The notes: generated by a model not told the origin, from the letters alone. Shown: positions 1 through 64,000, numbered from the stretch's first letter. The stretch: 64,000 nt of DNA from Promethearchaeota archaeon (GCA_019058445.1 JAHPZA010000010.1:576001-640000), one strand, 5' to 3'. Made by a program: numbers and translations.

Positions 1-906
1 ACCTATCATTGCCCCATTATCTCCGGCAAATTTCAATGGAACTGCAGCAAACTTAGCATTATGTTCATTACTGATATATTCAATCATTTCCTGTAAACGT
101 TTATTGGCAGCAACCCCTCCCGTTAATAAAACTTCTGTTTTTTCCGTATGTGCTAAAGCACGTTCAGTAACTTCAGTTAACATTGCAAAACACGTTTCTT
201 GTACTGAATTAGAAACATCATTTAAGCTATATTTGACTCCAAAATCTTTAGATTCAATCAATTTCTTTGCTGCAGTGTAAAGACCGGAAAAAGACAAATC
301 CATCCCTTTTACTACATAGGGTAAAGAGAGATATTTCGTTGAGGTTAGGGCTAATTTCTCGATCTTAGGGCCTCCTGGATGAGATAACCCCGCATCACGA
401 GCAAAAGAATCGATCATATTTCCAATTGGTAGATCCAAGGTTTCTCCAAAAATTTGATATCTGCTAGATTCAAAAGCGCTAACAATTGTATTCCCTCCAG
501 ACACATATAAAGTGAGGGGATCCTCAACATTACACATCAAACGACCAATTTCAATATGGGCAACACAATGATTTACTCCAACAATCGGAATTTTTAATAT
601 TTGACTAATCATTCGGGCAACTAATGCCCCGATTTTTAGCACAGGTCCTAAACCGGGGCTTTGACTAAAAGCAATTAAATCTATATCCCTAATTGAAAAG
701 TTCGCCTCTGATAATGCCTTTTCAATTACTTCATAAAAATGATTTACATGTTGCTCTTTTACCTGAACAGGATGCAGACCTCCTTTTTCGGGAACGTATA
801 TATCATTAACAATACTATAAACCTTCCCCTCAAAATCAACAATCCCAACTCCAAAAGTATGGGCAGTACTTTCTATTCCAAGGCAGATTTTTTTATTGAA
901 TTTCAT
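1..906 (-). CDS. kae1: KEOPS complex N6-threonylcarbamoyltransferase Kae1/TsaD (3' end runs off the window)
   Basis: Manual translation from ATG at 906: MKFNKKICLGIESTAHTFGVG...PGLGP...VNHCVAHIE...LYVSGGNT...GETLD...GGVAANKRL...GDNGAMIG. Absent from the ORF track because it is truncated. Confidence 0.95.
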   Translation of the reverse strand, partial: MKFNKKICLGIESTAHTFGVGIVDFEGKVYSIVNDIYVPEKGGLHPVQVKEQHVNHFYEVIEKALSEANFSIRDIDLIAFSQSPGLGPVLKIGALVARMISQILKIPIVGVNHCVAHIEIGRLMCNVEDPLTLYVSGGNTIVSAFESSRYQIFGETLDLPIGNMIDSFARDAGLSHPGGPKIEKLALTSTKYLSLPYVVKGMDLSFSGLYTAAKKLIESKDFGVKYSLNDVSNSVQETCFAMLTEVTERALAHTEKTEVLLTGGVAANKRLQEMIEYISNEHNAKFAAVPLKFAGDNGAMIG

Positions 907-1016
907 ATGTTTTCTCAGTTTAGATAAGTAAAGAGGATTTTTATTTTTAGAAGGAGAATGAGATTACTTATAGAGAAATAAAAGAAATATAAATTTACAC
1001 TCGTATTCTTCAGAGC

Positions 1017-1247
1017 CTACATTGATTTAGTGCGCTTTCGGGGTGTTCTCTTTTTAGCACCCCTAGGCCCTGAGGCACCAGCACCTTTCTTTCCCTTTCT
1101 TTTGAATACAGTGTAGCCACATTTTCCACAAGACGATCTATCATAATGGTTTGCAAGAAAATATCCGACACCGCATTTCGGACATGTCCTATGGGTTCTT
1201 ATTAATTTATCTCCCTCAATGGTATAATATTTTGAAGCATCAGTCAT
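1017..1247 (-). CDS. rps27ae: 30S ribosomal protein S27ae (eS31)
   Basis: CPKCG...[17 protein letters not shown] zinc finger; canonical position after rps24e. Confidence 0.95.
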
Positions 1248-1276
1248 AAAATATCATCAAATATGAATTTATTTTT

Positions 1277-1630
1277 TTATTCATTAAAAAGATGTTTATA
1301 GGCTTCTTTCTTCCTTTTTAAGTTATATATCTCAGTTCGCTTATCTTTAGGTAGATTTCTGACTCTAATGTGGAAGGGCTCAAAAAATTCAAGATCTTTT
1401 TGATTATTATATATATAAACTTTGCCTATATCTTCAGTAGCACCAAAATGGGTCTTGATTTTTTTAATGATGGTAAGATTTTCATCTGAGGTTTTCAACC
1501 CGGCAACTTTCTTTTTAAGATCAAGTCGATTAGGGGTCCCCTTTCCAAAATGATTAATTTTGATTTGTAACTCAAGTCGATCTATCAATGGATTCTTTTT
1601 TTCTTGTAAAATTTCAATATCGAAAGACAT
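1277..1630 (-). CDS. rps24e: 30S ribosomal protein S24e (eS24)
   Basis: KNPLIDRLE...H.GKGTPNR...KTHFG motifs; conserved gene order. Confidence 0.92.
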   Translation of the reverse strand: MSFDIEILQEKKNPLIDRLELQIKINHFGKGTPNRLDLKKKVAGLKTSDENLTIIKKIKTHFGATEDIGKVYIYNNQKDLEFFEPFHIRVRNLPKDKRTEIYNLKRKKEAYKHLFNE

Positions 1631-1716
1631 CGTAAACCTATAAAATTTTAATTACACTTATCTAAATTAAAGGAAGATTCAAAATAAAATTTTGCTTTTT
1701 AGATTCATACTTTAGT

Positions 1717-2313
1717 CTACGATTTTTCCATTAACTCAATGTATTTTTTAACGCCCTGTTGTATAGTCTTATTAACTCTTACCATTACTATTCCTTCTGG
1801 AATCGTATGTTTTGAATCTGTTATTGGAGGTTGCCCATAAAACACAAAATTTTTTATGTTTTTCTCAGGTGAAATTTCTAATACAAGGGGAAGAACTAAG
1901 AGATCCTCTTCACCTTCTGTTATTTTAAGCACCGTTCTTTTGTTAGACAACACAATTTTACGTAATAGGGTCCAACTTTCTTTAGGTATGCTCCCTGTCG
2001 GGCTTTGAAACTCAATAATCTCTTCAAAAAAATCCTCATATTCAAGATTAATGCGATTTCTTTGCGTTTTTTCATCTATAATACACAGTTTAATAAAAGG
2101 CTTTAAGAAAGAGTTTGCCAAGAAATCTTGAGTTACGATATCTCCTACTAAATAAACATTGATTAGAGAGCTTTTTCTTACGAGAGCTTTAAAATAGGTT
2201 TCAATTTCTAATATTGTGTCCTCTCTTTTACCGGCAATTAATTTGCCTAGTGGTTGAGAGAATTCATGTCTCTTGTTCTCTGGAAGGCTTAGATTATCAT
2301 CCATGTTTTCCAA
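1717..2313 (-). CDS. GTP-dependent dephospho-CoA kinase (DUF359 family)
   Basis: PLG, VGDIVT, IIDEKTQR, GEEDLLVLP, YGQP motifs; usual position between spt4 and rps24e. Confidence 0.88.
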   Translation of the reverse strand: MENMDDNLSLPENKRHEFSQPLGKLIAGKREDTILEIETYFKALVRKSSLINVYLVGDIVTQDFLANSFLKPFIKLCIIDEKTQRNRINLEYEDFFEEIIEFQSPTGSIPKESWTLLRKIVLSNKRTVLKITEGEEDLLVLPLVLEISPEKNIKNFVFYGQPPITDSKHTIPEGIVMVRVNKTIQQGVKKYIELMEKS

Positions 2314-2339
2314 TATTAGGATATATCTTTAAAAATAAA

Positions 2340-2531
2340 TTAACGAACTCGTAGTGCATATTTTCCTGGGACTCCAACCTTTAGATATTCTGCAATCTTT
2401 GACATCTGAGGTTTGAGGATAATAACTTCACCGTGGTAATCATCACTTAAAGTATGAGTTTTACACTTGGGGCAGATAGTATCGTTTTTCGTAATAATAT
2501 GGCAGGTTTTACATGCTTTTTCCTTTGTCAC
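2340..2531 (-). CDS. spt4: Transcription elongation factor Spt4 (RpoE2)
   Basis: ACKTCH...CPKC...SKIAE...PGKYALRVR. Confidence 0.95.
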   Translation of the reverse strand: MTKEKACKTCHIITKNDTICPKCKTHTLSDDYHGEVIILKPQMSKIAEYLKVGVPGKYALRVR

Positions 2532-2554
2532 TTAACTCACCTCTGAATTTTAAT

Positions 2555-3154
2555 TTAGCTTTTCTTCTTACTATCCTTTTTTGTGGTATCATCATCTTCA
2601 TCAGCTGATAAATCATCTTCAAGATCTTGTTCAATCCAATCATATTTTCCCAAAAATTTCTGCCTCATTGTCAATCCAAGCTTACCGCTACGACCAGTTC
2701 CTAATGACACAGCTATTACTCTTGCTCTTACAAGATCATTTACCTCGAGAATTTTTCCTGTCTCTTTTCCAATAAACCTATTCCCTACAGCCTCATAGGC
2801 AATATAGTCATCACAAATCTGAGAAACGTGAACCAATCCATCCAGTGGACCAAGACGGATGAATGCGCCGAAATCAACTATTTCCACAATATCACCCTCT
2901 ATCACTTCAGAAATTGACGGTTTGAAAGCAAGAATTGTAAATTCACAATTATGGAATGTATTGGCATTCCCAGGAATGATCACACCAGGTCCAACGTCAA
3001 GAACATCAACCACAGCTATGATAAATCCATATTCCTTAGTGATAATCCCCTCATAATCTTCAGCTAATATTATCCTAGCGCTTACGGTCTTAGGCTGATC
3101 AAATAAGAAAGGCGGGATTTCAATACGTCCTTCGATGGTTATCAGCTTAAACAT
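2555..3154 (-). CDS. rpoE1: DNA-directed RNA polymerase subunit E' (Rpo7)
   Basis: IPP..F, EVIEG.IVEIVDFGAFIRLGPLDGLVHVSQI (S1 domain), LTMRQKFLGK. Confidence 0.96.
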   Translation of the reverse strand: MFKLITIEGRIEIPPFLFDQPKTVSARIILAEDYEGIITKEYGFIIAVVDVLDVGPGVIIPGNANTFHNCEFTILAFKPSISEVIEGDIVEIVDFGAFIRLGPLDGLVHVSQICDDYIAYEAVGNRFIGKETGKILEVNDLVRARVIAVSLGTGRSGKLGLTMRQKFLGKYDWIEQDLEDDLSADEDDDTTKKDSKKKS

Positions 3155-3309
3155 TTTATATCAGTTCCTTGTTCTGAGCGTTTTACTCAAAATTTACTTA
3201 TTTAATTTAAATCTAATAGAATTTAAAATTTAGATATAGTTGAAAATGCATAATAGAATTAATATTTTGTGGTTTTTCTAATTACTTTAAGTCAAAAAGG
3301 GAGGATAAC

Positions 3310-3678
3310 TTAAATTAATTTTGCTATTTTTTCACAAGTCCTTTTACAATCTAAGAATATCAGACCGAGTCTCACATCCTTTGTAGTTGAAACTGTTAAA
3401 ACTGCATTTTGACCTGCTGATAAAACAAGTAAATACCCATTAGATCCTCTTACATATACTTGTTCAAATTCTCCTTTACTCATCTCGAGTGCAGCCCTTT
3501 CTGCTAAACTTAGAAGCGCAGCAGTCATGGCAGCTATTCTGGTTTCATCAACATCTTGGGGTAATGCTGAAGCAATGGGTAAGCCTTCCACAGATACAAT
3601 TGCGGCAGCTTTTACTTCTGGAATTGCAGCTAATAATTTTTTAAGAATAGTATCTAAAGACTCGGGAGTTGACTCCAT
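3310..3678 (-). CDS. Roadblock/LC7 domain protein
   Basis: AAAIVSVEGLPIASALP...IAAMTAALLSLAERA...LGLIFLD signature. Confidence 0.92.
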   Translation of the reverse strand: MESTPESLDTILKKLLAAIPEVKAAAIVSVEGLPIASALPQDVDETRIAAMTAALLSLAERAALEMSKGEFEQVYVRGSNGYLLVLSAGQNAVLTVSTTKDVRLGLIFLDCKRTCEKIAKLI

Positions 3679-3857
3679 AGTAAGGTCTTACTCACAAATT
3701 AATTTGGGATAGTAAATATATTTTTTTATTGTTTATAATACTTTTAATTTTTTACCTTTTATTTAATTAATTCTAAAATTAATCATATTTAATTTTTTAG
3801 CTTTTTTATTTTAAAGTTTTTATTGATGATTTAACAATAATCATAATCTAATCATAG

Positions 3858-4976
3858 CTACTTTTTATGTTTATTTTTATGGGGTTTCATCATTTCTTCG
3901 CCAGTAGTATCTGGTAAATCTTCTACAGCTTCAATATCAACTTCTGCTTTCTTATATGATATCGAGGGTTTTGATTCATCAAAAGGTGCATTACACACCC
4001 AACAAGCATTTTCTAAGTTTGTTAACGCCTCCACACATTTTTTACAATAGCGTACATCACATTTAGAACAAGTAAATATATTAAACCTAGTTAATTTTCC
4101 TTTACAAACAATGCAAATTCTCTGTTCGCGAAATAGTAATATTTCTTCGGGGCTAATTTCCAATGGCCTAGATTTGGATAACGTCTCAATAAATGAAATT
4201 CGAGCATCCATATCCCTAAGTTTCACTCTTTGTTCTCTTTTAAATTTAATTTCTTCTCTTTCTGATACTTCTTCTTCTTTTAATCCGATATACCATAACC
4301 AAAAACAGATAATTAAGGTAAATCGAATTATAACCAATGCAATGTGCAAAGAAATATACGTTTCTAAAACAAAACAGGTAACATAAGTGAGGTATCCTAT
4401 TGATAGTAATAAGAATTTTCTCCGGATCATTCCAGTTGATTGAATACTTTTGAATAAATATCCAAGACCATTGAAAATTAACAATGAGAAAAGAAAAATA
4501 ATTGATATTAAAAATAGTGGGGTTCCATAATTCACTTGGGTATCGATTACATCTTCACCAGGTTTATCGGGATAAGTAAAAGTAAAAGAACTCATGGGGC
4601 CTAAGAAGAGGAGTATTTCCCATAAAACTCCTAAAACTATAAACACCGAAACGAGATACCATTTTTTTTTGGGGATCAAAAGTTCTGCTCCTACATATAG
4701 TCCAAAGATGGTAGCTGGAGCCGCACTAAAACCACTTAATTTCCCAACTAAAGCATAACGATTATCTAAATTTCTGCCAGTTAGAATAATACTTAAGAAA
4801 TCACAACATGGTCCCAAAATAAGAAGTCCTGCAAAAAATATCGTTAATCCCATGTGTGTTAGGAGCGGAGCTTTCAATTTTCGAGATCTATAAACAATTA
4901 TTAGTCCAAAAGAACAACCAAAAATCGTATATCCTAAAGCACTCATGCCATTTAGCCAACCTGAAAAAGACAACAA
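3858..4976 (-). CDS. Multi-pass membrane protein with C-terminal RING-like Cys8 zinc finger
   Basis: About 7 hydrophobic segments, then CIVC-x11-CSKC-x4-CKKC-x10-CWVC. Confidence 0.7.
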   Translation of the reverse strand: MLSFSGWLNGMSALGYTIFGCSFGLIIVYRSRKLKAPLLTHMGLTIFFAGLLILGPCCDFLSIILTGRNLDNRYALVGKLSGFSAAPATIFGLYVGAELLIPKKKWYLVSVFIVLGVLWEILLFLGPMSSFTFTYPDKPGEDVIDTQVNYGTPLFLISIIFLFSLLIFNGLGYLFKSIQSTGMIRRKFLLLSIGYLTYVTCFVLETYISLHIALVIIRFTLIICFWLWYIGLKEEEVSEREEIKFKREQRVKLRDMDARISFIETLSKSRPLEISPEEILLFREQRICIVCKGKLTRFNIFTCSKCDVRYCKKCVEALTNLENACWVCNAPFDESKPSISYKKAEVDIEAVEDLPDTTGEEMMKPHKNKHKK

Positions 4977-5258
4977 TTAAAATTCACGTCTAATTGGATA
5001 AATTTGTAAAATTTCGCCTTAATGAATTATAGTACTAAATATATTTTATAATTATGATCAAGACAATTTTAGTTAATTAATACATAATTCCTACATATAA
5101 ATGTATTTAGTGATCTTTTAAAAGACTTAAATTCTATAACATGTCATTAATACCTAACCAATGAGTAGTTATTTGATAAAATTTAATATTTATCGATATT
5201 TTTCAAAAGAAATAAAATAACTATAGATTCGGTAATAACAATCACATATTTCGAGTTT

Positions 5259-6395
5259 TTGATTTTTTTTTATGATTTGATTTTTACACTTTTTTTCTTT
5301 ATCCTAGCTTTTTGTATGTTTTTTATAGGATTCAAAGGTCATAAGGTCCAAAATCATTATGGTGGTATATCTACAATTATTTGTGGAATCTTACTTATTT
5401 TGATGGGATTATATCATCATTTTTTTGGATTATTTTTATATCCCTACATTGGCTTTACTGTATGGTGGATTGGAATAATACTTAGCCTCAATTTAATTTT
5501 TGGATTCATTGTTAGAGGGGAATTAAAAAAAATGGAGGTTAAAAATCAAAAAGAAGATAATGGAGAAACCCAAGCTACTCGAAAAACATCGTTACAGAAA
5601 TTTATTGTAATGATGACTCAGGAAAATCCCTATCAAGATAATATTTCTCTTAAAATGGAAGCTGTTAGAAAAAGCTTTCATTTATGGGGTATTTTATTTA
5701 TACTCGCTTATTTTGGATTCTTTTTTATACTCCCATTAGCTGATATGACTAATCGAAATGTAATTGATTTTATTAAAGAAACTGAATGGCTCTATAACAT
5801 AATATGGGGAGATATAGATCAATATCCTTATACAAAAAAAGATTTTCAAGCAGTTATTGATATTACTATGTGGGCTTTAGTGAGTGCCTTATTTTTCACT
5901 ATTATTCCAGACATAATTCGAGTGGTATGGGGGCCAGAATATTCATTTTTAAATTTTGTAACAAAGCCAGTTCTAAGAAATAAAGAACATAATTCAATTG
6001 GTCCTCAGATCTTTTTACTTATAGGAGTTTCATTTTCATATATGCTCTATATCATGGGACTCGTCAATGTCTTAGTGGTATTTACCGGAATATTAATTGC
6101 CTGTTTTTCAGATGCATTAGCAGCAATAGCGGGGAGGTTTTATGGAAATCATAAGGTGAAATGTATTGGCGGGGATATCAAATCGGTTGAAGGTTTTATA
6201 GCAGGCACTTTTAGTGCTTTTTTAATTGGCTTGATTTTAGTGGGTCCTATCTATGCTCTATTAGCAGCCCTTATTTTTTTCTTATTGGATTTCTTTCCTA
6301 CTTATATTGCAGATAATATTTTAAATCCTATTATAATAGTGTTGGCCATTCATTTTGGGATTTTATTATTGGGAATTCCTATTGGATGGCACTAA
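5259..6395 (+). CDS. Dolichol/phytol kinase-like membrane protein (CTP transferase family)
   Basis: RKSFH, SDALAAIAGRFYG, KSVEG, DN motifs. Confidence 0.8.
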   Translation: MIFFYDLIFTLFFFILAFCMFFIGFKGHKVQNHYGGISTIICGILLILMGLYHHFFGLFLYPYIGFTVWWIGIILSLNLIFGFIVRGELKKMEVKNQKEDNGETQATRKTSLQKFIVMMTQENPYQDNISLKMEAVRKSFHLWGILFILAYFGFFFILPLADMTNRNVIDFIKETEWLYNIIWGDIDQYPYTKKDFQAVIDITMWALVSALFFTIIPDIIRVVWGPEYSFLNFVTKPVLRNKEHNSIGPQIFLLIGVSFSYMLYIMGLVNVLVVFTGILIACFSDALAAIAGRFYGNHKVKCIGGDIKSVEGFIAGTFSAFLIGLILVGPIYALLAALIFFLLDFFPTYIADNILNPIIIVLAIHFGILLLGIPIGWH

Positions 6396-6461
6396 ATCAC
6401 TATTAAAATATAACTTAAGATAATACAAAAAGATATATATTATATCTTCAAAAGTTGTATT

Positions 6462-7589
6462 ATGGCGAATAATAATTCTGATCAATCACCTACAATCCCT
6501 CCAGAACTCTTGTGGATGGAAAATTGGTGGGCAAATGATCACAAGATGCAGAGGTTTCCAATTCCCTATCCCAAAAAGGAAGTATTTCGATGGTTTATTA
6601 ATCATATATTTGGTCCCTCAAAAAGACGTAAAAAAAAATATAGTTTCATACCATATAAATCCACTTTAAATGAAATATCGACAGTCAATTATAGGATTGG
6701 TTTTGTGGGTGATATTATGAAAATGTTTCAATATGACCTTATATTCGACCAACCGGTAATAGATTTTTTTAAACCAGTTGATTTACTTGTAGGAAATTTA
6801 GAAGGAATAATAACATTACAACCAGGATTCATTGCTGCCCAAAGACATAACAAAGAAATAATTCAACAATTAGAAACGGTAAAACCCGCTAATAAATGGC
6901 TTTTATGCTTGAGTAATAATCATAGTGGTGATTTTGGTCTTGCAGATTTTGTATTACATTTAGATCGATTGCGACTTAACGGTTTTAATGTATTTGGACG
7001 AAAAGATAAGCCAAATTATATCCATGAAAATAGATTAAATTTTGTCTCTGGAACGATGTGGACAAATCAGAATGGTTGTAAATATGTTGCTTGTTTTGAA
7101 GAGATAGAAGACCACTATCTTAACAATCCTGGTGTGTTTAACATTTTATATCCACATTGGTATTATGAATATGAGCTATATCCTCGAATAAAAATTAAAA
7201 ATGGAGCAGAAAAGCTCCTTGAAACATGGGATTTAATTTGTGGACACCATCCTCATGTGGTACAGCCCATAACAAAAGTAAAGAAAGCAAATATCAATAA
7301 GTTATTGGCGTATTCGGCTGGTAATTTTGCTGCGGGTCTTGAAGTGAATGCCCATAAATATGGGTTGATAATGAAATGTGAAATTGGACCATTACAATCA
7401 GATTCTTCAAAATTAGCTGTTGGAAAAGTTGAGTGGAAGTTTACTTTTAATGATAATGATATTGATGAAAATAAAGAAAAATATGTAAAGTTCAAAAAAA
7501 ACATGCCTAAACCTGAAGAAGGCCCCGTTATGTTAGTGAAGATTGTAGAGGAAAATGAATTTTTTCCACATATAAATTTTATGGATTAA
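6462..7589 (+). CDS. CapA/PGA_cap family metallophosphatase-fold protein
   Basis: VGDIM, GNLEG, NNHSGDFG, HW..E, GHHPHVVQP, YSAGNF. Confidence 0.85.
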   Translation: MANNNSDQSPTIPPELLWMENWWANDHKMQRFPIPYPKKEVFRWFINHIFGPSKRRKKKYSFIPYKSTLNEISTVNYRIGFVGDIMKMFQYDLIFDQPVIDFFKPVDLLVGNLEGIITLQPGFIAAQRHNKEIIQQLETVKPANKWLLCLSNNHSGDFGLADFVLHLDRLRLNGFNVFGRKDKPNYIHENRLNFVSGTMWTNQNGCKYVACFEEIEDHYLNNPGVFNILYPHWYYEYELYPRIKIKNGAEKLLETWDLICGHHPHVVQPITKVKKANINKLLAYSAGNFAAGLEVNAHKYGLIMKCEIGPLQSDSSKLAVGKVEWKFTFNDNDIDENKEKYVKFKKNMPKPEEGPVMLVKIVEENEFFPHINFMD

Positions 7590-7678
7590 ATCATCCTTTA
7601 TTTTATTTCTTATTTAACATTTTAGCGCATCCTTGAAAACTAAAGCAATAAAAACCATTCTTTATTACTTTATACAAG

Positions 7679-8527
7679 ATGAGAGAATTAATCGATGAAT
7701 TAAAGAATATTAAACTAGCAATTTTTGATTTAGATGGAGTAATTTATCGTGGTCAAAGTTTAATTCCAAATGTTGATTTGATTTTAGAAGAGCTGAGAGA
7801 TTTATCGATTAAAGTAGTATTTAATTCCAACAATTCTACCATTACACGTGAAATGTACGTAGAAAGATTGAAAAACTTCAATATCCCCAGTAAATATTCA
7901 GACTTTTACACGAGTGCTTCTATTACTTCATCAGAAATTACGAAAATAAAAAAGAATGCCAATATTTTCGTGATTGGTGAAATTGGTTTAAGAGAAGAAT
8001 TGAAATCAGAAGGGCACACGATATTGACTAATCCTTCCAACTGTGATGACGTTGATTTTGTAATTGTAGGACTTGATAGAGATTTTAAATATGATAATTT
8101 AGCTATTGCTCAAAGGTGTATTTTAGAGGGAAACGCCCGATTTTATGCGACGAATACAGACCCAACTTTACCTGTTGCAAGAGGCTTCTTACCAGGCGCG
8201 GGAGTCATGGTCAATGCTTTAGAGACTTGCACTTCAAAAAAACCAATTAAAATCTTTGGAAAACCCCACCCTCATGGTATAAACATGATATTAAATGATT
8301 TAAACATTCCCGCTAAGCAAGCATGTATTTTTGGTGATAGATTAAACACCGACATTTTGGCTGGTAATCGTGCGGGAATATTTACTGTTGCGGTTTTAAC
8401 TGGAGTCACTTCAAAAGAGTATATTGAAGAGTCAAAGAAAAAAGCTAATAATTTGGATTGCAATGATAATGATTTAATACCAGACTTAGTCCTTAATTCC
8501 CTAGATGAAATTTTCAAAGAAAATTGA
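7679..8527 (+). CDS. HAD subfamily IIA hydrolase (NagD-like)
   Basis: FDLDGVIY, SNNS, TNTD, GKP, GDRLNTDI, VLTG. Confidence 0.92.
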   Translation: MRELIDELKNIKLAIFDLDGVIYRGQSLIPNVDLILEELRDLSIKVVFNSNNSTITREMYVERLKNFNIPSKYSDFYTSASITSSEITKIKKNANIFVIGEIGLREELKSEGHTILTNPSNCDDVDFVIVGLDRDFKYDNLAIAQRCILEGNARFYATNTDPTLPVARGFLPGAGVMVNALETCTSKKPIKIFGKPHPHGINMILNDLNIPAKQACIFGDRLNTDILAGNRAGIFTVAVLTGVTSKEYIEESKKKANNLDCNDNDLIPDLVLNSLDEIFKEN

Positions 8528-8615
8528 TAAAGGAAATTTCGGGGATAATCTTATCTTATTCTATTATTCTTACTATAAATTACGACATACTTAGATATTT
8601 TAACCTTGCTGTTAA

Positions 8616-9827
8616 TTAACTATTGGACAAATCTACCAGAAATTTATCAATATCATTAATTTCGAATGAATCTAATATCTCAGGATTGATTTTATAAAGG
8701 TGTTGAAGAATTTTTTTTAATTTTGAATTGTCAAGTCCATGATAATGTGTGTTATAGAACCCATTGCAAATAGCAATAAAGTTCTTTTTATTTATAATAT
8801 CAAAACCTTTACCAATTATACTTGCTAAAAGTTTAGAAATTTCGATATAAGAGAAATTTATTGAAATTAGTGATGATAATATACTGTAATCAAATCTCCC
8901 ATTTGAAAATTCATTACGTAAGAGGAATCCTAATCTTTTTAGGTTAATGATTGAATTATCTATTAAATACTTAAATGCTTCAGCTAATACTGGCTTAGCA
9001 TTATTCTTTATAATTAAATTAATTATATGAAAAATGGATTTACTTTCATATAAGTAGTTTGAAATAATAATTGATAACCCAGTAGCCTGATCACTTATGT
9101 AAGTTGGATCAGTTAGGAATTTTAAATCAGGGTATTTTAAATTTAAAATTTTTTCATAAATAATTTTTCCAACATTAGAAGAAGAAAGTGCTCTATTAGT
9201 ACCAATCATTATCTCTGAGATTTGTTTAATATTTAAATTTAAAGCAGAACTTATGGACTGAATCAGTTCTATAACCACGGTAACTTTTAGTATATTGAAT
9301 TCTATTAATATTCCTAAAAATCTTCCAACTCTCACGTAACTGGCATAACTATGCAATATAATTTTTTGCAATATATTCTCTATGTCTTGCATACCAATGA
9401 GAGCGTTTTCTAAAAGATAATCAATAACTCCAGAAAGTTGATAACTCATATCTCCCTCATGATCAAGTTGAAGAAAACCACCAATTATTTTTTCTATCTC
9501 AAATTTCCTTTCCTTCAATTTAGATAACGATAAAGCTGGCAAAATCACATAATTTCTTTCGTATTCTTCACTCCCGTAATGTTCAAGAGCTCTTAAACCA
9601 AAGACTTCCATAAAAAAAATAGAGATTAATCGTGAATTAAGATCATGAAATTCCTGTGTGATGAAGGAAGAGAAACATTCGACAAAAGCTTCAATTTCGT
9701 ATTGCGATGAGATTTTTTGAAAAAAGTTTATTACCATTTCTAATTTTTCTTCAATAGACTGATTTAAATCTAATATTTCGTTTAATTCATTATCATCCTC
9801 ATTGCTGAGAAAATCCTTCCATACCAT
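8616..9827 (-). CDS. Hypothetical helical protein
   Basis: 403-aa open frame, no motif recognised. Confidence 0.6.
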   Translation of the reverse strand: MVWKDFLSNEDDNELNEILDLNQSIEEKLEMVINFFQKISSQYEIEAFVECFSSFITQEFHDLNSRLISIFFMEVFGLRALEHYGSEEYERNYVILPALSLSKLKERKFEIEKIIGGFLQLDHEGDMSYQLSGVIDYLLENALIGMQDIENILQKIILHSYASYVRVGRFLGILIEFNILKVTVVIELIQSISSALNLNIKQISEIMIGTNRALSSSNVGKIIYEKILNLKYPDLKFLTDPTYISDQATGLSIIISNYLYESKSIFHIINLIIKNNAKPVLAEAFKYLIDNSIINLKRLGFLLRNEFSNGRFDYSILSSLISINFSYIEISKLLASIIGKGFDIINKKNFIAICNGFYNTHYHGLDNSKLKKILQHLYKINPEILDSFEINDIDKFLVDLSNS

Positions 9828-9966
9828 AAGCTCGAATTTTTTTGTTATTAATTACAAAAATTCTCAATTACTTAATTAAAAGCTAATAAATTTTAATATT
9901 TTCAACATTATATATGTAAGTGTTAAGACATTTATAGTTAAAAATATACTAAGACTTCAAAGAAAA

Positions 9967-12816
9967 ATGGAAGACTTACTTAAATCGCTGATAAATAATT
10001 ATATAAGACATTCAAAAAATATTTTAGGTGTAATAATTAGTGATAGAAACGGAAACATAATTGTTACAAAAATAAAAGATGAAATCACTCAAGAATCTTT
10101 ATTAGATTTTATATCAAACTCGCTTTACAAGAAACTGGATGAATTTATTATCAAATACAAAGCTGAAAATTCATTTTTTAAAATCAAGGCAACACCCGAT
10201 ATAAAATATTCTGTTTGTTCATTCGGTAAATGCTTACTTATTACAATTGCAAAAAATTCTATTTCTGATACCGAATTAAAAATTTATTCTATAAATATTA
10301 CAGAAAAAGTAGAATTGATATATGAAGGTCAAAAGGAAATATCTTTAGAGATCCCCGAAGTTATGAAGATTTTTTCTAAGACAAAAGATAAAAGATTCCC
10401 TCAGGGAGAACATTCGATTAAGATTATTGTGGTTGGGGATTTTAAAGCTGGTAAGTCCTCTGTTATAAAAAGAATAATAGAAGACAAATATATTGAAGCT
10501 CATAATCCGACTGTCGGATTTCATATTTCAAAGAAAATTCTTACGATTGAAGATACTAACATTCGATTTAGTATCTGGGACACTGGTGGTCTGGTTAGTC
10601 AAATATCTCCCACAAAAGATAAAATTTATAATCATGCTGATGCAGCCTTAATAATTGTTGATAGAACTAGACCTACCAATATAAAAAGCATTAAAAAATG
10701 GTATAATGATATTAATAACTCTGTTTCAAAAAAAATACCAATCATTATTATAGGTACTAAAATTGATAAAACCTCCGACATCAAACTAAGGGAAGAAGAT
10801 ATAAAAACCCTAGCAAAAGAATATGAAATCCCTTTTATCCCTACGTCTGCTAAAACAGGGAAAAACATCAATCGGGCCTTTATTAATCTCACTTATAGAA
10901 TCATTGATGAGTTAACAAAATTAGAACCCTATGAACTCAAAAGTAAATACAAAAGCTATTACTTAAGTTCTGAAGAAACTAAAGCACTAGAGGATTTAGA
11001 GAATTTAATAGTAGAAAATGCAGATAAATCTTTCAATATAACATTTCGTTATGATTTAAAAAGGCTAAAAGTTAGAGGTTTTCCATTTATCCATGAGATA
11101 AGTGAAACTTCGTATGGGATTGAAATCCAAAATGGAAGTATCGTTGGAATTGGTCTGTTTAATTGTGGATTAACAAGACTTCCAGATTCTTTTAGTATTT
11201 TTAAGTCACTTAAAAGATTATCTTTAAGATCTAATCCTCTTAAATCATTTCCAGAACCAATTTGTAAATTAAAAAATCTTGAAATATTAGATCTTTCACT
11301 CACAAATTTGAGTCAAGTACCATCTATCATTGGTAACCTACATAATCTCAAGGAACTTCATTTGGAAAATAATTGGCTAAGAACTCTTCCTGAATCATTT
11401 GGTCAGCTAAATTCGCTTAGAATATTAAACTTGGAGAATAATCCAATTGATCATTTACCTAAATCTTTTGGAAATTTGAAATCTCTTAAAAAATTGTTGT
11501 TAGAGTCATCTCCCTTTGAGCAAAGCGGATATATGATAAATCTACCTAAAAATTTTGGTAATCTGCAATTTCTTCAAGAATTAGATTTAAGTTCTCATAA
11601 ATTAAAGATACTTCCAGAATCATTTGGAGATCTAAAGTCATTAAAGATCCTTGATTTGTTCAATAATAGATTTAAAACGCTTCCCAATTACTTTGGAAAT
11701 CTACAAGCACTTGAGGAATTAAATTTGGAAAGAAATTTAATACAATTTTTTCCAAAAGCTTTTGGTAATTTGTCAAGTTTAAAATCTGTTAATTTAAAAA
11801 ATAATATTATCACAAAAAAGGAAGCATCTAAAAGATTTAAAGCACTCGCTTTTAAGTCTATTGGAAATGATTATGATAGATGGATAAAAATCGCGGGGTC
11901 AATGGAAAACCACGAAGATCAGATGCAAATAATTAGACCGGATCTAAAAGAGAATATGATTTTAAAAAATATAATCACTCCGTTTATTTATGCGTGTTCC
12001 ATTGCTTTTATCGGATTGGTTACATTCCTCACTACAGATATAGAATCTTTAAAGCTCAATGTTAGCATTATATGGATCCTTTTCTTAGGAGCCTTAATAA
12101 TAAACCTTCTCATTGGTACATCAATTATATCAACAATTTCGACATATTTTAAATTTTCAATCTCAACGTTTGGGATTACGGCTCAAAAAACGGTTCTTAA
12201 ATTTTTTGATGTCCTTGTAGCAGTATTATTAGTTTGGGCCATAAGAGCTGCTGTTTTAGCTGCTATACGAATCGAATTGATTCCTGCGGTTAATTTTTTC
12301 TTTGATTTTTCAATTCCACAATGGATTTTAAATATACTGGTACTTTTCGGATATAATATAGATTTAACATTCTTGGAAAACATTGACCTTTTTTTAGGGC
12401 ATTTTTACTTAAAATTATTTAGTGCCGCATTAGTTTTTTGGGCTTTATATCGAAATGGCTTAAGTTATATTAAAAAAACTGCCTTTGATGAGACTGAGAA
12501 TAAAAATATATGGGCATTTTTAGTGATAGGATTATTTGGAGCGTTTTGGCTTGCGATTATGGATTATAGCAATCTAAAACCAATGTTGAGCATAGGTTAT
12601 TATATAGGGGTGTCTTTAGGTGCATTTGTCTTTATATGGGAAAAAAATAAAGAAAATAAAGTCATATTTTATCTCTATTGCTTCATTTTTGGGCTCGGAA
12701 TTTTAACAGTATGGTTGCTTTCTCTATGGAATTTAATGATTTCATTCTTAATGGGAATTATATTTATTATTCTATTTTTTATATTACGATGGAAATCCCA
12801 TAACATTCCACTATAA
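9967..12816 (+). CDS. Multidomain protein: Roadblock-like + Rab-like GTPase + leucine-rich repeats + multi-TM domain
   Basis: ILGVIISDRNG; GDFKAGKSS / PTVG / WDTGG / TKID / TSAKTG; repeated LPESFG.L.SL..L.L..N; hydrophobic C-terminal ~280 aa. Confidence 0.85.
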   Translation: MEDLLKSLINNYIRHSKNILGVIISDRNGNIIVTKIKDEITQESLLDFISNSLYKKLDEFIIKYKAENSFFKIKATPDIKYSVCSFGKCLLITIAKNSISDTELKIYSINITEKVELIYEGQKEISLEIPEVMKIFSKTKDKRFPQGEHSIKIIVVGDFKAGKSSVIKRIIEDKYIEAHNPTVGFHISKKILTIEDTNIRFSIWDTGGLVSQISPTKDKIYNHADAALIIVDRTRPTNIKSIKKWYNDINNSVSKKIPIIIIGTKIDKTSDIKLREEDIKTLAKEYEIPFIPTSAKTGKNINRAFINLTYRIIDELTKLEPYELKSKYKSYYLSSEETKALEDLENLIVENADKSFNITFRYDLKRLKVRGFPFIHEISETSYGIEIQNGSIVGIGLFNCGLTRLPDSFSIFKSLKRLSLRSNPLKSFPEPICKLKNLEILDLSLTNLSQVPSIIGNLHNLKELHLENNWLRTLPESFGQLNSLRILNLENNPIDHLPKSFGNLKSLKKLLLESSPFEQSGYMINLPKNFGNLQFLQELDLSSHKLKILPESFGDLKSLKILDLFNNRFKTLPNYFGNLQALEELNLERNLIQFFPKAFGNLSSLKSVNLKNNIITKKEASKRFKALAFKSIGNDYDRWIKIAGSMENHEDQMQIIRPDLKENMILKNIITPFIYACSIAFIGLVTFLTTDIESLKLNVSIIWILFLGALIINLLIGTSIISTISTYFKFSISTFGITAQKTVLKFFDVLVAVLLVWAIRAAVLAAIRIELIPAVNFFFDFSIPQWILNILVLFGYNIDLTFLENIDLFLGHFYLKLFSAALVFWALYRNGLSYIKKTAFDETENKNIWAFLVIGLFGAFWLAIMDYSNLKPMLSIGYYIGVSLGAFVFIWEKNKENKVIFYLYCFIFGLGILTVWLLSLWNLMISFLMGIIFIILFFILRWKSHNIPL

Positions 12817-13665
12817 GGAATTTTCCTTCTTTTTTCAGTAAGAAGAGAGAAATTTTTAATCCATAAATATTTGTGGATTTAACTTTAAAATCTTTTTTAG
12901 AAACATTCTTACAAAGTGTGATGTTGGAACCATATCTAATTCTTCTTAAGTCATCTATAACGTATAAATTAGTTGCATCTAACTTAACTAATAAATAAAT
13001 GTTTTACATATTTCACAATTTTATTTAATACTCCTTGATGTAGTCCAAAATTATTGTTCAATTGAATACACTCACTGATATTAGATTATTCATTTAGAGG
13101 GATAAGAATTATTTGTATGAACAAGATTATTGAACAAGTTTTATGAGCTTGGGTATTAAATGAAATATTTTTTTCCAATATATTCCCACCAATTTCCCAT
13201 TATTAAGCAGTTAACATGCTTTATTACCCCATTGATAGACTGATTTTATAAAGTAACAATCATATTTGTTCTAGATCTCACTTTTCAATCGAATTTATAA
13301 AGCGTTTAACTTCTTATTTATACAGCTTGTATTAAAGAGGATTCAAAACTATCGCAAATAGGTTGAAATGAAATATTGGTGAACTAGATCTCTGTTAAAT
13401 CGCCGACAAATTATGGCTTTCTTCTTTGCATTCAAGCTTTGTTTTTTGAAATGCTCACTAAGAAAGAGTTTGAAATTCTAATTATAAACTATAAACTCTA
13501 TTCTTATAAATAAGAATTAGATTTTTGAGAGGAATAAATCAATAAAATCTTTGTTTCTATCCATAAAATTCATTAATAGATTTGCGAAAATACATATTAA
13601 TCCATATTAAGAGATTAATAAAGATAAAAAAATGCTTAAAAAAAGGATAAAAAGAGAGAAACTAA

Positions 13666-14247
13666 CTACTTTAAATATTGTGCTATTTCTAACATTCTCT
13701 CCGAAATGCCCTTAAATAATTCTTCTATATTTTCTCCTGTTTTAGAAGAACATTCAATAAACTCATAAAAATTATATTTTTTTGCCATTTCATTTCCTTC
13801 TTCAGTCGAAATTACCCGTTTTTCTTCTAAATCCTTTTTTCCTCCTACCATAATAAGAGGTATATCAATAAACCTACTTTCGAAACTCTTCTTAAAAACT
13901 TCTAGCCATTTTTCCATATTTTCTATGCTTGAATGTCGAGTAATATCGTACATAAAGATCCCTCCAGAAGAACCTGAAGCATATGTCGGAAGCAAAAATC
14001 GAAACTTGTCTTCACCCGCGAAGTCCCAAATCTGCAATGTTATTGCTTTATCGCCTATATCCAGCTTTTTAATATAGAAATCTGCACCAATCGTTATTTT
14101 ATAGTCACCTTTGAACGTTCCAGTGAGATAACGATTCACCAATGTGGTTTTACCAACACCTCCATCCCCAAATACGCAGACTTTAAATTTTGCATATGGC
14201 ATAATTATTTCCTCAGCATCTATAATCTTAACATAAATTTCTCCCAA
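13666..14247 (-). CDS. Rab-like small GTPase (tandem copy 4)
   Basis: GDGGVGKT, TIGADF, WDFAGE, GGKKD, CSSKTG; true start may be the internal ATG (MPYAKF). Confidence 0.92.
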   Translation of the reverse strand: MGEIYVKIIDAEEIIMPYAKFKVCVFGDGGVGKTTLVNRYLTGTFKGDYKITIGADFYIKKLDIGDKAITLQIWDFAGEDKFRFLLPTYASGSSGGIFMYDITRHSSIENMEKWLEVFKKSFESRFIDIPLIMVGGKKDLEEKRVISTEEGNEMAKKYNFYEFIECSSKTGENIEELFKGISERMLEIAQYLK

Positions 14248-14317
14248 TTAATAAGCTTAATATCATGAATTTTATTTAAATTTTTTAATTTTTGGATCAA
14301 AAAAATAGTATCCGTAC

Positions 14318-14854
14318 TTAAAGGATATTTTGTCTTTTCATCATCAATTCAGCAAGTTTTTCAAAGGTTAAAAGAACATTTTCGCCCGTTTTGGCGGAAC
14401 ATTCGATATATTCAAAAATTCCATCATAAGACTCAACTATCGCTCTGGCATCTTCGTAGGAAACTGCTCTTTTATAATCTAGATCTTTTTTGCTCCCGAC
14501 CATTAAGAGAGGAATCTGAACTTCATTTCTTTTACTCCCTTCCTCAAAAACTTCCATCCAACTATTAAAATTTCTGAAGCTGGAAAATCTGGTGATGTCA
14601 TACATAAAAATTGCGCCAGAAGCACCAAGTAAATAGCTCGGTAGGATGAAACGGAATCTATCCTCTCCCGCGAAGTCCCATATCTGTAAAGTCACAATCC
14701 CTCCTTCGAAATCAAGCTTTTTAACATAGAAATTCACACCTATAGTAATTTTTAGATGATCCTTAAAAACACCAGTCAAGTAGCGATTAACTAGAGTTGT
14801 TTTACCTACTCCCCCGTCACCGAGAATACAGATCTTATAAATCGTTTGTGTCAT
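14318..14854 (-). CDS. Rab-like small GTPase (tandem copy 3)
   Basis: GDGGVGKT, TIGVNF, WDFAGE, GSKKD, CSAKTG. Confidence 0.92.
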   Translation of the reverse strand: MTQTIYKICILGDGGVGKTTLVNRYLTGVFKDHLKITIGVNFYVKKLDFEGGIVTLQIWDFAGEDRFRFILPSYLLGASGAIFMYDITRFSSFRNFNSWMEVFEEGSKRNEVQIPLLMVGSKKDLDYKRAVSYEDARAIVESYDGIFEYIECSAKTGENVLLTFEKLAELMMKRQNIL

Positions 14855-15009
14855 TTATGAGTGCCTAACTTAAAAAAAAATGCTTCATTCTTTAAAATCT
14901 AATAAACTGATTACTTATAATTTTTTTTGATTGATATTCTTTAAATACTAATATGATTAAAAAATTTTTAAATTCGTCAGAACAACCTTAGAATATTATA
15001 AAAATAAGT

Positions 15010-15543
15010 TCATTCAAAATTTATATTTTCCAGCATTATTTTAGTAATGCTCTCGAAAATTTCATTTATATTTTCTCCTGTTTTAGATGAGCATTCCACG
15101 TAATGAGAAAAATTATGTTTTTTAGAAAATTCAATTGCATGTTCACTCATGACAGATCGTTTATGATCTAAGTCTAATTTTCCTCCAACCATTATTAATG
15201 GAATTTCTTTATCATAATTTTTTGTTCCTTTGTGAAATACTTCCATCCAATCGGTCAAATTTTTAATACTTGAATATCTAGTAAGATCAAACATAAATAT
15301 ACAGCCTGAACTTCCTATTATATAACTAGGTAAAATAAATTTGAAACGATCTTCTCCAGCAAAATCCCAAATTTGTAAGGTTACTGTTGATCCATTTATA
15401 TTTATTCTCTTCACAAAAAAATCTGCCCCGATAGTTATCTTATAATGCTCCTGAAATACACCAGTGAGATATCGGTTCACAAGAGATGTTTTTCCAACCC
15501 CGCCATCCCCAAATATGCAGATTTTAAACTTTTCCGGCTTCAT
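15010..15543 (-). CDS. Rab-like small GTPase (tandem copy 2)
   Basis: GDGGVGKT, TIGADF, WDFAGE, GGKLD, CSSKTG. Confidence 0.92.
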   Translation of the reverse strand: MKPEKFKICIFGDGGVGKTSLVNRYLTGVFQEHYKITIGADFFVKRININGSTVTLQIWDFAGEDRFKFILPSYIIGSSGCIFMFDLTRYSSIKNLTDWMEVFHKGTKNYDKEIPLIMVGGKLDLDHKRSVMSEHAIEFSKKHNFSHYVECSSKTGENINEIFESITKIMLENINFE

Positions 15544-15712
15544 TTTGAGATTTAATACTTTTAGTCATTTGAAATTCTAATAGACTTATTATTTATAATT
15601 TTATTTTTTCCGAAAGTCTAATACTAAATATTCTACAAAAAGCTATATAAAAAAATACAAATTTCTATTTTTTCCAAATGAGAGTTTTATTTTTCCCCAA
15701 AATTTTAGAAAG

Positions 15713-16246
15713 TTAGATAAGATTGACCCGTTTGCTTAGTTCTAATGCCAATTTATAGAAAATTAATTCTACATTTTCACCTGTTTTTGCAGAGCATTCA
15801 ATATAATCTAAAAGTTCATACTGTTTTGCCAGATCAACAGCATCTTTACTATATACTGATCTTCTGTCGTGTAAATCTAATTTTCCTCCAACCATAATTA
15901 TAGGTACGTCAATATTCATATCTACTGTTCCTTGCTTAAATATTTCAAGCCAATCGCCAAAGTTTCGTAAACTTGTGCGCCTCGTGATATCAAACATAAA
16001 TACTCCGCCAGAGGCACCTTTAACATAACCTGGGAGTAGAAATCTAAAGCGATCTTCTCCAGCAAAATCCCATATCTGCAAAGATACTCGTTTAGCATGA
16101 AATTCAAATTTTTTCATATGAAAATCCACACCAAGCGTCATGCTAGAATCTCCAGTAAATAATCCAGTAAGGTACCTCTTAACAAGAGAAGTCTTACCTA
16201 CACCTCCATCTCCGAAAATGCATACTTTAAAAAGTGCATCCTGCAT
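15713..16246 (-). CDS. Rab-like small GTPase (tandem copy 1)
   Basis: GDGGVGKT, TLGVDF, WDFAGE, GGKLD, CSAKTG. Confidence 0.92.
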   Translation of the reverse strand: MQDALFKVCIFGDGGVGKTSLVKRYLTGLFTGDSSMTLGVDFHMKKFEFHAKRVSLQIWDFAGEDRFRFLLPGYVKGASGGVFMFDITRRTSLRNFGDWLEIFKQGTVDMNIDVPIIMVGGKLDLHDRRSVYSKDAVDLAKQYELLDYIECSAKTGENVELIFYKLALELSKRVNLI

Positions 16247-16434
16247 TGTATTCTCCCATGGAACTTTGCTTATGTTTAGAAATTTATTATAAGATATTTA
16301 TTTATATTACCTTAATAAATTATTTATGAATCTCACTTAATTATAAATATTTTTTTATTTAATATTTTTAGTTGGAGATATTAATGAGAGAATTTTGAAC
16401 AATAAGGATAATGGGGCAAATAGGATTAAAAATG

Positions 16435-17490
16435 CTATATAAGATAAAAAGTCTCATTTTTCTTTTCTAAGTTTCCAACCGTTTTTAATACTTTATCCAC
16501 TATACGCCTTTGTTTTAAATTTATCTCAGGGAGTTCATACCCAAATGATAAATTATACTCGTCCTTAATTACAATCCAGTGAAAGTGTTCAAATAACTTT
16601 AAAATACTTAATTTTAAATCCTTTTTAGATGCAAATTTTCTTAAATTTTCGATAAAGGAATTTATCCATTCTAAGGCAGAAACTTCATTCTTAAAATCTA
16701 CAATTATATCCTTATTCTTTGACAAGAAAATCCATAGATGCTTTGTTTTATCGTTGATCATATTGTAATGATTAAAAAATTTCTCCATATTTTCATGAAC
16801 AAGATTTCTGATATCTTTTTTGTTAATTTCTTTTGTTGCGAATAGCGGAGTAGTTTCGAATATCATTTTAACTTCTTTTTCTTCTAATCCTTCGAAAAGA
16901 TCTGAATTAATTAGCTTTAAACCCATAACACTTGCTCCAATTACTAAACCCTTTGTTTGTTCATAGTGGATATTACGATAATGCCCATTATATTCTATTA
17001 TGAATTTATTATTCTCAATTTTGACCTTGAATTTGCTTATTAAATTATTTTTAATGAGAATTGTATGAAATCTCTTAGAGAGCTCTATTAAACCGGATTC
17101 TTTTAGTTTCGATTCCTTGATAATAAATTCACGATATTTTTGATAAGAATCCAATAGAAAATCAAGATTATCGAAGTTATACTTATTTAATTCTACTGCC
17201 TGCTCAAAAAGTGGAATAAATGCTTTAAAGGTATGAGTCTCATAAAATTTTGATATTTTAGCATCAACAAAATTTTCTAAATCATCTAGACCTTTACCAG
17301 ATCTAAAAATCTCCATATTTTTTTCCATAACAAAATTATAAAAAGCAGATATGCTTTTGAATCTCTGATCTTTAGGATTTTTTCTCGCTTCTAATTTTAT
17401 ATATCTATTTATCCAATCTTTAAGATAAGGAGAAATTGATATATTTTGAGTAGCAGTCTTTTTTTTTGACAGATTTCTACTGGACAACAT
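16435..17490 (-). CDS. Hypothetical protein, possible N-terminal ribbon-helix-helix DNA-binding element
   Basis: 351-aa ORF; N-terminal TQNISISPYLKDWI...SISAF pattern loosely resembles RHH (inference). Confidence 0.5.
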   Translation of the reverse strand: MLSSRNLSKKKTATQNISISPYLKDWINRYIKLEARKNPKDQRFKSISAFYNFVMEKNMEIFRSGKGLDDLENFVDAKISKFYETHTFKAFIPLFEQAVELNKYNFDNLDFLLDSYQKYREFIIKESKLKESGLIELSKRFHTILIKNNLISKFKVKIENNKFIIEYNGHYRNIHYEQTKGLVIGASVMGLKLINSDLFEGLEEKEVKMIFETTPLFATKEINKKDIRNLVHENMEKFFNHYNMINDKTKHLWIFLSKNKDIIVDFKNEVSALEWINSFIENLRKFASKKDLKLSILKLFEHFHWIVIKDEYNLSFGYELPEINLKQRRIVDKVLKTVGNLEKKNETFYLI

Positions 17491-17922
17491 AGTATAAACT
17501 ATATTAGTTTGTATTAAAATATTGTCATATTTGATCTTTTTTTATAAAGCTAAATAACCAAAAAACTTCTATATAATTGATCATATTAGTATAATTCTAA
17601 GTGTTAAAATAATGATTTTGGCAAGATTGGCTTAAATTTCTATTTTAATTGTTATTGAAAGGAAATTTTACCCTACATGAGAGAAGAATAAATTTTCAAA
17701 AAAGTATATAAATAAACTAATAAAAATAATAAAGGAGAAATTTAGAGTCTCACTTACTATCAACAAAGCAGAGAATTAAACTCCAACATCACTTCTGAAA
17801 AAAATTTTTTTAGGGGAAGGAGTGATAGAATCGGTATGCAAGAATAAAGATGCGTTTAATTTTTAAACTTTTGAAAAAATTTGTGGTGAAATCTGATATT
17901 GGATGAGTAGGGTAATTATTCC

Positions 17923-19341
17923 CTACTTTTTATTATTTTCTTCTTCTAACATATCATAATAGTTGGTTAAAAAATAGTAATTTGATAATCTCGTATTGAG
18001 AATTGAATCTATTTGAACAAATTCATTTGGAGCATGAGCAAACCCCCCAATGCCTAATCCTCCAACAATAAAATTCAATCCTAATTCTTTTTGAATTTTA
18101 CTCAATGGTGCTGCCGCTGCACTTAAAGGCCAAACTTCTGTGTGAACATTAAGAAGATCAAAGCTTTTTATTAAACTTTTCACTAAAAATGAATCTTTAT
18201 TAACTCTGGATCCCTCATAACCGAGATTTTTCGTCAACTCAATATGCGCTTTAGATTGCTGAGTAAAATTTTCTATTTTTTCTTCGATTTCTTTAAGAAT
18301 TTTTTCAGTTGAGATGTTATGAGCAAATCTAATATCAATATTACATAGAGCCTGATTGGCAACCATATTTTTTGTTCCCTTCTCTAGAAAGCCAGATTTG
18401 AGGGTTGAAATATTAAAAGTTGGTTTAAATAAATAATTGATAAACGCTTTTTTCGGGTCATCCTCAATTGTTTCAATTATACCTGCTTTTTTTTTAATTT
18501 GTTCAATATTTAATTGTTTTATCAAATTAATTATGATATCTTGTTCTTCCGTTGTTAATTTATAGGGTTCTTTCAAACAATTGAGCTGAAATTCATTATT
18601 AGAATATAATGTACTAAGAAGTGAAATTAATTCTGTAGCTGGATTTGGAATCATTGCACTAAATGCGGAGTGTGTTTCTTTATTTTTTGTAAAAATTTTA
18701 AGTGTCAGTGAAACGATCCCTTTATAACCTAATTTTAGAACGGAAGTTCCACTAATATCTTGTTTAATTGAGGGATAAAACGCATTGCCACATAACTTAA
18801 GAGGTTTTTTTTGAGTTTCCAGAAAATTTATTAAAGTGGGAGAGCCGATTTCTTCCTCTCCATCAAATAAAAGATATAAAGATAAAGGGAGGGAATTATA
18901 TTCTTTCATTAGGTTTACAATATTTAAAAAGCACATTAAGGGTGTTTTTGAATTGTATGCGCCTCTTGCAATAATACATTTTCCAAGGGAATCTAATGGG
19001 GGTAAAAGCGTCTTTTCTTCAGCTTCAAAAGGATCACTTATCCATAACTCATTTTTATTAACCGGTTGAGTATCATACATCATATAAATGAGTAATGACT
19101 CCTTAGAAACTCCTTTAATCGTAGCCAAGAGTAAAGGGTTTATTTCCCCCTTAATTTCTTTAAGTTCATCACAAAATCCTGAAAGATATGATTTAATAAA
19201 GTCTACAGCTGTTTCAATTCCTTCTTTATTAAGGGTATTGCTTGGAATCCTTAAAAAGGGTTTCAACTCATTCTCAATGAATTCTGCATTTGTCTGTTTA
19301 ATGATATCCTTCATGTTAGATATTGAATTTTCATGAGACAT
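17923..19341 (-). CDS. M20/M25/M40 family metallopeptidase/dipeptidase
   Basis: YDTQP, ARGA, GEEEIGSP, HS, DIR, AHAPNE; several usual metal ligands look substituted. Confidence 0.82.
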   Translation of the reverse strand: MSHENSISNMKDIIKQTNAEFIENELKPFLRIPSNTLNKEGIETAVDFIKSYLSGFCDELKEIKGEINPLLLATIKGVSKESLLIYMMYDTQPVNKNELWISDPFEAEEKTLLPPLDSLGKCIIARGAYNSKTPLMCFLNIVNLMKEYNSLPLSLYLLFDGEEEIGSPTLINFLETQKKPLKLCGNAFYPSIKQDISGTSVLKLGYKGIVSLTLKIFTKNKETHSAFSAMIPNPATELISLLSTLYSNNEFQLNCLKEPYKLTTEEQDIIINLIKQLNIEQIKKKAGIIETIEDDPKKAFINYLFKPTFNISTLKSGFLEKGTKNMVANQALCNIDIRFAHNISTEKILKEIEEKIENFTQQSKAHIELTKNLGYEGSRVNKDSFLVKSLIKSFDLLNVHTEVWPLSAAAAPLSKIQKELGLNFIVGGLGIGGFAHAPNEFVQIDSILNTRLSNYYFLTNYYDMLEEENNKK

Positions 19342-19412
19342 ATATAGATATAATAGTTAAATTGAATTAATTAATTATCATAATTATCCTAAATTATCAT
19401 ATTATAACAAAA

Positions 19413-19805
19413 ATGAATCAGGAATCATCTTCAAGTTCTAGAAATCCGGGCCAAATAAATGAAATATTGAATGAAATCAAATTAGAAGGCAACCTTAAAG
19501 GAGTAGTACTTGCAAACCGTAATGGAGATCTTATAGCAGAAAATATTGCATTAGATAATTTTGATGGTACAACCTTTGCTGCGATGTGTGCTTCTGTTTT
19601 AGAGAGTGCGGATGGGCTGAGAAAAAACTTAGGGTCTAAAAAAGTTTTTAAAATTATTACAGAATTAGAAAGCGGTAAAATAATAATAATCATTGAACTG
19701 GATAAAAAGAGATTCTATTCTTTTATATTGGGCAAGGAATCTAAGATGGATTCTATATTAAATAATCTAGACCAATATAATCAAAAATTATCTGAAGCCT
19801 GTTAA
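19413..19805 (+). CDS. Roadblock/LC7 domain protein
   Basis: GVVLANRNGDLIA...FAAMCASV. Confidence 0.8.
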   Translation: MNQESSSSSRNPGQINEILNEIKLEGNLKGVVLANRNGDLIAENIALDNFDGTTFAAMCASVLESADGLRKNLGSKKVFKIITELESGKIIIIIELDKKRFYSFILGKESKMDSILNNLDQYNQKLSEAC

Positions 19806-19826
19806 AGATCAAAAAAAAAGAGGAAT

Positions 19827-21095
19827 TTATTGAGATTTATCAATATATTTTAGATATTCTAAGCAGATATGCAAGACTTGTCCTAACGCTTCTTTTTCAA
19901 CAACTTCTGGTGTGTCTAATCTTGTATGATAAGAAGGAGCTAATTCTTCTTTTAAATTAAGACCTCCAATTGAGGTAGCAGAAATATTTTCTTTGCTAAA
20001 AGCTGCTCCATCTGTTGCACCAAAGGGAAGTGCAGATATTTTTATTCCAATATTCAAATTATTTGCAATTTTGAATAAACGTTCATAGATGTCCGGATCG
20101 TGGTTTGCTCCAATTCCAGATTCCTTATTATGAATAATTAACTGATCTTTTTTGGATATACCATCCATATTTACAACTTTAGTTTGAGCTTCTACTAATT
20201 CATTATAATGTGCTTCTACATATCGTTTAGCACCTCTAAGTCCAGACTCTTCTCCGGCAAAAGAAATTAGATAAATTTTTGTATGAGTCGGATACACTTC
20301 CTTATTACTTTTATTTTCAGCTAAGTATTTTCCAATACCTAAAACTACTGATACTCCTGATAAATTGTCCATTGCTCCTGGAACTGGTTTATAACTATGA
20401 AAAAACATATAAATTATTATAATTGGGACAAATACTAAAAAGATAATTCCAAACACAATAAAAAGAATTACAAATTCAATTGAAAGGAGGTAGAAGATAA
20501 GTTTTAATAAAATCCCAATTAGAACTATCCCAACTCCTAAATATCCTAGATTAATAATAATTTGTCCAAATCGTTTCAAGTAATAAAAAGTATTGAACTC
20601 AAAAGCAGAATCATGATGCGCCGAGAAGATAAGAGTATTTTTTACGTCACTTGAAGGATTTAAAGTTCCAATTATATTTTTTGACATCTTTTTTGGGAAT
20701 AGAAAATCAAATACTTCATGATATTTCATTACTTCTAAGATAAAATAGCTTACTGTAATTAAGATCAGAATAATTGCTATTAGTAAGAAAATTAGGCTGA
20801 AGAAGGCCTCTACTTGGATCATTTTAAGGTCAATCAATAGCGTAATCCAATAAAATATAATTGCAACAAATACAAGAAAGGATCCAAATCTTATACCCCC
20901 TAGAAATGCATGTGGACTACTTATATATTCTTCTTGATGTGTTTCATCGCAGAATTTTTTTAATTCTTCTTCAATTCGATTACCGCACTGTATTTCTTGG
21001 TCTGTTCCAGATTCTCGTGGCCCTATCTCATTGCATATCTCTTCAATAAATTTATGCATATAACTTTCTAAGTTCTTATCAACCATTATGCCCAT
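19827..21095 (-). CDS. M28 family peptidase with transmembrane inserts
   Basis: GPR..G, SAHHDS, GAMDNLSG, GEESGLRG, TD, YHTRLD. Confidence 0.88.
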   Translation of the reverse strand: MGIMVDKNLESYMHKFIEEICNEIGPRESGTDQEIQCGNRIEEELKKFCDETHQEEYISSPHAFLGGIRFGSFLVFVAIIFYWITLLIDLKMIQVEAFFSLIFLLIAIILILITVSYFILEVMKYHEVFDFLFPKKMSKNIIGTLNPSSDVKNTLIFSAHHDSAFEFNTFYYLKRFGQIIINLGYLGVGIVLIGILLKLIFYLLSIEFVILFIVFGIIFLVFVPIIIIYMFFHSYKPVPGAMDNLSGVSVVLGIGKYLAENKSNKEVYPTHTKIYLISFAGEESGLRGAKRYVEAHYNELVEAQTKVVNMDGISKKDQLIIHNKESGIGANHDPDIYERLFKIANNLNIGIKISALPFGATDGAAFSKENISATSIGGLNLKEELAPSYHTRLDTPEVVEKEALGQVLHICLEYLKYIDKSQ

Positions 21096-21250
21096 TTTTG
21101 TTTTTTAGATTTTACAAATTTAGTGTTATTTGAGCAAAATCTGGGATACCATAATAATTCTTTTAATGGTTAAAATTGCTCTTAGATGGTCTAATAGAGA
21201 TAGGTTTAATGAGAAAATAAAAAAAAATTTAAAAAATAATAGTTACATAA

Positions 21251-22447
21251 TTATTTCTGGCTATCGACTAATTCTACAAAATGCAGGGCGATTTTCGTAG
21301 CTTTTGCAATAGATTCTCCTGAAAGATTTTCTGGAATATCGTTTACCGTATGCCAATCAGTCGGGGTTCCCTTCTTTGAAATACCAAACATAGTTGCGGC
21401 ATGAAGCCCTTTTCGTGAGAAATTTGCTGCGTCACTACCAGCAAATTTTAAAGGACCAATTTCGACTGGAACTTCTAAGTCGTCCGCTGCTTTTTTAGCT
21501 ATTTGGATCACTTTAGTTGAATGTTTTGCTAAAAACATTGTTTCTGCTGTAGCTAATAAAAAAGAATCTGCACTTAGACACTCCAAATTAAACAACATAG
21601 CTTCGCGATCACTAAGTTCTTGTTTATATTTTGATACAAATCGTTTTGACCCTCTCATATGCTCTTCGCCGGCAAAACTTACAATCCATAATTCCGTTTC
21701 TTTTAGTTTGTTATTGGCAAAATACTTACCACATTCAAGTGCAGCTGCCACAGCTGTTAAATTATCGTTAGCACCCATAACAACTGTATTTGAACGTAAA
21801 AATTTTGCTAAAATTAGTATTAATACACTTCCAATCGCAAATAGTATATATTGAAAGAGATCTATTGACAAAAGCATGCTCTGGGAAAATCCAATAATAA
21901 CAAAGACAGTTTTAACTATTCCCAATATGATATTCAATAAAGCAATAATCAAAACCAGAATTATTAAAATCGCAGATTTGCTACCAAGCTTACTCAATAT
22001 GGGGAATGTGTAAGCTGAATCATGATGACCTGCCAGTAAAACTAAATTTTTGGGAGTTGTTTGGGGTTTAATTTTTCCAATAACATGAAATGACTTTTTT
22101 TTTGGAAAAAGAAAATCAACTACTTCCATTAACAGAATTTGTTGGATAAAAAAGATAGCAATTCCTAAAAATATTAAAACACTCGAAAGAAGAGGAATAA
22201 AAAAGTAGCTTATTACCCCTAAAATATATAATACTGCGGTTACCCAGATCCAATCTAAAAATCCTCCAGGGTGGCATTCAAACTCAAGTCTTTCTACACC
22301 ATCACAAAATGTAGCCATTGTGTCAAAAATAATGTTTCCTGCTTTACTTTCAGCTTCAGAACCTCCTATTCTTGGACCTGCTTCATCACAAATCATTTGA
22401 ATGAACTTCAACATGTCTTTTCCTGATGGATCAATCTTTTCTACCAT
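21251..22447 (-). CDS. M28 family peptidase with transmembrane inserts (paralog)
   Basis: GPRIGG, GHHDS, GANDNLT, GEEH, GSD, WHT..D. Confidence 0.88.
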   Translation of the reverse strand: MVEKIDPSGKDMLKFIQMICDEAGPRIGGSEAESKAGNIIFDTMATFCDGVERLEFECHPGGFLDWIWVTAVLYILGVISYFFIPLLSSVLIFLGIAIFFIQQILLMEVVDFLFPKKKSFHVIGKIKPQTTPKNLVLLAGHHDSAYTFPILSKLGSKSAILIILVLIIALLNIILGIVKTVFVIIGFSQSMLLSIDLFQYILFAIGSVLILILAKFLRSNTVVMGANDNLTAVAAALECGKYFANNKLKETELWIVSFAGEEHMRGSKRFVSKYKQELSDREAMLFNLECLSADSFLLATAETMFLAKHSTKVIQIAKKAADDLEVPVEIGPLKFAGSDAANFSRKGLHAATMFGISKKGTPTDWHTVNDIPENLSGESIAKATKIALHFVELVDSQK

Positions 22448-22550
22448 ATTCTTTATCTCATTTTATAATATTATTTTTAATAAAATTATAATTATGACAC
22501 ATTTTAGATTGTTATTGATGATAAAAAATCTTTTTTTTTTCTTTTTGAAT

Positions 22551-23990
22551 TTAACCATTATGTATAACTCTACGTTCAAGCAGATTATTAAGATAATTTT
22601 CTAACAATTCCTGGAGCACAGAATTATAAGAAGGTTCTTTTACAAGATTAGTTAATTCATTAGGATCTTCTTTTAGATCATATAACTCTGAAGGTCTGCG
22701 ATTATTGGATTTTACTGCCAATTTATAACGTTTGGTACGAACCATAGAAAACCCGTGAACTTCACTAAATATGGCATCTTTTCCTCTTTGAACATCATGT
22801 CCATTAGGGCCCTCCTCAATTTGAGGAATAAGAGTACGACCATCACTTTTATTTAAAGTTTTAGCTCCAGCGATATCGATGAGAGATGCTGCGATATCAA
22901 GGTGATCAGTTAGTATATTACATTTCCAGCCTTTAATACCTCCGGGAGGTCGGAAAATACATGGAATACGTAATGCTCCTTCATAGAAGACTATTTTATG
23001 ACTCATCATATGGTCACCAAGCATTTCCCCATGATCCGAATTATAAATTATCCATGTATTATCAAGTAAACCCTTTTCTTCCAAACTTTTCATAATTTTT
23101 CCAATATATTCATCAATTAAAGTGATTTTAGCATAGTAAAAAGTTTTAAGAAGCTGATTTTGGGCTGGTGTCATTCCTTTCAGTCCACTCCATTTAAGTA
23201 CCATTCTACTATTGGAAGGAATAGGTTTTTGTGGCCATTCTAAAATTCCTACCGGCATATCTTCAGGGTTATAGAGGGCTCTATATTTTGCTGGAGAATC
23301 AAATGGATCATGTGGTCCAGGAAATAATATTTGAAGATAAAATGGTTTTTTACTATTATAATTTTGGATCCATTCCACGGCTTTTCTCCCAGTATAGCTA
23401 TCTAGATGATCCTCAGCAGGTAACGGACATGGTGGTTCCTCCCAAGGCTTAGCTTGCCCCCGAGACCATTGAGTAAAATAATTAATCATGTATTTTCTAT
23501 GGGTTCTTAATAATCCCTTTTCTTTTAGATAATCAGTATAAGGTGAATCATTCACAATGGTTGCGATAGGTCCGGTCAACTCATGTGTATCTACAAAACC
23601 CCAATCTTCTAATATTCCGATTTTATCTTTAGTGTGTCGTGAATTTTGACGCCTTTCCCCCCTTTCTCCATGGACCCAAAGATGAGTTTTGCCAATAAGA
23701 GCCGTATGATATCCTGCATCACGAATATTGCGCACATGACTAGGTCCACAAGGATTCGCTTCAAGAAAATTCGTCCATACTCCGTGTTCATTGACATATT
23801 TTCCAGTCATCATGGATGCTCTGGCAGGCATACAAAGAGGAGAATTAGTACAACATCGAGTAAAATTAACTCCTTCAGAAGCTAATTTATCCAAATTTGG
23901 AGTTATAACTGCAGGATGTCCTACTGAACCTAAAGTGTCGCCGCGATGCTGATCTGAAAAAATATAAATGATATTTGGTTTTTCTGCCAT
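22551..23990 (-). CDS. Sulfatase (formylglycine-dependent, choline-sulfatase-like)
   Basis: PNII.IFSDQHR, CMPARAS (CxPxR), GKTH, PHDPF, SDHGEMLGDH, ELYDL..DPNE. Confidence 0.93.
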   Translation of the reverse strand: MAEKPNIIYIFSDQHRGDTLGSVGHPAVITPNLDKLASEGVNFTRCCTNSPLCMPARASMMTGKYVNEHGVWTNFLEANPCGPSHVRNIRDAGYHTALIGKTHLWVHGERGERRQNSRHTKDKIGILEDWGFVDTHELTGPIATIVNDSPYTDYLKEKGLLRTHRKYMINYFTQWSRGQAKPWEEPPCPLPAEDHLDSYTGRKAVEWIQNYNSKKPFYLQILFPGPHDPFDSPAKYRALYNPEDMPVGILEWPQKPIPSNSRMVLKWSGLKGMTPAQNQLLKTFYYAKITLIDEYIGKIMKSLEEKGLLDNTWIIYNSDHGEMLGDHMMSHKIVFYEGALRIPCIFRPPGGIKGWKCNILTDHLDIAASLIDIAGAKTLNKSDGRTLIPQIEEGPNGHDVQRGKDAIFSEVHGFSMVRTKRYKLAVKSNNRRPSELYDLKEDPNELTNLVKEPSYNSVLQELLENYLNNLLERRVIHNG

Positions 23991-24207
23991 AATTTATCAA
24001 ACGTTGTACAATATTTTTTTGCACTAAGTAAATTAAAATTACAGTATATTTTGAATTAATGAATTAAGAAAGATAAAAAAGAATTTAGCACTCAAAGGGT
24101 TAAAAGAATCTCATGACATCTATTTATAATACAATCCAACTCTAAAATAATAGTAAACACATATACTGATTTTTAAAGTAGAAAAAATACGTAATATCTC
24201 ATTTTTA

Positions 24208-27132
24208 TCAAAAAGAGATTTCAAAAGAACAGATTTCAAATTTTCCAATTTCAAAGGTTAAAATACCGCTACTTTGATTCCAATCAAGATTATCTTCAAT
24301 TTTCCTTTCTAATAAATCAATCGCTTTAATTTTAGATATTTTATTTGAATAGTTTTCATTAAATTTCACTTTAACGTTTGAAGAAACTCCAGAAACTTCA
24401 ATAAATCTAGCAATGATAGTTTCATTTTTGTCCCATTCGTTCTTTTTTAATGCCCCTAAAAACACATTTGGAGTTAAGATTTCTAAAATTGGGTTACTTG
24501 AATTTATGTTACTCTTCTGGTTTTCATTTGTGTTTTTTCCAGGAATGATCATAACTGGTTTGTTAAATTCTTCGGCTTTTTTTTTAACACTTAAGTTAGG
24601 AGTTCCATCTGAATTTACTAATGCTCCTCCATGATGTGGGAATAGGGCATAACGGCATTTAAACGGTCCAAGACCACTATATTCGGGAACTTTATGGTTA
24701 AATAATCTTTCATTTTCAGTTCTTTCTAAATTTACCCATGCTTCTGGTGCGGGAAGGGGATATCGACAAGCACGCAACATGGTAAGCCTCATATCACCGC
24801 CATTTACATCAAAGGCATATTTACCCTCATTGAGTAATGCTAAACCCCATTTGTTATCAGGAGTACTAATATCAAAATACTTATGGCAGATTTTTTCATA
24901 ACGCGCCTTATCACATGGAATCTCTGGATTAGTTTTAAATTGAATGGCACAATACATGCCATCAGCAGTAGCAATTTCTGCGTTTACAGAAGTGCTATAT
25001 AATATCTTTAGCATAATATCTTTTTGTTTCCAATCTGTTATGTATTCTAAGAAAATTTCTTTACAATCCTTAAATAATGTTATTTTTTGGACAACGGGGC
25101 TAATACCTAATGTCCTAGAAATCTCTAAAGTGCAAAATATAGGGCCTACTTCAGAAATCATTATTTTAACATTTTTCTCATTTGAGAGATCTATTGGATG
25201 TTCCCAATATTGAGGAAATAAATTCCAGGCATGACGCGTAATATGTTCATTATCAAGATAACCAAATGTTAGATTTGAGAATTCACCTTTAAATAAGTTT
25301 CTTCCATTATTTATGCTCTTAGTGATTAGTTTGATGATAGCTCCGGTTTTTGGATTGAGTTCAATGGTAATATTCTGATTTGACATCGAGTGCTTCGAAA
25401 CGGTAAAAGGATTCTTAATCTCTAGTTCCTTGCTTGATGTATCGGATAAAATCGTTAATTTTGCCTTCGTTAAACTTAAAGGCTTCAACTTAATTATAGT
25501 CCACCATCCTGCAGGTATTTGGTCGATTGACTCTTTTTGTTCGGCAGCAATTGGTTGGCAAATATATTCATTAGATTCACCATTTAATATTTTTAATCTG
25601 GCATAATTTGGTTTGCCATCTTTGCTCCTTATGAGGTTTTCTTTAAAAACACTAATAGGAATAAAGACTTTTGATTTTCTTTCCCATGAAACCGGATTAA
25701 AAAGATAAATCTCCACAGTATTTTGGACACGTTCAGAAGGAGGATTTGCTACTAAATGTTCTCCAATATTATCTATTATACTTTCGATAATTTTTTCTTG
25801 CTCATTCCAATCATCCCACACCTCATCATATACCTCAGGAATAGAACTACCAGGTAAAACATCGTGAAATTGATTTTTAAGAGTTATTTTCCATAATGAT
25901 TCTAATTTATTTAATGGATATTTATATTTCGGATTTAGTAAGGATGTTAAAACCGAGAGACTTTCTAGGGAAACAATAATATTTTCATACTTTCGATTAA
26001 GTCTTTTTACTTCTGCATGATTTGAAAAACACCCTCTATGAGTTTCTAAATAAAGCTCATCATTCCAAACAGGAAAGTCTTTTGAGCATTTTTCAAGTTC
26101 TTCGAAAAACTCCTTTACTGTACTCCATTTAAACACAGGATGTTTGGCAAATTCATTAGCAGTTGCTACTTCTTTATGAGTAGGACCGTGTCCTCCATCA
26201 CTTAACCCCAAAAAACATCCTACATGTGGACAAATTTCATCTGATACATGGTCCTCTAATTTACTATAATCTTTAGTATAATCCCAAACTTTTCTTCCAT
26301 TTTTTGTAAGTAAATGTCTTCCAATTTGGTATTTTTCCCATGTTTCAAGGACTAGTAAAATTATTTGACAATAATCGAAATTCGAAGAAATTATTTGTGT
26401 TCCATCTGGTCCCTGCCACCAAAAGTTTACAAATGGAAAGACAGTGATTTGATTCCAAGTAAGCTTAGTTGTCCAGAAAAATTTCGCTCCAGATTTTACT
26501 AAAATCTGTGGTAATCCATAGTTGTAACCAAAAGAATCCAAGAACCATTCTACTGAAGGTAGTTTTCCAAAGTTATCTCGATAAAATCGCATACCATATA
26601 GCCGTTGTCTTATCATGGCTTCTCCAGAAGGCATCAGGCAATCGGGTTCAACATAAGATCCACCAACGAGTTCGATATTGCCCTTCTTAACTAATTCTTT
26701 AATTTGGTTAAATAACTCGGGATTATCTAGTTTAATCCATTCCAAAAGTAACGGTTCACTTAGGGCAAAATGAAAATCATCAGGGAACATTTTGGAGTGT
26801 AAAACTGCCTTAGCAAACGTCACTTGTGCTTTTTTTCTTGTTTGTTCAAATCTCCACATCCATGCACAATCAATATGGGATTGCCCTATTATATGAACTT
26901 GAATTTTATTAGGATCAGTGGTTTTTGAAATTTTACTTAAATAACGATTCAGCTTTTTATCTATTCTAATCTCCCTTTTTCCGCCAAGCCACTTTTCTAA
27001 AGTCTTTTCATTATCAAATTTAGGTTCTTCTAAGCCTGAGGTATCTAATCTTCTATTTCCTGAATAATGTCCAATTTTGTCGATAAAGTTATAGTCCATT
27101 TTCACCATTACTCCTAGATAATTTTTAGACAA
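24208..27132 (-). CDS. Alpha-mannosidase, glycoside hydrolase family 38
   Basis: SHIDCAWMW, W..DSFG, DGGHGPT, ELYLETHRG, QFHDVLPGSSI. Confidence 0.93.
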   Translation of the reverse strand: MSKNYLGVMVKMDYNFIDKIGHYSGNRRLDTSGLEEPKFDNEKTLEKWLGGKREIRIDKKLNRYLSKISKTTDPNKIQVHIIGQSHIDCAWMWRFEQTRKKAQVTFAKAVLHSKMFPDDFHFALSEPLLLEWIKLDNPELFNQIKELVKKGNIELVGGSYVEPDCLMPSGEAMIRQRLYGMRFYRDNFGKLPSVEWFLDSFGYNYGLPQILVKSGAKFFWTTKLTWNQITVFPFVNFWWQGPDGTQIISSNFDYCQIILLVLETWEKYQIGRHLLTKNGRKVWDYTKDYSKLEDHVSDEICPHVGCFLGLSDGGHGPTHKEVATANEFAKHPVFKWSTVKEFFEELEKCSKDFPVWNDELYLETHRGCFSNHAEVKRLNRKYENIIVSLESLSVLTSLLNPKYKYPLNKLESLWKITLKNQFHDVLPGSSIPEVYDEVWDDWNEQEKIIESIIDNIGEHLVANPPSERVQNTVEIYLFNPVSWERKSKVFIPISVFKENLIRSKDGKPNYARLKILNGESNEYICQPIAAEQKESIDQIPAGWWTIIKLKPLSLTKAKLTILSDTSSKELEIKNPFTVSKHSMSNQNITIELNPKTGAIIKLITKSINNGRNLFKGEFSNLTFGYLDNEHITRHAWNLFPQYWEHPIDLSNEKNVKIMISEVGPIFCTLEISRTLGISPVVQKITLFKDCKEIFLEYITDWKQKDIMLKILYSTSVNAEIATADGMYCAIQFKTNPEIPCDKARYEKICHKYFDISTPDNKWGLALLNEGKYAFDVNGGDMRLTMLRACRYPLPAPEAWVNLERTENERLFNHKVPEYSGLGPFKCRYALFPHHGGALVNSDGTPNLSVKKKAEEFNKPVMIIPGKNTNENQKSNINSSNPILEILTPNVFLGALKKNEWDKNETIIARFIEVSGVSSNVKVKFNENYSNKISKIKAIDLLERKIEDNLDWNQSSGILTFEIGKFEICSFEISF

Positions 27133-27332
27133 TAAATTGTTTCTTTTTATTATATTCTAAAAATTAAAATTAAGGAAATAAATTAAAAATTAAGCATTTA
27201 AGCATTTAATAAAAATCAATCTTTTAAAATGAAATAAGATTATACAATATCCTTATTAAAAATAAAGAGGATTGTTATAGAATATTGAAAAAGTGAAAAA
27301 TAAAATAACACCTTTAATTTATTAAAACTTGA

Positions 27333-28799
27333 ATGAGCATGTCGACTAAGGAAAAAATCATTAATCAGTTAAGAAAGGGATATTCCCCTATTGAGGCAGG
27401 TCCTAAGGAAAATATAAATAAAATTTATAAGAACTTTTTCAAGCCACGTGTCGATAAAAAGGATTTGGACTTTTTTTTCGAACTTTTTGATACTAATGAA
27501 TCAATTTTGAGAGCATGGGGTTTTTTGGGTATTCAAAACATACTAAAAGATTCGATCGTTTACGATGACGAAAAAAAAATGAAAGTTAAGAACGCTATTA
27601 TAGACTTGTTGAATGATAGAAGTGAAATTGATTATTTTGGGGGCTCAACTGAAATTCATACACCATTAAGAGAACATCATGTAAGAAGACTTTGTGAATT
27701 AGACCCCACTTTAATTTTTGAGCCTGTGTATGAGTATGTTCAATCGACAAAAGGTAAAATGGATGTCGTTATTGGAGATTTGCTGGAAAGAGTATTAGCA
27801 AAGGTTCCAAACTCACGAGTAGAGTCCTTGCTTTTAGAACAAACTAAAAATATAGATCGGAAAGATTTTGCATTAAAATCTACTATAATTAACGCTTTTG
27901 AAAATCTAGGTGAAACTCAACCAATTAAAAATAAGGAGGCAGTATTAACCATAATTAAAACCTACTTAAAAGATATTGAAGAAGAAATATTACAAGAAGG
28001 GAACAGCGAAGAAAAGAGAAAATTAGAAAAACTTCGGGAGAATTTTTTTAAAGTTGCTGCTGTATTAGACCTTAATTTAGAAAAAGAAACATTAGAGTTT
28101 TTAGATACTTTAACTCATCCTTATGCAGATCTGCCTATAATCGTTACTAAGTATAAAAATAATGATAAAATTAAATCAATCCTTTTAAATAAATTAAGCA
28201 ATACAAAAAATCCTAATTTTGTTAAAGATATTCTCTTATCAATTCTCGTCATAAAAGAAAAGATTGAGAATTGGAAAGATCTCGTTATAGATAGCATAAA
28301 TAAATATCAAATTATTGATGGGGATCTGATTGTAGAGATGGAAAAGGTTGATATCTATAATGAGGATATGTTAATTGAGTTCTTGAATAAAGGAGATAAA
28401 TGGCAGCTTGAATTTATTAGGGAATTTCTTGTGAATAATCCAGAAAAGCTTGATAATTGGTCAAAATTTCGTAATGAATTTATTTCTGTGCTAAAAACAT
28501 TTAAGGACCCTGAAGAAAGTTGGAGTATATATCCTAACCTCAAAGAGAAAAAGGAATTAGCCTTAAAAGTTCTTATTGATTTAGAGAAAAGAGATTTGAT
28601 TGAATATAGCCTCGAAAACTTTAAAAATCTAGAGGATGACAAATTAAGAAAACTCGCTTTATTTACGATTATAAAATTTGGTAAAGATGATGTCTTACTC
28701 CAATTGAAAAAATATTTAGAAACTGATAAAGAATCCTCTGATTTTTTTAAAAAGTTTTGGAGAAGTTTAGAAATCCGCGATATGCAATTCTACTATTAA
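27333..28799 (+). CDS. Hypothetical alpha-helical (HEAT-like) repeat protein
   Basis: 488-aa charged helical ORF; LRAWGFLG and LRKLALFTI HEAT-like segments. Confidence 0.55.
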   Translation: MSMSTKEKIINQLRKGYSPIEAGPKENINKIYKNFFKPRVDKKDLDFFFELFDTNESILRAWGFLGIQNILKDSIVYDDEKKMKVKNAIIDLLNDRSEIDYFGGSTEIHTPLREHHVRRLCELDPTLIFEPVYEYVQSTKGKMDVVIGDLLERVLAKVPNSRVESLLLEQTKNIDRKDFALKSTIINAFENLGETQPIKNKEAVLTIIKTYLKDIEEEILQEGNSEEKRKLEKLRENFFKVAAVLDLNLEKETLEFLDTLTHPYADLPIIVTKYKNNDKIKSILLNKLSNTKNPNFVKDILLSILVIKEKIENWKDLVIDSINKYQIIDGDLIVEMEKVDIYNEDMLIEFLNKGDKWQLEFIREFLVNNPEKLDNWSKFRNEFISVLKTFKDPEESWSIYPNLKEKKELALKVLIDLEKRDLIEYSLENFKNLEDDKLRKLALFTIIKFGKDDVLLQLKKYLETDKESSDFFKKFWRSLEIRDMQFYY

Positions 28800-28822
28800 A
28801 GCCAGATATTTTTTCTTAATTA

Positions 28823-29932
28823 TTGAAAATTATGAAATCTTTCAGAGATTTAATTAAAGAGGTTCATCAAAAAGGGATTTGTCAACAATGTGGAGGATGT
28901 GTAAGTTTTTGCAATTCTATTGAGCATGAAGTTATAGGATTTAAAAACCCTAACAAGCCTCCAGTTTATTTAAATAAGAATAAATGCCTTAGATGCGCAT
29001 TATGTTATTTAATTTGTCCACAAACTCATGCATTAGAAGCGGAAATCAATAAAACTTATAAATTTTCAAACTTTACGACAATGCCTTTAGGATCTTTCTT
29101 TAATTTATACTCTTGCCAATCTACAGATAAAGATTTTCTGCAATATGGCACTGATGGAGGAGTAGTAAACACAATAATCTATTATTTATTAGAAAAAGAA
29201 GTGATTGATGGTGCAATTGTTGCGAGGACGTTAGGCCCCTTTTCCAGAGAAGCTATAATTGCAGAAAATAAAGAAGATTTAATAAAAGCCTCCAGAATAA
29301 AATTAGATATATCCCCCCAGTTGGAAGAAATTCAAAAATTCCATACCTATACAAATTCACTTCCCAAATTGAATCAATATCGATTTAAAAAATTAGCTGT
29401 AGTTGGCACTCCGTGCCAAATTTATACTATTAGATGTATGCAGAACTTAGGAATTATGCCTTCTGAAAATATTGAGTTTTGTTTAGGACTTTTCTGTTAT
29501 GAAAACTTTTTTTTTGATAAAGCCCAAGTAGAGAATTTTGAAAAGGCTTTTAATGTGAAATTTAGGGATATTGAAAAAATAAACATCAAGGAAGATTTAA
29601 TTCTCAGTATAAAAGATACAGATTCTAGGAGTAGAAGTATCCATATTCCTTTTAATCAGCTAAATAAATATATGCGTGTAGCTTGCAATGCGTGTAATGA
29701 TTTTACTAATATATATGCAGATATATCCTTTGGGGGATTAGGTTCTCCCGATAAATATACTACAATCCTAACTCGATCTGAAAAAGGGAGAAGCATCATA
29801 TTAAAAGCGATAAAAGCAAAAAAAATAAAGTGTACTCATTTAAAGACTTCTGTCAAAGATAATGTGAAAGAACTAATTACTAAATATTCTATAAAAAAAG
29901 TTAAAAGAAGGGAGAATTTTTTTAAGTATTAA
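28823..29932 (+). CDS. Coenzyme F420 hydrogenase/dehydrogenase beta subunit family (FrhB/FdhB-like) with N-terminal ferredoxin
   Basis: CQQCGGCVSFC, CLRCALCYLICP, DGGVV, VGTPCQ, GLFC.ENF, C..C.DF...ADISFGG.GS. Confidence 0.9.
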   Translation: MKIMKSFRDLIKEVHQKGICQQCGGCVSFCNSIEHEVIGFKNPNKPPVYLNKNKCLRCALCYLICPQTHALEAEINKTYKFSNFTTMPLGSFFNLYSCQSTDKDFLQYGTDGGVVNTIIYYLLEKEVIDGAIVARTLGPFSREAIIAENKEDLIKASRIKLDISPQLEEIQKFHTYTNSLPKLNQYRFKKLAVVGTPCQIYTIRCMQNLGIMPSENIEFCLGLFCYENFFFDKAQVENFEKAFNVKFRDIEKINIKEDLILSIKDTDSRSRSIHIPFNQLNKYMRVACNACNDFTNIYADISFGGLGSPDKYTTILTRSEKGRSIILKAIKAKKIKCTHLKTSVKDNVKELITKYSIKKVKRRENFFKY

Positions 29933-29982
29933 AATCAGAGAGAAAAGATTACCATTAAAAATAAGATCGAAGAAGTTTTGTT

Positions 29983-30981
29983 ATGGTTCAATCAAAATTT
30001 AAGTTTTTTAATTGGAGAAAAAAAAACCAAAGTAAATTAAAAATTATCTTTCTAATTATAATCATTATAATTGGAACATCTATTGGGATATTGCTCATAT
30101 TATATTATTTAATTAATTATAAAAGACCTGAATTTGAGTTAGCCGATGAAAAAATTGATGACTTTGCTTATTGGATTGATGAAATTGATAAAAAACAGAT
30201 TAAAGACTCCAAATATGATTTAATTATTATTGACTATTCCGCAGATGGTTCTGAAGATGAAGAGTTTTCTGAAGATGATGTACAGTATATGAAATCCTCA
30301 GGAGATAAAAAAAAGTTGCTTTTATCATATATCAGTATAGGTGAAGCAGAGGATTATAGATTTTATTGGGAAGATTCATGGGATAATGATGAAGATGGTG
30401 AACCAGATAGCGGTGCTCCTGCTTGGTTAGATGAAGAAAATCCTGATTGGGGAGGGAATTATAAAGTAAAGTATTGGATGCAAGGCTGGCAAGACATTAT
30501 TTATGATTATTTAGATCGTATTATTGACGCCGAATTTGATGGAATATATATGGATCTTATTGATGCATATGAATATTATGAGGATGATTTTCCGAATTCC
30601 GATTGGTTAATGATTGACTTAGTTAGGAACATTTCTGATTATATTAAGTCATATCAAGGTAAAGATCTCTTGGTATTTGTGCAGAATGGTGAAAATTTGT
30701 TAAAAAACTCAATATATTTAGATCATATTGATGGAATTGGACGTGAGGATTTATTTTATGACGATGATGATATAACAGAAGAGGATGATCGTGAAGATTG
30801 TATTAAAAATCTAAATAAAGCTTTAAAGGAAGACAAAACAGTACTTATTATTGATTATCCAACTAATTGGATATACATTTATGATTTCTATCAAAATTGT
30901 GTTAATAATGGTTTTTTAGGTTATGCCACAAATAGGGAATTAGATAGCTTATATGAACATTGGTGTTTCCCCGCAACATAA
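29983..30981 (+). CDS. Membrane-anchored GH114-like endo-alpha-1,4-polygalactosaminidase (MJ1477/TM1410 family)
   Basis: N-terminal TM helix; SYISIGEAEDYRFYW, ENPDW.GNY.VKYW, FDGIYMD, QNG. Confidence 0.88.
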   Translation: MVQSKFKFFNWRKKNQSKLKIIFLIIIIIIGTSIGILLILYYLINYKRPEFELADEKIDDFAYWIDEIDKKQIKDSKYDLIIIDYSADGSEDEEFSEDDVQYMKSSGDKKKLLLSYISIGEAEDYRFYWEDSWDNDEDGEPDSGAPAWLDEENPDWGGNYKVKYWMQGWQDIIYDYLDRIIDAEFDGIYMDLIDAYEYYEDDFPNSDWLMIDLVRNISDYIKSYQGKDLLVFVQNGENLLKNSIYLDHIDGIGREDLFYDDDDITEEDDREDCIKNLNKALKEDKTVLIIDYPTNWIYIYDFYQNCVNNGFLGYATNRELDSLYEHWCFPAT

Positions 30982-31023
30982 CATAACCTCAAGGTTTAGA
31001 TATTTATTTGATAAATGAAGTTT

Positions 31024-31161
31024 TTATATAGCTATTTGAACCGCATATTGATGGATTTCTTTTTCTTCATTTAGATCCTTATCCTCATCAATAACATCAT
31101 AATCCATAAAATAACTTATTGGAACAAAAATAATATTCCTTATTATATCAAACAATAACAT
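31024..31161 (-). CDS. Putative small protein (45 aa)
   Basis: MLLFDIIRNIIFVPISYFMDYDVIDEDKDLNEEKEIHQYAVQIAI*, preceded by AAGGAGGG purine tract; below the ORF-track length cutoff. Confidence 0.45.
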   Translation of the reverse strand: MLLFDIIRNIIFVPISYFMDYDVIDEDKDLNEEKEIHQYAVQIAI

Positions 31162-31281
31162 TTCTTTCCCTCCTTGACTATTTTTTTGAATTTTAATATA
31201 ATTTAAAATTAAGTTTGATTTATTTACCTAAGATATAGCAAATGAGTAAAAAAAGCAGATTAATTCCTAATTAATAAAAAA

Positions 31282-32004
31282 TTGTTATTTTCTTATGTTA
31301 TTAAACATATTATAAATATAATGATAAATTCGGACAGGATTAAAGAGATTTTAACAAAAAAAGGAGCAGATCTTTGTGGCATAGCTCCTGTAGCTAGGTT
31401 TAAAGACGCTCCTAGTGGTTTTCACCCCCTTGATGTCTTTCCTGATTGCAAATCTGTCATCGTTTTCGCTTCATATTTTCCTTTAAGTACCCTTCAAGCT
31501 AAAACTAATTCACCTTATACTTTTATAAGAAATATGATGGTAGATAAATTAGACAAAATTTCTTTCCAATTATCTATAGAATTAGAAAAAGAAGGTGTTA
31601 TAGCAATTCCCATCCCATCCTCGGAACCTTACGATTATTGGGATTATGAGCGACAACATGGGAGGGGAATTATCTCCTTAAAACATGCAGGATTTCTCGC
31701 AGGACTTGGAATACTTGGCAAAAATACTCTTCTGATAAATGATGAATACGGAACTATGATATGGTTAGGAGCTAATCTTGTATCTATTGATCTTGAACCT
31801 GATCTTATCGCAACCTATCAGGCTTGTGTTTCTAAATGTACTTTATGCATTGATTCATGCCCTCAAAATGCGCTTGATGGATTAACTATTAATCAAAAAG
31901 CTTGTAGAGAAAAAATGTTTACATATTCTGAAGGTGGTGGTTTGGTTCTTTCATGCAATATCTGCAGAAAAGTATGTCCCCATCATGCGGGGCTCTACAA
32001 ATAA
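31282..32004 (+). CDS. Epoxyqueuosine-reductase-like / reductive dehalogenase-like 4Fe-4S protein
   Basis: GADLCGIA, SLKHA..LAGLG..GKN, C..C..CIDSCP, C.ICRKVCP; true start probably ATG at 31321. Confidence 0.8.
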   Translation: MLFSYVIKHIINIMINSDRIKEILTKKGADLCGIAPVARFKDAPSGFHPLDVFPDCKSVIVFASYFPLSTLQAKTNSPYTFIRNMMVDKLDKISFQLSIELEKEGVIAIPIPSSEPYDYWDYERQHGRGIISLKHAGFLAGLGILGKNTLLINDEYGTMIWLGANLVSIDLEPDLIATYQACVSKCTLCIDSCPQNALDGLTINQKACREKMFTYSEGGGLVLSCNICRKVCPHHAGLYK

Positions 32005-32150
32005 GAATTCAATAATTATTTTACCCAATATCAATTTTTTTCCAATTTTTACCGTACTTAGAGATAATGGATAAAAAAATTTAGATTTAAAAATTAAATG
32101 TTCACTCTATTTCTATATCCATTTTTTCGCATCACGCGGGAAACAATCGA

Positions 32151-32696
32151 CTAAGCATGAGTCAGAAGTGAAGATTTTTCTAAAATTTCTACAGCCAATT
32201 CATTAAAAGCTTTTTCTACATTAACACTTGTTTTAGCAGAAGTTATAATCAATTCCATATTATTTTTTTCTGCAAATTCTTTCGCTTCTTGTTCGTCTAT
32301 TTTTATCTCGTTTTTTAAATCTACTTTATTTCCAACCAAATATAATGGTTCTTCTCCCCGAATTTCTTTGAAACTTTGTATCCATTCATCGAGTTTCTCA
32401 AAAGACTCTCTGTTTGTGAGGTCAAAAACGACTAAAGCACCCCTACTTCCCTCAAGATATAATTTTCGAAGTGTTTTGAATTCTTCTTGACCTCCGAGAT
32501 CCCAGATCTGCAGGCCTATTAACCCATGATTTTTCAATTCAAAATTCTTTGTTAAAATATTTACTCCCAAAGTTATCTTATAATCTCCACTGAATTTATC
32601 CTCAATGAACCTATAAATTAATGAAGTTTTCCCTACCCTCGGTTCTCCAAGAATGCAAATTTTAAATTTAAAGCTTGTTTCGGTCATAATTATCAA
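32151..32696 (-). CDS. Rab-like small GTPase with canonical motifs
   Basis: GEPRVGKT, TLGV, WDLGGQ, GNKVD, TSAKT. Confidence 0.93.
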   Translation of the reverse strand: MIIMTETSFKFKICILGEPRVGKTSLIYRFIEDKFSGDYKITLGVNILTKNFELKNHGLIGLQIWDLGGQEEFKTLRKLYLEGSRGALVVFDLTNRESFEKLDEWIQSFKEIRGEEPLYLVGNKVDLKNEIKIDEQEAKEFAEKNNMELIITSAKTSVNVEKAFNELAVEILEKSSLLTHA

Positions 32697-33001
32697 ATTG
32701 ATTTGTATTTTTAAAATTTGAATATCTCACTATTAATGGATTATTTCTATTAATAAATTTATTGTTTTTCTCAATACAAATAAAAATTCTTCAATACATT
32801 TTACAATTTATAGGATGATTCAAATTTGTCATAATTGTCAAGAATAATATGTTCTAATATTGGTCTATAATTAACTATAATTTTTGTACATTTCTGTTAA
32901 TTAGTTAGCCCAAATTTTCGCTTATGAAGAACTAATTAAGAATATTTAAAAAAGATCGAATATGAATAATAGTTATCGTTTTTACATTCACGGCGAATAA
33001 A

Positions 33002-35851
33002 ATGAAATCTAATTTAAAAATAAAAATTACGATCCTTTTAGGATTTTTACTCTTATTATCGAGCAATATTGTGAATTATAATGCACAATTAAATAACAGA
33101 AATGTTAGCGAAACCAATAATAATGATTATACAAAAACTCCAAATTCAGCAGGATATTGGGAACTTTCTTACATTCACGTCGATGATAATTGGACTGCTG
33201 CTGCCGGTGAGGAATGGTGTACCTTTGAAAATGGGGTTTATCTTATTGAAAATATTACTCTACAAGGATCAGGAATGGGGATAAGTGTTTTAATTGAGAA
33301 TACAGATGAGTCTTTTATAATTAGGAATTGTAGTATTAAACAATATTCAATCGGAATTCAACTTGAAAATGCAAGTAACGGTTTAATAACAAACTGTAAC
33401 ATTTCTAATATAGATAATGTTGCGATTTTATTGTCAGATTCCGATAATAACACTATTTCTTACAATTTAATTGATGATGTAAATGGTGTAGATGGTATTG
33501 ATGGTGGAGCAGGAGCTAATGGATCTGAAGGTACAGATATATTTGGATTGTTTATTACGAATTGTAGTAAAATAAAGATTGAAAAGAATAATTTTACAAA
33601 TATAATTGGCGGAAATGGAGGTATGGGTGGTTCAGGTATAAGTGGAAATCCCGGTCAAGCAGGTGGAAAAGGGGGTGATGGCGGAAATGCATACGGTATT
33701 TATATTAGAGAAGCAAATGGAATTAATTTAACTTCCAATAAAGTGTCATATATCCAAGGTGGAAGTGGAGGAATTGGTGGATTAGGAGGAAGTGGCCTAA
33801 CAGGGTCAGATGGAAGTGATGGTGGTCTTGGTGAAAATGGTGAAAATGGTGGAGATGGTGGCAATGGGGGTAATGGAGGAGATAGTGGAAATGGAGGTTG
33901 GGCAATAGGTATTTATTATGAAAATGGATCGAATTTGTTTAATGAAAAAAATCAGATCCATTACATTAAAAGTGGAGGAACTGGAGCAGGAGGAAATGGA
34001 GGCATAGGAGGAGATGGTGGTCTTGGTGGGGATGGTGGTGATAGTAATCCCCCAACATCATACAGCGGAATTGGAGGTAGTGGAGGTAACGGAGGAGACG
34101 GTGGAATTGGAGGAGCTGCTGGGGAAGGGGGAAAGTCAATCGGTATCTTCTACAATGATTCATTAATAATTTTGAATGTCGAAAATAATATTTCCAATAT
34201 CGAAGGGGGAAATGGAGGAAATGGAGGACTTGGTGGTAATGGAGGTGATGGAGGACTTGGTGGTAATGGAGGAAATGGTGCGGATTTAACTTTTATGGAA
34301 GGAGGAGATGGTGGAATTGGAGGTTCCGGTGGAGAAGGTGGTAAAGGAGGAAATGGAGGAATAGGAGGTGCAGCATTCGGGATGTATTATAGAAATGTTT
34401 CAGATATAACAAATCAAAAAAATAATATTTCAGCTATAATAAGTGGTCACGGAGGAACTGGAGGAAGTGGAGGAAGTGGAATGTATGGGGGTGATGGCGG
34501 ATTAGGGGGAAATGGAGGAGACAACATTATGACAAATGCGGGAGATGGTGGTGATGGAGGAAATGGAGGAATAGGAGGAAATAGTGGTTTTGGTGGAAAT
34601 GGTGCTGAAGGGGGTTTAGTATCAGGATTATTTTTTGAAAATGCTTCATTTATAGTTAATCAAGAAAATAAGATTACTGAAATATATTGTGGTAACGGTG
34701 GAGCGGGTGGCCAAGGTAGTTTGGCATTTGATGGTGGTGATGGAGGAAATGGAGGTGACGGAGGAACCTCAACCTATGCTATGGATGGTTATGATGGGAA
34801 TGGCGGAAATGGGGGAAATGGAGGAAATGGTGGGAATGGAGGAAATGGAGTTAATGGAAATAATGCTTATGGTATTTATCTTTTTAATATTTCAGATATT
34901 TCAAATATTCAAAATAATATTTCAATAATTCAAGGAGGCCAAGCTGGGAATGGCGGAAATGGGGGAAATGGAGGAGATGGCGGAAATGGGGGAAATGGAT
35001 TTACTCAAGGAGATGATGGGAACGGGGGAAATGGAGGAGATGGAGGAGATGGAGAAAACGGGGGAGAAGCCATTGGTATGTTTTTCAAAGAGATATTTTA
35101 TGGATCAAACCAGATAAATCAAATATCAAGGATTTTTGAAGGGAATTCTGGGAGTGGGGGATTGCAAGGTAACCCAGGATCAGGAGAGTCCCAAGGAACT
35201 GCGGGAACCAATGGCATAGCAGGTATAGATGGGATATCTTATGGATTCTTTTTTATCAATTCGCAGTCTATTATCTCCATAATAAATGAAGTATTTTGTG
35301 ATAGCAATTATGATGACGGAATGAAAAATCTATGGGATAATGGAACTATTGGAAACTATTGGAGCTCATATGTAGGAATTGATATGGCCCCGAAAGATGG
35401 AATTGGAGACTCAAATTACATACTATTAGGAGCCTTTGCAAATGATACAAAACCACTCCTGTTTACCTTATTCGATGATGAAGATGGGGATGGATTAGTT
35501 AATTATGAAGAATATATATTAGGTTTAGATGGTTATGCTACCAATGTAACCAATTCTGACTCAGATTACGATGAACTTTCAGATTATTGGGAGTGGCAGA
35601 ACTCCACAAATCCCTGGAACGAAGACACTGATGGAGATGGATACTCTGATAAATGGGAGCTCGATAATGGTCATGATCCATTAGACCCAAACGATCCTCC
35701 AAAGATTATTTCCTCAGGTGGAGGAGGTGGTGGAGGAGGGAGCAGCAGTAATGATAGTAGCGAAACTACAATCCCCGGATATGATATTTTCATTTTGCTT
35801 GGGATGATCAGCGTAATTATAGTTATAATCATTAAAAAGCGATTTAAATAA
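33002..35851 (+). CDS. Secreted/surface protein: beta-helix (NosD/CASH-like) with PGRS-like Gly-rich inserts, Ca-binding DxDxDG repeats and C-terminal IPGY-TM sorting tail
   Basis: Signal-like N-terminus; GI.L..S.N..I..N.I repeats; (GGxGGx)n blocks; [23 protein letters not shown]; IPGY + TM + KKRFK. Confidence 0.82.
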
Positions 35852-36124
35852 CGATTATATATCTTTATCTATTTTTTTCTAAACTTTTTTTTACTAATCT
35901 AAATATATAGAAAAAAATTTTAAACAAATCTAAATGAATTAAATTAATTTTCCTTTAGATTTAGTTAAATCAATTGAATCAAAATGATCTCCAATGTCCT
36001 TAATTTTTTCTGAAAATTTATCGCGTAAATTATCATTTCTAATAAAAAAAATCCAAATATTTAAAAATCATTTAGACTAATTTGTAACATTCCAATTGAT
36101 CAATTAAGAAATTATTAATTAACC

Positions 36125-36770
36125 GTGGAGAAATCTATGGGAATTACTTATGGTTATACCATCCCATCAATTTTCGGTATAATATATATCACATTATCAA
36201 TTTTATTAGGTATACTTCTATTTCTAGCTGGAAGGAGACTAAGTGAAGAAGAAAAAGTATTTAATAATTCATATTTATTCAAGTTAGCTGGTATATTAAT
36301 TATTATAGATACAATTATATTTTTAGCGATTCCCGATATTATAGATTATTCTGAATCCGATTTCCAAGCTGTTTTGTTCTATTATACAACTTTAATGATT
36401 ATAAGTATAATTGTAGGAATAATTATTTTTGGAATCATCTTTATAAAGATTGGATTAGCTAATCCAGAACAGAATGGTAAAATATTATTTTATTCAGGTG
36501 TCTTCTGGCTTATTGGTTATGCAATTAATATTGTCTATTGGATACTCAATTGGACTTTATTTTCAGGTTCAAGAGAAACATATTTAAGATGGAGATATGT
36601 ATTTGTCCTACTTCAATTTAGTTTATTCTTTGTATATATCGTTGCATTTATCTTATTTTTTCCAATTTAGCTTTAAATCTAATGAATCTAACTTAAAAAT
36701 TGCGGCCCTTATCATATTAGCTCAAGAGATAGTTTTTATAATCGAGTCTATAACTTATTCTGTTGTTTAA
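36125..36770 (+). pseudogene. Membrane protein paralog with a +1 frameshift in a T run near the 3' end
   Basis: ORF stops at 36670, but removing one T from the T6 run (36656-36661) gives ...FFQFSFKSNESNLKIAALIILAQ...* to 36770, matching the paralog's FFQFSFASKELNLKTSTLIIFAQ. Confidence 0.65.
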
Positions 36771-36783
36771 ATAAACTTAAAAA

Positions 36784-37428
36784 TTGTGTATTAAATTTAT
36801 GACAATCACATTTGGATATCTCTTCCCATCAATTTTTAGTATTATTTATGCCATTTTAACATTTTTATTAGGTATTTTTCTATACTTAGCTGGAAAGAGC
36901 CTAAATGAGGAAGAAAAGTCATTTAATAATGCGAATTTATTTAAAGTGGCTGCTATGATATGTATTACGTGGGAAATCATCTATTTAGCGATTCCTGATG
37001 TCATAGATTATTCTAATTCGGATTATCTGGCAGTTGTTATATATCGTTATACTTTATTCATTATCGAGCTTCTCATACATATCATTACGATAGGATTGAT
37101 TTTCATTATAATTGGATTAGCTAATCCAGAACAAAATGGCAAAAAATTGTTTTATTCAGGTATATTTTGGATTATTAGTCATACGGCTTATATATTTTAC
37201 ACAATATTCTATTTGATTTTATATTCAACTCCAGAAAATTCATATTCAATGATATGGAGTATTACTATTTTATGTTCTCTTACATTTTTTTATACTTATA
37301 TTGTTGCATTTATTCTATTCTTTCAATTTAGCTTTGCATCAAAAGAATTAAATCTTAAGACCTCTACTCTTATTATTTTTGCTCAAATGATAAATTTTAT
37401 AATTAGGTTAACACAACATCTTATTTAA
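36784..37428 (+). CDS. Multi-pass membrane protein, tandem paralog of 36125 gene
   Basis: Shared PSIF.IIY, EEEK.FNN..LFK, LAIPD.IDYS, IGLANPEQNGK..FYSG. Confidence 0.75.
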   Translation: MCIKFMTITFGYLFPSIFSIIYAILTFLLGIFLYLAGKSLNEEEKSFNNANLFKVAAMICITWEIIYLAIPDVIDYSNSDYLAVVIYRYTLFIIELLIHIITIGLIFIIIGLANPEQNGKKLFYSGIFWIISHTAYIFYTIFYLILYSTPENSYSMIWSITILCSLTFFYTYIVAFILFFQFSFASKELNLKTSTLIIFAQMINFIIRLTQHLI

Positions 37429-37479
37429 GCTCTAAATTTTAATAAAAATAGTTAATCAAAAAAAAAAGAAAAAAAAGAT

Positions 37480-37737
37480 TTAGCCTATTTCTACATCCAT
37501 TTTCTTACGCTCTTCAAGGAGATCGTCAACTACAGATGGATCGGCTAAGGTTGTGACATTTCCAATATCAGTACCAGATGCGATAGCTTTTAAAATTCGA
37601 CGCATAATTTTACCACTTCTGGTTTTTGGAAGGGCATCTGCAAATTGAACGACATCTGGTTGAAAGACTGGTCCGATCTCTTGTCGAAAATGCATTTTAA
37701 TGTCGTGTTTCAAATCTACAAATTTTTCAATTCTCAT
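37480..37737 (-). pseudogene. acs: Duplicated 3'-terminal fragment of acetyl-CoA synthetase
   Basis: Last ~65 aa (EIGPVFQPD...[14 protein letters not shown]...MDVEIG*) identical to the C-terminus of the 45051 gene; no upstream acs sequence. Confidence 0.85.
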
Positions 37738-37831
37738 AAATATTATTATAACTCTGTTTATTTTGTTTTAATCCATAATTTTTTATAACCCTAACTCAAT
37801 ATATTTAAATTAAAGATTATTAAGCAAAACT

Positions 37832-38422
37832 ATGCCAAAATGGGAAAAAGATAATATTAGAGGGAAAGAAATCTATAGGAACAAGCCAGTTAAACCTGAA
37901 TATTGCTTAGTTTATTTATTACTGGTTATATCGTTAATATTTATCCCCTTTATGATTGTTGCCACATATGAGCATTACTTTTCTCTTGAATTGTTTACTA
38001 TTCTTGTTATTATCTCTATTATTCTCCTTTTATTTATTATTCGGATGTTTTTTTCCTATATAACATTCTATGATAAAGGTGTGCTTCTGAGATCAAGAAT
38101 CCCAATTCTTAACTTCTTTCCTAAATTTTATCCGTGGGAGGAAATTGTTGGATGCAAAATTATAAACTTTATTGTAAAAGGAGGTATGGGCGCGGGTAAA
38201 CATAAAATGCTTACAATATATTTTTCGAATCAACACACTTATGAAATGGATGTTACACAATGTCCTGATTTTGAGAAAATATATGAATTAATTCAAAATT
38301 ATAAAAAAGGAAAGGGTGAAATTCCCCAAGAAATCATATTCTGTCCGAGATGTGGGGCAGGAAATTACTATTTTAAGGATAATATCTGCATTATGTGTGG
38401 AACTAAAGTACTTGATTCTTAA
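37832..38422 (+). CDS. Two-TM membrane protein with PH-like domain and C-terminal zinc ribbon
   Basis: 2 TM helices, YDKGVLLRS...WEEI, CPRCG...CIMCG. Confidence 0.6.
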   Translation: MPKWEKDNIRGKEIYRNKPVKPEYCLVYLLLVISLIFIPFMIVATYEHYFSLELFTILVIISIILLLFIIRMFFSYITFYDKGVLLRSRIPILNFFPKFYPWEEIVGCKIINFIVKGGMGAGKHKMLTIYFSNQHTYEMDVTQCPDFEKIYELIQNYKKGKGEIPQEIIFCPRCGAGNYYFKDNICIMCGTKVLDS

Positions 38423-39366
38423 TTATTTTTATTTAAATTAGGAAAATACCATTTCTCACCTTTTAAATAGGAACCCACTTTTTTAGCCAAATTTTTATTT
38501 TCTAAAAATTTCAAGGTTCTTTCTATTCTATAATGATCCCATGACTTTTCAGATATAATATCATCATAGGTAATATAATCTTTTTTTGCAGCTATTTCTA
38601 AAATTGCTTTAATATCTGAGGAAAGTTCACTTGGTATAAATTCAACAATAATAATATTGCCCTCGTCAAGATTCTTAATACCCTCAATTAATTTATTTTT
38701 TTCTAATTTTTTTAAGGAGTCAACTATGTCAGTTGGTTTTCCGTCGAAAGATGGATAATTAGATTTAATATATGAATACAATTCTAAAATTGAAATAACT
38801 CCACCAGTATTAATAATTAATGTATTTCCAATTTCTAATAAAAAAGATTGTAAAACTTCATCATAATTAGCGTCATCTGTTTTTGGAACTTTAGGAATAT
38901 GCCTTTTTTTAATTTGAATTTCTTTTAATTCCTCTTCTTTTAATTTCTTAACTTTTTCTTCAAAAATTTCACTTGTGACATCAATCATTTCTGAATTTAA
39001 CATCTTATCATTCATTTTTTCTGCTTTCTCTAAAAATTTCTGAGCCTTTTTACTACCTAAGATACTGGCTCGATGAAAACTAAAATATGCTCTTCCATCA
39101 TCATTTAATTGGAAATAATTAGCTGCTAAATTCAACCAAGCTTTCTTATCATGCTGATTTATTTTTATCGCTTCTTTACAACATTCTATTGAATCTTGAT
39201 ATGATTTTAATTGAAAATATTCTGCAGCCAAATTGCTCCATGCTTTGTAATGATATGGATTTTTAGCGACACATTTCTCATAACAATTTATAGCATTTCT
39301 CGAATTATTTAGACTGGAATGATATTTGCCTAATTCGAACCAATCTTCAGCATTTTCTTCTGTCAA
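38419..39366 (-). CDS. TPR protein fused to an EAP30/Vps22/Vps36-like (ESCRT-II) winged-helix region
   Basis: Three TPRs (AWSNLAAEY, AWLNLAANY); C-terminal GGVISILELY...DIVDSLKKL...PSELSSD...ILEIA...YIT...W...R.E.TL..L...WYFP resembles Vps22/SNF8. Confidence 0.7.
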   Translation of the reverse strand: MTEENAEDWFELGKYHSSLNNSRNAINCYEKCVAKNPYHYKAWSNLAAEYFQLKSYQDSIECCKEAIKINQHDKKAWLNLAANYFQLNDDGRAYFSFHRASILGSKKAQKFLEKAEKMNDKMLNSEMIDVTSEIFEEKVKKLKEEELKEIQIKKRHIPKVPKTDDANYDEVLQSFLLEIGNTLIINTGGVISILELYSYIKSNYPSFDGKPTDIVDSLKKLEKNKLIEGIKNLDEGNIIIVEFIPSELSSDIKAILEIAAKKDYITYDDIISEKSWDHYRIERTLKFLENKNLAKKVGSYLKGEKWYFPNLNKNN

Positions 39367-39377
39367 GGATTAAGTAC

Positions 39378-41444
39378 TTACCTCTTAAGTTGTTCTCCAC
39401 AGTAGGGACAAATTTTATAATCTTCTGAAAATGATTTCTTGCATAAGGGACAAGTTGGTTTCTTTATTTCTATATACTTTCTTTTAGGAGTTATAACAAT
39501 CGGCTGATTAGGAATAATTTTTAATCCTATTTTATTCTTTTTAAAAATATTTATAAATTTACCTAAGAATTTAGGAGTTCGGTACATGATTTCTTCTTCG
39601 GTCTTTTTATTATAAATGATGATAAATTTGTCAGTATTTTTATTTATTACAAACACTCTAATTTGACGATTTTCACCCATTTTGATTTTCTGTTGATTTA
39701 AAGGAATTTTATATTTTTTTCTCTTAATAGATAACTCTATTATTTCAGTAGTTTTTGGTAGAATAAATTCTGGTAGTTCTAATTTAGCTTTATTATTTCT
39801 TATAAAATTATAGAATTTTTCTCTCGAGGCTAATGAACATGTACTACAAATCTTTTTCTTTATAGATATATGATTTCTACAATATATTTCATGACAAGAT
39901 CTACATTCAAAAGTATCCTCAGAACAATAAGTATTCTCACAATATGTACAAATAACTGAATGTTCAACGCAAGTGTAACGATTACAAATTTTACATTCAA
40001 TTCCACAATTATTATTATTTCTACAAATTTCCTTTCCACACGTTAGGCAATATGCTCCACATTCAGGACATAAATTTTTACCGCATTCTTCGCAAATTAA
40101 CAAGTGAATCTTGCAAATCCACTTATTTATTCTTCCAAGTTTTTTACAATTCTCACATTCATAAGAATGCTCAGCACACATAGGTAATCCACACGCAGAA
40201 CAGAAATTCATATTACAAGAATCACATATTTCATTATTACATTCATAGCATTGATAGGAGCATTTTAATCTTGAAAGATGAAGATTTTGACAAACTTTTC
40301 CTTGTAATATTGGTTTTCCACAAGAACACTTAATAGGGATAAGCCGATTATTGAATATATCATATTCGAATTTTTTTTCTAAAATCCCATAATCAGAAGT
40401 TATTTTACAATTAAAATAAAAAATAGCTGGAACATATATCATTGATGCTCCAATTAAATCATATATTGAATTGATTTGATAAATGTTTTTATACTCATTA
40501 ATTTTGAAATCTCTTTCCTTTTTAATCATTTCAAACTCTGTTTTCAATTCAATTAATGTTTCCTTTTTATTCCTTTCATTAGCAGATATAATTCTTGCTT
40601 GAATGTCCTCGATTCTTTGTTTGTAATAATTTTCAACGATATCGAGTTCCTTTCTTAATACTTCGTTCAATCTCCCCATTACTATAGTTTTTTGCTTTCT
40701 AGTAGATAATTCAATATCCGATATTGTTTTATGGATTAAATTAGCAAAGGTCTTTTCATTTACTTCCAATATTTCACCTTTAATTGGCATTTTGTTTGTT
40801 AAATCTGGATTAAGCTTATCAAAATATTTTATTAGTTGATTTTTATAATGATTAACATCAAAATTTATATTTTCTCTGTCAGGATCTATAAGAGGAATAA
40901 TAGGTTTTTCTATAAAAGCAATAGATTCTATGGATTTGATTTGAACTTTTAGTAAGAAAATTAAAAAAGGAATATATTTAATATAATAACCTAAAGATTC
41001 AATTTCTCCATTGATTACATATTTCTTACTTGAGATTTTAAAGAATTCAAAGAAATTATTAAACATTTCATCAAATGAGTGTATAGGATCAAATTCGAAA
41101 GGAATAAAAGCTTTAGCAATTCGTCCCTTTTTAGATATTTCATTTATGAAATATTCTAGTTTTTTATTATTATAAGTTATTAATTCTGCTTCAGGATATC
41201 TTAGAGATGATTTGTGATCAAAAACATATTTGAATTCAGGATATAATGAATTCGGTTTATAAATTTCTAACAATCCTTCCGTTTCTCTTACTATAAATCC
41301 TAAATAATTATAATATCTTTTGACTAGATCACTTAAATTATTTTTTTTATACCCCAACATTTCAGAAAATTGATCTAGGTTCTTTTCTATATTTAACTCC
41401 TTAGAGTTTTTATTATAGTTGATATAATCCTTATTTCTCTTCAT
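39378..41444 (-). CDS. YqhG-like protein with coiled coil and long Cys/His-rich zinc-binding array
   Basis: Coiled coil ELDIVENYYKQRI; many CxxC...CxxH/C units; terminal double zinc ribbon; directly downstream of the SNF2 gene. Confidence 0.6.
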   Translation of the reverse strand: MKRNKDYINYNKNSKELNIEKNLDQFSEMLGYKKNNLSDLVKRYYNYLGFIVRETEGLLEIYKPNSLYPEFKYVFDHKSSLRYPEAELITYNNKKLEYFINEISKKGRIAKAFIPFEFDPIHSFDEMFNNFFEFFKISSKKYVINGEIESLGYYIKYIPFLIFLLKVQIKSIESIAFIEKPIIPLIDPDRENINFDVNHYKNQLIKYFDKLNPDLTNKMPIKGEILEVNEKTFANLIHKTISDIELSTRKQKTIVMGRLNEVLRKELDIVENYYKQRIEDIQARIISANERNKKETLIELKTEFEMIKKERDFKINEYKNIYQINSIYDLIGASMIYVPAIFYFNCKITSDYGILEKKFEYDIFNNRLIPIKCSCGKPILQGKVCQNLHLSRLKCSYQCYECNNEICDSCNMNFCSACGLPMCAEHSYECENCKKLGRINKWICKIHLLICEECGKNLCPECGAYCLTCGKEICRNNNNCGIECKICNRYTCVEHSVICTYCENTYCSEDTFECRSCHEIYCRNHISIKKKICSTCSLASREKFYNFIRNNKAKLELPEFILPKTTEIIELSIKRKKYKIPLNQQKIKMGENRQIRVFVINKNTDKFIIIYNKKTEEEIMYRTPKFLGKFINIFKKNKIGLKIIPNQPIVITPKRKYIEIKKPTCPLCKKSFSEDYKICPYCGEQLKR

Positions 41445-41458
41445 TATTAAAACTTTAT

Positions 41459-43291
41459 TTAATATTTTTCTATTAAAGATTCAACATCTAGTACTTTTTC
41501 TGATATTTCTCCTTGCAATTCAATTTTATCTACAACAGGGTTGATTAATTTTTCGAGTTCGTTCCTTAATTTCTCGGAATGTCCATATTTAACAAAATAT
41601 TTCATTATCTCTCCTTCCAACTTTGTACTTCTTCCATCAGCGTTAGATTTTATTAGACTTCCTAAAATATGATTTAAATCCCCAAGAATTGTACGAAACA
41701 CGCCAATTTTTTTATAAAGAAGATCTAATACGTATTGTTCTATAGTATTCTTTGTTGTTAGATTAAATATATAGACTTTCTTTGATTTTTGAGTTAATCG
41801 ATAAACCCTTCCAATACGTTGTTCTATTCTCATGGGATTCCATGGCAAATCAAAATTTATGATTGTATTTGCAACTTGTAAGTTGATTCCCTCTGATCCG
41901 GCATCAGTACTCAGCATGATATCTTTTTCATCCCAGAATTTCTTCATTACTTCTGCTCTTTTTGTAGATGAGAGTTCGCCGCTGAATTTAATGAACGAAT
42001 AATCCTCTGATTTTAAATGATCTGAAATATAATCTAATGAATCTCTAAATTCTGTGAAAATAACACATTTATGAGGAATTTGATCTAAAATCTTTTTAAG
42101 ATTTATTAATTTGGAACTTTCTCGTTTATTGAGAATAACAGCCAAGTTATGAAATGCTTCTAAGATTTGAATACTTGCGGTATCAAATTTATTTGTTTTT
42201 CTTGAACTAATCATTTTTAAGATTGTGTTATCAGCCGCCACGGTACTTGAACAAATTCTTCGCTGCAATAACATGAGTGTGAATTTATGCAACCATAATT
42301 TTCTATTGAAATATCGCTTTGAAGGTATACTATATTTGTTGATGAGCTTACTTTTAGCTTCTTTATATTCAATATTATTCTTATCAGTTCCTTTTTCCAA
42401 CTCATCATAGGAAGTACAAATATAATCACAAACAGTATTATAAAATTTCCATTCTGCCTCATCCATCTCAAATTGAATAGTATTTGCAACTCGTTCAGGA
42501 AAGAAAATCCCCTTAATTTCATCTCTTTTCCTTCTTATCATAATCTGATTTAATTCCCTACGTAATTGTAAAGGATTATTACATGCTCTTTTATCATTTG
42601 GAACAGCATATTCTTTTTTGAATTGTTTATAACTTCCAAAAATAGGTTTCATTAAAGTTACCAGACTAAAAATATCTTTTAGATAATTCTCCATTGGTGT
42701 TGCTGTTAATAGAAGCATATATTTCTTTCTTAATTGATTTAAAAATTTCCACCCTTTTGATTTCCGATTCTTTACTCTATGCGCCTCATCAATAATAACC
42801 ATATCCCAAGGTTTAGATAAGATCTTATCTGAATAACGGGTTGCTAAATTAATAGTTGTTATATATTGACTTTGATTAAAATTTCCTCTTCCGGTAGCAA
42901 TGACAGGTATTTCTAAATTAAATTTTTCAATAAGTTCATTATGCCACTGATTAATTAAAGAAGAGGGAGTTACAATAATGAATGAATTAACTAAATTCCT
43001 TATTTTCAGCTCAGATAAAATTGTTAGTGCTATTATTGTTTTACCTAACCCAACTTCATCTGCCAATAACGCACTTCCTTGCATGTTTTGAAGTACTTGT
43101 AAAACTGCTTTCTCCTGATGAGGAAAAAGGGAAAAATTAAAATCTTCTGTTGAAAGCAAAAATTGAAATCCACTAATAAGTGAAACCCTCTGAGCAAGTT
43201 CCAATAGAAAAAACCATTCAGAATTCCCAAATTTTGAATTTTGAACATTTTTAAAAAGTTCTAAAACTTGTTTTTCTAATTCTTCAGGCAT
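41459..43291 (-). CDS. SNF2-family DEAD/DEAH helicase (YqhH-like)
   Basis: LADEVGLGKT, IIDEAH, LLTATP..N, STDAGSEGINLQ, DLPWNPMRIEQRIGRVYR. Confidence 0.92.
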   Translation of the reverse strand: MPEELEKQVLELFKNVQNSKFGNSEWFFLLELAQRVSLISGFQFLLSTEDFNFSLFPHQEKAVLQVLQNMQGSALLADEVGLGKTIIALTILSELKIRNLVNSFIIVTPSSLINQWHNELIEKFNLEIPVIATGRGNFNQSQYITTINLATRYSDKILSKPWDMVIIDEAHRVKNRKSKGWKFLNQLRKKYMLLLTATPMENYLKDIFSLVTLMKPIFGSYKQFKKEYAVPNDKRACNNPLQLRRELNQIMIRRKRDEIKGIFFPERVANTIQFEMDEAEWKFYNTVCDYICTSYDELEKGTDKNNIEYKEAKSKLINKYSIPSKRYFNRKLWLHKFTLMLLQRRICSSTVAADNTILKMISSRKTNKFDTASIQILEAFHNLAVILNKRESSKLINLKKILDQIPHKCVIFTEFRDSLDYISDHLKSEDYSFIKFSGELSSTKRAEVMKKFWDEKDIMLSTDAGSEGINLQVANTIINFDLPWNPMRIEQRIGRVYRLTQKSKKVYIFNLTTKNTIEQYVLDLLYKKIGVFRTILGDLNHILGSLIKSNADGRSTKLEGEIMKYFVKYGHSEKLRNELEKLINPVVDKIELQGEISEKVLDVESLIEKY

Positions 43292-43313
43292 CTATCTAAG
43301 ATCTCCGGTATTT

Positions 43314-43754
43314 TTATATATGATTTAATTGTTCATTCAGAAAAATAGCGTCAAATACCGAAATTACACTCACTAGTTGATCCCCATCACATACCGCAAG
43401 TGTAAGTAACCCATTATCTATGATCCGGTTTATAGCATCCCTAACCTCCTCATGAATACTACAACATATAGGAGGTTTCATAATATCTTTCGCTTTTAAA
43501 ACTTTCGCATCATTCCCCTTTATTATTACTTTATTTATTATATCCTCTTCATAAATGACTCCAATAGGCTTTCCATCTTCAATAACATAAGCTGCTAATA
43601 TTGGTATACAGATTAAATCCTCACTCTCGGTTTCACAAGATCTTTCTTTTCGAATATCTTTTAGGTTTTTTGCGATTTCAAATACTGAGTCATCTTTTTT
43701 CACTCTTATAAATTCATCTTCTATATCAATATTCTTTACATTTTTTATTAACAT
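43314..43754 (-). CDS. CBS domain protein
   Basis: GKPIGVI...DI, AKDIM.P, LVSVIS..D. Confidence 0.8.
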   Translation of the reverse strand: MLIKNVKNIDIEDEFIRVKKDDSVFEIAKNLKDIRKERSCETESEDLICIPILAAYVIEDGKPIGVIYEEDIINKVIIKGNDAKVLKAKDIMKPPICCSIHEEVRDAINRIIDNGLLTLAVCDGDQLVSVISVFDAIFLNEQLNHI

Positions 43755-43926
43755 AGTTCTCTAAATTTCGAATTTTTCTCCTTATAATTGATCATCACCT
43801 CAACAAATTATATATTTTTAGTTTTTCAAAATTACCCATGGCTTTCCTAAAATGTCATCTATAAAAATTTAAATTTTACAGAGAATATAAGTAAAATACC
43901 TTCATTTAAATAACAATTTTCTAAAT

Positions 43927-44409
43927 ATGAAGAAAAATAGAGGAAAGGAACTACTAAGAAGTAGAGTCAACAAAGCACTGTTTCTTAAATCTATTATCTA
44001 TTTTCCAATTTTTTGTGTGTTAATAATATTGGCTTTATTTGGAACTGTGTTTTTAATTTTACTTCTATTAGCTTTTTTATTGTACTTATTATGGGTAATT
44101 GATTCCTATATTCCTTATCTTATTATCTATGAAGAGGGAATTTTAATTAGATCGAAGAAAAGTGCTACGCTTTGGTTCTTGCGTAAGTTCATTCCGTTTG
44201 AACAAATTATAGATGCCAAAATAACAAACAAGATTGTAAAAGTAAAGAGGACTGCGAGAAGAGTCTATAATCCACCCATTGAAATTGAAATAAATGAACT
44301 GGTAATAGATGTAAAAGATCATAAATCTTATATAATAGATAAAAGATTTTTGGCACATATATCTAAAAAAGCACTTAGTTTGATTTTAAAATATAAAAAA
44401 GGTCAATAA
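43927..44409 (+). CDS. Two-TM membrane protein with PH-like domain, related to the 37832 gene
   Basis: IYEEGILIRS...FIPFEQI..KI matches FYDKGVLLRS...FYPWEEI..CKI. Confidence 0.55.
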   Translation: MKKNRGKELLRSRVNKALFLKSIIYFPIFCVLIILALFGTVFLILLLLAFLLYLLWVIDSYIPYLIIYEEGILIRSKKSATLWFLRKFIPFEQIIDAKITNKIVKVKRTARRVYNPPIEIEINELVIDVKDHKSYIIDKRFLAHISKKALSLILKYKKGQ

Positions 44410-44484
44410 CTCTTTGAGTACATAGCTCTAAAAGATGTAATAAATAATATAATAATAAAATATAATTATTAAAGAAATGGAATT

Positions 44485-45021
44485 ATGCCAATAGTTAGTT
44501 CAATACCAATCGCGATTTTTTATTATATTTTACTGTTTTTAGGCACTATAGTCTGCATAATTGTGTTATTTATGGGAAATGGAGATATAACAAATATTTT
44601 TGGTTATTTTTTTATCTCAGGAACTGGATTAGTTTGTCATCTTATATTAGTAGGGGATCTTTTTGATAACCAGGATATAGATTATCCCTATAGAACTTAC
44701 ATTTGCATAATTTTAATTGGAGTTTTCTTTTATTTGGTCGCAATTTTTTATGGTTTGTTTATAATTCTACTTCTCTTTTATCAGGTTTCAAAAAGTACTT
44801 TTGCATTTTTCAATTTTATATCCTTTGCAATATTATGGATTCTTGTCATAAGTGTTTCTTTATATAGCATCTTTATATATTCAGTTAAAGAAGAAGAAAA
44901 ATTAAGAGACAGACTAATTGAGAAAAAAAGGAGAGCCAGACAAAAAAAGAAAGAACTACGAGATAAAATGGAAGAGTATCTACAATGGAAAGCTAGGGAA
45001 AAACCAGACCAACAAAGTTAA
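44485..45021 (+). CDS. Four-TM membrane protein with charged C-terminal tail
   Basis: Hydrophobic segments then a K/R/E-rich helix. Confidence 0.6.
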   Translation: MPIVSSIPIAIFYYILLFLGTIVCIIVLFMGNGDITNIFGYFFISGTGLVCHLILVGDLFDNQDIDYPYRTYICIILIGVFFYLVAIFYGLFIILLLFYQVSKSTFAFFNFISFAILWILVISVSLYSIFIYSVKEEEKLRDRLIEKKRRARQKKKELRDKMEEYLQWKAREKPDQQS

Positions 45022-45050
45022 TTAAAAAAAAAAGTAAAAATTGATTTAAT

Positions 45051-47185
45051 TTAGCCTATTTCAACATCCATCTTCTTACGCTCTTCAAGGAGATCGTCAA
45101 CTACAGATGGATCGGCTAAGGTTGTGACATTTCCAATATCAGTTCCAGATGCGATAGCTTTTAAAATTCGACGCATGATTTTACCGCTTCTGGTTTTTGG
45201 GAGAGCATCGGCAAATTGAACGACATCAGGTTGAAATACTGGTCCTATTTCTTTTCGAACATGATTTTTAATATCTCTCTTCAACTCAACTGATTTATCA
45301 ACGCCTTGCATTAAAGTAACAAAACTCCAAATGGCTTGACCCTTAATTTTGTGGGGAAAAGGAGCTACTGCAGCTTCAGCTACCTTCGGATGACTCACTA
45401 TTGCTGATTCGACTTCCATGGTTCCAATTCGGTGGCCTGAAACCTTAATCACATCATCTAATCTGCCTAAAATCCAATAATAACCATCTTCGTCTCGACG
45501 TGCTCCATCTCCAGTATAGTAACATCCCGGATACCTTTCGAGATAAGTCGATTTGAATCGTTCGGTGTCACCCCACACATCTCTTAACATACCAGGCCAT
45601 GGTTGAGCCATACAAAAATATCCTCCTTCATGGGCTTCAGTTACCTCGTCTCCTTCTAAATCAAAAATTATCGGTTTGATTCCTAAGAATGGTAAGCAAC
45701 ATGAACCTGGTTTTGTGGGTGTAGCGGTCGCTATCGGCGTCATTATAAAGCCCCCCGTTTCTGTTAGCTAATGAGTGCGAATTGCAATCATCTTTTGCCA
45801 GTATGTATCAACGATGGGGCATTTTTCCTTTCCTACAATTCTGTGATACCACGTCCATGCCTCAGGGTTTTTCCCAAACTACGCATAAGTTGCATAATTT
45901 ATTGGTTCCCCTACAGTACCTAAGACGCGGATAGAGCTGAGATCATGTTTATTCACAGGCTCATCACCATATCGCATTAACGCTCTTATTGCCGTCGGAG
46001 CTGTATAAAACTGTGTAACCTTGTGTCGCTCAACAATATCCCAAAAGCGGTCCACATTTCCCCCATATGAAGAAATTTCAATTTTTCCTAAAGAATTAGG
46101 ATTTTTAATTTGTATGACTGGGTATGTAGGCACGCTTTCAAACATAAGTGTTGTAGCGCCATTTGCTAATGGTCCATATACAATATAACTATGTCCGGTA
46201 ATCCAACCTATATTTCAGCTAAGCTAAGCGAGTTGCTTTAACTTTCTGCTGTACAATACCAGACATCGCCATCCTTATAATTAAACACCACTCTATGTGT
46301 AAATGAAGTGTAAAGGATATAACCTGCTGTGGTATGTTTCACCCCTTTAGGTTTACCAGTAGTTCCGCTTGTATATAGGATGAATAAGGTGTCTTCAGAA
46401 TCCATTTCTTCACAATCACAATCCTCATTCATACCATCAATGAAATCATGATACCAGATATCCTTGTTGGTGCTTGGAACTTCATTTCCCGTACGCTTTA
46501 CTATTATAACATGCTCTATGGTAGGTACGTCATCGATAATTTGAGCGACATCTGCCATTTTTGGATAGGTTTTTCCCGCTCTAAAGGTCTCATCGCTAGT
46601 AAACAACAATCTCGAATCAGAATCCTCAATCCTATCTTTTACTGCTTCTTTTGAAAATCCGCCAAATACAATAGAATGAATTATTCCAAGTCGAGCGCAG
46701 GCTAACATAATAATTGCCAATTCAGGCAACATAGGGAGCCAAATGGTGACCCTATCTCCTTTTTTGAGCCCAAATTTTTTCATGCCGTTGGCAACTTTAC
46801 ACACTTCTTTTTTTAGCTCGCTAAATGTGAATTTTCTCACTTCTCCGGGTTCATCAGCCTCCCAGATTAGAGCGGTATGGTCGCCTTTCCCTTTTTTGAT
46901 ATGGCGATCGATACAATTATAGCATACGTTTAATTTTCCGCCAACAAACCATTTTCCGGGAAATAAGTCCGTTTTTTCCCAAACTTTATCGTAAGGTTTG
47001 AACCAGTCTAAAGATTTAGCTTGCTCGCCCCAAAACCCCTCCATATCATCAATACTTTGCTGCCACAGTTTTTTATATTCTTCGAAAGACATCCCGGTCT
47101 TTGCATAATCAGGATTTAAATTAACCGGATTGAAAACACGTGTTTCTGTAAGAATCGATTCCATTTTTTTATCTTCTTCTGACAT
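45051..47185 (-). CDS. acs: Acetyl-CoA synthetase (AMP-forming), 5 exons / 4 putative BHB introns; exons 46246-47185, 46118-46213, 45901-46057, 45794-45870, 45051-45763; spliced product 660 aa
   Basis: [68 protein letters not shown]. Exon sum is 1983 nt (661 codons) with no internal stops after splicing. Confidence 0.9.
45764..45793 (-). other. acs intron 4, 30 nt, BHB-type, contains in-frame UAG
   Basis: mRNA: CU GGCA AA|A GAUGA...UCAUU AGCU AA|C AG; removal gives UGG CAA ACA GAA (WQTETGG). Confidence 0.85.
45871..45900 (-). other. acs intron 3, 30 nt, BHB-type, contains in-frame UAG
   Basis: mRNA: ACCA AU|A AAUUAUGCA-ACUUA-UGCGUAGUU UGGG AA|A; removal gives GEPINPEAW. Confidence 0.85.
46058..46117 (-). 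other. acs intron 2, 60 nt, relaxed BHB-type, in-frame with no stop
   Basis: mRNA: ACCC AG|U CAUA...UAUG GGGG AA|A UGUGG; removal gives CCA GAU GUG GAC CGC (YPDVDRFW). Confidence 0.75.
46214..46245 (-). other. acs intron 1, 32 nt, BHB-type
   Basis: mRNA: UGUA CAGC AG|A ...hairpin... GCUG AA|A UAUA; removal gives GCA GAU AUA GGU UGG (ADIGW). Confidence 0.85.
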
Positions 47186-47191
47186 AAATTA

Positions 47192-47231
47192 TCACCAAAT
47201 TTGATACTTGAATAGAATATTTTTTTATATA
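47192..47231 (-). promoter_or_regulatory. Putative SD (GGTGA) and TATA-like box upstream of acs
   Basis: Minus strand reads TATATAAAA about 40 nt upstream and GGTGA 6 nt before the ATG. Confidence 0.4.
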
Positions 47232-47341
47232 GAAATTTTCTTAATCACATGAATTCAATAACAGTTTTAAACATTTTATATAAATTTTATAAATAATTAT
47301 ATACTTAGAGAACGAAATTATTTTGTACTTGAGGGGTTAAA

Positions 47342-49249
47342 ATGGAAAGAATTGATTTATTAGATAAAGACTGGAGAGAGAAATGGAAAAATAAGGAAAT
47401 AACACCCAAAGAGGCAATAGGGAAGATTATTCCTGGAAATCGGGTATTTATTGATACTGGGTGTAGTGAACCGCAGGCATTAACAGATGAATTAATCAAA
47501 CAATCTGAAAAATTGATAGATACTGAGTTAATTCACTTTCTCACAATTTATCCTCAAAAATATTTCAAAGATAAGGCAGAAGATTTGTTTAGGCATAATG
47601 CGTTTTTTATAGGGAAAGCTCTCAGAGAGGAAATAAATAAAGGACAAGCAGATTATACACCTATAATAGCCAGTGAAATTCCTTCATTATTTCTTTCAGG
47701 TCGTAAATATTGTGATGTTGCCTTAATTCAAGTAACTCCCCCGGATCGATATGGTTTTTGCTCATTTGGAGTTAATGTTGATGTTGCTAAGCCAATTGCC
47801 CAATCAGCGTACATTACTATTGCCGAGATAAATCCCCAAATGCCCAGAACATTGGGAAATAGCTTCATCCACATGAAAGAAATTGATCATTTTGTGTATA
47901 ACGACACACCTCTCATAGAATTCCAGTTTAAGGAAAAGAATGAGATTATTGAGAGAATAGGAAAAAATGTAGCAGGTATCATTCAAAATAAATCAACAAT
48001 CCATATTGGTAATGGATATATTCCGAATGCTTGTTTAAATTACTTATTTGAAAAAAGAGATCTTGGAATGCACTCTCATTTTATAACTGATAATATCATA
48101 CATTTAATAGAAAACACTGTTTTAACATGTAGGAAAAAGAACTTCCATCCTGAAAAGATTATTACTAGCTACGCGTTAGGAACAAAAAAGCTATTTGATT
48201 TTATCAATAATAATCCTTACATTGAGTTTTATCCAACAGATTACATCTGCAATCCCCGATATATCGCAATGAATAAAAACATGGTTTCAATAAATCAAGC
48301 ATTACAAATCGATTTAACAGGCCAAGTAAATACTTCAACAAAAGGATACAAATTTCATACTGGAATTGGAGATACTGTGGATTTTATGAGAGGGGCAGCG
48401 CTTTCTAAGGGTGGAAAGCCAATAATTGTTTTACCTTCAACAAGAAAAGAGGGAACGGAATCAACCATAGTTCCCCATTTAGACGAGGGAGCGGGAATAA
48501 TTCTTTCTCGAGCAGATATTCACTATGTTGTAACCGAATGGGGAGTAGCATATCTTCATGGAAGGACAATTCGAGAAAGAGCCTTAGAATTAATATCTAT
48601 TGCCCATCCTGATTTTAGACAGTCTTTATTAGATCAAGCGAAAATATTGAACTACATTTACTCTGATCAATTATTACCCTGCGATGAGGAAGGAAATATT
48701 TGTATTTATCCAAAACACTATGAGACCTATTTTGTGACTAGAGCTGAAGAAAAAGTTATTGTACGCCCGGTAAGGACAACTGACGAACCTCTCTTGAAAA
48801 AATTGTATTATTCTTTAGATGAAAGAGATAGATATTTGAGGTTCTTTGAGGTGAAAAAGGAATTTACACATTCAAAAACACAACATGAGGTTAATATTGA
48901 TTATGAGAATATCTTTTCAATTGGAGCTTTTGTAGGAGATATTACAAATCAGGAAATGGTGGGAAACGCATCTTATTACTATAATCCCCGAAATAATATG
49001 GCAGAATACAGCTTTTTAGTTCGAGAAGATTATAGAGGTAAAGGAGTGGGCTCTTTTCTCTATCACCACTTAATCATCATAGCAAAAGAAAGGGGAATAA
49101 AAGGATTTTATGGAACTATTCACATCCAAAATAAACAGACGGTACAGATCATAAGGAAAGGAGGGTACACAAAAATTACACCTCCAGAAGCAGGAGAAAA
49201 AGAATTATTTTATGAAGTTTTTTTTGATAAAGACAATTCAAATGAATAA
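47342..49249 (+). CDS. Acetyl-CoA hydrolase/CoA-transferase fused to a C-terminal GNAT N-acetyltransferase
   Basis: DVALIQV.PPD..G.CS.G, EIN..MPRT.G, ID.TGQ, G.GD..DF.RGA..S.GG, VVTEWG.A.L.G; GNAT: YLRFF, AEYSFLV..DYRGKGVG. Confidence 0.9.
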   Translation: MERIDLLDKDWREKWKNKEITPKEAIGKIIPGNRVFIDTGCSEPQALTDELIKQSEKLIDTELIHFLTIYPQKYFKDKAEDLFRHNAFFIGKALREEINKGQADYTPIIASEIPSLFLSGRKYCDVALIQVTPPDRYGFCSFGVNVDVAKPIAQSAYITIAEINPQMPRTLGNSFIHMKEIDHFVYNDTPLIEFQFKEKNEIIERIGKNVAGIIQNKSTIHIGNGYIPNACLNYLFEKRDLGMHSHFITDNIIHLIENTVLTCRKKNFHPEKIITSYALGTKKLFDFINNNPYIEFYPTDYICNPRYIAMNKNMVSINQALQIDLTGQVNTSTKGYKFHTGIGDTVDFMRGAALSKGGKPIIVLPSTRKEGTESTIVPHLDEGAGIILSRADIHYVVTEWGVAYLHGRTIRERALELISIAHPDFRQSLLDQAKILNYIYSDQLLPCDEEGNICIYPKHYETYFVTRAEEKVIVRPVRTTDEPLLKKLYYSLDERDRYLRFFEVKKEFTHSKTQHEVNIDYENIFSIGAFVGDITNQEMVGNASYYYNPRNNMAEYSFLVREDYRGKGVGSFLYHHLIIIAKERGIKGFYGTIHIQNKQTVQIIRKGGYTKITPPEAGEKELFYEVFFDKDNSNE

Positions 49250-49333
49250 ATTAATAAAGAATTCTTCCAAAAAATCATTAAAGCTTTTTAAAAAGAATAT
49301 TAAACAATAAAATAAAAATTTAGGTGTTAAAAA

Positions 49334-50008
49334 ATAATTCAAATTGTATTTTTAATAGTATTTTTTATTGTAACAGTCGCAAATTTATTCTCATGTATAA
49401 AAGGGAATAAGAAATTGGAGCATATCTCAAAACCTTTGTTAATGCCCGTTTTAGCCTTGTACTTTATATTTGCTACATTCACTGATGGAACTAACTGGCT
49501 TATAGTTTTAGCACTGTTATTTGGATGTATCGGGGATATTTTTTTAATGTTAGAAAACGAAGAAAAATGGTTCATATTTGGAATGGTAGGATTTCTAATA
49601 GGACATATATTTTATATAATTGCGTTCTTGCTCTCGATTGGAGGTCAACTCACGTCTTTCCCATTTTGGGGGATTCTTATGATTGTTCCAGTTATAATAA
49701 TTCTATTGTTAACGTTCCCAAGATTCAAGGATCATATGGGCGAGTTAAAAATACCTGTATATGTCTACATGGCAACAATTTTATTAATGCATTTATCCGC
49801 AATTTTAAGATTAGCTGTACTTGATGTTTTTTGTCCATGTTTTTTACTCGTTTGGATAGGCTCAATTTTATTTATATTATCTGACTCTTTAATAGCTGTT
49901 GATACATTCAATGAGAATATAGAAATTCCTAATTTCTATATCATGTTGACTTACATTTTCGGTCAGTTTTTCATCGCTCAAGGAATAATAATGACAATTT
50001 TAATGTAG
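49334..50008 (+). CDS. Lysoplasmalogenase / YhhN family membrane protein
   Basis: SKPLLMP, GDIFL, FLIGH..Y, PVYVY, F.LSDS, TY...Q. Frame is open upstream of the TTG at 49415 back to 49331, adding a TM helix; start uncertain. Confidence 0.85.
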   Translation: MIQIVFLIVFFIVTVANLFSCIKGNKKLEHISKPLLMPVLALYFIFATFTDGTNWLIVLALLFGCIGDIFLMLENEEKWFIFGMVGFLIGHIFYIIAFLLSIGGQLTSFPFWGILMIVPVIIILLLTFPRFKDHMGELKIPVYVYMATILLMHLSAILRLAVLDVFCPCFLLVWIGSILFILSDSLIAVDTFNENIEIPNFYIMLTYIFGQFFIAQGIIMTILM

Positions 50009-50086
50009 AGGATTTATTAGAGATTATAAAATCATTAATAATCACTAGTTTTATTTCTTTTTTTTAATTTTTAAATTTATAGAAAT

Positions 50087-50881
50087 ATGAAATTTAAATA
50101 CACTGATTACCACGTTCATACTAAATGGAGCCATGATATAAAGGAATTTGGTCCATCATTTGAAGATTATTTGGATATTGCAGAAAGAAATAATATTAAT
50201 CTCTGTTTTTTGGATCATTATGAGTTATACTACATTGAAAATGATGAGACATATCCCTTTTATGATGGTAAAATAGAGCAATATTTAGAAGAAATTGATA
50301 ATGTAAAAGCGACATATGATTTTGTGCTAAGTGGTCTTGAAGTAGACTATTATCTGGATTATGAAATAAAGCTTCGAGAATTTATGGATGACTATGGAAA
50401 GGACTTCAATTTTATAGCAGGTACTCTCCATGAACCACATATTGGTTTACCTGTAACTAGTAGGGATTTATTAATCGAGCTTCTAGGAAAAAAAGATGTG
50501 AAACAAGTTGTTGATGACTTCTTTAGACAATCAGAAATGATGATTAAATCTCAAATTTTCCAGAATATTTGTCACTTGGATACAATCTTTCGATATATCA
50601 ATATAAGAGATTTAAAACCAACTTCCGATACAGATGTTTCAGATGACCGAGTGTTAAATTTAGGAAGACTTTGTATAAAAAATAATATAAATATAGAATA
50701 TAATCTTTCAGGATTAAAATTTCCCATCAATAGACCATTTCCGTCTACGGCTGTAATTACTCAATTAAAAAGAGAGGGAGCTAAAATTTTTGTAGGATCT
50801 GATAGCCACTCTATTAATTACTTTCAAACGAGTATTTCCAAAGTAAAGAAAGCCTATAAGTTTTTAAAAAAGATTGGCTAA
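50087..50881 (+). CDS. PHP-family phosphatase (HisJ/HisK-like histidinol phosphatase)
   Basis: DYHVHT..S, LDH, GLEVDY, H, CHLD, GSDSH. Confidence 0.85.
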   Translation: MKFKYTDYHVHTKWSHDIKEFGPSFEDYLDIAERNNINLCFLDHYELYYIENDETYPFYDGKIEQYLEEIDNVKATYDFVLSGLEVDYYLDYEIKLREFMDDYGKDFNFIAGTLHEPHIGLPVTSRDLLIELLGKKDVKQVVDDFFRQSEMMIKSQIFQNICHLDTIFRYINIRDLKPTSDTDVSDDRVLNLGRLCIKNNINIEYNLSGLKFPINRPFPSTAVITQLKREGAKIFVGSDSHSINYFQTSISKVKKAYKFLKKIG

Positions 50882-50907
50882 CAAGACTTATTAAAGAATA
50901 TTAAAGA

Positions 50908-52176
50908 TTATAGGTCTAAACTTCTTTTTTTTGCAAATAAATTTTTTAATTCATCGAGGACTTGGGATCTAGCACCTGCTCCTCCTCTATTTACTTCTAT
51001 AACTTCAGGACTTTTAATTTCTATTGGTACTCCAGATTGAACAGATTTTAATTGAAAAGCTTCGTAAGCTCCACTTTCTATTGCTGCTAATCTATTTTCA
51101 ATATTATTAATTTGAGTAGAAATACTTTCTGACAAACGTATAACGGCATTCATTGTCTCCTCTAATATTTTTCCTAATCCTTCCACTTTATTAATTGTAG
51201 GATCTGTAAGATCATAATGTGTCTTCATTACCTCTTTCAGAAACTTAGCAAATTTGGGTTCCCTGGATAAAAGAGAAAATATTGACGTTAAATATATCTC
51301 ATAATCAAAAGCAGAATCTTTTCTTTCTTGAAAGATTTCTTTTAATGAGGTTTTTAAAGATTCGACATTTAATAAAATAGCTGGATCATTTCTTAAATCT
51401 GGATCATACTTGTGAATAAAAATTAAAAAGTAAGGTTTTTCCTCTAATGCTATTAAAATATCAAGGATATCCTTAAAATATCTAATTGAGCTTTCAAATC
51501 TATCTGAATCTTGAACATCAATAACATAAATTAATAGGTCAATTTGCATAAAATATTTCTCTGGATCTTCAAAATATCTTTTTCTAAATAATTCTTGACC
51601 TCCAAAATCCCATATAAATAAATCTAATGTGTCAGTTTTTATATGCTTGCGTTCGATTCCTTTAGTAGGTTTCAAAGATGCTAAATCATTTATTCCTAAA
51701 TGTCCGCCGAACTTAGAGAGAATTGCAGTTTTACCAGCATTATCTAATCCAACAACAGTAATTTTTTGCTCTCGTTTTTTCTCTACAATTGATTCTTCTT
51801 TAATGCTTTTAATTATAGAACTTATTCTAACTGTTTTTTTTAATTTTTCTTCAAAATTAGGATATTTTTCTCTGATATTTTGGATTTTAGATTGTAGATT
51901 TTCTTCTTCTTCTTTAGCTTTTTTAGATTCATCCACTCTATCAAGTTCCATTAAGATATTGAGGTGAGTAAAAGGATCTTCTTTATTTAATTCTGCGGCT
52001 TCGTTGATTTTAGTTACTTTAAAAAGATCAGCTATCTCTGCAATTTCTTCTTCGTTTAAAAACTTAAAAGCAGAAATAGGTAAATTTAGAATGTCCTTTA
52101 TACTTTTTACTTTTTTACTTATTTCTGGGTTCAAAAATTTTGAGAATAATTTAATTACTGAGACTTCAGGTGTCAT
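50908..52176 (-). CDS. Extended Arf/Rag-like GTPase (tandem copy 3)
   Basis: GLDNAGKT, PTKG, WDFGGQ, HKYD, TSIF. Confidence 0.88.
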   Translation of the reverse strand: MTPEVSVIKLFSKFLNPEISKKVKSIKDILNLPISAFKFLNEEEIAEIADLFKVTKINEAAELNKEDPFTHLNILMELDRVDESKKAKEEEENLQSKIQNIREKYPNFEEKLKKTVRISSIIKSIKEESIVEKKREQKITVVGLDNAGKTAILSKFGGHLGINDLASLKPTKGIERKHIKTDTLDLFIWDFGGQELFRKRYFEDPEKYFMQIDLLIYVIDVQDSDRFESSIRYFKDILDILIALEEKPYFLIFIHKYDPDLRNDPAILLNVESLKTSLKEIFQERKDSAFDYEIYLTSIFSLLSREPKFAKFLKEVMKTHYDLTDPTINKVEGLGKILEETMNAVIRLSESISTQINNIENRLAAIESGAYEAFQLKSVQSGVPIEIKSPEVIEVNRGGAGARSQVLDELKNLFAKKRSLDL

Positions 52177-52367
52177 CGTATTTATTTTTTTCTTTTAATA
52201 CTATATAAAAAAACTTATTATTATTCTTTGTTATCTTATTAAAAGTACTATTACACAATTAAGAAAAGAATGACTCTTAAAAGTAGCATTAATTCGATAT
52301 TATTTAATGAATTAGGTATATTTCTATCATTATACTGTTTGAAATTTATAAAAAAAAGTTATCTCAA

Positions 52368-53609
52368 TTAATCGATATTAAGATTTTTTCTCTTATCTAA
52401 TAATTCTTTTAATTCTGAAATTATAGTCTCTTTTAATTCAGGTTTTCCTGATAGATGTGATGGATTAACAGAACTTGAGGGTTGTGCAAATAATGGCGGC
52501 AAACCACTAGAGGTATATTCAGGTGAGGGTAAAAAACCTTTGGGTTGACTAGAAAGCTTTATTCCATTTTCATATTCTCTAAACCGCCTTTCTAGATTCA
52601 TTACACTTTCAGATAATTGAATTACTGCATTTAAAGTATTTTCGATTATACTACTTAAACCTTCTATTTTACGCATTGTCGGATTCTCTAAAGTTGCTTC
52701 CTCTTGCATAATTTTTTTTATGAATTTGGAAAACTTTGGCTCGTTAGCTATCATAGAATATATTGAACTTAAATAAATATCATATTCAAGATTTTTATCT
52801 ATAAAAACGGACTTTATGAGATCCTTAATTAATTCAATATTTAGTAGGATTTCAGTATCATCCCTTAAATCAGGATCATACTTGTGTATGAAAATTAGAA
52901 CATAGGGATTTTCTTCTAACCTTACAACAGTGTCTATAATTTTTTCGAAATAATTGATACTTTCATCAAATTTATCATGAGCTTGGATATCAATAACATA
53001 TATAATTAAATCGACATCTAAAAAATATCTTTCTGGTTTTCTGAGATAGTTATCTCTGAAATCTTTCTGACCTCCAAAATCCCAAATAGATAAAGCCATA
53101 TTACGTGTGCTTATCTCTTTTCGATCGATTCCTTTAGTGGGTTTCAGTCTAGAAAGTTCTTTTATTCCTATACGACCTCCAAACTTAGATAAAATTGTTG
53201 TTTTTCCAGCATTATTTAAACCAACAACAATAATTTTTTGCTCTTTTTTTGTAAGAGGAAGAATTTCTTCTTTAATTCTCTGTATTATTAAACTTAAAGT
53301 GATGGCTTTTCTTAATTTTTCTTCAATATCAGGGTCAATTTGTAAAACTTGTTCTATTTCTCGGCTTTTTTTTTCGGATTTCTTAATTAAAAAATCAAAA
53401 GGATGTTCTTGATCCAATAAAGAAAATTGCCCAATTTTTGTAATTTTAAACAATTTTTTTATCAATAAAACATCTGATTCTTCTAGAAATTTAAATGCTG
53501 ATGTGGGTAATTTAATAATATCATTGATGTCTTCTATAGCTTCAAGATTTACGTTTGGATCTAAGAATCTGGCGATTATTTCAATTTTATCATAAGTCTT
53601 TTTTGGCAA
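52368..53609 (-). CDS. Extended Arf/Rag-like GTPase (tandem copy 2)
   Basis: GLNNAGKT, PTKG, WDFGGQ, HKYD, SSIY. Confidence 0.88.
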   Translation of the reverse strand: MPKKTYDKIEIIARFLDPNVNLEAIEDINDIIKLPTSAFKFLEESDVLLIKKLFKITKIGQFSLLDQEHPFDFLIKKSEKKSREIEQVLQIDPDIEEKLRKAITLSLIIQRIKEEILPLTKKEQKIIVVGLNNAGKTTILSKFGGRIGIKELSRLKPTKGIDRKEISTRNMALSIWDFGGQKDFRDNYLRKPERYFLDVDLIIYVIDIQAHDKFDESINYFEKIIDTVVRLEENPYVLIFIHKYDPDLRDDTEILLNIELIKDLIKSVFIDKNLEYDIYLSSIYSMIANEPKFSKFIKKIMQEEATLENPTMRKIEGLSSIIENTLNAVIQLSESVMNLERRFREYENGIKLSSQPKGFLPSPEYTSSGLPPLFAQPSSSVNPSHLSGKPELKETIISELKELLDKRKNLNID

Positions 53610-53763
53610 TTTGAATCATACTAATCTTTTTATTCTTTTTAATTTTTACATTTTTAACAAAATTAGAGAAATTAAACATTTTTATATTTAAACTCTTTTT
53701 TGTTTCAATGATTATTAAATGAGAATTTAAGTGTAGAGAATTATATAAAAAAAGAAAAGATAA

Positions 53764-55020
53764 TTATAAATCTAAACTCTTTTTTTTAGCAAATAAATCT
53801 TTTAATTCATTAAGAACTTGAGATCTAGCATTTTCCTCTCCTCTTTTTACTTCTACCGCTTCAGGACTTTGAATTTCTATTGGTACTCCTGATTGAATAG
53901 ATTTTATTTGAAAAGCTTGAAAAGCTCCACTTTCAATAGCCCCAAGTCGATTTTCTATATTATTAATTTGATTAGATATACTTTCTGACAAACGAACAAT
54001 CACATTCATGGTTTCCTCTAATATCTTTCCCAAACCTTCCACCTTTGATATTGTAGGATCTGTTAGAGCATAATTTGTTTTCATTACCTCTTTTATATAT
54101 TTAGCGAATTTGGGTTCATTTGATATTAGAGAAAATATTGACGTTAAATATATTTCGCAATCAAATTCATTTCTTTCTTGAAAAATTTCTTTTAGATTCT
54201 CTTTTAAAAATTCTATATTTAATAGAATTTCAGGTTTATTTTTAATATCTGGATCATATTTATGAATATAAATCATTATATAAGGAAATTCTTCCAACAA
54301 AATTAATAACTCAATGATGTCCTTAAAATAACCTAATGATTCTTCAAATCTTTCTGGATCTTGAACATCAACTACATATATTAATAAATCTATTTGAAGA
54401 AAATACCTTTCAGGATTTTGGAAATATTTTTTTCGGAGTTCTTCTTGTCCACCAAAATCCCAAATATAAAGATCCAATGTTTCGGTTATAATATGATCTC
54501 TTTTAATACCCTTGGTTGGTTTTAGTGAAGCTAAATCGCTAATTCCTAAACGACCTCCAAACTTAGTTACAATTGCAGTTTTTCCAGCATTATCTAATCC
54601 AACTACAATAACTTTTTGGTCTTTCTTCTCATCTAAATTTTCTTTTTTAACTTTTTTTATGAGGGAACTAATGGTAGCAGTTTTCATTAATTTTTTTTCA
54701 AGGTCAGGAAATTTTAGTCTAATATCTTCAATTTTCAATTCTTCTTGACTTGTCTCATAAGATGCAATAAAATCATTAATGTTCTCCAGATCAATTGGTA
54801 GTTTAAGGGGCAAGTTTTTACCTAATTTAGTAGCATCTTTAATATTATTAATCCCAAAAATTTCTCCTAAAATAGTAGCCTCTTCATTATCTAAGAAGTT
54901 ATAGGCATGAATAGGGAGGTTTAATATATCATCAATCTTTTTTATATTGTTGATATCATTAAATTCAGGATCCAAAAATTTTGAAAATATATTAACTACA
55001 CTAGATAGTTCCGACGGCAT
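53764..55020 (-). CDS. Extended Arf/Rag-like GTPase (tandem copy 1)
   Basis: GLDNAGKT, PTKG, WDFGGQ, HKYD, TSIF. Confidence 0.88.
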   Translation of the reverse strand: MPSELSSVVNIFSKFLDPEFNDINNIKKIDDILNLPIHAYNFLDNEEATILGEIFGINNIKDATKLGKNLPLKLPIDLENINDFIASYETSQEELKIEDIRLKFPDLEKKLMKTATISSLIKKVKKENLDEKKDQKVIVVGLDNAGKTAIVTKFGGRLGISDLASLKPTKGIKRDHIITETLDLYIWDFGGQEELRKKYFQNPERYFLQIDLLIYVVDVQDPERFEESLGYFKDIIELLILLEEFPYIMIYIHKYDPDIKNKPEILLNIEFLKENLKEIFQERNEFDCEIYLTSIFSLISNEPKFAKYIKEVMKTNYALTDPTISKVEGLGKILEETMNVIVRLSESISNQINNIENRLGAIESGAFQAFQIKSIQSGVPIEIQSPEAVEVKRGEENARSQVLNELKDLFAKKKSLDL

Positions 55021-55307
55021 TGTAATTTCTTATATTCTTTTTTATTAATAATATAATATTAATATAAGGTATATAATTTTTTATTAGGTTTCTTAAAAAA
55101 ATGCTATAATAGAACATTTTATTTGATGTTATTTTACTAAATTTTCTTTAGTTGTATTTCATTGGACTTTTCTGTTAAAAACAAGAAGACATTTAGTTAA
55201 CTGAGATATGAATATTACGTGCTTCTTGTAATCGTCTTATTTCTTTTTGGGATAGTTTTATATAGGTTATTAATCATAATAATATAAATAAAATCCAAAA
55301 GTCCATT

Positions 55308-56234
55308 ATGTCCCCCGATAAACAGCCCTTTAAAAATAGCGATGGATTTTTTGAAGAAGAAACGGAAGAGTGTTGTGATTCACCCAAAATATCGGAGGAA
55401 GATGGATTTTATGTTTGTTTAAATTGTGGCTATGTTCACAGCAGAATATTAGATACATCTCCTAGAAGGGCCTTCACGGCAGAGGAAATCCAGAAAAGAA
55501 AAACAAATGAAAGGGTTTATAGCCCAATTGGACCGCGTACGATTATCCGAGGTAGCCGTGATGCACGAGGGACACTTTTAAGCCCAAAATATAAATCAAA
55601 ATTTAATCGTCTTGCGAAAATTCATAGGAGTTTAACAACTAGCTATGAGCGAAATTTATGGATCGCGTTACCAAACTTACAACGATTACAAAAGAGATTA
55701 GGAATTCCGGATACTGTTGCAGAGGATGCACTGCGAATATACACACAAACAGTAAAAAAGAAATTAACAATGGGAAGAAGTATTGATACTTTGCTTTCAG
55801 CTTCCATTTTTGCCGCACTACGAATACATGGAATTCCTCGAACAGTTGAAGAAATAACAAAAGTCGCCCAAATTCCTAAAAAAAAAGTAATTAAAAGTTT
55901 CAGGTTAATCTTAATGGAAATTTTGCCTAATCTTAACCTAAAAGTGCAGCATTTTCAGGCAGATCGCTACGTAGATAAATTTAATGATGAGTTAGGATTA
56001 TCAATGCAATGTAGAAATATTGCTGTCAAATTAATTGAGAGTGCAAAAGAAAATGGGTTTAATACGGCAGGAAAAGACCCAAAAGGGATAGCAGCTGCCG
56101 CAATATATCTTGGATCCAAGATTTGTAATGAAAATAGGACACAGAAGGAAATTTCTAAGCTGGCAAAGGTCACAGAGGTCACACTCAGGATGCGTGTCAA
56201 AGACTTGCAGAAATTTGCGAAGATAATTAAGTAA
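55308..56234 (+). CDS. tfb: Transcription initiation factor IIB (TFB paralog)
   Basis: Zn ribbon VCLNCG, ERNL..A, GRS, PRT..EI, GKDPKGIAAAAIY, TQKEI...AKVTEVTLR. Confidence 0.92.
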   Translation: MSPDKQPFKNSDGFFEEETEECCDSPKISEEDGFYVCLNCGYVHSRILDTSPRRAFTAEEIQKRKTNERVYSPIGPRTIIRGSRDARGTLLSPKYKSKFNRLAKIHRSLTTSYERNLWIALPNLQRLQKRLGIPDTVAEDALRIYTQTVKKKLTMGRSIDTLLSASIFAALRIHGIPRTVEEITKVAQIPKKKVIKSFRLILMEILPNLNLKVQHFQADRYVDKFNDELGLSMQCRNIAVKLIESAKENGFNTAGKDPKGIAAAAIYLGSKICNENRTQKEISKLAKVTEVTLRMRVKDLQKFAKIIK

Positions 56235-56246
56235 TTTTTAAGGAAA

Positions 56247-59200
56247 TTAGAGTTTAGTTAAAACTTTCTCTTCCTCAAATAGAGGTAATACTTTTAAAAA
56301 AGAGTTAATCTTTGTCTTATGTGTTTCTAAGTTTTCAGTTAACACATCCAATATTAATAGCAATAGCGAAACATAAAAAGTCTCTACGATTAATGCTTTC
56401 CCCATTCCAAGATTATTTAAGTAAGAATCAACGTTTGTTTTAATTTCTTTCGGGGGTTTTTGCGTTTTTAATAATGAAAGTCCATACAATAAAATAAGAA
56501 GAGCGCTTGTCTGATAATCTTTCCTTTTAATAAAATTACCAGCTAAATCCAAATAATTTTTAGAGGCGTCTTCAAACGCTTCTCCATTTAAAAGCTCTAA
56601 AATTTCCTTATAATATCGTCTTTTCATAGCTGTTCTTTTTTTTATCACATCAACACTTTCAGTTTTAACATCTCCCATTCTTTGTTGCAGGACTGCAATA
56701 GTTTGATCTAATTTTACTTTAAACTTAGACATTTCACCGCGTTCCTTTCTTGTAATATCTTCCTTCTTTTTATCTTCTTTAATCTCTTCACCCGCCAAAG
56801 CAATTAAGAATTCTGTTTCTGGTTCGAAGAGCATTAGTTTTTCTGAAAGATGGGTTAAAGTCAATTTAATTAATTCTTGAATATAATTTTCAAACGATAA
56901 AAATACATAATTCATAAATTGTATTTCTGGTAATGATTCTAGTTCCTCCTTTAAGGTTCTTAATTTTTTCAAGCTATTTTCAAAAATTGTTTGAGCGTTA
57001 AAGAAATCCTTTGCTTTAATTAAAATCAACGATCCGAGGATTAATCCAATAGCAGCATGTTTATAGAATTTCTTATCTACTAGTTTATCAAATGATTCGA
57101 GATAAATTGAAGATGCTTCTAACAAATTATTTTTTGATAATTCTTCAATAGCTTTGTTCCAATAATCTCTCCTCATCATTTTTCTTTTGGCTAATTCTTG
57201 TTTATCGATTTTAAGTTTTTTTGCGAGTTTATTGATCTCACTTCTAACTTTAGCAATCTCACCAATACCAATCTCGAATTCTAAAATTTCCTCCTCTTCC
57301 TTATATTCTTTACCTAATACGTCATAGAGAACGCGGATTTCTTCTTCGAATAATGGGAGATTTTCTAGATAAGACAGTGCTTCCTTAAGTTTTGGTTCAT
57401 CTTGTAATTTTTCCATTTCTAAGATATATTCAATTAAAGTAACTGGAAAGGTTTCAGAAAATAATTTTCCTGAGCTAGAGAAGTCTTTTTTAATTTTATT
57501 AAAGAAGTTTGTCATTTCTGTGATTTTATTATTTTTAAAAAATAATAAGCAAACCACTGCTAAAGATACACCTGATAAATTGTATTTCTTTATTCTTTCC
57601 AACCTAATGATACTCTCATTATAGGCTTCAATTGCTTTTTCAAATTCTTGGTTTTTAACATAATTCAATGCATCTACTAAATAAGCTCTTTTCAGTCCTT
57701 TTCTCTGTTTTAATTCATTTTTTCTATCATGAAGTGCATCTTGAGATTTCTTTTTGATAATGGAAAGTTTTTCTTTTAAAATTTCTCCTCTAACCGTTTC
57801 CTCGGCCATTCTCGATTCAAGCGCACTTTTATATGCCTCCAATTTCTCAAGTTGCTTATTTAATTTTGATTTGTATTCAGGATTTTCAATTTTATCGATA
57901 ATAGTTTGAGCAGAAGGGTAATCTTCATGGGTAATATAAATTTCAGCTATTTTTTTATATAATTTATTGAATGTAATCTTTTCTTTTTCTTTATCTAAAT
58001 AAGCTGTAAAGATGGTATCTACTTTTTTTATAAGCTGAGTTGCTTTATTAATTCCAGTTTCATTTTCTTCACTTTCAACAATTCTTAAAGCTTCATTTTT
58101 AATAACTTTAATAAATAATCTACTAATTTTTCTGGATTCCTCATAAAGCATTAAATTCCTAAATATTTTATTGGACATTTCAAAGAATTTTTCATTATTC
58201 TCAAAGTTTTCTTCTTCTTTTGATTCCTTTAGTTTTTCGAAATACTTAGGAAAAATCCGAATTAAATATTCTTTTCCCATATCTTCTGATAAATCTGAGA
58301 AATTTTTGAAAAAACTATCAAATTGTTTCGCATCAATTAAAATATCTAATGACTTGGTTAAAATCTGATTTGCGATCTCTTCCTTTCCAATACTAGTAAG
58401 GAAAACAGACTGATTTCTTAAGATCTTTGCAGCGTTCAGGTATTCTTTTTTCTCCTTAAAGCTATCGGCTTCCTTTAATATTTGAGAATTTAATTCAGCA
58501 ATGATATTAATTTCGGCATTAATAAATTCTTTTAGTATATCAACACCTTTTTGAACATTTTGTTCATATTCTTTTTTTCTAGATGCTTTTTCCCCCTCTT
58601 CTACTTTGATACTTAGATCAGTTAACTTTTGTTTTAATTTAAAGGAATCTAATTTATTAATTAAAGTCGAAGCCATTCCAAAATTTAATTCATCAAGTAG
58701 AAGTTTAATCATTTCTTCTAAATATTTATCCATATTACCTTTCTTTAATTTATAACTTTCCCATAGATTTTCTATCTCATCATACGCGTTTTTCGCTAAA
58801 TAAACCTCTTTTTCTTGTATTTTTTTATCAAGTATTTTTATTAAAACCTCAATCTGCTTATTGGTAAATTTTTTTAAATTATCAAAAAGACCTTCTTGTT
58901 GATAAACATGAATACTATAATATAACTGATCTTTAGCAGCATCTAATTCTCCTTTTGAAACTAAGAAATTGGCGGCGTTAATAATTTTCTCGGTAATTTC
59001 TTCTAAAATTGGTAAAACCTGTTCATGAGGTAATCTTTCCAAAACTTTAAATGCTTTATCACATTTACAAGCCGAAATCCAAGAAGTTATCGCTAGTTCA
59101 AAACTCTTTTGAACTAACTCTTGATTATCTAATTCTATAGAAGCCCATTGACCCGCATTTTCATATAGAAGTGCAGCATCTTCATAATTTGTATTATTAA

Positions 59201-59993
59201 ATAGCTTATTACCCTCTAATATCATCGCATCGTGATAAGAATGCCTAAATTCTTTATATTTTCTTTGATCAACATTTTCTAAAATTTTTGATGCTACAAG
59301 ATAAAGCTCTCTCTGTGAAAAAGCGATCTGAGAAAAAAGATAGGCTGCCTGTTCGCTATGAATATAATACTCATCACTGTTATATATTTCTGAGATTGTG
59401 GCGGCCTTTCTCATTGCTTGAGCAGCATAAAAGTATTGTTCTTGCTTAAAATATATATTAGCTAATTGTATAAATATAGGAAATCGCATCCATGCATTTT
59501 CTATATTCAATGGAGTCTCACCCGAAATCATCGCAAGACAGAGACATTGAAGTGGTTGATGAAACAAATTCGGGGAAAGATTTACGAAAACTTCAAGTTC
59601 GGGATAATTTACCCAGATATTTTCTAATAATTCATTGATTGATATTGGGATAATCCCTGAAGGATCATAATATACGATTAAAGTGGGAATATTACGTTTA
59701 ACAAATTTAATAATTGAATAATACATTTCAAAGAGTTCCATTTCTTCTTGTTCTAAGGGATTTAAAAAAAAGATGATCCCATCAACCATCGGAATCAATT
59801 CGTCGAAATCTGTAGAAATAATGTCTGTGATCACATCAACCTCTAAATCACAAACATTATCTAATGCGTTGATTTCTGCATACCACTCATTATAAGTTTC
59901 TTTAAATTCACCTGAATCTATAAATGCTCTCGCCACATATTCAAGCGTAGATGAAGGTTCTCCCAAAATCAAGATTTTAAACACGTAACGCAT
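56247..59993 (-). CDS. Large alpha-solenoid (TPR/SNAP-like) protein with N-terminal degenerate small-GTPase-like domain
   Basis: N-terminal YVFKILILGE...DGIIFFLNP; AA..Y..A helical repeats; three C-terminal repeats ending LPLFEEE / LMLFEPE / LPLFEEE. Confidence 0.65.
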   Translation of the reverse strand: MRYVFKILILGEPSSTLEYVARAFIDSGEFKETYNEWYAEINALDNVCDLEVDVITDIISTDFDELIPMVDGIIFFLNPLEQEEMELFEMYYSIIKFVKRNIPTLIVYYDPSGIIPISINELLENIWVNYPELEVFVNLSPNLFHQPLQCLCLAMISGETPLNIENAWMRFPIFIQLANIYFKQEQYFYAAQAMRKAATISEIYNSDEYYIHSEQAAYLFSQIAFSQRELYLVASKILENVDQRKYKEFRHSYHDAMILEGNKLFNNTNYEDAALLYENAGQWASIELDNQELVQKSFELAITSWISACKCDKAFKVLERLPHEQVLPILEEITEKIINAANFLVSKGELDAAKDQLYYSIHVYQQEGLFDNLKKFTNKQIEVLIKILDKKIQEKEVYLAKNAYDEIENLWESYKLKKGNMDKYLEEMIKLLLDELNFGMASTLINKLDSFKLKQKLTDLSIKVEEGEKASRKKEYEQNVQKGVDILKEFINAEINIIAELNSQILKEADSFKEKKEYLNAAKILRNQSVFLTSIGKEEIANQILTKSLDILIDAKQFDSFFKNFSDLSEDMGKEYLIRIFPKYFEKLKESKEEENFENNEKFFEMSNKIFRNLMLYEESRKISRLFIKVIKNEALRIVESEENETGINKATQLIKKVDTIFTAYLDKEKEKITFNKLYKKIAEIYITHEDYPSAQTIIDKIENPEYKSKLNKQLEKLEAYKSALESRMAEETVRGEILKEKLSIIKKKSQDALHDRKNELKQRKGLKRAYLVDALNYVKNQEFEKAIEAYNESIIRLERIKKYNLSGVSLAVVCLLFFKNNKITEMTNFFNKIKKDFSSSGKLFSETFPVTLIEYILEMEKLQDEPKLKEALSYLENLPLFEEEIRVLYDVLGKEYKEEEEILEFEIGIGEIAKVRSEINKLAKKLKIDKQELAKRKMMRRDYWNKAIEELSKNNLLEASSIYLESFDKLVDKKFYKHAAIGLILGSLILIKAKDFFNAQTIFENSLKKLRTLKEELESLPEIQFMNYVFLSFENYIQELIKLTLTHLSEKLMLFEPETEFLIALAGEEIKEDKKKEDITRKERGEMSKFKVKLDQTIAVLQQRMGDVKTESVDVIKKRTAMKRRYYKEILELLNGEAFEDASKNYLDLAGNFIKRKDYQTSALLILLYGLSLLKTQKPPKEIKTNVDSYLNNLGMGKALIVETFYVSLLLLILDVLTENLETHKTKINSFLKVLPLFEEEKVLTKL

Positions 59994-60004
59994 TAAAATT
60001 CACA

Positions 60005-60075
60005 AAAAATCATAGGATTATTGTTATCAAAATTTTTAAATTAAATCTAAAAATCATAAGATTATTATTATCAAA
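60005..60075. repeat. 27-bp imperfect direct repeat in a divergent intergenic region
   Basis: aaaaatcataggattattgttatcaaa (60005-60031) and aaaaatcataagattattattatcaaa (60049-60075). Confidence 0.7.
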
Positions 60076-60144
60076 TAATTTAGGGAATTTTTATATTTTT
60101 TTAAATGTTCTATAAATTATCACATCGTGAGCTGAGACACTGAG

Positions 60145-60810
60145 TTGGAACATGAATACATAGAAAGGAATTACAATATCTTACAAAATAAAATGATTGA
60201 AGAGATGGATTTAGCTCTTGATTTCGGAAAAAAATTAGTAGACTCAGAATTAGATGCGGGAATTTTTAACTTTGTGGTAAAGCCGATTATAAAATCATTT
60301 TATAGTTATTGGAGTGTCCATGATGCCAGAACTGGTACTTTAAAACAAATTGAAATTGCTTTAGATTGTGGAAAACAGCTATATAAAAATGGAGCTAGCC
60401 AAGAAGATTTTAATCGTGTGATTAACGAGAATTTTCCAAACTACTTCCAAAATGATCAAATCTATAGACAATGCAGGAAAACCCATAAAGAATTCAAAAG
60501 ATTAAAAGAAGTTACAAAAGAGACCTTTATTACTCAAGTCAAGGAAGTAATAACCTTTCTGGGAATCAAAGAAAATGTAAGCGATTATAATGCATTAGTC
60601 AGAGCTGCTTTTAATTCAAAAGAAGAAGCATATAAATCGTTAATTATTCAATTAGATTTCAATGATAAATGTATAAAGATTGTAGAAAAACATCCCTCAA
60701 TCCTGAAAATCCCGACAGGAAAAAATATTATAATTAATGTTCTAAGAAAAGGATTTATTAAAACAAAAGAATATTTAATAAATGGATTGGACGAGATTTA
60801 TGGGATTTAA
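60145..60810 (+). CDS. Hypothetical protein
   Basis: 221-aa ORF, no motif recognised. Confidence 0.6.
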   Translation: MEHEYIERNYNILQNKMIEEMDLALDFGKKLVDSELDAGIFNFVVKPIIKSFYSYWSVHDARTGTLKQIEIALDCGKQLYKNGASQEDFNRVINENFPNYFQNDQIYRQCRKTHKEFKRLKEVTKETFITQVKEVITFLGIKENVSDYNALVRAAFNSKEEAYKSLIIQLDFNDKCIKIVEKHPSILKIPTGKNIIINVLRKGFIKTKEYLINGLDEIYGI

Positions 60811-60849
60811 TAGTTTCTTCCTTGTTTTAAGCTATTTTTAGAAATATGA

Positions 60850-62004
60850 ATGGAGTTTAATTTGAATAGTTCTTCCGCACAGCAAAAAACGCATCTTTTA
60901 CGGAAAGTTTTCTTAAATCTATTTATAAGTGCATTTATTATTATATGCTATTTCTATGTATCAGAGGTTTTCGGTTCAATTTCAGCCCCCTATCAAAAAA
61001 ACTCCAAGTTTTTAGTTCAATTTGGATTCACTTTATTGCTTTTTACATTTTTTTCAGTATTAGCAGGTCCTTATCATGGTTTTATAGCCGGATTTATAGG
61101 AGAATATCTTTATCAATTAGCTTATTACAAATCGATTTATCTTGATTGGTGTTTATTAATCGCATTCTGGGGATTTTTATGTGGAATCTATAAATATAAA
61201 CCACTAAAATATCAAGAAATAAAGAATGTGATTTATACTATTCTTCTTTTTGTTTTCAATTCACTAATTTTAATGTTATTACTTATATACATTCAAAAAC
61301 AGTACTATTTAATTAATGAAAAGATACAATTCATCTTTTTAAATTATGGACTCACATTTTTCTTTCAATCTTTAATTACAATTATATTTTTAGTCCCAAT
61401 TCTTTTAATTTTATATGATAAGGCCTTAGCTACACAGGAACGATATTGGTATTTTATGATATTAACACATCATCCCGTTTCGGCAAGTGATCATACTTTT
61501 TATTTAAAGTTTGGGAAGACTTATGTTTATTTCTGTTCTAGGTGTTCAGGTGTAATTATAGGAGGTATGATTGCAGCATTTTTTACACATTTAATAGAAA
61601 GGATTTATAACACAGAATTTAATCCCGAACTGGCTGTATTATTATGCATTATTTTACCAATACCCGGTTTGATCGATTGGGGCACTCAAAGAATGTTATT
61701 GCGAAAAAGTACAACTGAAACAAGACTTCTTACGGGATCAATAATTGGAAGCGCACTCCATCTTATGTCTTTTACAACGCCATATTATAACTTTATGTTA
61801 TTCTTGTTGGTTTTATACTTTTCCATTCTATTCTTACTTATGTTTTTTGGACATCGTAAAGAAATGAAATTACAAAAAAAAGAATCTGAAGACCATTTTC
61901 CATCTAATAAGGAATATCAAATCAATAAAAAATTTTTTATTTACGATAAAAATGTCAAATATTATTTTCATTCATGGTTTGGAAAGTTCTGGCCAAGGTT
62001 TTAA
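60850..62004 (+). CDS. ECF S-component-like membrane domain fused to a DUF2085-like domain
   Basis: AGPYHGFIAGFIG (S-component-like); HH...HT...FCSRCSG...IDWGTQ...RLLTG (DUF2085-like). Confidence 0.65.
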   Translation: MEFNLNSSSAQQKTHLLRKVFLNLFISAFIIICYFYVSEVFGSISAPYQKNSKFLVQFGFTLLLFTFFSVLAGPYHGFIAGFIGEYLYQLAYYKSIYLDWCLLIAFWGFLCGIYKYKPLKYQEIKNVIYTILLFVFNSLILMLLLIYIQKQYYLINEKIQFIFLNYGLTFFFQSLITIIFLVPILLILYDKALATQERYWYFMILTHHPVSASDHTFYLKFGKTYVYFCSRCSGVIIGGMIAAFFTHLIERIYNTEFNPELAVLLCIILPIPGLIDWGTQRMLLRKSTTETRLLTGSIIGSALHLMSFTTPYYNFMLFLLVLYFSILFLLMFFGHRKEMKLQKKESEDHFPSNKEYQINKKFFIYDKNVKYYFHSWFGKFWPRF

Positions 62005-62467
62005 AGGTCAATTATTTAAAAAAGTTCTGCCAGGAATTTTAACGCCTGATTTTAGAGCATATACCCCCAATATTTCTTATAAAGATTTATTAAGAGAAAG
62101 AATGGCACAACTATATAAAATCTTGAAGAAAAATAAGAAATGGATTTTGATCGGCTCGAGTCTTGGGGGTTTAATGGGAGCCTTATATACTTGTCAATTT
62201 CCAAACAAAGTATCTCTGTTAATTTTACTCGCTCCTGTTTTATCAACTCCATATCTAAATCCTATTAAATTTCAGCCTATTGATATTCCAGTCATAGTAT
62301 TTCATGGTAGGAATGACCAAGTTGTTCCATTAAAATCATCCCGGTCTCGAGCAGAAAAGTTGTTTACTAATCTAACCTATAACGTAGTTGATGATGATCA
62401 CATGCTACACTCCACCGTGTTAAAAATAAACTGGCCCCATTTGACAAGAATTTCAAACTCAATTTAA
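61952..62467 (+). CDS. Alpha/beta hydrolase (YqiA/UPF0227-like esterase)
   Basis: FIHGLES, GSSLGG, HG..D.VVP, DDH. Confidence 0.88.
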   Translation: MSNIIFIHGLESSGQGFKGQLFKKVLPGILTPDFRAYTPNISYKDLLRERMAQLYKILKKNKKWILIGSSLGGLMGALYTCQFPNKVSLLILLAPVLSTPYLNPIKFQPIDIPVIVFHGRNDQVVPLKSSRSRAEKLFTNLTYNVVDDDHMLHSTVLKINWPHLTRISNSI

Positions 62468-62624
62468 AGTTAAACTATATAGTATAAGATGTCCTTAAAA
62501 ACTGGACTCCAACTAATTTTTAATTGAGTATTAGTAGATTTTAATTGAGAGAATGTGATCATATATTTCTCTAAAATCATAAAAAATAAAAAAAATAAAA
62601 AAAATCACTAATATAAGGGAAAAA

Positions 62625-64000
62625 ATGTCAAAAAAAATTTATGTTTGCAGAAATTGTGGAAATACTTTCCCAGATGAGTTATCTCACCTTATTGAGAGTA
62701 AAACTCGGGTTTTCTGTGAACGGTGCGGAAGTCCATTTACCTTAGAGGGTATTAAATTTAAAGAACCCGAAATACAACGTAAAGAAAAAGAAAAAAAACC
62801 CCGGAAAACGTCTGAAGAAGAAACATCCCCCTTAGAGAGTATTATAAATGTATTAAATATTATCTCATGGATTCCAATACTTATTGTATCGATTGTACTG
62901 TTATTTATACCATTCCGTTTCCCTATGGGGATAGCGGGGATAATGATATCGCTTTATGATAAAAAATTCATTGCTAAAAGAGTAAAAGAGAAAAGATATG
63001 ATCGGATTTTTGTGGATTCTATTGGCCTTGGAATTTTGGGTTGTATTATTTTTGGTACTGGCGCCATACTGGTACTTAAAGGAGTTTTTATTTTTATTTA
63101 TGAAATAAGTAATTCACAAGATCAAACATTTTACGAATTTGGACTTAAAATCAAGACCTCGTTAAATAATTTTTCCGCTTTAGGTGCTATCATAATATTT
63201 CTCTTTGTAATCAATGCTTTCATTAACTTCAATATTTTTCCCGAATTTCCAACTGGAGTGTTTGTTGTATCCACTATATTTTTGATAAGTGCAATAATTG
63301 TAGATTTAAGATTAAGAAGTAAAATTAAAGAAAAAATTAAATTTTCTTTTGAATACGCTCTAATCTTGATTTTTTTTGGCATCATCGGATTATTTATGGG
63401 TGCGGCAGGTATTTTTATCTTGTTAAAAGGGGTAGTAATTCTTATTTTAGTATTTGGAAAGCCACCAGAAAGTAAAGAAATTGAGGTTGGCGAAGAATCA
63501 CCAATTGAAGATAAAAGAGAATTTAAAGAGATTGAACAACCTGCATATAAAGAACGGGATAAAGAGCTATCTATTCCAACTAAAAAGATAGATAAAGAAG
63601 AGCTGGAAATTCCAACTTCAGAAGAAGTTCCTGCAAGCAAAATTCCTAAAGAAAAACCAATAGAAAAAGCAGAAGATATTGCATTTAAGGAACAAATTAG
63701 CAAAGAGAAAGAAAAACCTAGAATTGATGAAGAAATAGAGATGGAAACCAGACTTCATGAATCTCTTTTGCCAATCAAGGATGATAAAGATAAAAAACTT
63801 GTTAAACAATATTTTTCAAAAATATTTACGGTCCTGTCAAAGGATATAAGGAAACAAATCAAAGATTTAGACATTCCGAATAAAGAAAAAAAAGATTTAT
63901 TACAAGAACTAGCATATCTCACAAAGGAAGAACAGATCAAATATATCGAGGCGATCGTCAATTTGTACTTAGAAAGATTACCAATTAAATTAATAGAACG
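62625..64000 (+). CDS. Zinc-ribbon + multi-TM + charged-tail hypothetical protein (runs off the window)
   Basis: Manual translation MSKKIYVCRNCG...FCERCG..., then hydrophobic helices and an E/K-rich region; not in the ORF track. Confidence 0.7.
   Translation, partial: MSKKIYVCRNCGNTFPDELSHLIESKTRVFCERCGSPFTLEGIKFKEPEIQRKEKEKKPRKTSEEETSPLESIINVLNIISWIPILIVSIVLLFIPFRFPMGIAGIMISLYDKKFIAKRVKEKRYDRIFVDSIGLGILGCIIFGTGAILVLKGVFIFIYEISNSQDQTFYEFGLKIKTSLNNFSALGAIIIFLFVINAFINFNIFPEFPTGVFVVSTIFLISAIIVDLRLRSKIKEKIKFSFEYALILIFFGIIGLFMGAAGIFILLKGVVILILVFGKPPESKEIEVGEESPIEDKREFKEIEQPAYKERDKELSIPTKKIDKEELEIPTSEEVPASKIPKEKPIEKAEDIAFKEQISKEKEKPRIDEEIEMETRLHESLLPIKDDKDKKLVKQYFSKIFTVLSKDIRKQIKDLDIPNKEKKDLLQELAYLTKEEQIKYIEAIVNLYLERLPIKLIE

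Follow-up and report, generated by a model that had tools for sequence, protein, structure and literature searches.

Four predicted bulge-helix-bulge introns in an Asgard acetate--CoA ligase gene probably share the build of a mini-intron class rather than an origin by recent copying

The acetate--CoA ligase gene (acs) of an Asgard archaeon (Promethearchaeia/Loki-type, genome G000 below) carries four short inserts, which raises the question of what these inserts are and whether they were copied from one another. The gene lies within the window, that is, the whole analysed stretch of 64,000 nucleotides (GCA_019058445.1, JAHPZA010000010.1:576001-640000), and window coordinates are used throughout for acs, as given in Table 1. 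Against the NCBIfam models for acetate--CoA ligase, the first 315 codons of the gene match profile positions 3-307 and the last 230 match positions 407-647. In the unspliced gene, the frame meets a stop after 315 aa, and a frameshift together with two TAG codons in frame breaks up the middle part. When acs was aligned with 12 orthologues of its own genus and family using MAFFT, it was found to differ from the gene of the congener G002, which encodes 660 aa without interruption, by four precise insertions. When the exons are joined, the resulting 1983 nt encode 660 aa with zero internal stops, and the protein shows 94.7% identity and zero gaps against that of the intron-less G002. The insert borders proposed in the first-pass annotation are borne out, as they coincide with those giving the open 660-codon frame.

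Table 1. The acs gene of G000, its predicted introns with their predicted folds, and the occupancy of the acs insertion sites among the surveyed genomes (arrow, splice position; square brackets, strands of the central helix)
Feature	Position in window	Strand	Description
acs gene	45051..47185	minus	Acetate--CoA ligase; five exons, four inserts
acs exons	47185-46246, 46213-46118, 46057-45901, 45870-45794, 45763-45051	minus	
Intron 1	46214-46245	minus	32 nt; frame-shifting; splits CTA-D↓IGW
Intron 1 fold		minus	Canonical hBHBh', UGUA-[CAGC]-AG↓A ... [GCUG]-AA↓A-UAUA; 4/4 pairs and both flanking helices
Intron 1 apical loop	46230-46234	minus	AACUC; minimum-energy fold
Intron 1 central helix, exon strand	46248..46251	minus	CAGC; partner GCUG at 46216-46219
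Intron 2	46058-46117	minus	60 nt; in frame, without stop; splits TYP-D↓VDR
Intron 2 fold		minus	Relaxed BHB, [ACCC]AG↓U ... [GGGG]AA↓A; 3/4 pairs
Intron 2 internal hairpin	46092-46095 (loop)	minus	UCCUAA/UUAGGA, loop UUCU; minimum-energy fold
Intron 3	45871-45900	minus	30 nt; in-frame TAG; splits GEPI↓NPEAW
Intron 3 fold	45886-45890 (loop)	minus	[ACCA]AU↓A, 9-bp stem, loop ACUUA, then [UGGG]AA↓A; 3/4 pairs
Intron 4	45764-45793	minus	30 nt; in-frame TAG; splits YWQ↓TETGG
Intron 4 fold	45779-45783 (loop)	minus	[GGCA]AA↓A, 9-bp stem, invariant closing C-G pair, loop AAUUC, then [AGCU]AA↓C
Intron 4 central helix, exon strand	45796..45799	minus	GGCA; partner AGCU at 45766-45769
Site 1, CTAD↓IGW			Filled in G000, G054, G061, G140
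Site 2, TYPD↓VDR			Filled in G000, G140
33-nt insert four codons past site 2			G044, G061
Site KVTQ↓FYTAP			Filled in G061, G140
Site 3, GEPI↓NPEAW			Filled in G000, G005, G054, G061, G140
Site 4, YWQ↓TETGG			Filled in ten genomes, three genera
Site GYFCIQ↓KPWPGM			Filled in G140 only

All four inserts can be folded in one bulge-helix-bulge (BHB) register, in which the tetranucleotide 3-6 nt ahead of the 5' border pairs with the one at the same distance ahead of the 3' border. The splice sites then fall in 3-nt bulges, each after the second bulge nucleotide, and the interior of the intron forms a hairpin. It had been claimed from the sequence that all four introns end in AA and that in each the 3' end supplies the strand pairing with the upstream exon; both statements hold in the canonical register, the second for all four introns and with covariation behind it at site 3. 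The exon/intron pairs of the central helix are CAGC/GCUG, CCC/GGG, CCA/UGG and GGC/GCU for introns 1 to 4, respectively. Introns 2-4 thus have three of four central pairs, GC-rich and with one mismatch, in the same register as intron 1, and the helix of intron 4 is weak, consisting of GU, GC and CG pairs and an A-A mismatch. Orthologous introns reach four of four central pairs at site 2 in G140, where the counterpart of intron 2 is 42 nt long with the helix ACCC/GGGU and the loop AUCUC, and at site 4 in G005 and G054.

The fold is reflected in the variation among orthologous introns. At sites 1, 3 and 4, 88-89% of the cells are paired, compared with 25-54% when the 3' partners are slid, and the covariation score was reached by none of 500 shuffles. 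Compensatory pairs, with changes on both sides, number eight at site 1, nine at site 3 and six at site 4. At site 1 all eight are stem pairs, and the central helix is 100% paired among the orthologous introns. At site 3 (89% against 25-54% slid), the compensation extends to the exon-intron helix and to the outer helix between the two exons; one exon-intron pair is A-U in G000, G-C in three genomes and G-U in one. At site 4 (88% against 32-47% slid), the six compensatory pairs are in the stem, and RNAalifold recovered the hairpin independently. RNAalifold preferred an invariant exon-exon CUG/CAG outer helix over GGCA/NGCU at this site, so that the central helix of site 4 is the weakest element.

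The enzymes that such introns would require are encoded in the same genome. A single gene with an EndA domain was detected in G000 (catalytic domain PF01974, 68 bits, G000:C9:770595-770843), together with RtcB (PF01139, 574 bits, C1:114713-116020). Asgard EndA is reported to belong to the (alpha-beta)2 type, with an L1 loop that gives broad substrate specificity (PMC5829648), and this specificity would accommodate relaxed motifs. The scan of the window at the Rfam gathering thresholds gave zero matches to curated RNA families; self-splicing group I or II introns were rejected on this ground and because inserts of 30-60 nt are far too short for them.

The four inserts are probably archaeal BHB introns in a protein-coding mRNA, their excision and cut positions being predicted from the sequence and its covariation. 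Within the mRNA of acs, the 3' end of each intron (4 + 2 nt) would pair with the 4 nt lying 3-6 nt ahead of the 5' splice site. The splice sites would thereby come to lie in A-rich bulges of 3 nt that flank a GC-rich helix of 3-4 bp, and the remainder of the intron would form a hairpin of about 9 bp with a 5-nt loop. The tRNA-splicing endonuclease EndA would then cut both bulges, and RtcB would ligate the exons, by which the codons of the catalytic motifs would be restored.

The first-pass annotation had further proposed that the four introns share a common origin and spread locally. The sequences of the introns do not support this proposal. The best local alignment among the four was matched by 32% of shuffles (P = 0.32), and the hexamer TTAGCT, although indeed present in both introns 1 and 4, is at the level of chance, since a common substring of at least six letters occurs in 90% of shuffles. 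The blastn search of the introns against the G000 genome returned self-hits only below E = 0.1; palindromic insertion repeats and MITE-like elements were rejected for the same lack of additional genomic copies. When a covariance model (R1) was trained on 17 canonical 30-nt introns, its training sequences scored 31-42 bits and held-out members of the class 12-15 bits, which is within noise. The best new hit of R1 in the window (21804-21844, plus strand) lies within an intact ORF in antisense orientation, and of its three hits in the genome two lie inside intact ORFs and one in a probable ncRNA gene. The model therefore does not generalise, and the search for further family members with it found no sequence relatives.

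The likeness of the four introns can be compared with that of mini-introns in other genes, which were collected without the use of structure. In this census, the ORFs of the congener G009 (2.39 Mb) were searched against G000 using tblastn, and the reverse search was also performed; inserts carrying stops or a frame shift were taken, and their borders were refined on the orthologous protein. The census gave 13-14 inserts in G000 that are absent from G009 and five in G009 that are absent from G000, of which 19 in total were analysed. Those of G000 comprise the four of acs, two in a thiolase-like gene, those of two AMP-binding paralogues, inserts in EF-2, in an aIF2-gamma-like GTPase (inside GHVDHG↓KTT) and in a GH38 gene, and three others; one of the five in G009 lies inside an SGGL↓DTS PP-loop. 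The length is 29-32 nt in 18 of the 19 inserts. All four central-helix pairs form in the canonical register in 12/19, compared with 1/19 for a parallel-pairing decoy, and the 3' bulge reads AA↓N in 11/19. Both the terminal AA and the upstream-exon pairing of the 3' end recur in 15 unrelated mini-introns of other genes and are hence properties of the class, and the best-scoring pair of the entire census lies below the shuffled mean. The likeness of the four acs introns is thus probably the shared build of the whole class of 29-32 nt mini-introns, not a trace of recent copying.

Other searches for such introns were less discriminating. The genome-wide scan for a BHB helix that joins frames gave 41,886 candidates against 41,073 parallel-pairing decoys, and 57 against 55 after helix filters. 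The census based on paralogues (tblastn of all ORFs of at least 200 aa against the G000 genome) yielded a handful of sites. Unrelated introns occupy one and the same codon in two AMP-binding paralogues; acs intron 2 was considered as a third occupant of that site and was rejected, being about seven residues away by eye. The tRNA genes of G000 are heavily interrupted as well, and the scan of aragorn tRNA calls for BHB introns gave 18 candidates against 15 decoys.

The apical loops show a bias that extends over the class. The shared loop motif had been read from four hairpin apices: the loops of introns 1, 3 and 4 (AACUC, ACUUA and AAUUC) were confirmed, but in intron 2 the AATTC lies partly in the stem. 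Among 55,289 background hairpins of the G000 genome (stem of at least 5 bp, 5-nt loop), 3.3% have loops of the form A-N-N-U-C and 37.5% have A-initial loops. The form A-N-N-U-C occurs in six of the ten census pentaloops, so that the motif is enriched over background hairpins, although this enrichment is class-wide, and in four of the seven from genes other than acs (P of about 4e-5), the pattern having been defined post hoc. Among the held-out acs introns of other genomes, which share ancestry and hence are not independent, the form A-N-N-U-C accounts for 8 of the 14 distinct loops, and 13 begin with A; in the survey of 79 acs orthologues, all 17 of the 17 pentaloops are A-initial. The site 4 introns of three genera all retain the C-G pair that closes the loop and the A that opens it, whereas the stem varies freely. 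The loop signal is real and is common to the whole mini-intron class, not special to acs. The earlier suggestion of a shared recognition loop accordingly gains support as a shared constraint on loops, but not as one specific to these four introns. The common features of the class, the A-initial loops among them, probably reflect the needs of the splicing machinery or of another reader of the hairpin tip.

The placement of the introns in the most conserved codons, as had also been claimed, is correct for introns 1 and 4, where the junction is at the 95th percentile of conservation within acs and in an invariant window, respectively. In the order-level alignment, introns 2 and 3 are of average conservation, and the joint P for the four is 0.07. 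Among the informative junction windows of the census, conservation exceeds that of the gene itself in 14 of 16 (P = 0.002), a result biased by the fact that detection requires alignable, and hence conserved, flanks. The GC content of the exon strand of the central helix is 0.53, compared with 0.32 for coding DNA (P of about 1e-4). Because the genome has 30% GC, a GC-rich exon helix causes the usable sites to fall on codons of the Gly, Pro, Ala and Trp type. Such codons are frequent in catalytic motifs. The GC demand of the exon helix is thus available as a simpler cause of the bias towards conserved sites.

The history of the acs introns was examined in 151 genomes of the order, of which 113 have an acs orthologue. 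Inserts were found in about a dozen genomes, at seven sites and in three genera, and are absent from about 85% of the orthologues. Intron 1 is missing in 9 of the 12 aligned orthologues, site 4 is filled in 10 of 79, and the acs gene of G140 holds up to six introns. The intron sequences cluster by host lineage, being identical in G051 and G106 and similar within the pairs G061 and G073, G000 and G003, and G005 and G006, while the stems of same-site introns in different genera are fully diverged. Since same-site introns have diverged across three genera and track their hosts, the acs introns appear to be old, not recent copies. On the acs tree, intron-bearing alleles are scattered and adjoin intron-less ones, and G000, with four introns, is sister to G002, with none. 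This mapping of intron presence and absence on the tree had been put forward as a check in the first-pass annotation.

Frequent precise loss would account for such differences between close relatives. Other introns of G000 vary among congeners as well, and G002 retains one of the introns of the thiolase gene, without the other. The simplest reading of these sequence comparisons is that ancient gains may have been followed by frequent precise loss. Loss mediated by a reverse transcriptase was rejected, because RVT_1 was not found in G000 (92.6% complete) and because the 3'-most common site is the best retained, the opposite of what is expected from 3'-primed cDNA conversion. Occupancy is almost fully nested, since every genome filled at site 1 is also filled at sites 3 and 4, and every genome filled at site 3 is filled at site 4 as well. 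Random loss explains neither this nesting nor the gathering of introns in a single gene, and both keep a model of propagation alive.

One such model takes the 30-nt hairpins to be one selfish lineage of mobile micro-introns that spreads within and between genes, which we consider unlikely. The route would be that excised and circularised introns reverse-splice into transcripts that pair with the 3' tail, followed by fixation in DNA, a doubtful sequence of steps; an equally doubtful addition is that the conserved loop is needed for the step of mobility. The uniform length and architecture across unrelated genes in two genomes, the enriched A-initial and A-N-N-U-C loops, the rapid turnover among congeners and the nested occupancy, which fits ordered gains, are in its favour. 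So is the concentration in acs, which holds 4 of the roughly 14 introns specific to G000, a clustering of four or more in any gene having a chance of about 1.6e-8, with the contrast of four to none between G000 and G002 and the up to six introns of G140. However, no pair of introns from different sites, in acs or in the census, is more alike than shuffles, the blastn search found no extra genomic copies, and the covariance model failed to generalise. In addition, same-site introns have diverged between genera like neutral sequence following the host lineage, the RVT_1 search of the nearly complete genome was negative, and a 2026 preprint likewise found no copying signature for the tRNA introns of Asgard archaea (bioRxiv 10.64898/2026.10.13.758758). 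In a related version, Promethearchaeia would harbour a single self-propagating class of hairpin introns, 29-32 nt long and under structural constraint, that enters GC-rich 4-mers by reverse splicing with EndA and RtcB, with acs as a long-standing hot spot; its hosts would be mRNAs, tRNAs and other RNAs, and the A-initial (A-N-N-U-C) loop would be a handle for a factor of spread or circle stability. Both parts of this version are quite improbable.

Ancient gain at shared sites must also be weighed against recurrent independent insertion, in which three genera would have gained different introns at sites 1, 3 and 4 because only the exon sequences there can form a cleavable BHB. The same-site hairpins are indeed unrelated between genera, the conserved parts being those dictated by exon pairing, the GC-rich exon strands make suitable sites scarce at 30% GC, and the two AMP-binding paralogues have unrelated introns at one codon. 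Nevertheless, the introns of the three genera at site 4 share the 5' AAAAAU, the closing C-G pair followed by A, and the 3' AUU, at positions that are unpaired or close the loop and are thus undictated by the exon, and three genera would hardly have hit upon exactly the same three sites by chance; we hold recurrent insertion to be very improbable. That the inserts are not introns, and stem from faulty assembly, a decaying pseudogene, programmed frameshifting or read-through, or are genuine peptide insertions, is hardly credible. Intron 2, being in frame and without a stop, could in principle be translated. Against this, the same sites are filled in independent MAG assemblies from different studies, changes inside the inserts preserve RNA pairing and not the peptide, the exons are intact and nearly identical to the uninterrupted orthologue, and the inserts lie within catalytic motifs and bear stops or a frameshift. 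Old BHB introns of a common build, subject to frequent precise loss, remain the preferred reading.

The closest known system is the intron of the cbf5 pre-mRNA in Crenarchaeota (Watanabe 2002; Yoshinari 2006; Yokobori 2009), besides which no other archaeal pre-mRNA splicing had been confirmed by 2009 (PMC2738675). Like the acs introns, the cbf5 intron is a short intron of the BHB type in a protein gene, interrupts a codon of the catalytic site and shows lineage-specific loss, and a hetero-oligomeric EndA of broad specificity is thought to cut it (PMC2738675). The two systems differ in gene and phylum, in number (one intron in cbf5, four in acs and up to six in a relative), and in that the acs introns are uniform 30-nt hairpins with a biased loop, whose splicing is predicted. 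The transposed BHB introns of Thermoproteales tRNA genes (Fujishima et al. 2010, cited in bioRxiv 10.64898/2026.10.13.758758) form sequence families across positions and genes. They are, like the present introns, small BHB introns with no protein-coding capacity, and BHB-constrained mobility has been proposed for them. They differ in that recognisable families are described there, whereas acs and the other mini-introns of G000 have no similarity above shuffles; neither the acs introns nor the census contained relatives across positions or genes at the level of about 70-80% identity and above, although the Thermoproteales model of transposition requires such families. Asgard tRNA introns come from the same superphylum with the same presumed enzyme and likewise occupy many independent positions, with repeated gain or loss and no detectable route of copying. 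The papers on them, including bioRxiv 10.64898/2026.10.13.758758, deal with tRNA genes only and do not mention introns in protein genes. BHB introns themselves were already known; what appears to be new, if the predicted splicing is correct, is the presence of several BHB introns per protein gene in Asgard archaea.

In the literature examined, spliced introns in archaeal protein genes are known experimentally from a single gene, cbf5. The acs gene has four introns, with up to six in relatives, at seven sites in three Asgard genera, and with filled and empty alleles side by side. The bias of the apical loop points to a constraint beyond the textbook BHB motif. Genes split by such introns are mis-annotated as fragments or pseudogenes, and the build of the class, namely 30 nt with A-rich bulges, a GC-rich exon helix and an A-initial pentaloop, could guide gene calling that takes introns into account. 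If the introns did form a self-propagating class, intron gain would become directly testable in the closest prokaryotic relatives of eukaryotes. The acs gene is a comparative system for the gain, retention and loss of protein-less introns in the lineage nearest to eukaryotes.

The occupancy of mini-intron sites 1, 3 and 4 of acs, the acetate-CoA ligase gene, is nested among the orthologues of 12 genomes. Site 4 (YWQ/TETGG; the slash marks the predicted splice site) is filled wherever site 3 (GEPI/NPEAW) is filled, and site 3 is filled wherever site 1 (CTAD/IGW) is filled, with the relative G044 as the sole exception. This nesting is not predicted by random independent loss. On the acs tree, the genus of the source genome, G000, falls in two separate clades, G000/G002/G003/G007 versus G005/G006/G009, which hints at gene transfer or a taxonomic problem.

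The acs genes of two relatives carry several inserts: five in G061 and six in G140 (L184 / L218), one of the latter at GYFCIQ/KPWPGM, which was found occupied in no other genome. As listed in the table, G044 and G061 share an insert after VD, in which compensatory changes preserve the hairpin and which does not match the canonical bulge-helix-bulge (BHB) register; either this insert is a relaxed substrate, or it is an insertion that gets translated.

Inserts outside acs and the insert shared by G044 and G061
Feature	Location	Strand	Remarks
Mini-intron, aIF2-gamma-like GTPase	G000:C4:384871 (L192)		within P-loop GHVDHG/KTT
Mini-intron, EF-2 gene	G000:C10:684147 (L190)
Mini-intron, argininosuccinate-synthase-like gene	G009 C2:55267 (L077:15229-15276)		within PP-loop SGGL/DTS
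Inserts, AMP-binding paralogues	G000:C6:862901 (L198); G000:C6:877214 (L196)		14 kb apart
33-nt acs insert after VD	G044 (L180); G061 (L183)		in frame, without stop
30-nt insert	G000:C4:391545-391585 (L199:246-286)	minus	build of the mRNA introns

Mini-introns also occur in other protein genes, as shown in the table. In the two AMP-binding paralogues, the homologous codon (LIE/NPRD and CLV/DPRN) holds inserts of 30 and 29 nt, which are unrelated to each other.

The 30-nt insert on C4 reads [UCCG]AA/A, a 9-bp stem, the loop AUUUA and [CGGG]AA/C, with the central-helix strands in brackets. Because its surroundings are GC-richer and lack a long ORF, and because the stretch around it has no Rfam match, it is probably the intron of an interrupted non-coding RNA gene. 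In the whole genome of G000, ARAGORN called only 23 tRNA genes; it assigned 'introns' to 19 of these, with lengths reaching 208 nt, so that, judged from these calls, its tRNA genes seem heavily and non-canonically interrupted, as has likewise been reported for other Asgard lineages.
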